This document shows, in pieces, positions 1 to 64,000 of a stretch of DNA of 64,000 bases. Under the pieces are notes generated by a model. The model was not told the DNA's origin, made no database searches, and saw only the letters and a program-made list of their open reading frames with translations. The translations under genes were made by a program, and so were the position numbers. Origin of the DNA: Microthyrium microscopicum. Lineage: Eukaryota. Where the stretch lies: NCBI GenBank assembly GCA_010405405.1, contig MU004244.1, positions 685,895 through 749,894 on the forward strand. Reading direction: 5' to 3'. Positions within the stretch are counted from its first letter, which is position 1. Each line of letters starts with the position of its first letter.

Positions 1-1336
1 GCAAAAGTAAAGTATGCCGTTGTTCTACTATTTCGATGCTATAGTTCTACCCCTGATCAACCTTGTGATTGTGGCATTGGCCGAAGTCTATAAATGTTGA
101 AGTACCGTAGGCATGAAGCCCAAGGATCACTGCTAAATATATAGAACTGAGGCTGAGCGATAAAGACATCGTCCAATTACAAGTGTGTAAGCACTAGTTC
201 ATGTGAGTGTGCAGTAACCAGGTCCCCAGTCGCGGTCAGGTCCACCAATCGTTTGGTGTAGAGATCCCGGAGTGGCATACTTATATGCCTTAGACGTACA
301 ACACGCAGCTGAATAAGCCCTGGCATAATGAAAACATGGATAAGCAGACGTACTTACGGCTGCTATTAGTATTGAAGAATTGATGCAAGGGAAATTATAT
401 TGTCCTACCCCGGTTTCCCTGGCGAGGCGTCAGACTTTCATCGTGCATGAAGGATTCACTTCACCTCGTTCTCTCAACGACCTCGACACAGACAGAAGCC
501 TTGCTACCAATGTCGAGTATACGTGGCTGCATTTCAGCCCAGTAAGCGATACACTGCGTATCTCGCGATTCTCTCGCCTATCTGGATGGCTTGAATGAAA
601 GTATGCTTGGACAGGATCCCTGACTATCTCTCAACTCCTCAAGGTCGAAATCAAGCGAGCCGCTTTGGTGTAGCTTCTATTGACTAAAGTCGAATTTTGA
701 TGAAATACTTCTGTTTAATAGGAACTACTTATCCCATCTTTATCGATATTTCCGAATGTATTTCTGCATTCTTGAATGTTTCTAAAGCAACGCTCATGCG
801 ATGTTCCGGCAGTCATCACAGCAGCACAAGAAGCTATGCAGCGACACATGCAACAGATGAAGCAGGTGCAGAACAGGCAAATTAGAGCAATGATCCAGTA
901 ATCAGAGAACATTGGCATGATGAATATTGCAAAAGACATGCTAGCGAGTACACGGATGTCAGTCAATGCAATGCATGATGGCCAAAGGTCACAGCTAGCA
1001 GCACAAATGCCTCACGGATATGGCCATACGTATCATACCACCCCAGGAATTTGGTACTTCAATGGTTTGTGGGTAGACTGATATCAATATGTCTATGCTC
1101 TGGTGCTACCTGCAAAAGTCTTCCAAATTGTGCTTGATAAACAGATATATGGATTTGTATGAAACAGAGCAATTTGCCATTACGAAAGAGAACGTTAGCA
1201 AGCGTAATCATCTTTCCCAATTTGAATGTGTTTATGTTGCCCAGTCCCAACCTTGAGCTCGAGTACCTGCATCACAGTCTCGTCGGCAAGCTCCCTAAAC
1301 TCATGGCTTGCCCATCGATTACCTTCAGCCGTCAAT

Positions 1337-2035
1337 TTACAAGCCGAGCTGAATGTCTTCACTGGCAGGCACTTTGGTAAGCAGTGCTAGGAGTGAACTT
1401 CGATTGATATGTTTCCTATTGAACGCCTTATGTTTGCGTTTGACTTTATATTGAATAGGTGGTGCCGAGAAATTGATTGGCCAAATGTTCTTCATGAAGA
1501 ATGCTCCGGTAAGGTTGAGAGGATCAACTATTTCCCCCGACAGACTGCCATGTCTGGTCGCTAAGCTGTTGATTGACATTGTCATGGCCATTTCAGCTTC
1601 ATCGGCTTCACTCAAGAGCGATGTCCATGTTATATTATCATTCTTGATCCGTATTGCCAAAGTAGACTTGCAGTGAAGTGCTTGTTGTCTAACCTTATTG
1701 AGAGACTCAATGTGCGCTTCCAGCTGCTCTATTCTTTCACTCAAGGCCGATTCCTCCTTAAGTAGCTGGGCCTCTTTAGATTCCAACGATTTCATGGTTC
1801 GATTAAGCTTCAGGCGACGAATCTCGAGACTAATCATTCTTCGTTGAAGAACATGCTCCTGACATTGGATGGCTTCATATTTCCGAAGCCATGCGCGCCG
1901 GCCGTCATCAAGAGAGGTCTCTCGCCGCTGGAGAAATGCAAATAACCGAAATGCAAGGTCGGCGTCACTGAATACAGGAGGGGTGGACAGAGTGAGCGTT
2001 TGAAGGTCGTTGGGAGCCATGGGGAGCCGTGCCAA
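1337..2035 (-). CDS. Hypothetical coiled-coil protein (start uncertain; may be a gene relic)
   Basis: 232-codon open frame with a long charged heptad-like stretch (LEIRRLKLNRTMKSLESKEAQLLKEESALSERIEQLEAHIESL); no recognised domain. Confidence 0.35.
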   Translation of the reverse strand: MARLPMAPNDLQTLTLSTPPVFSDADLAFRLFAFLQRRETSLDDGRRAWLRKYEAIQCQEHVLQRRMISLEIRRLKLNRTMKSLESKEAQLLKEESALSERIEQLEAHIESLNKVRQQALHCKSTLAIRIKNDNITWTSLLSEADEAEMAMTMSINSLATRHGSLSGEIVDPLNLTGAFFMKNIWPINFSAPPIQYKVKRKHKAFNRKHINRSSLLALLTKVPASEDIQLGL

Positions 2036-4922
2036 TCAATAGAAGGAACTTGAGAGCCATTTGCTTGAGAGGGAAGGAGATAGGTTTTGTAGTATGGGCG
2101 AGTGAGGGCGATGCTCCCCAGTTGTTGAACTTTCTCGTACAGCGTGAGTGATGATTACTACAAGCAGATTTGTATTGGCGCCGCGACATTTGATACGACT
2201 GTCATGTGGTCGAATGTGACACAGACCAGTACGGGGGTGGTCAGCCTTCAATGGTCAAAATTACTCAATCTGGCTATTCAGATAAATGCTCAGGTAGTCT
2301 CGGGTAATTATGCCCAGCGGCCAAACCGGATATGGAATGGGTGCTTTGAGTCGAGCAACCTTCTCGGAGACAGGATGAGTTCAACAAAGAGCACTGACTT
2401 GGATGGAGTCACATATGGAACTAATGGGAATTGTCCTGTTTCGCGAGCCATCATGTTTTCCACAGGGCCATAGTTCCAAATTCTTTCGTAATACAGGTGA
2501 TATTCAAACGAGCAGACCAATAGATCGTATCCAAGAAGCTACTAAACATTGGCGTTGATCCTTTTCGAACAGCTTATGTAAAAACTACACATAATCTAAA
2601 AGTGATCCTAGCGTTTTATGAATTATCAAATAAGAGCTCAGAGCATCTTAGTCAGGTATGTCCAGATTAAGGTATGTTCACTACTTGGGTATGAAGGACA
2701 GACATGCAGACCTTTAAAGACCGAACAAGCAAGCACGGGATGACCATAGATAGAGCAAGGATGAACTCAAAGAATGCGCTGTATTGATGAAAGAGTGGCG
2801 TGACATACTCGATATGTCGATTCGATTGAATTGTCTTAGCTACCCAGGATATGCATGTCTGTCACTGAATCCGCCAAATTGATGCACGACTTCCTACTAC
2901 TCACAGTACCAGATAGACTTCACTCTCCGAATCAGTTTCCTTCAACAGAGTTCGAACTCTAACTGGGTCTATCAAGCCACGATGTATTCAATAATCTAGG
3001 TCGGTAGACATTGATATCTTCGGAATCTTTCCGCGACCTCTGCCGCAACATCAATACAGGACAGAGGAGATGCCTTTCGTGGGCAAGGACTAGTACAAGA
3101 TCACACGATACCAGAATCATCCGCCAATTGCATTGGACGATACCACCCTCTGGCGAATCTTGCTCATATACTGCTTACATGATCACGCCCCTTGCCTCTT
3201 TGGCGTATTTTGCCTCTCGGCCGCCACTAGTTCTATTCGAAAAAGGAGTGAATACCAATACGAGCATGCTGCCTCGACCCTGCGCTATTCTTGTTTGTTT
3301 CTTTTAGCTTCGTAGTGGCCTTCTCGTCGTCCCAAAATGTCAGTTGCCACATGCGAATATGAAGCTTTCGATCCACAGTTCCTTACTCTTCGCCGATATT
3401 GGCCCATACCACGATGTGCCACCTGTCAGGCTGTCAATGTAGCTTGAGGCTTTGACTCTTGAGCACAAGATTCAGCTTAACTCTGCCAAAACATAACAGA
3501 CTTGTAATGCTCAGTGACTCTTAGCCCTGTGTGACGATAGACACTGACAGTGCCAAAGAGATATTACATTTCTTACCTAAGATGTAAGAGGTAAAGGATG
3601 ATGTCAGTAGAAATGTGACATCCGTATGCTCAAAACGCGATAAAGACACTCAGTTCATCTTGTACATAGTAGAGGTAGTCGCTGATAATGCTCAAACACC
3701 GAAAGCCGGCAGTGAGCACAAAATATAAGCCGGCACCAATCCATTCTCAGTTCGCATATCCTTGTCCAGAATAACTGAATACTACCACTTCAATTAATCC
3801 ACTGCACAAGTTGACTGATGGGAACTAACAATCGGTTTCTGTGAGCATTGTTTGATAGAGTACGTTCATCCACAGACGGTGGCTGCAACGAACGCGCTCC
3901 GGCCTTATACATTCTTTTCATGACTGCTGCCCAACCAAAGAATTGCAATTTGATTTTACATGGCTAATTATCGATTCATAATTAGCTTGCTTGTTCCACT
4001 TTTACCAAATTTTAATGACTACCCAGGAACTGCTGTAAACTCTGAAATGAAAGATGGCGCATTGTAGAGTACATAAACTCGTATGAGCTTTCTAAACCTA
4101 ATTCCAAATATTCACACCATATTCTCTGCAACTCATAAATAAACCTCGTCAAGAATCGAAGATGTCTACCAAGAATAACGTTCATCAGACATACCATATC
4201 TTATTCTGCACAATACTCCGTATACTCCAGGTCACCTTTCCAGAATTCCAAATCACACACACGCAATCAACCAACAAGAAAACACTGCTTCCCCCTTATT
4301 TGTCAACTGCTCATATCGCTGTTTACAAACCACGCCTCCTAAACGAATCAGCCGTATCCCAGCTTACGATCCCGCACGAGCTCGAAACATCTCAACAACG
4401 ATCCAAAAACTTGTTTCTTCTCATAACGCACAGCATGTTTCATCGCAGTTTACTAATCATCAGTCAATTCCAAATACCCGCTATACACTCCCAGGGAACC
4501 TGTGAGACCAGCAAGAAAATCATACAGTCAATGTGATAAAAGTTATAGATTTATGGCATCTAAAGCGTTACATTCTACGCCCTCTCGTCTCAAGAGCGCT
4601 CATCAAGAACAAGCCAGAACGCAATTGTATATCAGACATTGTAAAATAGTACTAAGAAATGACTTTGATCACCAAAGAACAGAAGTGTCAATATTCTTGG
4701 CCAAAAGTTTAGAAAAAAAAAAGCTGGCCGTACAAAATAAAATGAAGAAAAAAGCAGAATGAACATAGGCTTTCTGGGTATCTAAAAAAAACTTGATGTC
4801 ATCAGTCAAACAAAAAAAAACAGCCGTACCCGCTTCTTCCGAGCAAAAAAACATGGGTTTTGTTGTGATATTGTGAGTATGCGCGCTCAAAAGTAAACCA
4901 GCTGGTGGGAATATTAGTTCTA

Positions 4923-7900
4923 TTAGTTTGCCTCCATCCACTCATGATCGGTCCAGTTCTTTTGCTTTTCGCGCTTCCTGCTCCGGCTGCGGTCCTTTAT
5001 TGCACGCGCGCGACTAGCTGCACGGCGTAGGGGACCTTCCGGGCGGGAAGCTTCGAGATCTCGCTGGCGGAAACTGCGCTCGTCAAGGGACGGGCGGGGT
5101 GGCGCGTCAGAATTTGGTGTCAGTGGAATCACCATGGGGTTGGCGGAGAGGAATTGAGAAGTTAGGCCAGCCGATTTGGGGGTCTTCGGTCGTTGAGAAG
5201 GCGCAGAGGCTGGGTTGGTATTGCGGTTGCCGACAGGGGAGAGTGGCAGGTTGATGGGATTGGAGGATTGAGCTACTGGACCGAGTCTCTGGGTGGGTGG
5301 CCTGGGAAGTGGAGGGGGACGGTTCTCTGAAGTTTCTTTGGGCTTGAGAGGTTGAATGGGTACGCTGCCACCAGTGCGGCCACGATCGCGACTGGTCTGG
5401 GCTGTTTGCATGTCGATTGGACCGAGTGGGTTGCGGGCTTGTTGCTCTTGGACTTGTTGCATACGCTCCCAGTCCTTTTCATCGCGGTCGCGACGAACGA
5501 TTTGTCGTCTCTCTTTGCGACGAGCATCGATGGTGTCTTGACTGAGATGTCCGAAACCATTCCGTCGCTTGTAACAGGCCTCCATTAGAAAGTTGATATC
5601 CAGTAGACTACGAGGTAGGGCCTGAACCACTTGGAAAATCTCAAGTTGTTCCCTTGTACTGCGAATCTCGTTTTCACCAGTCTTAAAGATGGCGAGTGAG
5701 ATGCGAAATAAAGTCTTGGAGCCCTCATAGAAGAGCGAATCCCACACTCGAAGAACAGATTCGACAGGCATGTTCCCTAGAAAACATGACATGAACCATG
5801 ATGTGGTTGCAAGCGATACGGTAGGCAAACGAATTCCTACAGGTGCTGGACCAGACCGAGAGCGACCACGACTGGGCGGCGGCTGTGTTGCTTCCATGTC
5901 ATCGATTTTGACCCAAACTGCTGGCATACTCTCTTGTATACATGACATCAATACACCAACATCGACGTTGGCCTCGAGAAGTTTTGCATGAATTCCTGGT
6001 AGATGGGTGTTGGTCAAGATGTTCAAAAGAACAAAAGACTTTTCTTCGTCTTCATCCAGAAATAGTAACAAAAGTCCTGCAAGGAAGTTCAAGCTTTGAC
6101 AGTATCCAATGTTAGGATTATGTATGGCAAATGCTTGGAGTACTCTTCGCAGAGCACCTAGTAGTCGAGGCTCTCGTTTCGTAGAAGATCGTTCCGGTCC
6201 AATCGATCTGCCAGGAAACTCGGGATGCTCTGGTTCCGGATCAGGTTTGAATTTGATGTTGTCTGGAAAAGTCCGATGCAAGTCACGCTCAATGCTGTCC
6301 TGATCAATTTCGCTTAGCGCACCACTCTCAACCTTTGAGATTAGTTGGCGATAAAGTCCGGGTTCTCGAGCAAGTTTGTCTGGGCCTCCAGCATACCAGA
6401 ACCATGCAGCACCTCTCCAGTCCGGAGGAAGTCCTTTACGAATATACCTCTTGACTTTGTCAGATTTGGGCGGGAATCGGATTGGTTTTTCGGTTGACAA
6501 TCCATATTGTTTCATCAAAACCTCCCATTTTCTACGTCGTCGTTCCAGGTAAACAGTGTACTCTGCATTCCACTCGTCATACTGTTCAAGCGTCACGTAC
6601 TGGGAAATCTTCTTGAACCCATAAATGTCTCTTGGTATAGGTTCCACTTTTTCGAACTGCGAAGAACCAAAAATCTGTAGAGGTGGCCTTTGGGAATCCA
6701 GGGTTGGGGGAGTAGAAGATGACCCTGTGGGATGTGCTCGCAAAGGATTCATTACGTCCGACGAAGATGTAGTTGGTCGTGGGTTATTGCTGTTCATTGA
6801 AATGGGCTGATCCATGAGCGTAGAAACCATAGACACGGTTTCTGCTAGTGTCGAAGCATCTCCAAGTGATCCTCTGTTGGCCAATGTTGGTTGAATGGAC
6901 TTTGCTGAGAACTCTTGATCAGCTAGTTGCCGCGTTTGTTTCTCCTGTGGTGAAGGTTTTCGATTTATTGATGGAACTGGCTCCAAGTTAAAGGTAGACT
7001 TGGGGTCTTCCGGTTGCATTGTGGTAGTTCTGGATTTGATGAAGCTCTCGATTTGAAGGATTCCTTTGTCAATTCTACGTTCTAAATCGTTGTCAACCTC
7101 GAATTCGGCATATAGATCAATAGTGTCTTCTACACTAAGTGGTTCGTTAAGATCTGTTGTTGGCTTGGCCTTGGTAATCAACTCAAACGAGCCAGTGATA
7201 CTACTCCTTTCAGTATCCAGCTCGCTAGATTCATTGTAAACAGAAGACTCATATGTGGCAGCCGATCCAGTAGTCCAGGCTGAACGTATACTGCGTATAC
7301 TTCCCCTCGCTTCGGAAGGGTCCATCCATGGCATTGGAGGTTCCTTTCTAAACACTTGCGATTGCTCGCGACTATTCGGCGCACGATCAGGCCTGTATGT
7401 CGAAGAAGTCTGGCCTCGTTGATTTGCAGCGGCGCCTTGTAAATCGGGTATCGATGTACTGGATTTAAGCTGTGGTGGATACGAAGGCAAACGACTTGAG
7501 CCACCCACTGTCAGTCCTCGAGCTCTATTAGTCGGCGTCGGTTGCTGAGAGTATTGTTCTGCGGAAGCTAGCGTCCGAGGAGTCTTCGCCGCCAGTGGTG
7601 ATGAAGGAATGACATTCTTTCTAGGAGTTAGAGGCGGCTGATCGACTGGAGAATATCTGTCTCGCCTTGGGGATGCATTAGGCGAGGATGATGGATCCGG
7701 GAGTGGTTTATTATAATTCGATGAAAGCTGAAGTTTCAGATGATTGCGAGAGTCTTTGGAATCACATCTTGGCGGGAAAGGGAGAGTTGGGGAGCCATCG
7801 TTGTCGTAATTAGGGAAAAACGAAGTTTTTGGCGAGTAGTTGTCCTTTAGAGGGATTGTTGGCCGGCCGTCAATTCTGTTGGGATTTGGAGATACCGAAG

Positions 7901-8078
7901 GACTCCTTGATGTGAGCCACCGTTCGTCGGTAGCTTTGCCATTTACGGAAGCCGGAGTTGCAGGACTTGACGAGTTTTCCAAACCGCCAGTTGCAAACTG
8001 TCGTACCGGTCGACTCTTCAAGTAATATGTATCAGTCTGAGCACCACCTGGAGGTGCATCTGTAGACTGAGAGACCAT
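4923..8078 (-). CDS. MSB3: TBC-domain Rab GTPase-activating protein (Msb3/Gyp3-like)
   Basis: Uninterrupted ORF with IRKGLPPDWRGAAW, IERDLHRTFP (IxxDxxR arginine finger), IGYCQSLNF (YxQ glutamine finger) and LRVWDSLFYEG; DIYGF motif upstream of the TBC domain; long Pro/Ser-rich termini; first in-frame ATG at 8078. The ortholog name is inferred. Confidence 0.88.
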   Translation of the reverse strand: MVSQSTDAPPGGAQTDTYYLKSRPVRQFATGGLENSSSPATPASVNGKATDERWLTSRSPSVSPNPNRIDGRPTIPLKDNYSPKTSFFPNYDNDGSPTLPFPPRCDSKDSRNHLKLQLSSNYNKPLPDPSSSPNASPRRDRYSPVDQPPLTPRKNVIPSSPLAAKTPRTLASAEQYSQQPTPTNRARGLTVGGSSRLPSYPPQLKSSTSIPDLQGAAANQRGQTSSTYRPDRAPNSREQSQVFRKEPPMPWMDPSEARGSIRSIRSAWTTGSAATYESSVYNESSELDTERSSITGSFELITKAKPTTDLNEPLSVEDTIDLYAEFEVDNDLERRIDKGILQIESFIKSRTTTMQPEDPKSTFNLEPVPSINRKPSPQEKQTRQLADQEFSAKSIQPTLANRGSLGDASTLAETVSMVSTLMDQPISMNSNNPRPTTSSSDVMNPLRAHPTGSSSTPPTLDSQRPPLQIFGSSQFEKVEPIPRDIYGFKKISQYVTLEQYDEWNAEYTVYLERRRRKWEVLMKQYGLSTEKPIRFPPKSDKVKRYIRKGLPPDWRGAAWFWYAGGPDKLAREPGLYRQLISKVESGALSEIDQDSIERDLHRTFPDNIKFKPDPEPEHPEFPGRSIGPERSSTKREPRLLGALRRVLQAFAIHNPNIGYCQSLNFLAGLLLLFLDEDEEKSFVLLNILTNTHLPGIHAKLLEANVDVGVLMSCIQESMPAVWVKIDDMEATQPPPSRGRSRSGPAPVGIRLPTVSLATTSWFMSCFLGNMPVESVLRVWDSLFYEGSKTLFRISLAIFKTGENEIRSTREQLEIFQVVQALPRSLLDINFLMEACYKRRNGFGHLSQDTIDARRKERRQIVRRDRDEKDWERMQQVQEQQARNPLGPIDMQTAQTSRDRGRTGGSVPIQPLKPKETSENRPPPLPRPPTQRLGPVAQSSNPINLPLSPVGNRNTNPASAPSQRPKTPKSAGLTSQFLSANPMVIPLTPNSDAPPRPSLDERSFRQRDLEASRPEGPLRRAASRARAIKDRSRSRKREKQKNWTDHEWMEAN

Positions 8079-10523
8079 GTCCAAGATGGCCTCGAAGGAT
8101 GGCAAAAAGGCTGGAAGGGTGTCATAGAGGGGGGCCCATTGATGAAGTAGAATAAGCCTCAATGGTCAAAGGCGCGGTTGCCGACGGATACAGCATCAAA
8201 ACCATGCTCTCAGTTCATTGTATGAGCGTTGTAGAAAGCGATATGATCGTGAGGGAAGGAAAGGGCGCGTATGGATGAGAGCTTGCGGGAAGTTGCAGAG
8301 GGCGGATGCGGCACACAAGGCGAGAGTTGGGGACGAGTGGAACTCAAGGGCGGCGGTAGAGTCGGATAGCGCAGATGGAGTATCAAACAGAACGAGTGAA
8401 GCCTGTAGATGTTGCTGCATAGAAGAGAAACAAGATAGTGAAACGATTGAAGATGAGGCAGATGGGGCAAGGTGGAAAGGTCCAAGGATTTGGGTGCTCG
8501 GTGCTCCTAGTTCAGGCACGGCGACAGCAGCAGAGGCATGGATGGAATGGCGCTACGCTAGAAGTGTAATAGAGCATTGGCATGTTCTGCACAAAATGGT
8601 GGCGCCGCCATGAAGATTTCAAGTTATTTTGACAAAAGTTGAAGAAGTTTAGAAAGAAGTGTAAGTAAGGGATATGGATAAGAATCGAGATGTAGTTGAT
8701 ATGATCTGGTGGTTCCTGCCTAGTTTCAACCACACTTACCCTTGTAGGCAAGCGACACCATACTCGTCATTACCGTACACCGTACACGGAAGTCGCGATC
8801 TTTACCTACTAGCTGAGGTATAGATTGCGAAGATAGGAACGAGGTACCTGCATCTGCTTTACTGCACGTGGCTCTGAATTAGCTCCTTACTACATGTACC
8901 TGGTACGTAGTACTTTATATGTACATGCAAACCGTGGACAACCTCAAAGCTGGAAGATATCAAAGTGGTCCCCTCAGTGTAAAATCGACCTACAACCATC
9001 ACTTCGTACCACTATAACCAGGATACAATATACATTTGATGTGCCACTGCATCACCCGGACTCGCCGATACCCATCCGTTATCCGTCAACCGTTGCCAAT
9101 TCGCTGCAGTATTGTTCTATACCTAGGAGGTACCTAGGTACCTACTGTCGGACATGCCAGCCCTTTGTGGTTGTTTCCTTCAAAAGTGACGATATAACGC
9201 CCAGGGTGCTAGCATGGAATATTCCAAGACCCACAGAACGCGTTAAGCATCAGAGGGACCACTGATATTTCAACCAGTCAAATAAACCCACTCGTAGCCC
9301 CCAATAATTCAACTCCTTTGCAAGCTCCGTGGACTTAAGCACGATAATTCTCGTAACCAATAGCTCTGTTGTGCAAGATCATCAATTGGCTGTCAAAAGA
9401 CGGACACCAAGACCAGATTTAACTGTCTCGCCACAACCAAATCTGGTCTCTAGGAGTCAGGCCAGTCGTATGTCCAACCTTCATTAAACCATGAATCGCC
9501 CAATTCAGCTCCACGCATTTCAAAGTGCTATTCAACTCCTTACTCGTTCCCTTTTCAGCCTCCAGCAAGGGACAAGAGAGTTACAATCCGACGGCCTGAC
9601 TGCCAGTGACGACAGAATCGTACAGACTATTCCCGCTTTGACCCATTTGAGCCCAATACCATCCATATGCCTTTGAGCATCTGATGTGTAGATTGCCTTT
9701 TGTCCAAGGTCTCCCTGGTTCTATCATTTCTAGTTACTAGCTCATCCCGGATGAGTCTCTGAGCACCCCACAATTCACTTGATTATCATGGAAATCCTAG
9801 ACCACCTTGACTTCTACTATTTCTGTTTGACTTGGTGTTTACACTAACGCGCTGAAGCCAACATCATTTCGAACTTCCTCAGCTTCCAGAGTTATGAGGA
9901 TCCCCATGAAATAATTGCAATTTTCATTCAATAGTTGTTTTACTTACAAAATTAGTACAGCGGTGACGCGCGAGTTTCAAACTAAAGTGTGTTGTTTGTT
10001 CGGAGATTTAGTCCAAGTCGCGTCCAAAATCGAGATTTGCAAGTCGCGTCGAAATAGACTTCTCCGCCTCAATTCTTCTCACCCATTGACATGAGGACAC
10101 CTCAGCCACAACGACCTTCGCGTACAATTGAATATTAAAATCTCCACAGGATCCTAAATTCTCCGCTCTTGAAGAAGCACGGATTCCAGCTTGCATGCAT
10201 GATGCTTTGCATCTTGATGAGCACGACGAGCCACATTGGGCTGGGAGCTTGGACAGAAACTCGGTTGTAAACTCGGCCAAAGCTTCAAGTTTTTTCACTT
10301 TCAAGACTCTTATGTCAGCGCTCCCACTTTCTTCGTCAAGCTGATTCGCGAGTCAATGTGTCTTGGACTGCTGGAACCTGGATTGGAGTTCCTAAGTTGC
10401 AAGAAGGGAGCCGTATCAGCTTTACGCCATCGTACCATATAGTTGGGTGCGTAAACCATATTTAGCAGGCACCATCAGGCGACAACAATATCAGCTTCGA
10501 GAAAGCGCTTGCTGGACCACGCA

Positions 10524-12422
10524 ATGGGTATCCCTGGCCTACAAAACCTCCTTCAGCCTTATACCACACAACACATCTTCCCGCTCACCACTACGCCAAC
10601 TACCATCCCGGCTTCATTCACCAACCCGCCGGTCTTGAATCCAGGTGAACATCTCATCATCATTGACGGCCCAGCTCTCGCACATCACGCCTATGCCATT
10701 GCTCGCGCCAAACTGCGCTCTCTTCAACCCTCAACCCAAATTGTTAGCCGCCAAACTGCTCGGGGAGCTGGTCCCACTCTGCGTCATGCGACCATTCAAC
10801 CATCCTACGCCGCCATCAACGCCGCTGCCTTCGCATGGCTCGCTGCTCTTCGCCGCGCAGGCTGTGTCGTTGGCGCCATCGTCTTTGACGGCGGCTTACC
10901 GGACTGGAAAGTTGACGTGCGAAGGGAACGGTTGACGAAGAGCATTCAAACGCTTGCATCAGCGCGGAAGGCACTAGCAGATACTGATGATGATGATGAA
11001 CCGCGTTTCTTAGATGATAATATAGCGTTCAGCGACTCTGATCTTTTTGGCGCGCGTTCTTGGTCAGCAGCACTCCTAGGCAAACCCCCAAGGCTCGCAG
11101 ACTCACTGCGCGAGTGCTTGAACAGCAGTGACTATGCGTCCATAACGTGCATTGTGCCGAATGAAGCTGATCCATTTTGTGCAGCATATGCGCGTGCGTT
11201 TGGTGCTGTGGTTGTGACGAGTGATTCGGATTTATGTGTTTATGATATTGGTGATAAAGGACGTGTTGTCAATTTTCACCAGATCTCTCTCGTTGATGTT
11301 GAAGGTCCGGCGTTGGCGATGAATTTCTTCAGCCCGCGTGAAACAGCCCAGCAGCTTGGTGTACGCTCGCTTGTGGAGCTGGCGTTTTCTGTGCGGTCTG
11401 ACCAGCATCGCTCGCTGGCACAGCATGTTCAGCACGCAAAAGTATGGGAAGTTAGCCCGCCGAAAGGGTTGGCGATATTTCGGGCAGAGTATCCAACGGA
11501 TGTTGACCTGGCCTCGTTTGATGAAGGATGTGCGCTGGCTGTGAGCAAAGCGAAACAGGCGTTTAGTAGCTTGGTATCGGAGCTGGTTGTGCAGTCTTGT
11601 ACAGCTGGATCGACGTGGGAGGTATGGTTTCCAGTGCTGCACGAAGATACAACACGCACCGCTGCGTGGTTGACTGGCACGGAAATTCGAAGGGCAGCAT
11701 ATTCATTGCTTGGTCAGTGTCCGTCGATCGTATCTAAACCAGATGTGGTCGTAGAACACTACTGCAAAGCTGCTCGTGTAAGTGACACTAAAGTCGAGCT
11801 CCTTGACTCTCTAACGTTAGAGGCTTGGTTGCAGCAGGCCATTGCTTTCGTGAGCTCCTCTCTAGACTTGGTAACAAATGGAGAGCACAGAGCGACGTGG
11901 CGAGACTTAGGCCTCATGTCGTTGATTCAGTCACAGAAAGAGTCTGGAAAGACAGTACCTTCACGCGATGGCTTGCTGAAAATATCCTGCGCTAATTTCG
12001 GAATGTCTTGGACATTGTTACATTGGTGTGCGCAGTTGCAGGCTCTTCTAACTTCATGGCGCATGTTAGAGCAGATGTTGGGATATGTCTTGGCTCATCA
12101 CGGTAAAGACGATGAAGCCGTGAATGGCTTGAGGACTCTTCATGAGCTTCTGAGTGACATTGATGGCGGTACGATGCCGCTGATGTTTGATCCGATATCA
12201 TACACTAAAGTTCATATGGATTGGGTCAATCGGGTGATTGATATTGCATTTCGTGAGTATGATATCATAGACACAACATCATCTCTAGAACATAAAAACA
12301 AGAATCGCAAAAAGACACGGCAACGAAACACAGGGAAAGTTAGGAAGCAGCAGGATAATACTGGATTGAAGAACACTAAGAGCTCGAACCAGTACTGTCT
12401 CCTGGATCAAGCATATGAATAA
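10524..12422 (+). CDS. Asteroid/XPG-like PIN-domain nuclease family protein
   Basis: MGIPGL start, IIDGPALAH, VFDGGLP, EADPFCA and TSDSDL acidic motifs typical of the FEN1/XPG/Asteroid fold; basic NLS-like C-terminus. Confidence 0.85.
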   Translation: MGIPGLQNLLQPYTTQHIFPLTTTPTTIPASFTNPPVLNPGEHLIIIDGPALAHHAYAIARAKLRSLQPSTQIVSRQTARGAGPTLRHATIQPSYAAINAAAFAWLAALRRAGCVVGAIVFDGGLPDWKVDVRRERLTKSIQTLASARKALADTDDDDEPRFLDDNIAFSDSDLFGARSWSAALLGKPPRLADSLRECLNSSDYASITCIVPNEADPFCAAYARAFGAVVVTSDSDLCVYDIGDKGRVVNFHQISLVDVEGPALAMNFFSPRETAQQLGVRSLVELAFSVRSDQHRSLAQHVQHAKVWEVSPPKGLAIFRAEYPTDVDLASFDEGCALAVSKAKQAFSSLVSELVVQSCTAGSTWEVWFPVLHEDTTRTAAWLTGTEIRRAAYSLLGQCPSIVSKPDVVVEHYCKAARVSDTKVELLDSLTLEAWLQQAIAFVSSSLDLVTNGEHRATWRDLGLMSLIQSQKESGKTVPSRDGLLKISCANFGMSWTLLHWCAQLQALLTSWRMLEQMLGYVLAHHGKDDEAVNGLRTLHELLSDIDGGTMPLMFDPISYTKVHMDWVNRVIDIAFREYDIIDTTSSLEHKNKNRKKTRQRNTGKVRKQQDNTGLKNTKSSNQYCLLDQAYE

Positions 12423-12616
12423 CGAAGTACACTTAGATACCCCGGACATAAAGTCCATGATGAATTCGATAAAAATACTCCTTGCCAGACTCCGGTGCAC
12501 CTTCAACGCCAGTAATACCTGTACAAGCAATTTCCCAGCCTGCCCATTTTATACAACCTGATAGTTCATTACCCGTCACTCATTCCGTACCCATTTCGTA
12601 TTTCTGAGCTCAAACA

Positions 12617-13468
12617 TCACATCTCCTCTTTGAACAATGATCTCCTCGTCGGACTCGCATGAATACCAGGTCCGCTTCCGCCAGCTACACTCGTGTCGAT
12701 CACCGGCCGTGGACTAACAGGTCTCATTCCGGCCTCTGCATGCTCATCGCCAAACGGATTCAAGCCTCGCGTTTGCCCTGCCTGCGCATGTTCATCGCCA
12801 AATGGGTTCTCCACCGGCATTCCACCCCTTGAAGTTCCGGCATATTCGCTGCCTCCATGATACGCTGTCGAATGCAGCTCCGTATCTCCATAGAACATAT
12901 CTGCCTCTCCGCCAACCCGTGAATCCCATGCCTCATCTGGATCAAGCGCTCTACCCGCTCCACGCGTGTTGCCCGCGCGACCGGCAGATATGCCTTCAAA
13001 ACCGGCTCCTTGTGAGCGTTCGCGCGGGTTGCGCATTTTGTACCATAGTGAGGAGAGGCCTGCGCGGGCGCCGTCTAGAGATGGGCCAGGCGCGGAACCA
13101 AAGGCGCGGCGTTGGGCGGCACGGCGCCGGAAAAAGAAGAGGCCTGCGGCGAGAGTGAGGCCGAGGACGGCAGCGACGATTATAGCGATCCAGAGACCGG
13201 AGAGGCCAGAACTATGAGGTTCAGGGACGGCGGATGGACTGGCGGTCGCAGTGCTGGAGGTTGAGCTGGAGGATGAGGAGCTTGATGTTGATACGGGAGA
13301 TGTTGTCGCAGTGGCGTTGGCGGATGTGGTGCTTGCGGTATCTGTGGTGCCAGTAGTGCCCGTTGTGCTGGTAGTACCAGTTGTGGCAGTTGTTGTCGGG
13401 GTTGCCGCCGTTGTTTCAGTAGCTTGACGTGCAATGAGATCCGAGAGAGGAAATGGGTTGGGTGTCAT
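12617..13468 (-). CDS. Single-pass membrane protein with Ser/Thr-rich ectodomain and NPFxD motifs
   Basis: Thr/Ser-rich N-terminus, TM helix (LWIAIIVAAVLGLTLAAGLFFF) followed by RRR, cytosolic LDPDEAWDSRV and two NPFGDEHA copies. Confidence 0.8.
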   Translation of the reverse strand: MTPNPFPLSDLIARQATETTAATPTTTATTGTTSTTGTTGTTDTASTTSANATATTSPVSTSSSSSSSSTSSTATASPSAVPEPHSSGLSGLWIAIIVAAVLGLTLAAGLFFFRRRAAQRRAFGSAPGPSLDGARAGLSSLWYKMRNPRERSQGAGFEGISAGRAGNTRGAGRALDPDEAWDSRVGGEADMFYGDTELHSTAYHGGSEYAGTSRGGMPVENPFGDEHAQAGQTRGLNPFGDEHAEAGMRPVSPRPVIDTSVAGGSGPGIHASPTRRSLFKEEM

Positions 13469-13967
13469 CTTGTCGTTGCTTCCTGGCTTACTCCGTGGAG
13501 CTGGATTGGCCGGTATAAATGTTGGGGACTCAGTAGCGGATGGTGATAAAAGAGGCTCATAAAGAGGCCATGGAATTCAAGAAAGCAATTTACAGGTGTC
13601 GAAGGCTGGAGCATAGACCTGGCGAAAAGTGAAGTGTAGAGTCTTAGAGTAGTAAGATGGAGGTTGCAGGAGCAGGACTTAGCGGCACAGGCTCTCTTGA
13701 ATCTAGGATAGAGTGGATATTTGCTATGTCATACAATACCTGCACCTGCAGTCTTGGCAATTCTTACTCATCCACAAGATGCTCCCAAAGCTCAAGCTCA
13801 CAAGCTCAAATTCAACATCAAGCTCTCTCCTTTCAATCTTCAATCATCCCTCCACATTTCAATCAGTTCAAAGCGCAACTTATCTAATATTGAAACAAAC
13901 AAACGCATTCGCCAATCGCGTAATGTTCCAACCACTATCCCCTCTCCCTTCATAGCAGTCACAATTA

Positions 13968-15290
13968 ATGCTATTGACGAAGCGTTGGCGACCATTGCAG
14001 TCACCAAACTCACCAACATGCTCACATCTCCTGCTTCAAAGTCGCAACAAATCCAACTTGCCTCCCAAATCATATTCGCAGGTACCAATTCTTAATGAAT
14101 GGTCAGCTGTCTGGCAAGCCGGAAAGACTTCTGGACTCGGCGATGGCGTAACTCCACTCGAAATCAACCAATTCGATCGCGTTGGTACTCCAAGCCCTTT
14201 GGATCGTCTCCCTAAATACCGCGAACACGTTCAGCGGCCCCGCTGGACCGAACAGACACCAGAATATAAGAAGCAATGGACCGACAAGTTTCCTCTGCTT
14301 GCTGGTAAGGTTCTACCAAAGAATGTGTTGATCCTGCGCGGACTCAACAAGAATCTTATCGAGGCTGATTTCTTACGCATTACATTATGGAAAGGTCAAA
14401 TATCTCCAATTGTCAGAGGTACATCTTCATCTCCAGCTGATCAGACATGGGCTAATATATACACAGTATTTCCGCTTCGCAAGCCCGGAACGATGGAGAA
14501 GCTCGACCAATACATGGTCATATTTCGTCATGAAGACCATCTCAATGCATGGAGACGAAGATTAGAGCACTTGTGTAAGATGTCTAGGCGTTATACCATT
14601 TCATCGCTTCTCCATCCTGTTATTGCACCTCAAGAAGGTTTCAAACTTCATGGCGTTGAAATTGATCAGGTCGTCAAGGCATTTGCTCTGGCTCCTGCTG
14701 GTGTGATTGTCCGGACCAATAATTATCCCACGTTAGCTCCTGGAGAAAACCATATCGTCCAACAAGGAGGATACACCGAACTGGTAGATCGTACAGGGGC
14801 TCGGAAGCCATCAGTTGTAGTTCGAATTGTAGGGGCTCCCTCGGTGAAGCTTACCGACCTGCTCCAGGCGATTATGTACGATGGCAATCTTCGTAACATG
14901 CCCTGGGATGTGGTATTGGATACAGAGGGACGACAGACAGCGTCGTTTGCGATTGATGATGAATCAGAAAATATGTCAAAAGAGCAATCGGTCGAACGTG
15001 TCAAACTTGCCAAGGATGAAAAGCTACCCGCTGCGGCTGGAGTTCAAGATGATTCGGTAATGGCATCAACTGACATGGATGAGTTGTACAAATTACACGA
15101 GGGTGTACGATTCGTTGTATATTTTCACTCTGAGCATATAGCTCAACAATTTGCGAGAGCATGGCATTGTAGACCGTTGCCTCTTCCACCAAAACCGGAC
15201 AAAAGATACAAGTTCTCACAACCGCTCTATGAACTCATTGACGGCGGCAAAAGCCTTCAGACCAAAGTTTATGCGGAAGTACTCTGGTAA
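13968..15290 (+). CDS. Hypothetical protein, possibly mitochondrial; one likely 48-nt in-frame intron (about 14419-14466)
   Basis: 440-codon ORF; Arg/Ser/Leu-rich N-terminus without acidic residues; GTACAT...GCTAAT...ACAG intron signature inside the ORF. Confidence 0.65.
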   Translation: MLLTKRWRPLQSPNSPTCSHLLLQSRNKSNLPPKSYSQVPILNEWSAVWQAGKTSGLGDGVTPLEINQFDRVGTPSPLDRLPKYREHVQRPRWTEQTPEYKKQWTDKFPLLAGKVLPKNVLILRGLNKNLIEADFLRITLWKGQISPIVRGTSSSPADQTWANIYTVFPLRKPGTMEKLDQYMVIFRHEDHLNAWRRRLEHLCKMSRRYTISSLLHPVIAPQEGFKLHGVEIDQVVKAFALAPAGVIVRTNNYPTLAPGENHIVQQGGYTELVDRTGARKPSVVVRIVGAPSVKLTDLLQAIMYDGNLRNMPWDVVLDTEGRQTASFAIDDESENMSKEQSVERVKLAKDEKLPAAAGVQDDSVMASTDMDELYKLHEGVRFVVYFHSEHIAQQFARAWHCRPLPLPPKPDKRYKFSQPLYELIDGGKSLQTKVYAEVLW

Positions 15291-15345
15291 ATTTGGCGGC
15301 ATAGCAGCACTCTGCTCAATAATGTTTATATATGAATACGAAATT

Positions 15346-16314
15346 CTATGCATCCATCTCCCATTGGTATTCCAACTGCTTACGGTCTTTCACCTTGTTG
15401 CGAGCCGCAAACCATTTCTTCTCAAACCCATTTCCTCTATCCACACCATCCCACCGTGAACCAGGCCGTATTCCATATCTGTTCGGATCGAATGCACCTT
15501 GATATGTCGGTTTACTCGGCCCCCTCCTAGTGCTTGCCCCACTCGTTGGTTTCGGCGGTGCCTTCGTCAAGAATCCAGCAGCAGGATCGTTCCACCGCTG
15601 AACCTCTTTGAGCTCTTCATTCATCTGCTCATCATCCGCCGTCCGCGCGACAGTCAGATATTTCGCTTCATCTAACTCCTGTTTCCGCGCTTCTCGCATA
15701 GCCAGCTGCACATCACCCTTGGCCTGATCAGCCTCCTCCTTCTTCTTCCGCTCCTCCTCCTCTGCCTTGCGCCGTGCCTCTGCACGCTTCATCGCCACGT
15801 TGATTACACGTCCACTCGCATCTCTGTATATCGTTTCCTGTGCCGCCGTTCCACCTTCTGCAAGCTCGCGCTCAATCCTCCGCTTTTCTGAACGGCGCTT
15901 CTTCTCCGCCGCAGCCTGAACTTCGTGCGCAAGTTGTAGCCCTCCGACCTTTTCTGGCTCTTCCTCTTCATCAACTACGGCAGGCGCATCATCTTCTGCG
16001 TTGCCCATTGCTTCATTATCTGCAGCCGCTTGACGGATGATGGCATCGGCATCGGCCTGTTCTGCATCTGTGGGCGCGCTTATCGTAGCCCACGCCGAGT
16101 TCTTCTTTTTGCGGAAATCTGCCGTCTGCCCACTGGTGAGGACTGGAGGTCTCCGGCGGTCATCGTCTTTGGTCTTGCTGTTGTCCCAGCCGGTGACATT
16201 GTCGTCGGCGATGACGAGACCGGCGGTGGAGGCATCCTTGCGCTTTCGCTTCTTGGATTTTTTGGGAGTATCGGCGGAGAGGTAGTTTTTGGCGAGGTAG
16301 TCGGCTAAAGACAT
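15346..16314 (-). CDS. BUD13: Pre-mRNA splicing factor Cwc26/Bud13 (RES complex)
   Basis: MSLADYLAKNYL start, ETIYRDASGR, RWNDPA and NRYGIRPGSRWDGVDRGNGFE signatures. Confidence 0.95.
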   Translation of the reverse strand: MSLADYLAKNYLSADTPKKSKKRKRKDASTAGLVIADDNVTGWDNSKTKDDDRRRPPVLTSGQTADFRKKKNSAWATISAPTDAEQADADAIIRQAAADNEAMGNAEDDAPAVVDEEEEPEKVGGLQLAHEVQAAAEKKRRSEKRRIERELAEGGTAAQETIYRDASGRVINVAMKRAEARRKAEEEERKKKEEADQAKGDVQLAMREARKQELDEAKYLTVARTADDEQMNEELKEVQRWNDPAAGFLTKAPPKPTSGASTRRGPSKPTYQGAFDPNRYGIRPGSRWDGVDRGNGFEKKWFAARNKVKDRKQLEYQWEMDA

Positions 16315-18166
16315 GATGTGTGGTGGTGGTTCATGGATTAAATAATAATGCCAAGTGAGGTCAAAAGTACGGATGCTAGGAGATCAAAAAGGCAGGCGCG
16401 CTAGGCGTCCAACCACGTGCGGCGCGCCACATCACACTGTCTCCTTGTTGTGGCGCATGGCTCCTTAAGCAGCATCCTATATATTTGTCCCCATCGTGCT
16501 TGTTATAAATTATATCATCCAGAGAATGTTGTACTCTGCTCCACTTCAATTTTCAAATTCGCCAAAGAGCTTACAAACTGGCAGCCAGTAAACAACAGCC
16601 TCCGAGAATTGGTCAGTGCAAGACTACGATCAAATCTAACACTCTGAAAGACCATTTGGTCTTTTCATGATCAAATTATAAAACATCATATCTCCCATCG
16701 CTTTCGATGGCATCCATAGCACTCGCTCAGAGACGCATCTTATGATAGCAATCAGTTACAATAGAACATACGATTGGTTTAATAGGACGGTGTCAGGAAA
16801 TCTATTTGATAATGGGAAATATACCTGCTTTTCAGACTCCCATGATTATGTAGATTTCAAAGGTGTGATAATGATTTGGTAGACAAAAATGACATGGGGA
16901 GGTGCATACTATTTTCAAAAATGAGCAAATTAACATAGGTGGATCATATAAGTTGAGAATATACCCGGCGTTCTAGCTCATTGAACATATATGATCCGAG
17001 ACATATAGCATCGAAGACGTGGATTCAAATATGCCAGAAAGCCATAGATTACTCCGGCAGACCTCTCGGGAAGACTTCAACCCCTCTTAGTTCTCGATCC
17101 TCACAACCCAATCGATCGGGTCAATGGATCAAAAACCTTGAAGACCATGTGCCGACCCAGAGGCCTCCTTTGGGTATCTGTGCCATAGCTTGCACACTAT
17201 ACGAACAACCCCTGTCGTCCCGAGAAATGAAGGATCGACCTTGCGCAATTCGCGTGGTAACTCCAGGAGCCTGGCTGATCCATGCTGGACATTTGACCGT
17301 CAACTCCACAGAGTCAACGCTACGACCTTTATTATTGATACTATCTCGCCATCGCCCAATTGTCCAACAATCGCGCATTTCCCACATAATTCAACTTTCG
17401 TACGAAGTTCTAAATATACTCCTTTACTTCTGGTACAGAACAAGGGTTTTCATTTCAGGACCAGGAAGGCAGTAACCGAGCCCTACAATACGGGTGAAGA
17501 AGAGCTTTTACGTCTAGGGAGGGAACGGAATGCCGTTGTTATGGCGCCGGGACGATCTTCTTACTCAATTGATGCACGTCATGTAATTAGTCTAGTCCTG
17601 CATATCGCCGCAATACACCATACTATCAAATTTCATTATGGTTCTGTCACTAGTGGAAACTGACCCACAATTCATAGGTATGAATAATCACTACCTAGCT
17701 AGGCTTTTTTCGCGCACACTACAGGCATCTCACAAACGAGCGAAGCATGTCAAGAAATCGGTGGTTTATTGATTTTGATATATACATAGTTGCCGAGGTA
17801 GCGACTGTGCTCGTTGTGAGTTGTTGATGTTGTACAATGCGGGGAGTACTCCACATCGGAGTACTTTTGCCGAAATGATCTGAGAGCCGTTAAGACGTTG
17901 ATGCTAAGTGGAAGATTTAGATGTTTTAACTAAACAATGGTGAGGCCTTCACTCTGTGGATGAAGAGGCTCAAACATGGCCACATATAACGCCATATATG
18001 TACCTAACAGCGGCAGAGTGTACAAGGGGCCATATCGAGTCTTTAGACTTCATGTATGCACCAAATATCGCCTGTCGTAACTGAGGTTTTTTGGCATAAA
18101 TCGAGTTCTCGATACGTAAAATAAGTCGGGATGTCGTAAAAGTTAGTTCCCAGCATTCAAGAGTCG

Positions 18167-19486
18167 TTAAGGCTTGCCGGTTCGTGTCTGTTGGACCCAG
18201 TCCTTGGCCTCGCGTTTCCGTCTCCGCTCTTCATCTGAGACTCGGTCTAATACATCCTTGGCGTCTGTGTAGACGGCGATGGTCTCTACGCGTGATGTGG
18301 TTGCGTTTCCTAAATCGCTTTTGAGGCCGCCATGCAACTCTACGTCGCTGCTTCCCGCCGATGCGGTCTCGAAGTTGTAGTTATATCCATCCGGAGGTTC
18401 GCCCCTGCGTGACCGGTGCTCGAGTTTTGAGAATTTGATCGACTCTGCGTAATCGTTCGGCGGGGGTTGGATGGGTAAAAAATTCGCCGAATGTCGTTTT
18501 TTGGCGGTGACTACATGGCCTGCTTTGCGGAGAAGAGGACGTAATGCGGGAAGAGAAACGACCATGATGCCAGTGCTGATTTCGGCGACGGACCAGACAT
18601 CTATCACATGTCAGCATGTGCTGTTTAGAAGGTCTTAAAAAACTTACAAAGAGGTAGGAATGAGTGTTGCTTAACAGTGACAAATCTGAATACACTGACG
18701 ATCATGGTTATAACACCGAGTCCGAATGTTACGCACAATCCGGCAACTTGCCGGCGATTGAGCTCGAGTTTGAGCAGTAGGGGGAAAGGTAAAAGAAGAA
18801 TGACCAGATCCGTCATCATATTCATGATCCAGTCGCCGAGAAATAGTTTGGTGTCCCAGAAGCTGCATTTGCCGTGGACATCGAAATGAACCCTTATATC
18901 GAAGCCACACCAAAATATGGCCATAAAGACTGCGCTCAAAGAGCAAAGTATAGTAAAGACAAGTGTGACTTTCAGAAGCATTCGTAAGGTTGTCATTCCA
19001 GCTGGAAACAGCTTAAAGTAGAAAGATATGATGCTAAACTTCAGCATGTAGAGGGACGTGTCGTATAAAAGGACCGTCACGATTGATAACTTTATTTTTA
19101 ATGTTAGGCCATTGTCTGGTTAGCGCGAGAATTTGGGTACTTACCTTCCGAAATTCTGGCGTTTGTTTATAATGGCCTTCCATGGCACCCATCTCATGCT
19201 CTTTTATGAGAATAAGCATCATGGCCAATAGCTCCGCTGAAGCTACCAGTAGAAAAAAGTCGGAGGCGGTTACTGAAAGTTTTTGGTAAACCAAGCGAAA
19301 CCATAATCGTATGATGACCAATGTATAAGCCTAGAACAATTAGCTTGTTGCTGTTACGTTGTGGTTGTGTTGTCGCATACACTTATTATCATGACCGAGT
19401 CGGCGATCTGATATCATTAGGCAAATTCTCAAGTCTGGATGAAATTGACTTACCATTACCGACGTCCCAGTAAGTATTTGCACCAT
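18167..19486 (-). CDS. PTH11-like (fungal rhodopsin-domain) integral membrane protein, 5 exons
   Basis: Spliced reading MVQILTGTSVM|IADSVMIIS|AYTLVIIRLWFR...; motifs SDFFLL, LKFSIISFY, TDLVILLLPFPLL, VSVFRF, WSVAEISTGIMVVSLPALRPL; four GT-AG introns with branch-point motifs. Confidence 0.85.
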
Positions 19487-21286
19487 TTTGCCGATCTCAT
19501 TGCTTTCTCAGCACTTGGTGGCTGATAGGTTTTGCACGAGTGCGCCAATGGTTATTGCGTCCTTGGACTCAGCAATGCCTCGTCAACTCCTTCGCGGCAC
19601 AGGCCGGCTTTACACCGTACATGAAGATCAAAACCACAGTAAGTGGTGGTCCAACAAATTTTGTCGCTACTCGTGTGTAACGCAGTCGATGAAGCGGGAA
19701 ATTTCGAGTTGTCGAGGATGGTTGTTGGAAATTGGAAGCGTTGGGGCAGGCCTTGGGCGTTACTTGAGAGGTCTTTGATCTAGTAACAATGCACAAACAG
19801 ATACTCGGTCCTGGGCGTTAGGCTCGCACTATCGTCCACGGGATCTTCTAGTCGAGAACCCTTAGTCCTAGTCTCTCAGACATTACTATGGCGGGAAGGT
19901 TGCTTGCGGGGTATGCGAAAACCAACATGGGTGTATTTATTACACTGATTACAATGGCAAAGGCGCTGGCAAGTGCTGTGGAGAAGTTGTCGGCTCGCGT
20001 GGACAGAGCATGTTCAAAGACCGGGCGCGGACATTTCGTTAATCTGTCTTCATGAGCGAGGGATTCGATTGGATGACTCCGGGCACTAATCCGCTTGTCC
20101 TTGTTGAAGGACGCCTGGGAGAAAACTTTAAGTACGCAGTAGTGTGATCGAGTTGACCTTTTTTAGCAATGCGGGCCGGTTTAAACGTAGGGTTACGAGA
20201 TGTTGATATTGGATGCACTGGGATTTATATTGCATACACGCCCCAATGCGGAGAGGTCAAGATTCCATGCAAAAGATATAACCGAGATGGAAAGGATACT
20301 CTTTAATCGCCTAGGCTCCAATGGAAACTCGTCAATTCTTTCTGCTATTAAACCTTGAACCAATGCCATGAAGCTGCGATATAACAGAAGAACCTTAACT
20401 TAGAAGGAAGAATGAGAGAACTTCTTTACCAATCCATGGGCTTTCAAGTAATGATCCTTCCAAAGCTGACTCCCAAGTCCATGGTTCTGGCTTGAGCGAA
20501 TGCGAGACTTTCTCCATTCCATATAGACGTAGTACCGGTATATTGATATACCTCGTCAAGTACTATAGAGTCCGGGATGCGGCGTGGTAAAGCACAAAAC
20601 ATTAGGTCCAGTGATTGCTCCATTGTGGCAGATCTGATCTTGAAAATTGAAGAAGTCAGTGCACGACTTGAGTACATGCGATATGCCTGGGATGAGAAAA
20701 CCAGCGTCCAAAGTTGTTCTGAATCCGCCGGTTCATGTATGAACTTGCGGTGGTTGAAGTTATGTTGAGATTGTCGTAAATGCAGCTAGGGCAGGTGGGT
20801 CGCGCACTTAGAGACATCCATCTCTTCTCAAGATGGTCATAGTATTGAGTAATGTCAACTTTAGGCGAGCCCTGTCTGTTTATCAAGTATCGAGCACTCA
20901 GTCTATCTATTCAGCAACAAAGTGTTCGGAAGTAACTCCGCCTACACACGCCTGATATCAAAGAATGAAGTCGCGCATCGAATGATGGACATGTTAAATA
21001 TATAGTCTGGCCTCATCAATCTCACAGGCTTCTGACCTTCGCTGCATTATAGAGTATGCTGTTCCAAGGGAATAACAGTCTATTGGCTAAGTCATGGCCA
21101 CGATGAGTGCTAGAGCATATGCACATTGTACATTGTAGGAAATGATGATAATTTGATTGTGTCAACTGAATTTACGGTGCTCAATAGCTAGATAATGAAA
21201 TATGTCCATGGTGAAAGACGCGCCTTGCTTCCATTCACTACCTAAACTTTCTCACATTTTCATACTTTGTCCAGATCCACTGCTTC

Positions 21287-24238
21287 TTAACCAGCAATCT
21301 TAGCAGCAGCTCTGAACACCGCTTCAGTCCCCTTTAGCCCAACCTTGTTCTCGATCCAGTTTTTTGCCTTGTCAACAATCAACTCCCACGTGTCCTTCTC
21401 AGCGGCCCACTTGGTTTCCAAAACTCGTATGGCGATAGCAGTTGCCAGAACATTCTTGTCGAGGTTTGTCACTTTCTTGGCGGAAGTCATGTCTGTACCG
21501 GTGGCGTGGCATAGCTGCTCATTCCAGATCCAGAAGCCCTCAAACGTTTGAAGAGCGATGAGGGATTGCAGCGATACACCAGTCTGCTTGCTTGAAGGAG
21601 TGATGTTCTTCTTACTCTCTGTTGAATCATGCACTTCCGAATCCTCGTCTTCGTCATCTTCAATAGGCGCAGATGCAGCCTCAGACATGTCAAGCGAGTA
21701 GTCTAGAGGCCGATCAGACCCAGAGTTGGTATAAGCCCCTCTGCTTGCTACAAACAAAGAATTGGGTGGTGCTGGTGGGCAAGGAGCAGCTCTACTGTGC
21801 ATGGTGGTGCCTCCAAATGTTGATTGACTTGATATCGTTCCTGGGGCTCTTACCGTGTTTTGAAGCTGCATATTCACATCACTCGGTTCCCAGTCTGTAG
21901 AGGAGCCGAATGGAGATGCTCTGGCGAGACCGGCGGCATAAGACTCAATTGAGGGAGACCCAATTTTAGGAGACTCCTTTCGAGGCCTCTGTTTACGACA
22001 TGCCATATGAATATGAACTGGCATAAGAGCTCCAGGTACTGATCTGGCCATGCACGGAATTGCTTTTCTGAAGCGGAGCGATGGGCCGGTGTTTTCCTCT
22101 TTCTCAAGACTCAGCTGGCTCTCATCGAGATCAAGGAATTCGTAGTCTTCTTCATTGAAAGACTGGCCGTTCTCTGGTTCTGAAATCTTCTTTTCGGTTG
22201 CAACAAAAGAGCAATACTTGTTCGCAATCTGGAACTGTACTCCGAGTCGAACGCATTCCTGCTTTACGATCTCTCCGAACATACTTGGATATTGTTCTTT
22301 GATCGTCGTTCCAGGTGTGGCACCACAAGTCTTTGCAGTTTGTAGCCATCCTCGTCCTTCCTCAAGCTCTTGAATAGCCTTCTTGGCGGCAAGCTGATGA
22401 ATGGTTTCTCCTGGCTCAGATAGACTAGTGACTGGGATCTCAAGTTCTAGAGGTCCCTGTGGGCAATAACCTCGGAGAACAACGGCTTTGAGGGTGCGCT
22501 GCTGGTGATCAGGTGCGATCAAGATATATGCAGTGGTTCTGTTGAAGGGAAATAGAGGTGGAAGTTGACTCGGTGCCTGGAGTATCATCGGAATATCGTA
22601 TTTTGGGATCTCGGAGGTTGACGATGAATCCATCGGTTCATCAGGATTTGAGTTTAAATCGAACAGAGAGATAATGGGCTTTGGGTCATGCTTGGTGTCT
22701 GACAGCGGAGCTTTTGTTTCTAGGCTGTTGTCAACGGGGTCAAGCATCTCAAAGTCTTCATCACTGCTGGAATCGTATTTCAGCTCGAGCGTAAAATCCC
22801 TGATCTGTGGGAAAAGACTTGCTTTCAGCATGCGGACGACTTTAGCGTCAAGTTTCTCATTCTCTCGAACTGCCTGGGAGAAACCATTCCCAGCGCGCGC
22901 AATGCCTTCAATAAGCGAGTGTGAAACGCTATTACCAACTCCAAGTGTGAACACTCTCACAGGCTCTCGGTTTATAGCGATGCGTTTGTTGAGCATATCG
23001 AAGAGAGCCTGTTGATTCCATACTTCTCCGTCTGTGACCAGGAAAACCTCAAGGTCTCGGTCAGCGAAACGGTTATTGATTGTGGCCTCAAGCGGGCAGA
23101 ATATCTCTGTGCCGCCGTAATTGGCGCTGAAACGCTTGACGTGTTTAAAGGCTTGTTCCGTAGTTTGCTGATTATAAGGTTGACTCTTCGGCCAGAGAAA
23201 GTCATGACTTGATCCAAATGAGCAGATGTTAAAGACAACACCAACTGGGAGCGATTTCAAGAATGTTTGAAGTGCATTGATCAAGGCAGCAATTCTACCT
23301 CCCGTCATAGATCCGCTGCGATCACAAACAAAGACAACTTCCGGTCTTGCCTGCTTCAGGTTGAATTTAGGCACTAGAGTTGTCATCAGCGCCCGGCTAC
23401 CTAGAATTGTAGGATGAGTCTCGAGGACTGCAGCTGGCGTTCCAAATTCTTTGGAAATGATTTGCAAAACAAAGTCCTGATCAAGCTCTGCTGATCCAAG
23501 TCCTAGCGAGGCCGATGCTTTGCTCATGGAAGGTTGCGCATCGGGAGCCGTTGAAAGTGCGCCCATAGAAACAGCGATAGGATGGGTTGGTGATCTGATT
23601 TCACGAATGAAGAATCCATCTTCCAGTTCCGTATCAACGGTGACCTCGAAACGACCTGGAGTGGTTCCAACCGCATCAGATTTGATCAACTCTCCAGGGT
23701 ATGCCCCGTATCGAGGGGAGATGATGGTTGGAATGGTGAAGCGAACACCGTCGACTTCGGCATCGTGCTTGAGTTCACCTAGATACGTGATGTCGACAAC
23801 AACCGTTGAGTCAGGTGCAATGTTGCCGATTGTGGTAGTGAAGACATCAGATGCATCAGGCAGCTGTTCAAGCAAGCCAGCCACTTCGCCCCGTTCAGCG
23901 GCAGCCTTGAACTGTTCCTTGGCTCCCTCCTTGTCCTTGACTTCTCCGGTGATGACTCGATCTCCGACCGAACACTTGAAGGCGACAACGCTAACTCCGT
24001 CAAATAGTGGGAAAGTGTAGCGCAGTTTTCTGATTCCATGAGTTTTGGATGGCACCACAAATTTCTGGGTCAATGTTGTTCTTGATGTGGTTGATAGGAT
24101 TGTTGTGTGAGTCTTGACATCAACCTGTTGAAGATAGCGTCGAAGTGGTGAGGACCAAGAGTTTGGTGGAGGCAGGCTATAGTAGCAGCCACAAATATGT
24201 TCAGTTTTAGACATTTTTGATGTATGGAAGTCTGGCAT
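21287..24238 (-). CDS. VIT + von Willebrand factor A domain protein (VWA5A-like)
   Basis: VIT region (YTFPLFDGVSV, GLLEQLPDASDVFTTTIGNI); MIDAS motif FVCDRSGSM, YGGTEI, LVTDGEV; C-terminal LIALQTFEGFW and WELIVDKAKNW. Alternative start at 24214. Confidence 0.9.
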   Translation of the reverse strand: MPDFHTSKMSKTEHICGCYYSLPPPNSWSSPLRRYLQQVDVKTHTTILSTTSRTTLTQKFVVPSKTHGIRKLRYTFPLFDGVSVVAFKCSVGDRVITGEVKDKEGAKEQFKAAAERGEVAGLLEQLPDASDVFTTTIGNIAPDSTVVVDITYLGELKHDAEVDGVRFTIPTIISPRYGAYPGELIKSDAVGTTPGRFEVTVDTELEDGFFIREIRSPTHPIAVSMGALSTAPDAQPSMSKASASLGLGSAELDQDFVLQIISKEFGTPAAVLETHPTILGSRALMTTLVPKFNLKQARPEVVFVCDRSGSMTGGRIAALINALQTFLKSLPVGVVFNICSFGSSHDFLWPKSQPYNQQTTEQAFKHVKRFSANYGGTEIFCPLEATINNRFADRDLEVFLVTDGEVWNQQALFDMLNKRIAINREPVRVFTLGVGNSVSHSLIEGIARAGNGFSQAVRENEKLDAKVVRMLKASLFPQIRDFTLELKYDSSSDEDFEMLDPVDNSLETKAPLSDTKHDPKPIISLFDLNSNPDEPMDSSSTSEIPKYDIPMILQAPSQLPPLFPFNRTTAYILIAPDHQQRTLKAVVLRGYCPQGPLELEIPVTSLSEPGETIHQLAAKKAIQELEEGRGWLQTAKTCGATPGTTIKEQYPSMFGEIVKQECVRLGVQFQIANKYCSFVATEKKISEPENGQSFNEEDYEFLDLDESQLSLEKEENTGPSLRFRKAIPCMARSVPGALMPVHIHMACRKQRPRKESPKIGSPSIESYAAGLARASPFGSSTDWEPSDVNMQLQNTVRAPGTISSQSTFGGTTMHSRAAPCPPAPPNSLFVASRGAYTNSGSDRPLDYSLDMSEAASAPIEDDEDEDSEVHDSTESKKNITPSSKQTGVSLQSLIALQTFEGFWIWNEQLCHATGTDMTSAKKVTNLDKNVLATAIAIRVLETKWAAEKDTWELIVDKAKNWIENKVGLKGTEAVFRAAAKIAG

Positions 24239-24927
24239 GGATACTCTACTAAAGAACGAGGATGATTCTCAGATTTATACCACATGCATGGACAACTTGG
24301 CATGGACGATATGATGGATTGTTGCCTATTTCATGGTTAGACCAGTTACCTGGCACGTTTTGGCCCAACACTACTAGGTAGCATCTGGATATGTTTGCTA
24401 TTTGTCTGCGGTGTCATTGTCTCTGATTAGGTAGTCTCGTCACTAAGCCGAAAATGCGAAGCCGGTGAGAATTGTTCCCTTGGCTTGCTATCAATGTTTG
24501 TAATGGCGGCAAAGGCTCCAATCGGTACAACTCAGCCACAATGACATACAGAAATTTTAAAGAAAGGTATTGGTAGTGGCAACTTAGCCGTCTCCTTCGC
24601 CCAATTGCTAGCTCCATGATCGTTACCAGTATTTAGCGTGTTGCAGGTTCACCTCCAAAGATGGGGCAGTGTTTTTTATGAGTCGTTAGAAGTGATGGTG
24701 ATAGAGCTTTGGTGGTGTTGATTTTGATTCCAGCCTGAACCTGGCAGCCTGCACGCGTCGCGCCACTGCCCAAATTGGTGGCGCCCAGCCCCTTTTCTTG
24801 GAAGGTTCAATGTTTCCAAGGTTGTTTGGTGACTCGGGCTTTCGTGGCCCCTTTTTCTTGCTCCATGGCATTTTCTTTGTGGACAATATTTTCATCTCAG
24901 CTTTATCACAATATCCCAGGCACTACT

Positions 24928-26496
24928 ATGGACTCAGCCGCTGTCTACAACAATTCAAACCGAGTTCTACCAATATCTTCTACAGTCAATTCGGCTGCTC
25001 ACTATTTTGTCTGCAGAAACAACTTCAACTAAAATATTCTCAGAAAACACAATCTAGATTAGGTAGTGACTGCCCTATCTACGAAGCACTCTCTTATACA
25101 TAGGGACCTGAAGATTCCACCTTTCTCTTCAAAATCAATAAACAAGATCTAGCAGTACGACACAATCTACTACTGGCTCTTCAGCGATTGAGACTGCCCC
25201 ATGAGGAGCGAACTATCTGGATTGATGCTGTCTGTATTAATCAGAATTGCGTCCCAGAGCGCAACTACATTGTGGTATTCATGCGCGACATTTACACCTC
25301 TGCCAAAGGGGGTGTCGTAGTATGGTTTGGTGAAGACGAAGCGGACACTCATCTTGTTCATTCATTTCTGGAGCGAGTGATCGAAGGTTGTCTGAACAAG
25401 GAGAAAGAAGAAAAAGGAATTCTTCGACATTTCAAGAAGCACTCGGCAGTGTATCATAGAGTTCCTCTAATCACAGGTGTTGGGTACAGGGCCCTTTATA
25501 ATCTCCCTATTACGCCTTGGAGTTGCAGAATTTGAATCGTTCAGGAAATTGTCATGGCACCACGCAATCCAGAGATACAAATTCTCAGAGGAAGTCATAC
25601 CTTCAGCATGGAAAAACCGGCGCTTGCTATGTAGTATGTTTACAAGTACAGTCTTGAGCATTTTTTAGCCTTTAAATATCCTGCAGGACTCAGCATTCTT
25701 TGGGGCGAGCGTATATCAAAGGCTCATACACCCAGTCTACTGATCGTGGTTGAGAGGAACTGGCTGACATTTTCCACAGACCCGAGAGACAAGATATGGG
25801 CACTTCTCGGACTCGCCGATGACATGTCAGTACACCGTGACTGTGATCCGAGCTATACTGTGGAAGAGACGTTCACAGATTTTGCAAGATCATGTATCTT
25901 ATTTCGACGTGATCTTGCGGTGCTAGTAGCGTTGTCATCAACATCAGCGAAGCGTCTTATCACTCTTCCAAGCTGGGTTCCGGACTGGACGACGTGGAAT
26001 CCACGTACCTTTTGTCTCGTATCTGCTGAGACTGACAACGAAGGCCGAGGTTTTGAACACTTCACAGCCGCAGGGGAAAACTCTAACATTCTGCCCGATA
26101 GCCAACCAAAGCATCTAAAAAAAGTACTTTGAGTTCCATACTTTTCTGCACGCGCTTCGCGATTCAAACCCCTGAATCTTTGGAGCCCCTGACTATGGCT
26201 CGGGATACATACGCGGTGTTTATAAGCATCGAGTCATTGGAGCATTGAGCGTCGCCGTGAAAATATTATTCGTTCTGACGGAGAAGAATGGGTTCTTGGG
26301 TCTATTCTGCGAATATGCTCGAGAAGGTGATTCGATTGTGCTTCTTGAGGGAGCTCGGGTGCCGTTTTTCATCAGGAAGAGCGACAAGATGAGACAGGAA
26401 ACGTCAGCATGGGAAATTGTAGATGATGGGTACCTTCATGGGGCAATGGCGGGCCAAATATGGAAGTACGAGTGTGAGTATATTAATTTCGTATGA
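24928..26496 (+). pseudogene. Decayed HET-domain (heterokaryon incompatibility, HET-6-like) gene
   Basis: HET motifs in the right order across several frames: SIRLLTIL, YEALSYT*G (TAG at 25101-25103 replacing Trp), NLLLALQRLR, IWIDAVCINQ, MRDIY, VVVWFGE, TDPRDKIWALLGL, LPSWVPDW, GDSIVLLEGARVPFFIRK, GYLHGAM. Confidence 0.88.
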
Positions 26497-26650
26497 TGTT
26501 GTCTAGACAAGCCCGTCTCAAGCTATATCATATCGAGCTGTATCTCAAGTCAAAACAAGGTAAGGGTTTTGACGCAAATCCTCATTGTATAACCTATCTA
26601 ACAGATTGTTATGGAGAAAAGGTACAAGTCAGCCTTCGAAGGACTTTGGC

Positions 26651-28486
26651 TTATATTGGTAGCGAGTATGGAACGGCTGGCACTGCCGTGGGTTGTAGAC
26701 CGAGATACGAACTACTAGGAGGAGCTTTCTCGATCAACTGAAACGAACCAAGGATAGTTTTTCTGTTCAGCAGCCAGTGGGCACTTGTTGCATCGTCGGT
26801 GGTTGGAGCGACAGCTGTAGGAGCGACAGCCACCGGTTTGCCATTGACTTTGCAAACCCTTCCGGACTTAACTTCCCACTGTTCGGCGTTGATACCCGGC
26901 GTTGTCCAAAACAGCCCGCTGGGGTCATATTGAGTTTTGATTTGGGCAAGCTTGGGATAGTTTGAGCCCCAGAATGATTCCTGCCAATTCGGTACTTCGG
27001 CATTGCATTCACATGAATATGCTCCACCCTGAGGTGCAGGATTAAGCTTGCGAAAGCTTTCAAAGTTTGTGACACCCGGAATTTTGAAACCAGTGCTGTA
27101 AATCGCAGCGTCTCTCCAGCCCGGATGTGTTGAGGTATCATTTCCATTGCCTAGCTTCGGATGTGGTTGAACCAGGAGGAAGGTAGCAAGGCCATTCGTT
27201 CCCCCCATAGCATCAATGAACTTCTGACCCTGAATATGTTCCTTCTTAAGGAACCACGATTCCATAGGCACAACTCCCATATTACTAGGGGCGTCCTTGA
27301 GATAGGTAGTTTTGGTGAAGTGAGATTCCCAGGTACCGAAAGCCGCAGTATAGAATTGTGTGAAGTTGTCAAAGACCAACGGCTTTGATTGGAAGGGCTG
27401 CATGGTAGGATATGATTGAAGCTTTTCGAGAATAGGCTTCCAGAGAGCGTTCACAGTAGCCACATCGGCGTTTGGATGCATTGCCAGTCCTCGAATATTG
27501 CCGATGATAGGCAAGAAGTACCCACTGATGCCTTTGTCATACAAGGCTGGTAGCTGGTTCAGCAAGTACTGAGTTGGTTCGTAGAGTTTAGATGGAAGAT
27601 AAGATGTTGACTTGACCCAAAATGTCATAGCAGTCATGGGGAAAATTTCCTCTTCTCGGTATACTTTCAAAGTTGCTTCGACAACCACTCCGAAAGTTCC
27701 TCCGCCGCCACCTCGAATGGCCCAGAATAGATCCGGGTTGGAAACTTTATTGCAAACCAGATGCTTACCATCAGCGGTAACGACCTTGACTTCTAGATAT
27801 TGATCAACTCCGAGACCATATTGAGCGGTAAAAGGACCATGACCGGAAACCGTTAGAACAAGTTGTACCCGCGAGGCTGAAGCCTCCATTTCAGTATGGA
27901 GCAACCTACCCGCCATCTGACCCCATCCTCCAACTGCGACAACAGTGCCATCAGCTCCTCCTATCCCAAATAGCTTGGACTTGCTAAGAGCTTCATTCAT
28001 GAATTGACCAGGCGTAGCGCCTCCAACAGTTACAGCGGCCTGGGTTCCTGGGGTCGCAGGGATGACATTAGCTTGTTGTCCTGCTTTGACACTTGGAGCT
28101 CCTTGGGTCGTGGCTGTGAATGATGGTAGCACGTTGATACCATTGAGGAAAGACAGGTCGATAAGTAAGCCAGAAGCAGCTGTACTTCTTCATTGCAGCT
28201 CATGTCCTGATGATATGACTGACACTCGAATGTTGTTTTCTCTCGCAAAGTTTACAGCTCTTTGTACTTCGGATGAGGTGTTGACTCGGTATCGATAGTC
28301 AGGGTGGACATCAGTACTAAGTAGGCCCCGTGATATTGGTATCACTCCTGGTAATGCTGCTTGCCATTGAGCCTGTGACGGCTAGTCTGAATCTCCGTTG
28401 AGTTTACGACATCCATCGGGAGCTGTGGCTGCTGATATTGCCAATGGAAGAGCCAATATGGCGGCGAGCACTGTGCCTATCGCCAT
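26651..28486 (-). pseudogene. Secreted FAD-binding oxidoreductase (berberine-bridge-enzyme-like), disabled
   Basis: Signal peptide, then AVNFARENNIRVSVISSGH, NPDLFWAIRGGGGGTFGVV, FWGSNYPKLAQIKTQYDP; in-frame stops at 28382-28384 (TAG) and 28190-28192 (TGA); 66-nt intron remnant 27844-27909 ending in CG instead of AG. Confidence 0.85.
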
Positions 28487-29912
28487 GACTGAAGTGAAGA
28501 TAGTTTGGCTGTCAACTTCTTTGTGAGGAGAAAAGTGAAGCCCAAATACTCCACGAGCCACGATGGTAGATAATAACGTCAGGAAGATTTGTCCATAGGC
28601 CTGCATTGATCATCTTCATATTTCCCATGATATGCCATTAGATGCAGATTTTGAGATGAAATCAATATCGATGCTGTGACGGACCACAGTTCAATTCCAG
28701 GTTCTATATCACTACCATTACCCTGGAGAGCATAGTACATATTTTGTGTTTCGGAAGTCCGTAAATCGAGTTCGTGCCAGGTACATGGTAGAAGTTTAAA
28801 TCACAATTGGAATGAGATTTCCAGTGCCCTGGTTCTGATTTCAACCGATGCGCACGATCAATGACACGCTCCAAGCTCGCGGCTGATGAGGCTACACTTC
28901 ACATGTTATACCTAGGTGCCCCAAGTTTCCACCAAACAGGCAAGCGCCTCTCTGCTTATTGAATTGTTGTCCTTTTTCGAAATATGCGCTCGCGGGTCGT
29001 GCGACTTTTCATGGTATAGGAGGAACTGCTCCTTGTAATACATGTGTAGTTCCCGAGCAGCTAGGTCTTGAAATTAATGAAACACTAGATACTTGTTCAT
29101 AATGCTTGGCTAGCCATTGCATCACGGCAAGGAAATGAGAAATAGTGCCATGAAGCAGGATACGCCACGTTATACAAGAAAATTGGTTCCTGGACAGTTC
29201 AATCTCAACATCCTGTTATATAGATCGCACTAACTATAGAGGTTAAAATAGACAATAGAATGGCATCTGAGGAGTTTGATGCTAGCAATTTAGTGATAGG
29301 CATGACATGAAAACTTGAGCTGGTTCGTCTGCTCAATCATCCACTGTACAAGCTTTACATTAGGAGCGGCGAAGTCAAACCAGTATTAATAAGAAATGCT
29401 CACTATGGGATTCGATAACCAACATTTTGATATTGTATAATGGCAAACCGACCGTGGATGAATCACCTACCTGCTTTCATGCACATTCCTCAGTTACAGT
29501 ACCTACCTGGTAGATAGGTCATCATTTATAATTCGGACTTAACAAGAATTGGCGGAGAATTTCGCATAGCTGTTGAATCCTCTCCTTCCTAGCTCCTATC
29601 CTATCATAGGGCTGGTCTACTCGGATGAGTAATGATTAATCACCTGGGAGAAGTTGCCAAGCGGTTTTTGCGCTTCGATAATTGCCAGTTTAGGAATCTA
29701 TGATTATCTTTGAATAGTAAGGTATTCTGTACATTGAAGTGTTCACGTCATTAACGATCCTACCTGTTAAGAGAAGAAATGAGGATGTATATAAATATGA
29801 AGACCTCCGCTAAGATATTAATTCATTTCATTGTAAAACAAACAGTTTCATCTACTCGATTGTTATATCGACAGCCTGACTAAGAGGTATCTATCAACTC
29901 ATATACAACAGA

Positions 29913-30979
29913 ATGGCATCTGAATCAAAGCGAATCATTGTTGTCACGGGCGCATCGCGCGGACTTGGTGTAAGATTTATTCTTTCATGATCAGTATTTC
30001 CCTATTCTAATGATTGAATTAGTTGGAATGGGTTACACAACTCAGCGCAAATTCAGAAAACTTCATCATTGCTTTGGCGCGCAATCCAGACACTGCTGAA
30101 AAGTTGAAACCGCTTCTCGGACCCAAAGTTGTTGCTGTGAAAGGCGACGTTTCTGACCTTGATTCGTTTCCGGTAAGCGTACCTCGCTCAGCTCTTTCTT
30201 CTAAGGAACACATACTGATGTAACGTAGAAAGTCGCCGAGGAAATCAGCAAAGTTGGAGGTGGAAGAGTGGACCTACTCATCAAGTAAGTCGTTCTTTAT
30301 GCCATCTTCTGACGTTAAAACTCTTACAATTTCCAACAGTAATGCGGGTATCATGACTGGAACAGGAGCAGAGCCTTCGACGGGTATTTCCAAATCTACG
30401 TTAAAAGAATGGGAAGACGAAGTAAGTACTGAATTCGCTTTTCAATTCAAGATTGGGAGCTAATCACACGCTACAGTTCCGAGTTAACGTATTGGGTCTT
30501 GTGTTCTTCACCATTGCAATGATTCCACTTCTCGAAAAGAGCAGCGAGAAGAAAGTCGTCAACATCAGCTCTATGCTAGGAGACCGAGGCTTCGGTCAAT
30601 TGAACCCCGGGCTACAATTCTCGTCATATTCTGTGACAAAAGCTGCTGTCACGGAGGCCAACTTCAAATTCCACTCTGAGTCAGTTAACTTCGCTTCTTC
30701 CAAGACTCTTATACTTACTCGTTTCGTAGATTTAAAGATCAGGGTTTCATTTTCCTAGCTTTGAATCCAGGTTTTGTCCAAACTGACATGGCAGGAGAAT
30801 TGGAGGTGAGTCGAGTCTATTCATCAGCATGTATCCTAAAAACTAACAATAACCGCTAGGCACCATTGACTCCGCAACAGTCGATCAGTCGCTGCTTGAG
30901 TTTTGTTTCTCGCAGCACGGCCGAACATAGTGGACAGTTCTGGTCTCTCGATGGTATCAAGGAAGGAGTCACACACTGA
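29913..30979 (+). CDS. Short-chain dehydrogenase/reductase (C-factor/sniffer-like), 7 exons
   Basis: VVTGASRGLG (TGxxxGxG), NNAG, VNISS, YSVTK (YxxxK), NPGFVQTDM; six GT-AG introns splice to an intact frame ending at TGA 30979. Confidence 0.92.
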
Positions 30980-31419
30980 TGGGAGCCAGGTAGAATAGCC
31001 CGTAAACTACAAAGATGTTATATTTCTTGTGCATCACTGGAGTAATGGTATTTCATTTTATTCACCATCATTATTCGTGTGAAGGCTCAGTACTACTTCC
31101 AAGAAAATCTACAAGGACAGAAACGGACTACGATATAAGATGCTGACCACAATGGAAACGCAATGCTGCCTCTCGGAATTCGCATAGAATTGGCTATCCA
31201 ACGTAGAGTTGTTCACAACACCTCTTCAAAGGTCTGTTATGTATTTACGCATTTGCAACCTCATCATACAGCTTTGCAATGAACGGCAAAAAATCAACAT
31301 TGTGTTTGAAGATGTTGAACAACATCAAGATATGCTGACTCAGCACAAATTGTATAAGTAGTAGACAGCCCCCAGATCTTCAGATCGAGGACTTAGTGAA
31401 AAATCCATCTCATATTCTA

Positions 31420-32252
31420 CTACCAAACCTTTGTCCCTTTTGGTGATCTTCTAATACATTGCTTTTCCGTCTTCGAGTTTTTGCGCTTCTCTCTCTCGGT
31501 AACGATCAAGGCTATCAATGCAGCAGTACCAAGTGCAGCAGTCACTTGAATGGCCCCATTGACTATAGCCAGTCCATCACCACCCGCTCCAGCACTTTGA
31601 AGAATTGCGAACATGCTGTTTGATGAAGTAACTGGAACCTGAGCCGCAGCAGCCACGGAACCTGTAGTAGTGTCTGGTCAGCAAGCATTCCAAGACCAAA
31701 ACCAATTGTCCAACAAGGAACCAGCCGTATTAGAGAGCAGACATACCTGCTGCAATACCCAAAGGAGTGAATCCTGCCAGCGAGAGAAGGGGAGTCGAAA
31801 CTAGGCCTGGGGCAATCATAATGATCAATCCGGCAGCTCCAATGGCAACTACATCGGGATTTTCCATAATCCAGTCCAGAACCTAGGGAGTTGACACATC
31901 AGCACGTGGCGAGTCAGAATTCTTAGAGGGATTTTACCTCATCGGCGACTTTTGCGAGTTCTTCTGCTGCTTTGGCTGTGGTTTCAACAATGCGAGGGCC
32001 TTGCTCATCAGCAAGCGCTTTTCCAGCTGTCACGATGTCTGTCACCAATTTGGCTATCTGAGCACCAATGTCCTCCACGAAACCCTGGACGCCCGCAGTG
32101 GCATCCGAAGCGCCGTTTGCGATGTTGGAGCCTTGCTCGTCTGCGATAATCTGTGCCCCTTGAGCGGCCCCTGAAGTGCCTTTAGCGATATTCTCGCCTT
32201 GTTCTTCAGCAAAGGACTGCACATTGGCAGCGACATCATTGACCCATTCCAT
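31420..32252 (-). CDS. IFI6/IFI27-like membrane protein with N-terminal 22-aa repeats (paralog 1), 3 exons
   Basis: Spliced reading ...VADE|VLDWIMENPDVVAIGAAGLIIMIAPGLVSTPLLSLAGFTPLGIAAG|SVAAAAQVPVTSSNSMFAILQSAGAGGDGLAIVNG; two canonical introns (GTAAAA...CTAG; GTATGT...GCTGAC...ACAG). Confidence 0.8.
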
Positions 32253-32798
32253 GACGAGTGAAAATGGCAACCAAGTGAACCTAATCAAGAAGACAGATAA
32301 TGATGAGGCTTGAAAATTGGCAGAGGCCGGGTTTATCTAGTGTGTGATGTAATTTGCTACTAGCCACTGACAACAAACATGGCAACAACAGCCTGACGCA
32401 ATTGCTGCCTGTGGTGGGACCTGCTGACTATTTCTTCCTACAATCGCGGCTTCCCATCACAGGACATCATTGTCGGTAGGTAATTGAGTGCTCCCAACTC
32501 CGTCGCCTCGCTCCTATAACTGGCGATCGCTGACCGCCTTGTGCTGCTGCGCATGGAATTTTAGTTTCTGGAGCTTCTTACGTAGGTAGTAATAAAATTT
32601 AGATAGAAACAAAGCATACTTGGCATACAGGACTAGTAGGCCGAGAGAATTATGACTAAATAGGTTTGGGTCAAGGCAAATAGCATTGATTCTAAGTTTG
32701 ATACCTGGTTGGCTAAAACCCACCATGTGTCTGTAGAATCATCGTTGCTCACCTTTCGAACTTCATCAAGTCGAATCCGCATTCGATGTGACTTTCTC

Positions 32799-33245
32799 TC
32801 AGTGGAATAGGGTCCGCAATAGCGGAAATCTTGCCACCAAAAACTGAAGCAAGACACGGAGCAAAAGTCGAATAGGACCAACTGCGCCAAGTCTCTGTAG
32901 AATCGAGAATGGACTTGAACTAACTACCGCAGGGCCCTGGATCTTGGCAGCTAGTGAGCCTGTCGCATAAAGATTGTCAGTCAATTTGTAAAACAATCCT
33001 AGCATTTGAGCAACGATTGAGGTGAACGGAGTGACTATACCAGCGATGACACCCAGCGGACCGAAGCCTGATGTATTCAGAAGCAGTTTGAAGAAGAGCG
33101 GTAAGATGGAGGCGAAGGAGACGAGGACGATTGGGCGTGATATGGTCTTCAGGAGCTTCGCAACATGTTGGCCTTCGCAAGTTTGAGGAACGTGAGATGC
33201 CACAAAGCCTTGAATGGCTGAGGGAATTCCTGGAATTGCGTTCAT
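32799..33245 (-). CDS. IFI6/IFI27-like membrane protein (paralog 2), 2 exons
   Basis: LLLNTSGFGPLGVIAG|SLAAKIQGPAVVSSSPFSILQRLGAVG; in-frame intron GTATAG...ACTGAC...ACAG at the same G|S position as paralog 1. Confidence 0.7.
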   Translation of the reverse strand: MNAIPGIPSAIQGFVASHVPQTCEGQHVAKLLKTISRPIVLVSFASILPLFFKLLLNTSGFGPLGVIAGIVTPFTSIVAQMLGLFYKLTDNLYATGSLAAKIQGPAVVSSSPFSILQRLGAVGPIRLLLRVLLQFLVARFPLLRTLFH

Positions 33246-33833
33246 GGCTGGTGAGAGGTCAGTCGAGATACAATGCACCAGCGGAATGAGCTGAGAGAGG
33301 TTGTCGAAGTTGTTGCTGTGATCAGGATTTCGAGTGTCGCGTAGTTGAATTTTGAGGAAAGTTTACGTCAAGGCCGCAGCGCAAAATGATCGTGGGCCAG
33401 TCTAAAAGCTAAGCCTAAATACAATTAGCCTGATATATCTAAGGCAGGTGCATACAAGTTCCTCCCGGTAATCCATATATTTCTGAGGCAAGTGCACATG
33501 TGTAGTGGGCATACTCTAGGTCGTGACTGCTACTTCCATCAAATTCGACCAACATCCTCCACCTGAGCCAAAAGGCAAATTTCAAGAGACGCTCCTAGAT
33601 TAGATGAATCAATCCAGGTACCTTTTTGATGTTTCAAACCATTCTGGTGTCAACGTGACGGCCGCTTAACCACCAACACTAATGTTATGTGGGCCACAAG
33701 GAGAATGGTGAAGCATTTATTTCTTGTTAGGAATACACTATCACTTCCGTGGTAAATGATGACTTCGGGGACTGGATTCATCGAGTCATAGCTACCAACC
33801 CTTGATCGTAATTTGTAAGTGTTTGTCAATCCA

Positions 33834-34101
33834 TTACTTTCCAAAAAACCAAAGTGCACCACCAACCAGGGAGCCAGCGACAGTAACTGGACTCAAGAGA
33901 AGGGCCGGAAGCGCAGCCAGACCCGCACCTCCTGCTCCTGCGCTTTGCAAGATAGCCGCCAGGGAGCCTAGGTTGAGTTCAGTCAATGTAAAAAGCGACA
34001 GAGCGGTCATTGCTAAAACATTTCGCAGTGATAGACTAAAACGCACCTCTCAGAATTCCCTCCGCACCGAAACCGAATAAGGACAGAATTGCAGCAACCA
34101 T
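33834..34101 (-). CDS. Minimal IFI6/IFI27-like microprotein of about 62 aa (paralog 3), 2 exons
   Basis: Spliced reading MVAAILSLFGFGAEGILRG|SLAAILQSAGAGGAGLAALPALLLSPVTVAGSLVGGALWFFGK; intron GTGCGT...CTAG at the shared G|S position; TATA-like TATTTAA on the minus strand about 160 nt upstream. Confidence 0.75.
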
Positions 34102-37100
34102 GATTGTTAATGGAACAAGTGATCAATTTCCAAGGTCTGAGGTTTTTGTTGTTCAACAGATATGTCTAGAATGTCGGGGACCGGGGTCGGACTGGGAGCA
34201 GAATCTGATAATGGTTCAAGTTTGAGAAGCGATCTCAGTTGTGACCAGAACAAAGGCTGCTTAAATATACGCTGCACTGAACGTTATGACATAACTAATT
34301 TGCTTGCAGTTGCTCAGATGAGAATTGATATGAATTGTGTCACCGCGGTGGATAGAGTTATGATAGATCACAATTGTGTCGATGCAATGATATCATCATG
34401 ATTTCCTGCTGGCCTTTCGTTCTAAACTTCCATCTAATAATTCGCTTGCTGACGGGTAGAAACTACCAAGTAAGTTGATCATAAAAAGCACAAGGGGTAG
34501 ACTGACAACTTATCCGAGTTCACTGGAGCTGGAGCTGGGAGTGCAGATCAAATTTGTTCTGATTTTTGAGACAACATAATAATGCCTTTATGTGTGAGAT
34601 ATATCAAAATCGAGCAGCGAATTTGATTGAAGTAAGAATGTGAGTTGTGAGTTCGAACGGTTCTGAGCTACAACTAGCACGCAGCAAACATATGTGGATC
34701 AGTTCTTAAGCACTATAGTGATTGTCTATGTCGATAGTAGTGCGGTGATTGCTAGATAGAACATTGTGAAGTCGTCAGAGTGAAATATGTTCTCTATATG
34801 TTCACAGCGAAGGATTTCTTGCGAATTGATGCTTTCTTTCTTCTTCATTTCGTACCTTCTTTAATGGCTAAATCCAAGCTCCAATCGACTCATCAGCGTG
34901 GAAGATGAGTTCAACTTGCCTGATAAAATCCGCAATCATGATCTAAAACACTTAAAAAACATCTTGATTGCCTTTGAAATTGACTCGTCAAATGAAAGTC
35001 CCACAACTTTGAGATAGCTCGACCATTTGCCTGGTTGGTGTACAAGATAGGAATCATGCATCTGATATGTTGGAAGTTAGGGGTAAAGCACAACGAATTG
35101 GAGGTTTATGTACAGCATTGCTATTGGCTGGCTTAAAGCATATGTACTGTAGTATTCTGACGAAGCTAATAAAATTTACGAAATCTTCCAAAAAGCCACA
35201 GAAATACCACGCAACAAGTGTTCCATACGGTCGCCAATGTTTTAATTCTGTGGACTTCTGCCTTGATCTGCACAGAGCAGTCAAAAACTCGCTTAATTCA
35301 AGCCTAAAAGTATCGCTACTGTGCCTTCCATGCATTATCAATGATTCAGCTCTAAGTTTGACAGGATGGCGTAAAACATGTTTTAGGCAAGCCGCAAGCG
35401 CAACTTTGTTAGTTAGGGAAAGATCGACGAAGAAATGGATTTTGATACGAAGTCTATCTTCCATAACTGCAAACGCCTGTCAAATACTTGAGAGGCAAAT
35501 CGCTTTTACTTCTTCACTTTGAAAATGAAAGTTGTGTTACCTTTGTGCCACATTATAGAAATATCTGTGTTGCACTGCGCAGAATCTGTGGGGACCCGAG
35601 GAAGCGTCGGCGGTGGACCAAGTTCAGCAAAGCCACTTTCTGTTGCCTCTAAAACTCAAAGCGCCATTCAAACTTCAGCTCGTTCTTCCTTGGCTGCTGC
35701 AAAGATCTTGGACGATCAAGCCTTGAGAAGTGTTGAAGAAGCAAGGCGATGCGCTGATCAAATGTCTTTTGCCCAATGCCCTTGCGTCATGCGTATTCGT
35801 TAAAGTCCCTCTAATTTTGAATTTTGACGCTGAAAGTGGTGGCGCACATGCAGCAATCGATAATGCGAACAAGAATTTGAGGTCGTGGTTGACAGTTGCA
35901 ACTTGAAATCGAAGACGATATTTGTACATTTGATGCCATACCGGCAGCAAGCATGAGATAAAAACACAAGTATCACAAATTTCCAAGCCTTGATCAATGG
36001 ATCTGCTTACTAGTTTCAATCTTTGCCAATGAGGATCTCAATTTCTGGAGGGCCATGAAGCAAATTCGGCGAGTTACAACATGATCTAACATTGCTGCTG
36101 GAGCCTTAACACTCGGTTCCTCACGGAAAGCTTCATAGTATTACAACAAAGCGCATCGTAGAGAGGACAATCACGACAGTAGCAGATTTTTGAAATTAAA
36201 GCGCTCCGTTGCACATTATTAGCCTTTTGCAGATCTGTCGAGTTACATTACCAGGCTTTTAGAGTATAACACAACGATATAGAGTACCTCGAAAACCTAA
36301 CAATCCAACGGAGCGAAGAACCTGGACTTGCTCAATGGCAGCCGTATTGTTATGCAAGAACGCAACGTCATACCTTCAAATACTGCGGTTTGGGGCTGCC
36401 AGACAATAATGACAGGATGGGGTTTGGAATGGAACCTTGCGAAGGTATCACTAAAAGCACGTCAAAACACTTTTGACTTTGAAGATCGTGTATCATCAAA
36501 CATGACTGTTGTAAGGTGAAGAAATATATCATTTGCCGCCGTGCATCCGCCATAAATACAAATGCGATTTCGTACATTGCCGATGTTAGCACGCGGTTTG
36601 AATTCAATGGCAACCTTGGAATGTCACCTGTCAATGCAATCATTCGAGTCTACAGACTCCACCTTAAATCCTTGATATCGTACCACGTTGCTCCAAGAAA
36701 TGTTTTCCCTATTATGAATGTGTCTATATATAACAGCACTATAAACGCTACCGGGACTGTGATTTATTGCATGCATAGTTGAAGCATTGCGATAAACTCA
36801 AAATGAGAAGCAATGTGGACCATTATCAATCTCGAGGACTTCAGTCAGTCGTCATGCTCGCGGCCTCGAAACATCGGGTGCATCACGGTTTCGCGCTGAA
36901 CTGATGCATAACACGCACCTTGCAGAAAACTTCGAGATCGTTCTGGAAGCGAAGAGGCAAATTTGTCTAAAGGCGATAATTCATGTTGTACAGCATTAAG
37001 ACTCTATCAAATTCTCAATGTCACAACCTCAAGGTTGAAGTGTGGTAGCGAATGACGATAGGCGAAACATTAAATTTCCGTGGACCGGGAGCTGCCGTGC

Positions 37101-38072
37101 TGTTCCTGGATCCAGGCTTCTAGAACTCGCTTAGTATTGGATAGGATTAGCTCACCTTTGAATCGCGAATCGCCATCAGCCAAAAAGCCCAAGGACGCCA
37201 CAGCGCCAGGTCTGATTCACGCAGGGTTTAGAACTTCAGACCTTTCAAAAGGCCTCCCATAAGTTACAGAGTTAATTATCTCCATATATCGATTTCTTGA
37301 TTCATAGGTATACTACTAGTGTTACATCCCATCCATACTCCTGGCATAGAAACGAAAACGACTGGACCCGTAGTGGCTAGTAAAGCCGTAACCACGAGGT
37401 TCAGGCACGGACCGCGAGATAGTCTTCGAACCATGCTCAAAGTCTCCATATTTTCGCCTACCGTCTATCAACGGACATCGGAAAGAAACTTGTGTCGCAA
37501 GCCTCCTTTGGAAAGGAGTGAATGCCAATCAAGAACGGTCAAGCAGCCCTCCTCTTGGCTTCACAATCTTCGCCTTCTGTATTTCTTCGCGCCCAGCGAG
37601 TCGGACTTCGGGGAATTAGCTCTAGATCTGTAGGTATTGTGCTGGCGCGCTAAGAAGTACATGCCAAACGCACTAGACTTGATTGTGTGTTATGTTTGAA
37701 GTATGAGCGCCGTACATGTCCAAGATCTTAGCTGCTTATTGGTGACGATACCTTGCGACAGCTGGAAAGATTCGCTCCAATCGGTTTTCAGCCCCTTGTG
37801 GAGATATCCATTGGATGATGTGGTTCATCACTTGCACTTCTGTGATCAGCCCGTGGTCCATGGCACCGTGGGTCCACAGCTCCTTACCTTGCTTGATATC
37901 TCGTGGATTCCCTAAATATCCTAGGACGACGCCTTCTCTCTGTTGACGTTGCCGATCCTTTCGTCTAGTCGCTACTCATGATCTAATCCAATCTTTCTTC
38001 TTTCTTCAAACATTGTTATCCCACACCAGCTTCTACTTGATCGAGAGTGAAGACTCGATCACCTTGGCCACG

Positions 38073-40047
38073 ATGGCTGTTCTATTCATCCTCGCGACTC
38101 TACTCTTAGTAGTTGTTGTATGGAATCGCTTCTTTCGTAAACGGGACTCGGGCATACCTGCTGGCCTTAAACCTCTTCCAGGTCCAAAAGGTATAAACAT
38201 TTGACACTGTTGTTTTTCATCTCATTAACTCTTGTGCCAGGTCTCCCAATCATCGGTAGTGTCCACGAAGTACCCGAAAAGCTTGGATGGATCAAGTTTG
38301 CAGACTGGGGAAAACAATACGGCCCAATATATCAAGTAGATCTTGCTGGCTCTAACCATGTTTGGATATCGTCGGACGAGATCGCTCGTGATCTTTTGTC
38401 GAAAAAGGCTGCCATATACTCGGACCGTCCTCACATTCCCGCCTTGATGGATGATAACCGTACAAGTGGCCAATACCTCCCGTTGATGAGCAAGAATGAA
38501 CTGTGGACCAGACAAAGAAAGTTCGCCAACCATATCATGCGCAAGTCGGAGGCTGCAGATTTTTACAAGTATCCTGAATTGGAATCGATCCGTATGTTGA
38601 AAGAGTTGATGGATGAGCCAGAAAAATACAACCACGCTTTGGAATCTTATGTGTCTCGAGTAACATGTCGGTTGGCATGGGGCCACAGCGAAGGTAGCGA
38701 CGAACTGAAGCAGCGTGCTCGAGAACTTCTCATCGGTGTTTCTCCAACTGGTGCCCTCGGTAACAAGCTTCCATTCATCATGGCTCTTCCTGACTGGTTA
38801 TCTCCTGCCAAGGCCTGGGAACGCAAGCGGGCCCGCACAGAACGCAAATGGTTTGAAATAATGCAAAATCAAGTGAAGGAGGACATCGTAACCGATCCCT
38901 CAAAACCATCATGGACCAAGCTCTTTCTCGACGCTCCGAAGGCCTGCAACTTTGCCGATGAAGTTGAAGGTTCCTATGCCGTGGGAATGCATGGAATTGC
39001 TGGTGCTCTTACGATTGCCGCCCCAATGCAAGCTTTCTGTCTCGCCATGTGCCATTATCCACAGTATCTGCCCATGCTTCAAGAGGAGTTGGACCGCGTC
39101 TGCCCGGATCGTCTACCTACCAATGCTGATAAGCCAAATCTTCCGTTTCTACGTGCCTGTATCAGAGAAGTTATGCGCTGGAGACCGCCGGTCCCAACAG
39201 GTAAAACCAGTCCGTGATACGCGGTGTATATTTTGCTGACGAGTTTTAGGTATTCCTCATTTCTTGACCGAAGACGACGAGTACAATGGTTACTTCATTC
39301 CCAAGGGTAGTGTAATGCATCCTTTGGAGTGGTCAATCAGCCGCGATCCCGAAACGTTCCCAGATCCAGAAGCCTTCAATCCACTCCGATGGCTCGAGCC
39401 CAAATATCCCACGTACCGAGAACCTCTCACACAATATCCCACAATCATCAACATGACACAATTCGGTTATGGAAGACGGACTTGCCAAGGACAGACTGTG
39501 ACAGAATCCGATTTGGTAGCAGGAATTGGGTCCATTGCCTGGGCATTCGATATCGCAAAAGACAGCCGACGAGAGAGAATTCGCAAGGCGATGCAGAATG
39601 AAAAGGCCACCGTTTCCGAGGAAGAATTAATCACTGGTCTTTCCGAGCACTCATCTGATGATGAGTCAGGCATGCCCAGAACTCCAATAGGCGAGTTTCC
39701 AGTTCCTCATCCAGATGAGATCCGCGAAGAGTATGAAAAGAAGCTCCAACGCAAGCGGGAAGCAGAAAAGCAAAAGGAGCGGGACGAGGACGAGACACTC
39801 ATTTTCTCCACTCTGCTTATAGCTAAGCCACTGCCATTCAAGTTCAGCTTGACACTCCGTGATGAGAAGCGTGGAGAGAAGATCCAAAGTCTGTTCGACG
39901 AGAAAAACTCGAATGGCGACTACATCGAGTCCCGAAACTACTGTAAGTACACACTGATGCCCAAGTTCGCCTCGAACAAAACTAATCGATGTTGCAGGGG
40001 GTGAGAATAATGGCGAAGGAAAGGAATTCGGTTGGGTCAAGGTTTAA
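38073..40047 (+). CDS. Cytochrome P450 (OrdA-like group), 4 exons
   Basis: N-terminal TM anchor, PLPGPK|GLPIIG, YSDRP, EVMRWRP (ExxR), PEAFNPLRW, heme motif FGYGRRTCQG; three GT-AG introns. Confidence 0.92.
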
Positions 40048-41903
40048 GCGGCGCCAGTTATATATCCAGTTCGAGGGGAATCTGCGCTCTGTGTGCTATT
40101 TGGTGCTTTTACACTGCAAGATATCTCAGGAGTACATCTAGAATTTTTTTGGGTCAAATAGCGATTGGAATGAACAATAATCAATTGAATAGTATGTTGG
40201 AAAAAGAGTGATGAACAACAGAAAGGGATTCCGGAAGGATGAGGAGTACCGAGATCGAGCGGCGAGGTTCTGGTGTTGTCACTTGTGAGTGAAACACTGA
40301 AACAGAAGGAACGGCCCCCAACAGTTTCTGATGACCATGGTACAACCTCCTGAGGAGACCTTGAATGATATCAAGTCACGGACATCACCTTGAATGTCCT
40401 GATGTAAGGGAAGTGGCCGCGTCGCTCTGCAGCTAGAAGCTGCGGTCATCATCCTTCGAGGTTTTTGTGATTAGCTTATCTCCTACACAACAAATCAGCG
40501 TTCTTTGTTCTGTCACCCCACTCCGGAGTATAAGGCTGAACCAACGTACCTTTGAGCCGGAGAGGATTGCACGAGTCTGGCTAATTTAAAATCAATTGAG
40601 CTCCAAACATGAGTTTTGACAGGTTCTTCATGCTTGAGGAGGTACCTTGCTCCCAAAGCACAAATTAATACGATATTGGTGCTGATTTTATTGCATTGAA
40701 CATTGGGAATGAAACCCAGCACATATCGATGAAGGGGATGTAGTGACTGTAGTCACACTTTGGACATCTTTGTCCTTTTAGCTCGAAATGCCAGTATTGA
40801 AGTCATAGCAATCGAGAGGAATCGAAGTTGTAAACCTTACAACAGGTTCAAAGCAGTACCCTACTAGTTGTTCCAATCCTACACTGCAGAGAACAGCTGT
40901 AGCCTATCGAATGCTCCAAAGTTTACGGTATGCAAGAAGTCGTATATCAGGCCAGCAAGTTGTGTGACAGCGGTGGAGCTTGGAAGACACTGCACAACGA
41001 AATTCACCGCACTTCCAAGTTTTAGCATGTACTTATAAAATTGTTCTGTTTTAGAGGAAAAGAGAGCAGTCACTTCTGTGTTGAGAATCGACTCACGTCG
41101 TGGTAGGTGTATATTCTGTGGCTACCTAGTCACATTGTAGATATGGCAATGTGCTCCAGGGTCCTCATTCATATTTGAAAGCCGAGTTGAGGATTCAGTC
41201 GATAAATCCATGAGGACAGCACACTTAGGTAATTGGTTCTAAGCCAGGAACTTCTGTTCTACCTTATGTCTGTTATTATGATGGAGCAATTTTGGGTACT
41301 CGAAGAGCGTTACTAATAGAAAGTGTGCACTCACTGACGGAGAAACCCCTTCCATCTATATTACCCGCTACAAAAATAATAATCAAAATGTTGGGGCGCA
41401 CAGAAAGAGCCGACTGAGCATTCAGCTGACGCCCTGCTACTTTATACCTGTCCGAAGTCAACTTATAAAGCCAAGATGCTTACATGAAAAGAGTTTCATT
41501 GAATTCATTTTGCTGTATCTGGCTATCCAGAAACTTGAGAGTCATAGAATATCCAAGTCTATGATTGCCCGCTATAAAATGAATCCAAAGTCTTCATTAT
41601 CACGCTATGAGGGCTTGGTGAACATGAATCAATATACTTCGTGGCTTTTTCAAGAATATTACAGTCCCAATAGTACAACAGCATAACTGAAAGACCAAAC
41701 ATTGCCTATTCGCCAAGGCATATATTTAGTTCTTATATTGAACGTGCACCGGGGATCTGGTAGGAAAGGTATGTGCGTCTCAAATGACCATGATACCTAA
41801 TTTCGCCGGTGAAACGATATAATCTGGGCCCTGGTAGCACAGTCGCTACCTTTTTTCGTGATAGTACTCCAAAATGGCTCGTTCAATTGACGAGAAAAGT
41901 CAA

Positions 41904-43628
41904 ATGGCTTCAATACATGAGCCTCGAAATGATGCCGGAATTCGAAAAGAGCAAGTCAAAACAGTTCAAAATGTCGCGCTCGCAGAGGCCACAGCACAAG
42001 CAAAACCGAGTCCCTGGACGAGAAACATGTTCATGGTTTGTGATGGAAGTCGCGAGTGAGCTAAAGACACTAATACCTGATACAGCTCTACTACTGCCTC
42101 CTAATTGCGACCTTCAATTCTTGCATCAATGGCTACGATGGCTCGCTCATGTCTGGTATCAACACGTACGATCAGTACAGAGATTATTTCCATTTTCCTC
42201 ACGATAAAGGAACGCCATCAACAGGTATCGTCTACGCTATATACACGATTGGCAACTTGGTGGGATCGTTCGTCGCTGGTCCGGCTACAGATTTCAGAGG
42301 GCGCAGAATGGGCATGTTCATCGGCAGTCTCATAATTGTTATTGGATCTTGTATCCAAGCCACATCCATAAACCTCGCGCAATTCATGGTTGGACGCTTT
42401 ACTATCGGTTTTGGATGCGCTATTACATCTTCAGCAGGACCCGCCTATGTGTCTGAAATGGCCCATCCAGCGTACAGAGGTATCATGACTGGCATGTACA
42501 ATTGCTTCTGGTTTATTGGGGGCATTCCAGGGACCTTTGTACCATACGGCACAAGCCAAATCAAAAGCGACATGTCCTGGAGAATACCGCTTTGGACACA
42601 AATGGTCTATTCAGGCATTGTAGTCCTTGGCGCGCTTTGGCTACCGGAGACACCTCGTTGGCTGATTGCGCATGGTAAAGATGAGGAAGCTTTGGAAATC
42701 ATGGCCAAATACCACGGTGAAGGTGATCGTGACTCGCCCATCGTACAACTGGAGTATCGAGAAATGAAAGAAGACATTTCCATCACCGGCTCGGATAAGC
42801 GTTGGTGGGATTACAGTGGTCTGTTCAAAACCCGCGATGCCAGATATCGTTCCATGCTGGTTATAGCAATGGCATTCTTTGGTCAAGTGAGTAAATCGAT
42901 TCAAATTGTGCGATCATTAGTCTCTAATACATTAACAGTGGAGTGGTAATGGTCCAGTGTCTTACTACTACCCACAAATGATGGCGGGCATTGGCATCAA
43001 TGACAAACCAACACAGCTTTTGTACAATGGCGCCCAAAACATTGTCTCTTTTGGAGGTGCCGTAACAGGTGCCATATTCACAGACAATTGGGGTCGTCGG
43101 AAACAGATGATGTTCAGTTTGATGATTATCATCATATTCTTCTCACTCATTACTGGACTGAATGCAACCAATCTGATGCCAGATCCAGCGAATTCGGGAA
43201 AATTCGTGGCAAAAAATCCCAATCAGGCCAAGGCGATCATTGCCATTGTTTTTCTATTCGGATTTGTATATGGTGCTGGTTTCACGCCACTACAAGGCCT
43301 ATATCCGGTCGAGTGCTTGCAGTTCGAAGCTCGTGCGAAAGGGATGGGAATGTACAACTTCTTCGTCAACATCGCCAGTTTTTACAACACTTTTGTAACC
43401 GAGATCGCCTTCACTGGAGCTGGCTGGAAGTACTATTTCCTTTTCATTTTCTGGGACACCTTCGAGGTCATTTTCATTTACTTCTTTTTCGTGGAAACAA
43501 AGAACAGAACACTTGAAGAGCTTAGTGAGATTTTCAAGTCACCCAAGCCAGTCAAAGCGAGTCTGGAGGCAAGGGAGGTGATAGTTGTATCTGACTCGAC
43601 GAACACGCATTTGGAACCAAAAGACTAG
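41904..43628 (+). CDS. MFS sugar porter, lactose permease/cellodextrin transporter-like, 3 exons
   Basis: NGYDGSLMSGIN, DFRGRR, YVSEMAHPAYRG, PETPRWL, FFGQ|WSGNG, DNWGRR, RAKG, VETKNRTLEEL; two introns. Confidence 0.93.
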
Positions 43629-43893
43629 TGCCAGTGAGCCTGGGTTGTTTCGTCAAAATGTAACATTCATAATGAGCTCGCGTCGAGCTTGGGGTCGAGG
43701 AAACTTACAAATATATTACCATTAGCATGGCGACGGCTTGCAGCAGCACAATCGACATTGTAATGTACAAAATTCAAGAAAGCGCAAAGATAAGGAAACG
43801 ACCTTGAAGACCCTTTCTTTTGCCAATTCATTGAAGGCTTCTGTCGCCTGTGTATTTGCTCATATTTGAGCCATCCATATCAAGAGCTCCGTG

Positions 43894-45006
43894 TCATTGA
43901 ACCCATAGTTTCACGGAACCATCTTCACCACAAGTGTAGACCGACTTCATTTCGCCAGCAATGAAGTAGTCTCGTATGACCTCTTCGCCATGGCCGCCCG
44001 GAAGAATGAATCCAGATGTAGTATTGAGGTTCCATCTTGGCGATGAAGTCGCTGATGATGCTTCTGGTGAGAGAGGGAAGAAACCCAAGCCTTGCTCATC
44101 CAAGTTATGACTGCCTAGCGCAATGAAGGGCCTAGTGCCATTCCATATTCTCATAGCGTAATCACAAGGGGCTTGGTCTCGTAGATCGCCAAGGCTATAC
44201 GGTTCTGGATCTGGCTGGTCAAGATCAGGATTTTGTTGAACGTAAAATGACAGTTTCTCGTCGGTTCCAAGTGCATAGATATTATCGCCAATAAGTCCAG
44301 TGTGGTGGATAGCAGAATAATGATTGCTTACTTGCAACACAGCATCGTCTTCGTCTTCAATCGTGGTGTTGAAAACGTTGACAAGACCATCTGTGCTACC
44401 AGACATCAAGATTGTAGACGCGGTAGATGGATACGGTAAATAGCGCAGTTCTGTAATGGTGTCTGTGTGGCTTTCTTGGTAGGCAATGCGAGGTTGTTGT
44501 GGATTCCGATGATCCCAGATATATATTCGCACGTCGCCGGGTCCATCACCCTCCAATTCCGTGCCAGCTGCTATTGCGTTTGTCTCGGCGTTGCAATCTA
44601 TCGCAGAGATAGCATCAGGTCCGGCGGATGGATTCCGGCTGCTCGAAGGCGCAGATAGCGTGAAAGCAGTTCGACACGTGCGTAGATCCCAAGCTTTTAC
44701 AATACCATCGCGCCCGGCTGTGAGGATGATATTTGCTTGCTCTCCAACAGGCGCGTAAGGTTTGACGCAGGTGAGACTGGAATTTGCACCACGAATATGG
44801 CCATTTGGCAAGACCTTCAGGGTACTTGGATCTAAGAGAAGAAGAGAATCATCAGAACTAATCGCTGCGACCTTGTCTGATGAAGATATTGGCTGGTATG
44901 TGTCAAATTTGAGGTCTGTTCTTGGTGTGGTTGCAGTGACGGAGTAGATATATGAATCTGGTGCGACAGGCAAGGAGGACTGAGCCGCCAGTTTTATAGA
45001 CGCCAT
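43894..45006 (-). CDS. WD40-repeat protein (WDR89/YNL035C-like)
   Basis: TAGRDGIVKAWD, IYIWD, YQESHTDTITEL, SGSTDGLVNVFN, GHGEEVIRD, TCGEDGSVKLW. Confidence 0.85.
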   Translation of the reverse strand: MASIKLAAQSSLPVAPDSYIYSVTATTPRTDLKFDTYQPISSSDKVAAISSDDSLLLLDPSTLKVLPNGHIRGANSSLTCVKPYAPVGEQANIILTAGRDGIVKAWDLRTCRTAFTLSAPSSSRNPSAGPDAISAIDCNAETNAIAAGTELEGDGPGDVRIYIWDHRNPQQPRIAYQESHTDTITELRYLPYPSTASTILMSGSTDGLVNVFNTTIEDEDDAVLQVSNHYSAIHHTGLIGDNIYALGTDEKLSFYVQQNPDLDQPDPEPYSLGDLRDQAPCDYAMRIWNGTRPFIALGSHNLDEQGLGFFPLSPEASSATSSPRWNLNTTSGFILPGGHGEEVIRDYFIAGEMKSVYTCGEDGSVKLWVQ

Positions 45007-45382
45007 CCTGCTAAAGATTCCAGTCCTGATAATTTTAATGATCCCACAATACCATCTGATGAGAATTTTTATGGATGAAGTTGAATTATGCAACATCGTG
45101 GCAAGCGTGGCTAAGGCCGAAAAAGGAAAGCGCGCCAGGGTTTGCCGGTCGCTCTTGCTTTCTCAACCAAACCTTGATTCGCCGCGACTTCCATCTTCAA
45201 TCATCATACCTAACTACATACTACTTGAACTTTGTGCTGTCACAAGCTTAAATCGGCTGTCAACTATTCTCCCATGCCAATGTCATCATAACCTTCAGGC
45301 AATTTGCCATCTCCGGACTCTACTCCCTAATTAACAGCATCGCGAAGCCTACACTTCCACCCTTTTCCCGCCATACAACACA

Positions 45383-46513
45383 ATGGCGCCTCCTCGAAAA
45401 CCCCCAGCAAACGATTCCGACGATGACGACCGCGATTCTGACTCTGATTTCAACCCTACCGCACCCGTCGAGCAAGAAGCCCCCTCAGACTCCTCAGATG
45501 ACGATTCTGACGCCGAAATACCTGCCACTACCAATACCAAGCCACCTTCCGGCAGTGAAAAGACGCGCTTTGCCTTCATCCAAACAAACGATAAGTCACC
45601 AAAAGGACGAAATCGAGGTACCGCGAATAATGCAGAGACACCAACGAAGAAAGGGGCCAAGGGCCGGAAGAGAACTGCGGCTCAGTCGGCCGTTTTTGAT
45701 TCGGGAGATGAAGAGACCATCACAGAAGGCACCGGCAAGAAAAAGCGCAAGGTGGTCATTGAGATTGACGAAAATGAAGAGGGCGGAGAGGGAGGGTGGG
45801 TCAAGACGCGGTCTCAGCGGATGCTGGAGGAGAAGGAAGAGAGACCGCTGGCTAGCACTGTTGGCGCGACCATAAACGTCGATGATGTATGGCAGCGCTT
45901 AGCTTCCTTGCCTATCGGAAGGGTTGAGGAAGAAGGTGCGACTGAGGAACAGGCTGACCAGATCATGGACGATGATGACTATATCACGATCAAGCGGACT
46001 ACGCGGTTTGCTGGAGAGGTTGAGACGGAGGAGAAACGCGTGCACAAACACTCGGCGGAAGCAAAGCTCTACCTCGAAGAACAAGAGGAGATAAAAAAGA
46101 AAGCCAAGGCAGATGAAGAATCCAGAGCAGAAGAGTCAAGTTCCGAGAAACCAAGCCTCAGAAGACCTCTACGACGACCTTCAAGGTTTGAGCCAAATTT
46201 GCTGGGAGAAGTTAGAACTCTACCGCCACATCTTCAGCTTCGCTGGCCCAGGAACAAAGTCTTGTCATCTACAAAGTCTGGCAATGCACGAATGCCTCCG
46301 CCACCAAAGCCAGGTACGAAACTCAATACTGTCGACAAATCGCGGCACGACTGGGCTGGCTATGTCGACAAGGCAGGTATTGCTGAAGAGCTGGATGTCT
46401 ACGGCAAGAGTAAGCAAAGCTATTTGGGCCGCAAAGACTTTTTAAATCGCGCCGAATATCGCCTGGAAGACGAAAGACGTGATGCTAGGCAGAAGACTAA
46501 ACCACAGACATGA
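45383..46513 (+). CDS. SWC5: SWR1-complex protein 5 (BCNT/CFDP1 family)
   Basis: Acidic N-terminus with DSDFNP, GGWVKTRSQR, ITIKRTTRFAGE, BCNT-C motif KLNTVDKSRHDWAGYVDK...SYLGRKDFL. Confidence 0.93.
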   Translation: MAPPRKPPANDSDDDDRDSDSDFNPTAPVEQEAPSDSSDDDSDAEIPATTNTKPPSGSEKTRFAFIQTNDKSPKGRNRGTANNAETPTKKGAKGRKRTAAQSAVFDSGDEETITEGTGKKKRKVVIEIDENEEGGEGGWVKTRSQRMLEEKEERPLASTVGATINVDDVWQRLASLPIGRVEEEGATEEQADQIMDDDDYITIKRTTRFAGEVETEEKRVHKHSAEAKLYLEEQEEIKKKAKADEESRAEESSSEKPSLRRPLRRPSRFEPNLLGEVRTLPPHLQLRWPRNKVLSSTKSGNARMPPPPKPGTKLNTVDKSRHDWAGYVDKAGIAEELDVYGKSKQSYLGRKDFLNRAEYRLEDERRDARQKTKPQT

Positions 46514-46612
46514 TAGACTCGTTTCTTTCGATTATGACGATATGATATCCCATATGCTACATCATTATTACTTTCTCGTGCATCTCATCATTCATCAAAT
46601 GGTGCGAGTATA

Positions 46613-47638
46613 TCATTCAGCAAGCTTCAAAACATCCTCCTCCCCAATCCCAAACAACCTCGCCGAATTCCTCCACCCAATCTTCTCCAACTCCTCCTTC
46701 TCATAAATCCCGCTCTCCACCAATTCGCCCCAAAACCTCCTCCCATCCTCCGCCTGCGCAAACGGCCAGTCAATCGAAAACACCACCTTCTCCACACTCG
46801 TATTTCTCGCAATCGTCGCCATCGGATCCACACTCCAGCACCCACTCGTCGTCACGACAATATTCTCTGCCCAAACTTGCTTAAAGCCTCGTTCCCTCTT
46901 CCCCCAGCGATAGGACAAATAGACAACCCTCTCCACCATCGCCGGCAACATCTCGCCAAAATGCCCAATGATAATCTGTAATTTCGGAAAGCGATCAAAC
47001 ACGCCCGCCGCAAAGAGACGCAGTATATGGTGTCCAACATCCGCATGCCAGCCAAATCCACTGCTACTAATTGACGCCGCGGCACTGGCCGAATAAGACC
47101 CTTGCGCTCGATCTTTCAATGAACCACTAGGAAATGTCGGATGTAGATATATCGGCTTTCCTAGCTCCTCGGAAGCTTTCCACAGCGGATCAAAGTCCGG
47201 TGCATCATAGTACTTTGGCTCCCCGTCATCACCAACGACATGGTTATCGATCAGCGCGCCCACGAATCCATGGCTCTCCACACAGCGTCTTAACTCCTTG
47301 CCTGCCTCCTCGCCACCATTGAGTAGACTTAGCGCTGCTAAACCTCTGTAGCAGCCTTGGTCTTTGATGTTCGACGCAAGGTAATCATTTACTTTCGATA
47401 CTACTTCGGCTTCGTAGGAAGCCAACCCCGGTCCATGGGAAATGATTTGCAGAACAACACCAGCTTCACGCATGCCGTCGCGGCGTAGAGAAGACGCAGA
47501 GATATCGTTGAGTTTTGCGAGGAGGTTTGGGATTGTGCCGAGTTGCTGGTTGTAGAGATCATTCATTGCGGTTGGAATAATCTCAGCGGGGGCGAAGAAA
47601 TGCTCTTCAAGAGCGATGAGGGGGATCTTGCTCGACAT
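46613..47638 (-). CDS. Amidohydrolase-2 family aromatic-acid decarboxylase (2,3-dihydroxybenzoate/salicylate decarboxylase-like)
   Basis: IALEEHF, ELRRCV, GFVGALI, PIYLHP, GVFDRFPKLQIIIGHFGE, TTSG, FSIDWPF. Confidence 0.88.
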   Translation of the reverse strand: MSSKIPLIALEEHFFAPAEIIPTAMNDLYNQQLGTIPNLLAKLNDISASSLRRDGMREAGVVLQIISHGPGLASYEAEVVSKVNDYLASNIKDQGCYRGLAALSLLNGGEEAGKELRRCVESHGFVGALIDNHVVGDDGEPKYYDAPDFDPLWKASEELGKPIYLHPTFPSGSLKDRAQGSYSASAAASISSSGFGWHADVGHHILRLFAAGVFDRFPKLQIIIGHFGEMLPAMVERVVYLSYRWGKRERGFKQVWAENIVVTTSGCWSVDPMATIARNTSVEKVVFSIDWPFAQAEDGRRFWGELVESGIYEKEELEKIGWRNSARLFGIGEEDVLKLAE

Positions 47639-47800
47639 TTTCTTGTCGAGTTGTTGAATCGTCAATAAGCTGATGAGGAAGCTTTGGTGGATGGGAGAAA
47701 GGGTAGCTGATATATAAGTAGCTTATGGCAATTGCTATGGGCGAGCTCAGGTAGTACATGTACTAGCAGTTGTACATGTGGTAGGAAGCATGCGGCGTAC

Positions 47801-47855
47801 AAGACACTAGGATGCGGAGAAGTTGTGTTTCAAGAGACACAAGGATGCGGAGAAG
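47801..47855. repeat. Imperfect 22-bp direct repeat upstream of the decarboxylase gene
   Basis: aagacactAGGATGCGGAGAAG (47801-47822) and gagacacaAGGATGCGGAGAAG (47834-47855). Confidence 0.75.
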
Positions 47856-48221
47856 CTGACAGCTAGATCTTCAATGCATGTTTAGCGTTGGTAAGATTTC
47901 GACGAGGCTATCGATCCATCCACTTGCCGATTATATCCGCTTAGGTGGTAATCACAGACTCCAGAGTGTGAATCTCAATTAGGTCAGATTGACAACGAGG
48001 CTTATTACTACACAACTGCCTCGATATGCCTAGTACCACCAATAGAAATAAATATAAATAACCCACGCCTAGCCTTTGGGGAATAAGAACATGAAAGCAT
48101 GATAAACACGGTGCATCTAACGCAGGAACTGGTGGTAGAATAGATGGAGGTGGTTCCGCGGATCTGAGCCGTCTGGGAGAGGCATTATGGTCTCCAAGTG
48201 GAATTGAGGTGGATTGCCTGA

Positions 48222-50077
48222 CTAAGGATTCAAAAGTCCTTCTCCTTCCCGAGATTCAAGCGGGTGCTTTTCGTCCCTCAACTCGCCACCATCCATATCT
48301 CCAGTTGTGAGTGAGTGTATATCAGATGATGGTCGACGACCTGACGCAAACGGCATATTCACAGAGTGATGATTGTTGCTGCCCGGAGAAAATTCGCCAT
48401 ATGATGGCATATTTGGCGAATGATGGTTTTGATGTATTAAATTGGGACTTTGTACTGTTGTAGGATGAGAGGTTTGTTCTGGGAGTCCTTGACTTCGTCT
48501 TTGCTCTGCTTCGGAGGATTCGAGGGCAGCTGCACTGGCTTTGGCAACAGCTGCAAGTCCGGCAGCCGCGGCGGCATCCATAGTCAGTGATCTAACGTTG
48601 GGTAATGATGCGCCACCGACTGAAGGTGTATCAGAATTGAACATAGTGCCGTTTGAAGTCGGCTTTACTAAATCAGAGCCGTTATGTCTATTTCGATTCT
48701 CATACTGAGGCGATAGGTCATGATTGCTTTCAGCGGGTGCTCCAGTAGGTGGAGTTGCCAGTTCTTCAAGCCGAACATCTTTCCAGCCACATTTCGCATG
48801 TTTCTTAGTACATCCTGCACAAGCGGTAAGGTTTTTGATGCAGTCCATGTGAAGGCGTCGGCAACGGTCACAAGGGGGTAAGATCCTTTCTCCTCGTTTG
48901 ACAGATTCCATTCTTGCTACCATTTCTTGTTTGTATGGTCCGTCATCCGCTTTGGGTATTATACTTGAGGGTGTTGAAAATATCTGAGGACTAGAAGTGC
49001 TGACATTGAGTGGAGTGCTGTCGAGATGACCATCTGGTCGGTTGCCTGGAGTTGTTGAAGATCGAGCAGCGTTCCCGATCAATTGACTTTGACCAGGCGC
49101 AACCACTTCTCCGTTGGCCATTCTTCGCAGTAATCGGACGGTTGAAAACTGTTTCAAGAGTTCCTGGATTGTGCCTTCTGTTGCGCCAACTTTGCTTAGT
49201 TCAATCGTATGACCACTGGAGTCCGTTACTTGTCGCGTATTGTTGACGGCGGTAAAGCCAGGTGAAGCGCTATTGCCATTGCCGTTGATCAAAGCGATAT
49301 TTGAAGGACTTGCGGCGCGATTTTCGAATGCTGGATCACTCGCGCGGCGATCAATGATAGCTTGTTTTCGAGCTATAATCCTATGGCGCAATTGACGCCC
49401 TCTTGCAGCAACTGTTTGACGATTAGCAAAAAATGCAAGGACAGCCAGGAATATGTACCTTGGTCAGCCATTTGAAAGATCGAGGTGAGGTTTGATTCCA
49501 TAATTTCCAATGTCCCTAGTTCCTTCTCCTCGTCCTCTATGACAGGCTGTGGAGGGATCAGCCTTTGAGGAATATCGGATGAAATCATGACATAGTCCTC
49601 CTCGCTAATTTGAACGCGACATTGTTTGGTATAAAACTGGCATACGCGAACTCCCTCGCTCATTTGGCCAAGCGTAAATTGTTCTGGTTTGTTGCGCGCA
49701 AACTCGACGACATCTAGCCAAGAAACGGTTGTTCCTTCCTTTCCATGACATTTGAGCACTTTTGGAGGGCTTTCGAACCATCTTTCGAACCGCTTGATCA
49801 AGATGGGACCCAGAGGCTTTGCGCCTAGGTTGAAGGCCATACTCTCATGGCGATCAATGACTCCATGATATTCTGTGAGGAGCAGAAGTATGTTCTGCAG
49901 AGTGTCGTCATGAGAGATCAATGGGAGGTCGTCCGAGGTCTGACGGGCGAGATAATTAATTGCAAGATGGTTCGTCTTAGAAGTCTTCGCGGGAGGAGCG
50001 GGCGATGCAGAAATAGGACCATCGGGATCTGGGGTTCGTTTCCGTTTGAGGTTTTGGCGGTCGTCTAAAGGGTCCAT
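48222..50077 (-). CDS. Zn(II)2Cys6-like binuclear cluster protein, 2 exons
   Basis: CDRCRRLHMDCIKNLTACAGCTKKHAKC six-Cys motif in the middle of the protein; two ORFs joined by a short intron (GTACAT...GCTAAT...ACAG, about 49411-49458). Confidence 0.85.
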
Positions 50078-50555
50078 GTCGCGAAGCTGTTTGAAGGTGC
50101 AGCACGAGGATGTAGGAGGCGACGGGAGGGTTGAGCGGTAAATTATAGTCTGAGCAGTAAGTTGAAGAGCCTAAAAGGCTATAATGGGCCTTTTGGGCTC
50201 ACAATGAGCTCTTGGGAGGATCAATGGCTGATGTAATGAATAGTGGTTGCGATGGTTGATGTCAGCGATGGTGGAGGGAAGGAGGGAGGGAGGAGAGGGA
50301 AGCGCAAAGGTCGAGAAATGGGAGGAACGATGGGGAGAATGGGAAAACTGGGGAAAAGCGGCAGGTGCAAGTGCCAGGAGCTGCAAGAGGGAAGGAGCCC
50401 CGTTGAGCTTAGGCAGGAAACGACGGCGGAGCGGGCAGCTCCTTCCCACCTAAGACCTTACAGATCCCTGTTACTAAGCGCTACTTTGCGTGCCACTTTT
50501 GCTGTCCAGAGCTCCAGTTGTGTCGCTACCAACTGTCCCAAACTCATCCCACAAC

Positions 50556-51045
50556 ATGGAGCGCGGCCAGTTCAGAAATCCTAGAGGAGGCCGTGGTGGC
50601 AGAGGAGGTCATCGAGGAGGAGCTCATCAAGGCGGAGGCGATAAGACCGCCGAAAGACCAAAAAAGGAAGCAATCCTCGATCTCAACCGCTTTATGGACA
50701 AGAAAATGCGCGTCAAATTCAATGGAGGCCGCGAAGGTGCGTTCGTCTCAGAACAAAAAATGATTAGATTCTTTTCTAAATTGCTGCAATTTAGTCATCG
50801 GCGTACTTAAAGGTTTCGACCAGCTTATGAATGTTGTCTTGGATGATGTGGAAGAAGTCATGAGAGGTATATACATCATTTTCGAATTCTTGATATCTTG
50901 CTCACAGTTTCTAGATGATGAAGGAAACGAATCAACTCGGAGTCTAGGACTCGTTGTTGCTCGAGGCACTTTGCTTGTGGTCATCTCACCAGTTGATGGC
51001 AGCGCTGAAATTTCGAATCCATTTGCAGCAGCGGAAGAAGAGTAA
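50556..51045 (+). CDS. LSM7: U6 snRNA-associated Sm-like protein LSm7, 3 exons
   Basis: ERPKKEAILDL, VKFNGGRE|VIGVLKGFDQLMNVVLDDVEE, RSLGLVVARGTLLVVISPVDG...ISNPF; RGG-rich N-terminus. Confidence 0.96.
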
Positions 51046-52135
51046 AGATCAATCCGTACAACATCATAATCTCGCCATTATTACCCGAAGGCTTTTTTAC
51101 TGATGGGATGAAAACTAGAGATGAAATCTTTTCTCAAGAACCTGCATTCAACCAAGAGCTCCCGAATTAGGACGAAATGCCTCGTTTGTTGATGAGGAGC
51201 GCCGTCCCACTGAATCAACCCGCTATTGCAAGTCGCACAATAGCAGATGCTACTTTTGCAATCAGCGTCCGTCGGGATCATTATAGAAGGAGTCCTGTCT
51301 CCAAGGTCACTTAGTATCAAAATATACCCAATTCCAGTGCCGTTGCACAGCAGGCATTTCTGTCTCCTATGGTATGGCTTTCTTGTGACTGGGTTGAACT
51401 TGCATGGAGCCAAAACCGGACTCAACTCAATCAACACCAACTCTCCGAAGTTCTATCCAAGCTTGGAGATATCAAAATCAAGACGCGCTATTTCGATAAT
51501 GCCAAGAATTTGATCTTTTGTGCTTAGATCGCTCGATTTGGTGTGGCTGATCATTTTCCTTGAGGCCAGCGCTTGCGGGGTTGGTGCATCTCCACCCATC
51601 ACCAGCGCCTCAACGTCATTTCTCATGCGCTTGTCCTACAACTTTGTTTACTTTTCACACCTTTTCGTTGGTTCCGCCTCTGGAGAGAGAGCCTAGCCTT
51701 GTCCATTTTGTCCATTTTGTGAAATATATGCGTCATTTGAGCCGTTACCCACATTAGCTCCAGCCAATATCATGTTTCTTCATGTTGAAGCCTGGCTTGG
51801 GACGGCCTTCTTTGACGCGTGTGACCTTCTATCAACTTGATTGACTGCAACAATACAAGACTTGTTGAACGTAGCTGCTGCACTACTGTACAAGTAACTC
51901 TTTCTTCATTAGTACTTCACACCCTCGCCTACCTTTAACCATAGACATTCCTGCCACTTTCTGACAGATTGTGCTGTGACATTGCTCTCAACCGCTTGCA
52001 CTTGACATCTCACAACTCATCTTGTACTTTTTGTCCAACATCATACTTCTAATCTGAAAATTCGTTTGATCCTGTTTACTAGAATCTTGAAACTCATCAA
52101 CCGTAATCCCTCCAGAAGTTGGAGCATCCCTCACC

Positions 52136-55100
52136 ATGCAGAAGATCAAAGGCATCTTGTAAGCATACCCCAACAACCTCAGCAGGCACTACTAACAACT
52201 TCACAGAAATCCCGGCGGCAATACCACTGATGAGCTAATGTATGATATGGGCGATTCCTCCAAGAAATCCACTGGAGACTCAACAACAGCAACCTCAACC
52301 TCCACTCCATCTACCGGCCATGCAGCCTCTGGCATATCTGGCCCAGAGCACGAACAACAACACAATATTGCACCTGCCACCCAAGGCATCTCACAAAATG
52401 ACCCAAGACACGAGGTCGGCCGTGATGCCGCTCTTGGAGCTGGTGCTGGAGCCGTAGGTGCTTCTGTAACAGGCAACCAACCTCATAGCTCCACTTCAGC
52501 TCAACAATACCCAATACAGAGCGGCCCAACTGCTGGCTCAGGTCTACAAGATACCACACAGCATGGAACGATCGCATCCACAGGCACCGGAGCACCAACC
52601 AACACCACTGCCACAGGCCAACAGCATCACTACGGCAGAGATGCAGCAGTTGGAGCAGGAGCTGTGGGCGCTGCTGAAGCAGCTCATCATTCTCACAACA
52701 AGCATGAGGACGAAGAGGTTGCTGGTGAAGATGGCGAGAAGAAACCCAGTCTTCTGAAGCGCATCTTCCATCACGGTGATAAGGATGAATCAAAGCACGA
52801 GTCCAAGCACGACCACAAAGAGGAGTCTAAGCATCACCACACCACAACTGCCGCCGCAGCAGGAGAATCAGCCCACCACGAAGGCAACAGATTGCATAAG
52901 GATAATCCTAATGAGCCCAGCGTCATTCCATACAAACACCAAGACGTAGCCGGAACAGATACGTCCGCTCCGGGCCTGACTCAGAAATCCGAAGATCATC
53001 ACTACGGACGTGATGCAGCTGTTGGTGCTGGCGCAGTTGGCGCCGGTGCTGCTGCTCACCATCACCATGAGAAGAAGAATGCTGATGATAATACGCATGC
53101 TCACACACAACCAGCGACCACTGTGGGAGGTCACGGTGCCGTTTCTCAGAGTGCCGTTGCAGGACAGAATCAGCCAACATCTGCTACCGATCAGCACCAT
53201 TACGGCCGTGATGCTGCTGTTGGCACCGGCGTCCTCGGAGCTGGTGCAGCCGCCCACCATGCGCACGAGACAAGAGGAGCAGACCATCATACAGGCGCTG
53301 CCGAGACTGGCACCATTCCTTACAAGCACCAGGATGTTGCAGCGGCAAATACATCTTCTACTCCCGGCCAAACTCAGGCTAGCTCAGATCATCACTATGG
53401 ACGTGATGCAGCCGTTGGTGCCGGTGCGTTGGGAGCTGGTGCTGCCGCACACCATCACCATGAGAACAAAGATGTAGGTGCTGGAGAGCAGGAGCACAAC
53501 AAGACTACATTAGGAAGTATCTATAAACATGGTATCCAGGGTCCACCAGAGCAGACCAATATGGTTACTGGACATCACGAAGGTGCTTCTGCAGGATCGT
53601 CTGGACTTGGCCACAATCAAGCAACCGGCACAGATCATCACTATGGACGTGATGCTGCTGTCGGTGCTGGTGCTCTGGGCGGTGCTGGTGCGCTTGCTCA
53701 TCATGAGCACGAGAAGAAGGCCGGGGACGATGGGTTGGTTCCCCGGACTGCGCCAGGATATGGAAGTGCCCCTGGCCAAAGTCAGTCTAGCACAGATCAT
53801 CACTATGGACGTGATGCTGCTCTCGGCGCAGGTGCGTTAGGAGGTGCTGGTGCTCTTGCTCATCATGAGCACGATAAGAAGGCCGCAGACGATGGATTGG
53901 TTCCGCGTACTGCGCCAGGATATGGTAGCTCTGCTCCTCAGACTGCCGGAGCTAGCCTTGGCTCAGGTACACACAACACTGGCTCAGAATTTGCCTCTAC
54001 ATCGCATACTGCTGGTGACGGCATTGACTCTCGTCCTTCCACTGGACACCACAGCGTCGGTATTGCCAACAAGTTAGACCCACATGTCAAGCCAGATGGC
54101 GATAATGGCACTAGAATCACCGACACCATGGGCCAGGATCAGCATCACTATGGACGCGATGCCGCTATTGGCGCCGGTGCACTCGGAGGCGCTGGGGCTC
54201 TAGCTCATCACGAGCATGGAAAACATGATCAGACACATGCCTCTTCCCAAGCTCCAACCGCTCTTGGAGGCCAGACGCATCAATATCCTGGCCAAAGAGA
54301 GTTTGGCGCAGACCCAAATATCTCCGATCCAGGTCAAACCAACCCTGCGCCACTACCCACTGCCGGAGGACAGGAACATCACTATGGTCGCGATGCCGCA
54401 CTTGGTGCTGGAGCTCTAGGTGGAGCTGGTGCTTTGGCGAGCCATGAGCACAATAAATCTGACAACAACAAGAATGTTCTTCCACAAGATACTGTTCTGG
54501 CCCAGAACGCTGGTTTGGCGGCTCACCAACCACATCAGGAGCGAAGCGTGTCAAACACCGCTGTAAAAAGCGTCGCGATGAACGATGAGCCCAAACATGA
54601 TGCCAAGCATGAAGGCGGGAAACACTTTGAAGGAGGTCTTCTTGGAATCGGAAAAAGTCATAAAGACAAATCCGAGCCCACTTCAGCCAAGCACGATCAT
54701 AGCTCAACGAGTCCTGCGCAGGTGCCAGAGAGCGATAATGAGAAGCACCATCTCGGTCGCGATGCGGCTCTTGGTGCAGGTGCTGTCGGCGCGGGAACAG
54801 CGGCTCACAAGCACCATGAGAAGACCGCTGATGAGCACGAAAGCGCAGCAGACAAAGAGAAGAAACCCGGTCTTCTTGAGAAAATCTTCCATCGTGGTGA
54901 GGGCAAAGAAATCGAAAGCCATCAACCCCCTCTAGCAACTACAAATGATTCTAAAGATCATTACCAACCAGGTGCAGCCGTGACTGGTTCCGATAAAGAC
55001 CATCACTACGGTCGTGATGCGGCTCTCGGCGCAGGTGCAGTTGGCGCGGGAGCAGCGGCTCACAAGCACCACGAGAAGGCTGCAGATGAGAATGAGAGCC

Positions 55101-56260
55101 CAGCGGACAAGGAAAAGAAACCTAGCTTGATAGAGAAGATTTTCCATCGTGGCGAAGGCAAAGAGGTAGAACAACATCAGCCACCGCTATCTTCTACTAA
55201 TGATACCAAAGAGCATTATCAACCAGGTGCTACTACGGCTGATAGTGAGCACCATTACGGTCGTGATGCGGCTTTAGGTGCTGGTGCCGCAGGTCTTGGA
55301 GGCGCAGCAATCCACGAGCATAGCAAAGCCACCGACAACAAGACCGACAAGCGCGATGTTCACTTTGCGGGTGCGCAGAACACTCCAACCACAACTCAGC
55401 AACAGAAGACCCCTTTCACCAGTACTCCATCTGGTCACCCTGTGAACAATCTTGGCTCTACTACTGGTACAGCGCCATCGCAGACATTGCCAGATCGATC
55501 GGTCCAGTCTCAGGCTACCCAGCAACACAAGGACAGCCATAACAGTGCCCTCACTGCTGCCCTTGCTGGTGCTGGTGTCGGAGCCGTTGGAGCCGGGGCG
55601 CTTGCTCACGACCAATCTGCTCACGGAGGACGAGCGACCACAGAGGACAGCGCTGCGGCTGCCCATCCTACTGGCGCTACTGTCACCAACCCATCCGAGG
55701 AACTACCCCATGTTCCAGATGACAATGGCAAATTCCTCAACCAGAAATACTTGGAAGACGAGACGACTGCACACGGCCATCAAGTTTCAGGACTCGGAGC
55801 CGGCACAGCAGGAGCTGTTGTCGGTGGTGCTTCGCAAGCCCACAAGGACTCACTCGTATCAGAAGAAGACCCTGCCACCAAGACCAAGGGCCCACACAAG
55901 AGCAACATTCTCAATGTCCTTGACCCACGCGTAAAGCCAGACAAGATCAGCGTCGACGAAGCAGCCGGCGTAGAGCAGAAACACCTACCATCTGATGGCG
56001 CAACTACTGGTACCCACAGCGGACCTCAGGACTATTCTGCCGGCCCACTCCGTCTACCAGAGGGCGACAAACTCACTCCCGTCGGTGAGGGTCACAGCGG
56101 TGCAGGAAAGCCAATCATGACTACTACCAACGCCACTTCCTCTTCTGCTGCCACGGGTGCCAGTCAAGAGGCGGGTCAGGGACATGGCACGAATCCATAC
56201 ACGTCTACGCCATTAGACCCACGCGTTTCTATGCCAGGAACGTACCCAGATGCTAAGTAA
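52136..56260 (+). CDS. Large His/Gly/Ala-rich disordered repeat protein with dehydrin-like motifs, 2 exons
   Basis: Micro-exon MQKIKGIL, intron GTAAGC...CTAAC...ACAG (about 52160-52206), then a frame of about 1350 codons with 12 GRDAAxGxG repeats and NKLDPHV/NVLDPRV/PLDPRV motifs. Confidence 0.88.
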
Positions 56261-56633
56261 GAGGTTTCATGATAGAAGGACAGAGATGGAGAGGGAAAGA
56301 TGGATGAAAATAATTTGAACAGAGTGATGATGTTTTTATACCCTGTATGGTTAATGAAGCCGGATGATTTTATTTTTATGGTTGAGCGTGTTATGGTAGC
56401 GAGCAAGCTTTTAGGCTTGAAAAATGAATTGATGATTGATTTTCAATATATTCCTTTGAAACTCAGATAGTGGTTGATGACTTCGCATAAGTACGTTAGC
56501 GTATGTCAAGTACCGTGTCTATCATCGAGCGTGACTGGTTCAACGACCATGCCATCTACAGTCAAGTATAATTGTAGATTAATTCTAGCATCTATATACA
56601 AACTGCTCCTCCCCTTCTCATCTATTCAACCTC

Positions 56634-57750
56634 TCACGGAGCGTCCAGTGGATCCCAATCTAATGATGTATCAGCAGAAGACTTGAATGTTAATGGGTAG
56701 GCCGGTATACCAGTGACAAGATACTCATCCAATGCATCCAATTTCTCCATATCCTCTTTAGTGATCTCAAAGTGATCAATCTGGCTATTCTCTACAATAC
56801 GATCTTTCTTCACACTTTTCGGCAATGGACAGTAATCATGCTGTACTGACCATCGAACAAGTACCTGTGCTGGTGTACAAGAGTGCTTTTTAGCCAAGTC
56901 TGCAATCGTCGGATGCTTCATCTTCATAGCCTGAACCAGCGGCGCATACGCTTCCATGACAATCCCATGCTTTTTGCAAAACTCGCACAACTCGGTGTGC
57001 GTGTTAAATGGATGTATCTCGATTTGGTTAACTGCAGGCATAATGCGTGGTTTGGAATTTATCAACTCTTCCAGCTAGATTGCACCATGAGCCGCATAAC
57101 TTCACATTTTGGCTCAACTTACGTGTTTGATGCCATAATTACTAACTCCACCAGTCCGTACTTGTCCATCCAAGATCGCATCTTCTACCGCTCGCCAGCT
57201 CTCCAGACGAGCTTCTTTCCCGCCGTACGGAGAGTGTATGAGGAACAAGTCAATAGTATCCAGTCCACTCGTCTGCACTGAGCGCTTAATGGCCTGTGTG
57301 GCGCTATCATAAGTCGAGTTCGAGCGTAATTTCGTCGTGAAATGGATATCAGTTCGCTTCAGTCCTTGGGTGTTTTGGGGGCTGTTGAGAAAGGTGTTGA
57401 TCGCTTGACCGACTTCTTTCTCGTTGGCGTACCATTGGGCTGAGTCGATTCTGGAATATGTTAGAGTTTGGATAGTTGGCTAAGGATGTTTGTCGAACCC
57501 GCGATATCCCGCCTGGTGAGTGTTAGTACTGACTGAGAAGTGGAGATGATGGAATTGTTTACCTCGAGAGCATATTTTACGGCGTTTTTGGCTTCTGTGC
57601 CGGATGTTTGGTATACACCTAGCTTTATTTGCGGCATGGATGTGCCATTGTTCAACTAGGGACGGTCTCATCAGCCTTATGGGTACCTCACGGTTCTGAG
57701 ATATCGTGGTTTACCTGAACCCGATGTGTGAGGGATTTTGATTGTGCCAT
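56634..57750 (-). CDS. Aldo-keto reductase, multi-exon
   Basis: [78 protein letters not shown]. Confidence 0.93.
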
Positions 57751-58520
57751 TGTTCCAGATTTTGACAAGATGTTCCGAGTCAGAGAATTCATCAACCAAA
57801 GCGTAACTTTTCAATTTGTTGAATGGATGTATAATGCCAAACAGATCGCAGCCAAAAGCTGTTGGGTGTATGACGGCGCCGCCACCCCCACCATCTGTTC
57901 CGTCAATCATACCTGTTAGTAATTGTGCGCTACAAAATTGGAAGCGAGAAGCCAAGGATGATGAAGAATCATGTATTGTATAGATTCGTACTATGGAGTA
58001 GAGAATTTCCATTTGCAGGATTGGGGTTTCCCATGGTCCAGGCGATCACCCTCTCATGTGTCGAAATAAGCATTCTAAGCTCAGTTACCAGACCTAACGA
58101 CTTAAGATAACTCCAGGAATCCAGCTTGCTATCAAAAAAAGACTCCGATGCCCATCGCTGACGAGATTATGCTGCACATTGTACGTATTTAATGGTGAAT
58201 GCAGCATTCCTTGAGTTTGGTAGTTTGTAGACTGCGATTAGGCTGAAGATTACTAAGCAAGGCTGAGATCTGCCTTCAATTTACGATTCATACCTTTCCA
58301 ACTTCAGCCTGTAAAAGGTGGGAAATGGATTTGACTCATTATTGGGTATATCTAGCACGCAATCGGGCTACATAACATTGACTTCGCTATAACAATATGA
58401 CCCATACCTCTGAGCGGCGACAATTCCTAATACTGGGCTCAAACAGTTATCCTGCCAAACTTGACACGACCTGGTCAAAGCTGGACTTGATAGTATGCAG
58501 CTGAAGCCAACAGCTGAAAG

Positions 58521-59698
58521 CTATATCAACCTCATTTCAAAGGCAGGATTAAAGGGAAATGGCTGCCTTCCGACCCAATATTTCGTTTCTGCGGCTATCA
58601 GTCTCTGCAGATTCCCTTTACAGAAATGCCGATGGAAGTTCCAGTTTATTCGCTGATGCTCCTGATTGCAATAGTAAACTTCGCAGCGAGTACATTTGCG
58701 GAGCTTCTGTCTCTTCGTGGATGGAGCACCACAATGACCACACCAAGGCTCCACTGCTCTATTGTCCCATCGTTCTTTGACACGCTTAACAACAGCTTCC
58801 ATCCATTCCTCGGGCGGCTTTTCTGCATTATTTGGCATGCTAAAGTTGCTCTGGTTTGTCACATGCTCAGGCTCTCTAGCCCATTGATGAAGTCGCTTCT
58901 TGTAGTCCTCGATATGCTCCAAGACAAACATGCCATCAGATACACGACCTAAAGCTAGTTAGGTGACTCATTTTTGCCAAGTGATATGCATAATGAGAAC
59001 ATTTCCCTTGCGGCGTTTTCTAACTTACCACGGCCGGTCTCTCCAAATTGCATGGAAGTAAGGTCGAGCACTACATTAATTGAAGGCTCGTCCATCCTCA
59101 AGAAGCCGACAGTGTAGTGATCGACAAAAGCCTGGTGTCCTAGAATGAAAGTTGTATCCTCCGTAGACTCACTGTAATCTACCCTCACTGTGAGATTGAG
59201 TTGCTTTGGACTTTTCAACTTCCAGTGTTGACCATAACGCCGACGAGCCGTTGTTGTGTACATGCCTCCAGTACTGGTGCGAATGCGAGTAAGTTGGTCA
59301 TCTGGATACTTGGAAAACAAAAGCCATAAGAGCGCAACGGCTCGATCACACCGTCCAATGTTACGAGTTTCATAGAAGATGGTCTCGAGTTCGCGCGGTG
59401 AAAGGTGAGAGAGCGTTGGAGGAACTGGGGTTGGCAAAAGATTGGAAGGGGAGTCAACCTCGACTGGTGCGTTCGATGGAGGATAACCATACAAGTAGCC
59501 TCTTCGACTTTGACCTGCTACGTTTCTCCATACTGGAAATTCGTAGTTTGGATCGAAGTTGAAGGGAAAACGTTCCACATGAAGTCTACCTACATCAATG
59601 AGCTTTCGATGCCGAAACCTGGGCTCTTCCACAGTTGTCTCGTAGTTTAATAGTAAGGCAAGATCGTAAAGATCTAGAGGCTGGGAGTCTGAGCTCAT
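58521..59698 (-). CDS. MYND-type zinc finger protein, 2 exons
   Basis: C-terminal CGHC...CTRC...YYCNQEHQRINWNFHRHFC; VLDLTSMQFGETGRG upstream; intron GTAAGT...CCTAAC...TTAG (about 58950-59029). Confidence 0.85.
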
Positions 59699-60177
59699 TA
59701 TGCTGTTAGAACTATGAAACAATATGAAATTTCGATCTGTTTTAACAGGTTGTTCGAGGCATTTCCTTATTCAGGATATCCATTCATAACCGAAGAGGCT
59801 GGCATGGTATTTAAAGGGACGTAACAGACTTTATCCATAGAGAAACATATTTCATAAAGTCGGGAGCAATTGTCATTGCCAGCTGCCAGAACAAGTGACG
59901 AATACTTTGCTGGAGTACTGACCGACGAAGGCACGAGATCTCTCAATTATACCATTCTCCCATGCTCAAGCAACCTAGGTAACTTTCAAGACTCTGGACG
60001 CATGATACTCCTACTTTCTAGTTTGACTTGCCCAAAGATGTTTGACGACATAGTTGTAGGCATTCACAATTGACTCTGTTTTCACCGGGAGCAAGATCAG
60101 GAGGTCACGACAAACGCGAGATACTATTACATTTGACCAAGCCGCGACAACTGAACTTGGTATGGTTCTATGCTTGA

Positions 60178-61755
60178 CTACAACATGGCTTTTGGCATCT
60201 GCTTCAACGCCTGGCGAACACCTAGATCTGCCAAAATCTCTTCAGTTCCTCCTAATATCGTGTCAAACTTATACGTCCTGGCAAATTGCTCAACGATCTT
60301 TCCCATTCCTGTTTGAGTCAATCCACGTCCACCAAAGATATTTACGGCGTCGTCAGCAACATGATGTGCGCATTTTGTTACATGGCTCTTCAATAAGCCA
60401 ATGGGGCCTGCCAAAAACTTGGACTGCTCGCTATAACTCATGTTGCACATCTGGTATGTGATAAGCTCCAGCTGCGCCTGGCTGGTTTCTGTCAAGTTGA
60501 TCATATTTGCAATCTTCTGCCGTATGACAGGCTGCTGGATCAGGGGCTTGCCAAACACGAGACGTTGGTTTGCCCATTTCATGCATTCTTCTGTGACAGA
60601 TCTCATCCATCGAACGCCAAAGCAGGTCATGGCCCAACGTTCGTGGTTGAAATTTGACATGATGACTGCGAAGCCTTGGTTCTCCTTGCCCAGAAGATGA
60701 TTGGCGGGCACCTTGACATTGTCAAATTGAATGTATGCTGTACCAGCGGCGGTAGAATAGGATGTCTTGATGCGTTTTGTCTCTACGTTATCGGATCGAG
60801 GAATAAGGAACACACTCAGACCTTTGTCTGTTCGGCAGCCGGTTACGAAATAATCAGCGAACATTCCTGAGATCAGTTAGCATGAATATTTTGGTAAAAG
60901 GGGCATCTTACCATTCGTGATCCACTTCTTTGTGCCTCGAATTATCCAGTGTTTGCCGTCTGCCGTCTTTTCTGCTGTAGTCCGTAGTCCAGCGACATCT
61001 GATCCAGCAAAAGCTTCAGTGATGGCCAGGCAGATGTACTTCTTGCCAGAGAGACATTCTTCAGTGATTTTGTCTTTTAGTGAGTCGTCATTTAACCATT
61101 GGCGTATCGCGGTGAGTGAAATCATCATGCCTGCCAAATTGCCATCTTGAAAACCTCTTGCGTGTGCCCGTGCAAGCTCTTGTCCCACAACCAAATCGTG
61201 GAAATAATCAAAGTCTTCGCCTTTGACTCCACCTGGAAGTATACGCCCGTGGAGATGCTTGCCAGGGCCAAGTCTAGCAGCAAGGATGTTATTCGCAGCC
61301 ATTTTGTCGACCAGCTCTTGTGAGATGTATGTACCATCCAGTTCTTTCTGTTGAGCCTCAGGGTACACATGTTCATCAACGAACTCTCTGACTGCCTTTT
61401 GTAGCTTTCGATGAGACTCCTTGTAGAATGGTGATTTGAAGGTAGGAGTCAGCCATATGGGCTCGCCATAAGGCACTTGTGACAGACTTCCATAATGTGG
61501 CTCGATAACTTCTGACTTTTCTCCTGCTATGGTGCCAATGCAAAGATCCGTGTATTTTTGGATAACCTCGTGTCTGTGAAGATTGTAAAAAGCTTCTGTG
61601 GCGTCTTGACCAGCAACCTGCTCTAATACCACATTGCCGCCGGGGTGTGCATCCAGAAAGTCCGTTAAATCGTACACCTTGTGGTCAATGACGACCCAAA
61701 GTGAGTCGGTGCTGTTGTTCTTCGCAACTTCGGCTCGCGTGATCTGTTTCGCCAT
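60178..61755 (-). CDS. Acyl-CoA dehydrogenase with N-terminal cytochrome b5 domain, 2 exons
   Basis: b5 motifs WVVIDHKVYDLTDFLDAHPGG and AGQDAT; ACAD motifs CLAITEAFAGSDV, GTKKWITNG, FDNVKVP, NFNHER, IFGGRG, ILGGTEEI. Confidence 0.93.
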
Positions 61756-62169
61756 CTCGAGGCCTGTCAATCTGTGAATGGTAGGCGTCTTGATGCGTAT
61801 CGTTGAGCACAAATCGACAAATAGTTTGACAAAGAACGTGGCACTCGAGGCAATGTACTTATTGAGAGCCCTGGCTAAAGCTATGGTCGTTGTTCGGCAT
61901 ACTGGTAGTGGTCATGAGTAATAGAACGAATTATGATTTACCGAGGTCTCATTCGTTGTATGGAAACCCTTCTGTTCTGGGAATAGTCTCCCAACCTCTA
62001 CAGACTGCGATGGCGCTTATCATGCATATATTGACTACCTTGTGCTTCACATGTTAAACAGGAGAGAGAATGGATGCTGAGAGTGCTTCTGTTGTGCTAT
62101 CAAATTACCCACGGCTTTTCCCGCATTCTGGATTATTCATTATACTATCAATTACTGCTCGTTTACAAT

Positions 62170-64000
62170 TCAACCACCACAGTGATCTGGGTTTCCAGAT
62201 GGATTTCCAAAGTAGGTTGGGAAGGGGACGTTCTTGCCACTTGCACCTAATACAGCAAAAGAGAGGATAAACACGACTATTTGAGCTCCTCCATCCAGTG
62301 CTGCGCCGATCAGATAATTGTACTCGTTGTAGATGCGTGGTAGACGGCGTCGGAGGTATAATTGCGAGAAGACTCCAACAATAATCGACGACCAGATCCA
62401 AGAAGTATTTCCAATAACGTATTGGCCTGCGTAGGATGCGATAATTGCTGTATTGATAGGCAATTTTCGTAGGGGAGGATATAACTTGTTCAAACCCCAG
62501 TGAACGACAGGAAAAGCTAGGCCGATGATGAGGCCCAAGGGAACAATGAAGTAACGGCTATTCGCACCATATACTTGTTTTGCCAATGCCCATGTGACTG
62601 CTTGGGTATTGAGACTTTGAATGGTTGCGCCGCTCCATATACTGTTTCCTTCAGGATCCAGAAGGATCTCACGTTTGCTAGTCACGATTGAGGTCATAAC
62701 AACATAGTTCAATCCGGCACCGAGAAGGGTTCCATATATCTGGGTCGCAAACATGACTCGGTGTGGAACCTTGGTATATTGCCCGACTTTCAACCAATTG
62801 GACAAATTGACTGACAGCAAAATGACCTGATGAGACCAACTTGCAAAATAGAGATTGGCTAGTGGTCGTCCAGGATGCAATGCGCCGGCTACCATCTTTG
62901 ATATCGCGTTTGTTCCAACACCAGTCCCGTAAAGCCCATAGAGAGTGCAGGAAAATGGTGCGATGAAGGCACCGAGAATGAGTGCCACTATGTATCCCCA
63001 AACAGGAAGTGTGGTACCTGGTCTAATCGTGACAATGAGGCCAGCAACAAAGGCTAAGAGGAACAGTGCCCAGTACCACCACATTGGGACTTCCTTATAC
63101 TTGAGCATTCCTTGATAGTGAATATCTGGTTGCGTTCTGGCTTTTGCCTGCTTCCACGCCTGCCTCATATCCTTGCTGTAGAAAATTAGAACATGAGAAA
63201 TTAGAGCACCAATGGCCAAGTTCGCTGTAAAGTAGCCCCACAGGTTGGTTGCTGTCAAAGAGGGAAGACCGGCGGCGTTGAGTTTGTCTTGACTAATGGT
63301 TCCTTGATCATTCAGTATCGCCGACGAGGAATATCGTGTGCCATTGCTCTTGAAGAGAGAGCTTGACATGAATGGAAGGCTTTTCGCACTCCATACGTTG
63401 TTGTAATAAAGTCCAAGTGATGCGCAATACCATATGACAATTCCGACCCAAGAGTTCACCTGTTGCTTGAAGGGCAGAGATAAAAATGTGCTTTGAATAT
63501 ACTGCCAGTCGAGGGAGACATTGAACAAACCCAAGCCTTCATTAGATGAAGCGCCTCCAAAGACTGTAGTGAAAACGTCTTGGATGTTCGGTGCTGCTTT
63601 TATTGAAGCTAAGCAGAATATTGATAGTCCCCCAAACCACGGTACTGATTCAATTTTAGTATGTCATCGAAACATGAATTCAGTATCATTGAAGGAATGA
63701 AAGAGTCAACTTACTGATATATGCTGGAAAAAACTCCCATAGAGCGGAAATACCAAAAGCCCAGCCGAACTTGGAAAGGCGCTTTTTGTTAGCTTTTGGG
63801 TCGAAATGAAGACTTTGAAATAGCACGACTTGAGGTAAAGTTGACCAGTATACCATCTCTGCTGGATATACGATCAGCGGGCGTAGTATTCCAGCAAGTA
63901 CAAATCCACAGAGTGAGATTGAGAAGGTTGCTAGCACTGCTGTTGAAGCCTGAACAGTTGTGTCATAGAATAGCCTTTCGACGGCATATATTTCCACGCC
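62170..64000 (-). CDS. OPT-family oligopeptide transporter (5' part lies beyond the window)
   Basis: ILRPLIVYPAEMVYWSTLP, WEFFPAYI, EGLGLFNVSLDWQYI, YKEVPMWWY, PGRPLANLYF, LKVGQYTKVPHR, YNYLIGAALDGG. Confidence 0.93.

Follow-up and report, generated by a model that had tools for sequence, protein, structure and literature searches.

What three small, related genes in a filamentous ascomycete encode, how they came to lie together and what they might do are the questions raised by the locus studied here. It is located on contig C15 of a 37.1-Mb assembly (G000) and was analyzed as part of a 64,000-nt stretch of DNA (the window). A preliminary description had proposed three same-strand genes that encode two shared motifs (GF..G..G/SxAA and ILQ..GA) and are each interrupted by a phase-1 intron in the Gly codon of G/S. 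This was borne out. Genes A, B and C all reside on the minus strand, in a span (31420-34101) that runs from the ATG of gene A at 34101 to the end of the gene C stop at 31420. Removal of GT..AG introns resulted in stop-free frames of 62, 121 and 230 aa, respectively; both motifs were present in all three products, and the phase-1 intron was found in all three genes, with lengths of 79, 81 and 85 nt. The features are as follows.

34047 to 34101, minus strand: exon 1 of gene A, with the ATG at 34101 and without an N-terminal arm; covered by a spliced RNA contig.
33968 to 34046, minus strand: intron of gene A, 79 nt, phase 1, in the Gly codon of G/S; skipped by an RNA contig (CT..AC on the plus strand).
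33834 to 33967, minus strand: exon 2 of gene A, completing a 62-aa hydrophobic product from which 14 central core residues are missing.
33041 to 33245, minus strand: exon 1 of gene B, a short unique arm and the first hydrophobic segment.
32960 to 33040, minus strand: intron of gene B (phase 1, 81 nt), which keeps the frame and contains no stop; weak donor (GTATAG).
32799 to 32959, minus strand: exon 2 of gene B, the second motif and then a divergent tail rich in basic residues and leucine; the spliced product has 121 aa.
31938 to 32252, minus strand: exon 1 of gene C, a predicted acidic amphipathic arm of 22-aa repeats, 105 aa.
31883 to 31937, minus strand: intron 1 of gene C, 55 nt, phase 0; its position matches an intron in the unlinked paralog L003.
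31747 to 31882, minus strand: exon 2 of gene C, the first hydrophobic segment with the GFxxxG motif.
31662 to 31746, minus strand: intron 2 of gene C, 85 nt, phase 1, in the Gly codon of G/S, with a canonical donor and branch site.
31420 to 31661, minus strand: exon 3 of gene C, the ILQSAGA motif, the second hydrophobic segment and a basic tail; the last 11 residues and the stop are LTR-derived.

The model of gene C was identical, letter for letter, to the public gene call P0002. Because the gene B intron is in frame and contains no stop, the public call P0001 (148 aa) translates across it and represents gene B with its intron read through. The first donors of genes B and C are weaker than the canonical donor of gene C intron 2, and the tail of gene B beyond the second motif is unlike the family. 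The phase-0 intron of gene C had been overlooked in the preliminary description. Pairwise BLASTP among the three products gave E values of 5e-6 to 4e-11, and no fourth copy was found elsewhere within the window.

A resemblance of the motifs to the Ifi-6-16/ISG12 domain had been claimed, with a Pfam scan as the proposed check. The gathering cut-off of PF06140 (Ifi-6-16) is 29.1 bits. Gene C scored 18.1 bits (E 0.0025) and the read-through form of gene B 14.3 bits, both under this value, and exon-wise scanning of the trio yielded weak matches only, none above the cut-off. Two unlinked paralogs were scored against the same model; P0040 passed (39.5 bits) and P0003 fell short (22.1 bits). A fungal-domain profile was assembled from 32 core domains (28 of 55 homologs). 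On it, gene A scored 31.3 bits, gene B 35.7 bits when spliced (20.0 bits when read through) and gene C 77.9 bits, values that carry a mild circularity in that the homologs had been retrieved with the trio's own exons. Each product outscored 200 of 200 shuffles and its own reversed sequence on this profile, the best shuffles reaching 10.5 (A), 11.1 (B) and 4.3 bits (C). The matches spanned positions 2-93 (C), 21-71 (B), and 25-47 plus 62-80 (A) of the profile's 98.

A search with the last exons returned 59 proteins, four of them from the same genome, whose public proteins carry the label Microthyrium microscopicum; PF06140 was precomputed for 49 of the 55 others, and the named homologs were fungal without exception. 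When gene C was combined with 36 relatives in a profile, the sole PDB match was human IFI27L1 (2LOQ, E 1.1e-7), which was not retrieved with gene C alone as the query. With phmmer, gene C matched 403 clusters at E<=0.001. Its top neighbors in the Atlas were Ascomycota Ifi-6-16 clusters (0.87-0.89), which were treated as leads only. A homolog search with the read-through form of gene B recovered itself alone among 131 candidates. No relative was present among 48 pattern matches in viral contigs, nor among 600 in prokaryote genomes; both are weak negatives because a single pattern was used.

The proposed resemblance is thus backed by the profile scores, the 49 PF06140-bearing homologs and the IFI27L1 match, while on the Pfam check itself P0040 passed and gene C, read-through gene B and P0003 fell short. 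The trio almost certainly belongs to the fungal branch of the ISG12 (IFI6/IFI27, Ifi-6-16) family; profile homology, and not Pfam's threshold, places the three as divergent members. The family is widespread in fungi and already annotated in databases, and the trio is a further instance of it. Fungal homologs had also been called uncharacterized. This agrees with the literature searched (subscription journals and supplements lay outside its scope, and many results were off-topic), in which no functional work on fungal members was found; an excerpt of one fungal paper (PMC10051545) names the Pfam family in a table row only.

The array had been described as locally expanded and fast-diverging, and neither property was shown. 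A genome search located the two unlinked paralogs on contig C6 (L003/P0003 and L001/P0040), and further searches brought up no others. Both contain the G/S intron, and L003 also has the first intron of gene C and part of its arm. Of 10 metagenome loci, 8 passed a strict test for a phase-1 intron at this codon; the two that failed, L012 and L013, are the same gene, in which a donor is present with no AG at the expected acceptor. Because it occurs in both unlinked paralogs and in 8 of 10 other fungal loci, the G/S intron is judged ancestral in these fungi and therefore says nothing about local duplication, for which it was rejected as proof.

Between A, B and C, synonymous sites approach saturation, with a pS of 0.63-0.65 over 33 motif-anchored core codons. 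Over the same codons pN is 0.24-0.38, a range biased downward by the motif-based choice of blocks. No pair among the three aligns as DNA. Gene C and L003 do align (79% over 78 nt), and A and B are both more distant from gene C than this unlinked paralog is. The divergence indicates that the three copies are old, indeed of great age. The phylogeny that had been suggested as a check on paralogy (91 of 200 rows, 98 columns) did not reject an A+B+C clade (p-AU 0.65), nor did it establish one.

The spacer between SxAA and ILQ comprises 19 residues in B, C and P0003. Among the 112 homolog domains that matched the search pattern (83 of 195 failed it), 98 have 21 residues and 8 have 19. The 2-residue shortening common to B, C and P0003 therefore suggests an origin within their own lineage. 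In gene A, the spacer is 5 residues, 14 fewer than in B and C, and none of the 188 homologs checked shows this loss.

These observations bear on a reading in which the array is not a local expansion: it would be a conserved cassette, with an armless copy ahead of arm-bearing copies that act together (e.g. effector and damper). At least two domain stretches were found in 13 of 188 homolog models, although in about three of the 13 a single domain is interrupted by an intron that was read through. Five of the 13 (P0004, P0006, P0065, P0139 and P0140; merged genes or true fusions) have an armless domain first and an arm-bearing one next, and two Venturia proteins have consecutive locus tags. Tandem or multi-copy arrangements, as judged from such gene models, occur in other fungi. 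However, gene A scored only 54-86 against those armless domains, compared to 93 for the median domain, the tree node joining it with them was neither supported nor rejected, and the shortened spacer of B, C and P0003 is found in only 8 of 112 homolog domains. Orthology of gene A to armless copies elsewhere is accordingly unsupported, and the cassette is considered highly doubtful.

Hydropathy profiles of gene C featured hydrophobic stretches near residues 109-145 and 181-205 (1.6-2.0). Those of gene B lie near residues 33-60 and 93-120 (1.7-1.8), the second not being family-like, and gene A is hydrophobic along its whole length. The 22-aa repeat arm claimed for one gene belongs to gene C; its 22-aa period has a z of 7.3 and was reached by 0 of 1000 shuffles. 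The hydrophobic moment of the whole arm peaks at 98 degrees (0.37 vs. 0.26 for the best of 1000 shuffles), and the net charge is -13. This arm is newly predicted here to be an acidic amphipathic helix. Of 83 homolog arms of 60-260 aa, 27 show a significant period, most often one of 22 (8 of 27); 11 and 33 occur once each. Repeats of 11 or 22 residues at ca. 98 degrees per residue mark the lipid-surface helices of apolipoproteins and perilipins, and the gene C arm probably lies along a lipid surface. An AlphaFold model of gene C was all-helical with low confidence (pTM 0.35), and Foldseek returned no match to it at E<=0.001; rows for PspA/Vipp1 in the output were dismissed as long-helix noise.

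The geometry and charge of the arm would also suit lipid-droplet or membrane housekeeping or stress proteins without an immune role, in which hairpins anchor the protein, the arm coats lipid in the manner of oleosins or perilipins, and the copies drift in accessory DNA. Weak Phasin and Apolipoprotein Pfam matches in the arms, far below the cut-off, point the same way, as do the retention of the core across the 403 clusters and the metabolic neighbors of the array (SDR, FAD oxidase and P450). On the other hand, variable arms and tandem or multi-copy models fit conflict genes better, as does the adjacency to HET, PigL_N and NACHT-type domains detailed below, and the animal members are antiviral or apoptotic according to excerpts of PMC13705193 and 10.1101/693333. 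This lipid role is regarded as somewhat unlikely.

The genomic surroundings of the array and its relatives were surveyed for domains of the HET and NLR type. The array is 5,948 bp from the nearest HET domain, separated from it by an FAD oxidase, a weak DUF3112 match and an SDR; this DUF3112 match was the only one, and weak, in Pfam scans of 36 short ORFs flanking the array. L003 and a HET gene are arranged head-to-head, the HET domain lying 642 bp from the L003 ATG. L001 is in tandem with a PigL_N domain (presumably the one formerly named Helo_like_N) that lies 566 bp downstream and scores 26.9 bits, just below the cut-off. Each of the two unlinked paralogs thus has a HET or PigL_N/HeLo-like domain less than 0.7 kb away, an observation new here. 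The genome holds at least 153 HET, 19 NACHT and 11 PigL_N matches. Under a uniform null based on ca. 170 loci (an estimate after merging split matches), such proximity is expected for 1.4% of loci at a limit of 1 kb and for 6.2% at 6.5 kb.

Among independent metagenome loci, two were positive for a defense-type neighbor, four were negative and three were too short. L010 lies 1.0 kb from a weak NPHP3_N (NACHT-type) match (E 3e-4). L012 lies 1.06 kb from a dynamin, which we take from its motif to be of the Mx-like type, with WD40 repeats and a weak PigL_N match further off. No such domain was found among the long ORFs scanned in L008, L011 and L017 (30 ORFs in all, chosen by eye), and L016 has no ORF of 150 aa. 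These four negative loci are 3.7-8.9 kb in length; L009, L014 and L015 are under 1.6 kb. The neighborhood signal is suggestive; it is post hoc, the categories having been picked after the loci were seen, and it is confounded by the clustering of HET genes in accessory DNA. By guilt by association only, the adjoining HET and NLR-type domains render a defense reading plausible.

The end of gene C is occupied by a mobile-element remnant:

31303 to 31456, plus strand: solo LTR of a Ty1/Copia element, 154 bp, TG...TA.

It is flanked by a 5-bp target-site duplication (31298-31302 and 31457-31461); a 5-bp duplication at this spacing arises by chance at 78 of 63,836 positions. The repeat has 13 other matches in the genome; the matched copies on C3, C19, C25 and C26 share 100% identity with it, and older LTR pairs, 6.6-6.8 kb apart, occur on C15, C14 and C1. 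On C25 (L031), the LTR is present at both ends of an element with an intact 1869-aa Copia ORF in which rve precedes RVT_2. A purine tract precedes the 3' LTR, and both tract and ORF run in the sense of the window's plus strand. The PBS and hairpin words given in excerpts of PMC5445492 and PMC7175516 were all without a match in the sequence after the 5' LTR. Identity to a full element, a target-site duplication and no internal domain identify the insertion in gene C as a Ty1/Copia solo LTR, and it is young. Solo LTRs come from LTR-LTR recombination (PMC7175516, in excerpt). The insertion point is just before the stop that gene C would have had, such that the LTR contributes the last 11 codons and the stop. 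Because the sense of the element is that of the plus strand, the LTR points into genes C and B in antisense orientation. A TATA-like word is found in it at 31353.

RNA evidence came from one run (X1), available as contigs assembled without strand and with rare forms dropped; 8 of 43 pieces were listed. The run was judged to be RNA because it contained eight spliced joints: six introns of the SDR neighbor, the 79-nt intron of gene A and a 44-nt minus-strand intron near 34463-34506. Since its intron is skipped exactly, gene A is transcribed and spliced. No spliced joints for the B or C introns were found among the pieces listed. The proposed RNA check of the junctions was therefore satisfied for gene A and, in this one run, not for B and C, across which the contigs are unspliced:

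31428 to 31690 and 31692 to 33447, strand unspecified: unspliced RNA contigs covering gene C, the B-C spacer and gene B.

These contigs cross the B intron, C intron 1, 84 of the 85 nt of C intron 2 and the spacer; they start inside the LTR and stop short of gene A. Loose contig ends at 31302/31303 and 31456 coincide with the LTR edges, and no contig bridging an LTR edge by 31 letters was found among the pieces listed. The plus strand of the unspliced stretch has no intron candidate and a single ATG ORF of 46 aa. The depth spike at the LTR is the element's own RNA. A small RNA at 31309-31509 was rejected as its source; the stretch is the LTR, and a sub-threshold Rfam match lies elsewhere only. 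DNA contamination is unlikely to underlie the unspliced contig, given zero-depth bins at 29500-29700 and 33520-33720.

Slightly more likely than not, the unspliced B-C RNA is antisense driven by the LTR, the simplest reading of these strandless contigs. The canonical donor and branch site of C intron 2 and the lack of an intron candidate on the plus strand are in its favor. Read-through from the convergent SDR gene, or retention of the introns, would look the same. If LTR-driven, the RNA may damp both C and B in this strain. The LTR and the unspliced RNA constitute a strain-level addition to the family's story, a single-run hint of transposon-driven antisense.

The same data could be read as decay, with A, B and C heading toward pseudogenes and the unlinked paralogs doing the work. 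The 14-aa deletion of gene A (no counterpart in 188 homologs), the altered tail and in-frame intron of gene B, the LTR in the last exon of gene C and the lack of spliced B and C forms in the one RNA run would all follow. However, all three frames remain free of stops at a pS of 0.63-0.65, pN is lower (if biased down by the chosen blocks), and gene A is transcribed and spliced. Decay is accordingly held to be quite unlikely.

We propose the following explanation. Each product would be small, intracellular and membrane-bound, its Gly/Ala-rich helices inserting in hairpin form. Gene C would add the acidic 22-mer amphipathic arm, laid along a lipid surface at 98 degrees per residue, and A and B would be reduced variants. 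The likeliest job, as for animal IFI6/IFI27, would be an inducible role in stress or defense: the products may stiffen or destabilize ER or mitochondrial membranes, thereby blocking viral replication compartments or tuning HET/NLR-type cell death. The young Copia solo LTR, which points back through C, would drive antisense RNA over C and B and damp both; gene A lies beyond it and is spliced.

A defense or cell-death role for the trio, based on analogy, arm design and neighborhood, is put forward tentatively. A broader proposal is unlikely as a whole. It holds that the fungal ISG12 proteins form an unrecognized arm of an innate immunity common to fungi and animals, as small membrane effectors whose lipid-binding 22-mer arms can be swapped and whose genes are retained next to HET, HeLo-like/NACHT and dynamin genes, and that an active Copia element has silenced two of them in this strain through antisense from a solo LTR. 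The defense role is made testable by the ancestral intron together with the amphipathic arm and the neighborhood signal, e.g. with AN5765 of A. nidulans. If the role were true, IFI6/IFI27 would rank among the effectors that fungi and animals have in common and would be older than interferon; moulds would then serve as a genetically simple model for this family, the membrane mechanism of which is still unclear in humans.

Fungi have, to our knowledge, no interferon system, and the animal context therefore cannot carry over directly. In excerpts of the sources cited, human IFI6 has two transmembrane segments and resides in the ER or mitochondria (PMC13705193), IFI6 stabilizes the ER against flavivirus invaginations, IFI27 destabilizes mitochondria, and eight isg12 genes lie in tandem in zebrafish (10.1101/693333). 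The trio resembles animal IFI6/IFI27/IFI27L1 (PF06140; 2LOQ) in its GFxxxG...SxAA and LQSxGA core and, on hydropathy, in the two putative membrane segments of B and C, and animal ISG12/FAM14 in its tandem copies. Unlike the animal ISG12/FAM14 proteins, gene C has a 105-aa amphipathic repeat arm and scores under the Pfam cut-off, gene A is minus 14 core residues, and gene B has its own tail. The Copia element is like those of filamentous ascomycetes (excerpts of PMC5445492 and PMC7175516) in its integrase-before-RT ORF, short LTR and 5-bp duplication; unlike the solo LTRs of such elements, the present one sits in a coding exon and faces antisense. The closest comparators are fungal Ifi-6-16 proteins, including P0019 (Aspergillus nidulans AN5765), P0031 and P0023 (Venturia), and P0004 and P0006 (Fusarium). 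B and C differ from these in having a spacer of 19 rather than 21 residues, gene A in a deletion unique among those checked and gene C in its LTR. The trio shares with them the core, the phase-1 G/S intron (8 of 10 metagenome loci), multi-copy arrangements and variable arms, often with a 22-aa period.

The closest paralog of gene C lies beside a HET gene, and the following features of contig C6 and of the window were recorded:

C6, 1.855-1.857 Mb (locus L003, 1-739, minus strand, and 1252-1879, plus strand): head-to-head pair of a HET gene and gene C's closest paralog
C6, 1.5096-1.5144 Mb (L001/L019): short-tailed family member, then a long gene with a PigL_N domain
Window 21287-24268, minus strand: VIT-VWA gene, 993 aa, adjoining the window's HET gene
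Window 25080-26500, plus strand: HET-domain gene
Window 52196-56260, plus strand: His/Gly-rich protein, 1354 aa, with a repeated HHYGRDAA-type motif

The start codons of the L003 pair are ca. 0.5 kb apart, and the two genes are candidates for co-regulation; the Met taken for the paralog was 76 codons downstream of the start in the public call (P0003). At L001/L019, a DJ-1 gene and, as judged by eye, proteasome-like and ubiquitin-conjugating-like genes are located nearby; the family member and its PigL_N neighbor therefore seem to have been inserted into core DNA. In the window's HET gene, the domain match contains an in-frame TAG, and the reading frame is broken in several places; these features may represent an intron or decay.

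Low-depth, spliced minus-strand RNA was found upstream of gene A (34463-34506), and an RNA contig covers ORFs without a Pfam match at 34833-35500. No gene was recognizable in the ca. 4-kb stretch leading to the P450 gene. Within intron 2 of gene C, two RNA contigs are separated by a 1-base gap at 31691, as would be expected of a single-base variant.

The solo LTR at gene C (31303-31456) and L031 (C25, 1-6705) belong to the same Copia family, whose LTRs have the form TG...TA. This family is young and heavily transcribed. Two contigs, C25 and C26, each seem to be an entire Copia element, and older copies (72-90%) are located on C15, C14, C1, and C2.

In another fungus (metagenome locus L012, 3337-16161), a family member that has apparently lost a splice acceptor is flanked by a divergent dynamin and a WD40-repeat gene on one side and by a Copia fragment on the other. 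This fragment is antisense and lies ca. 0.4 kb downstream of the family member, an arrangement that resembles the one at gene C.
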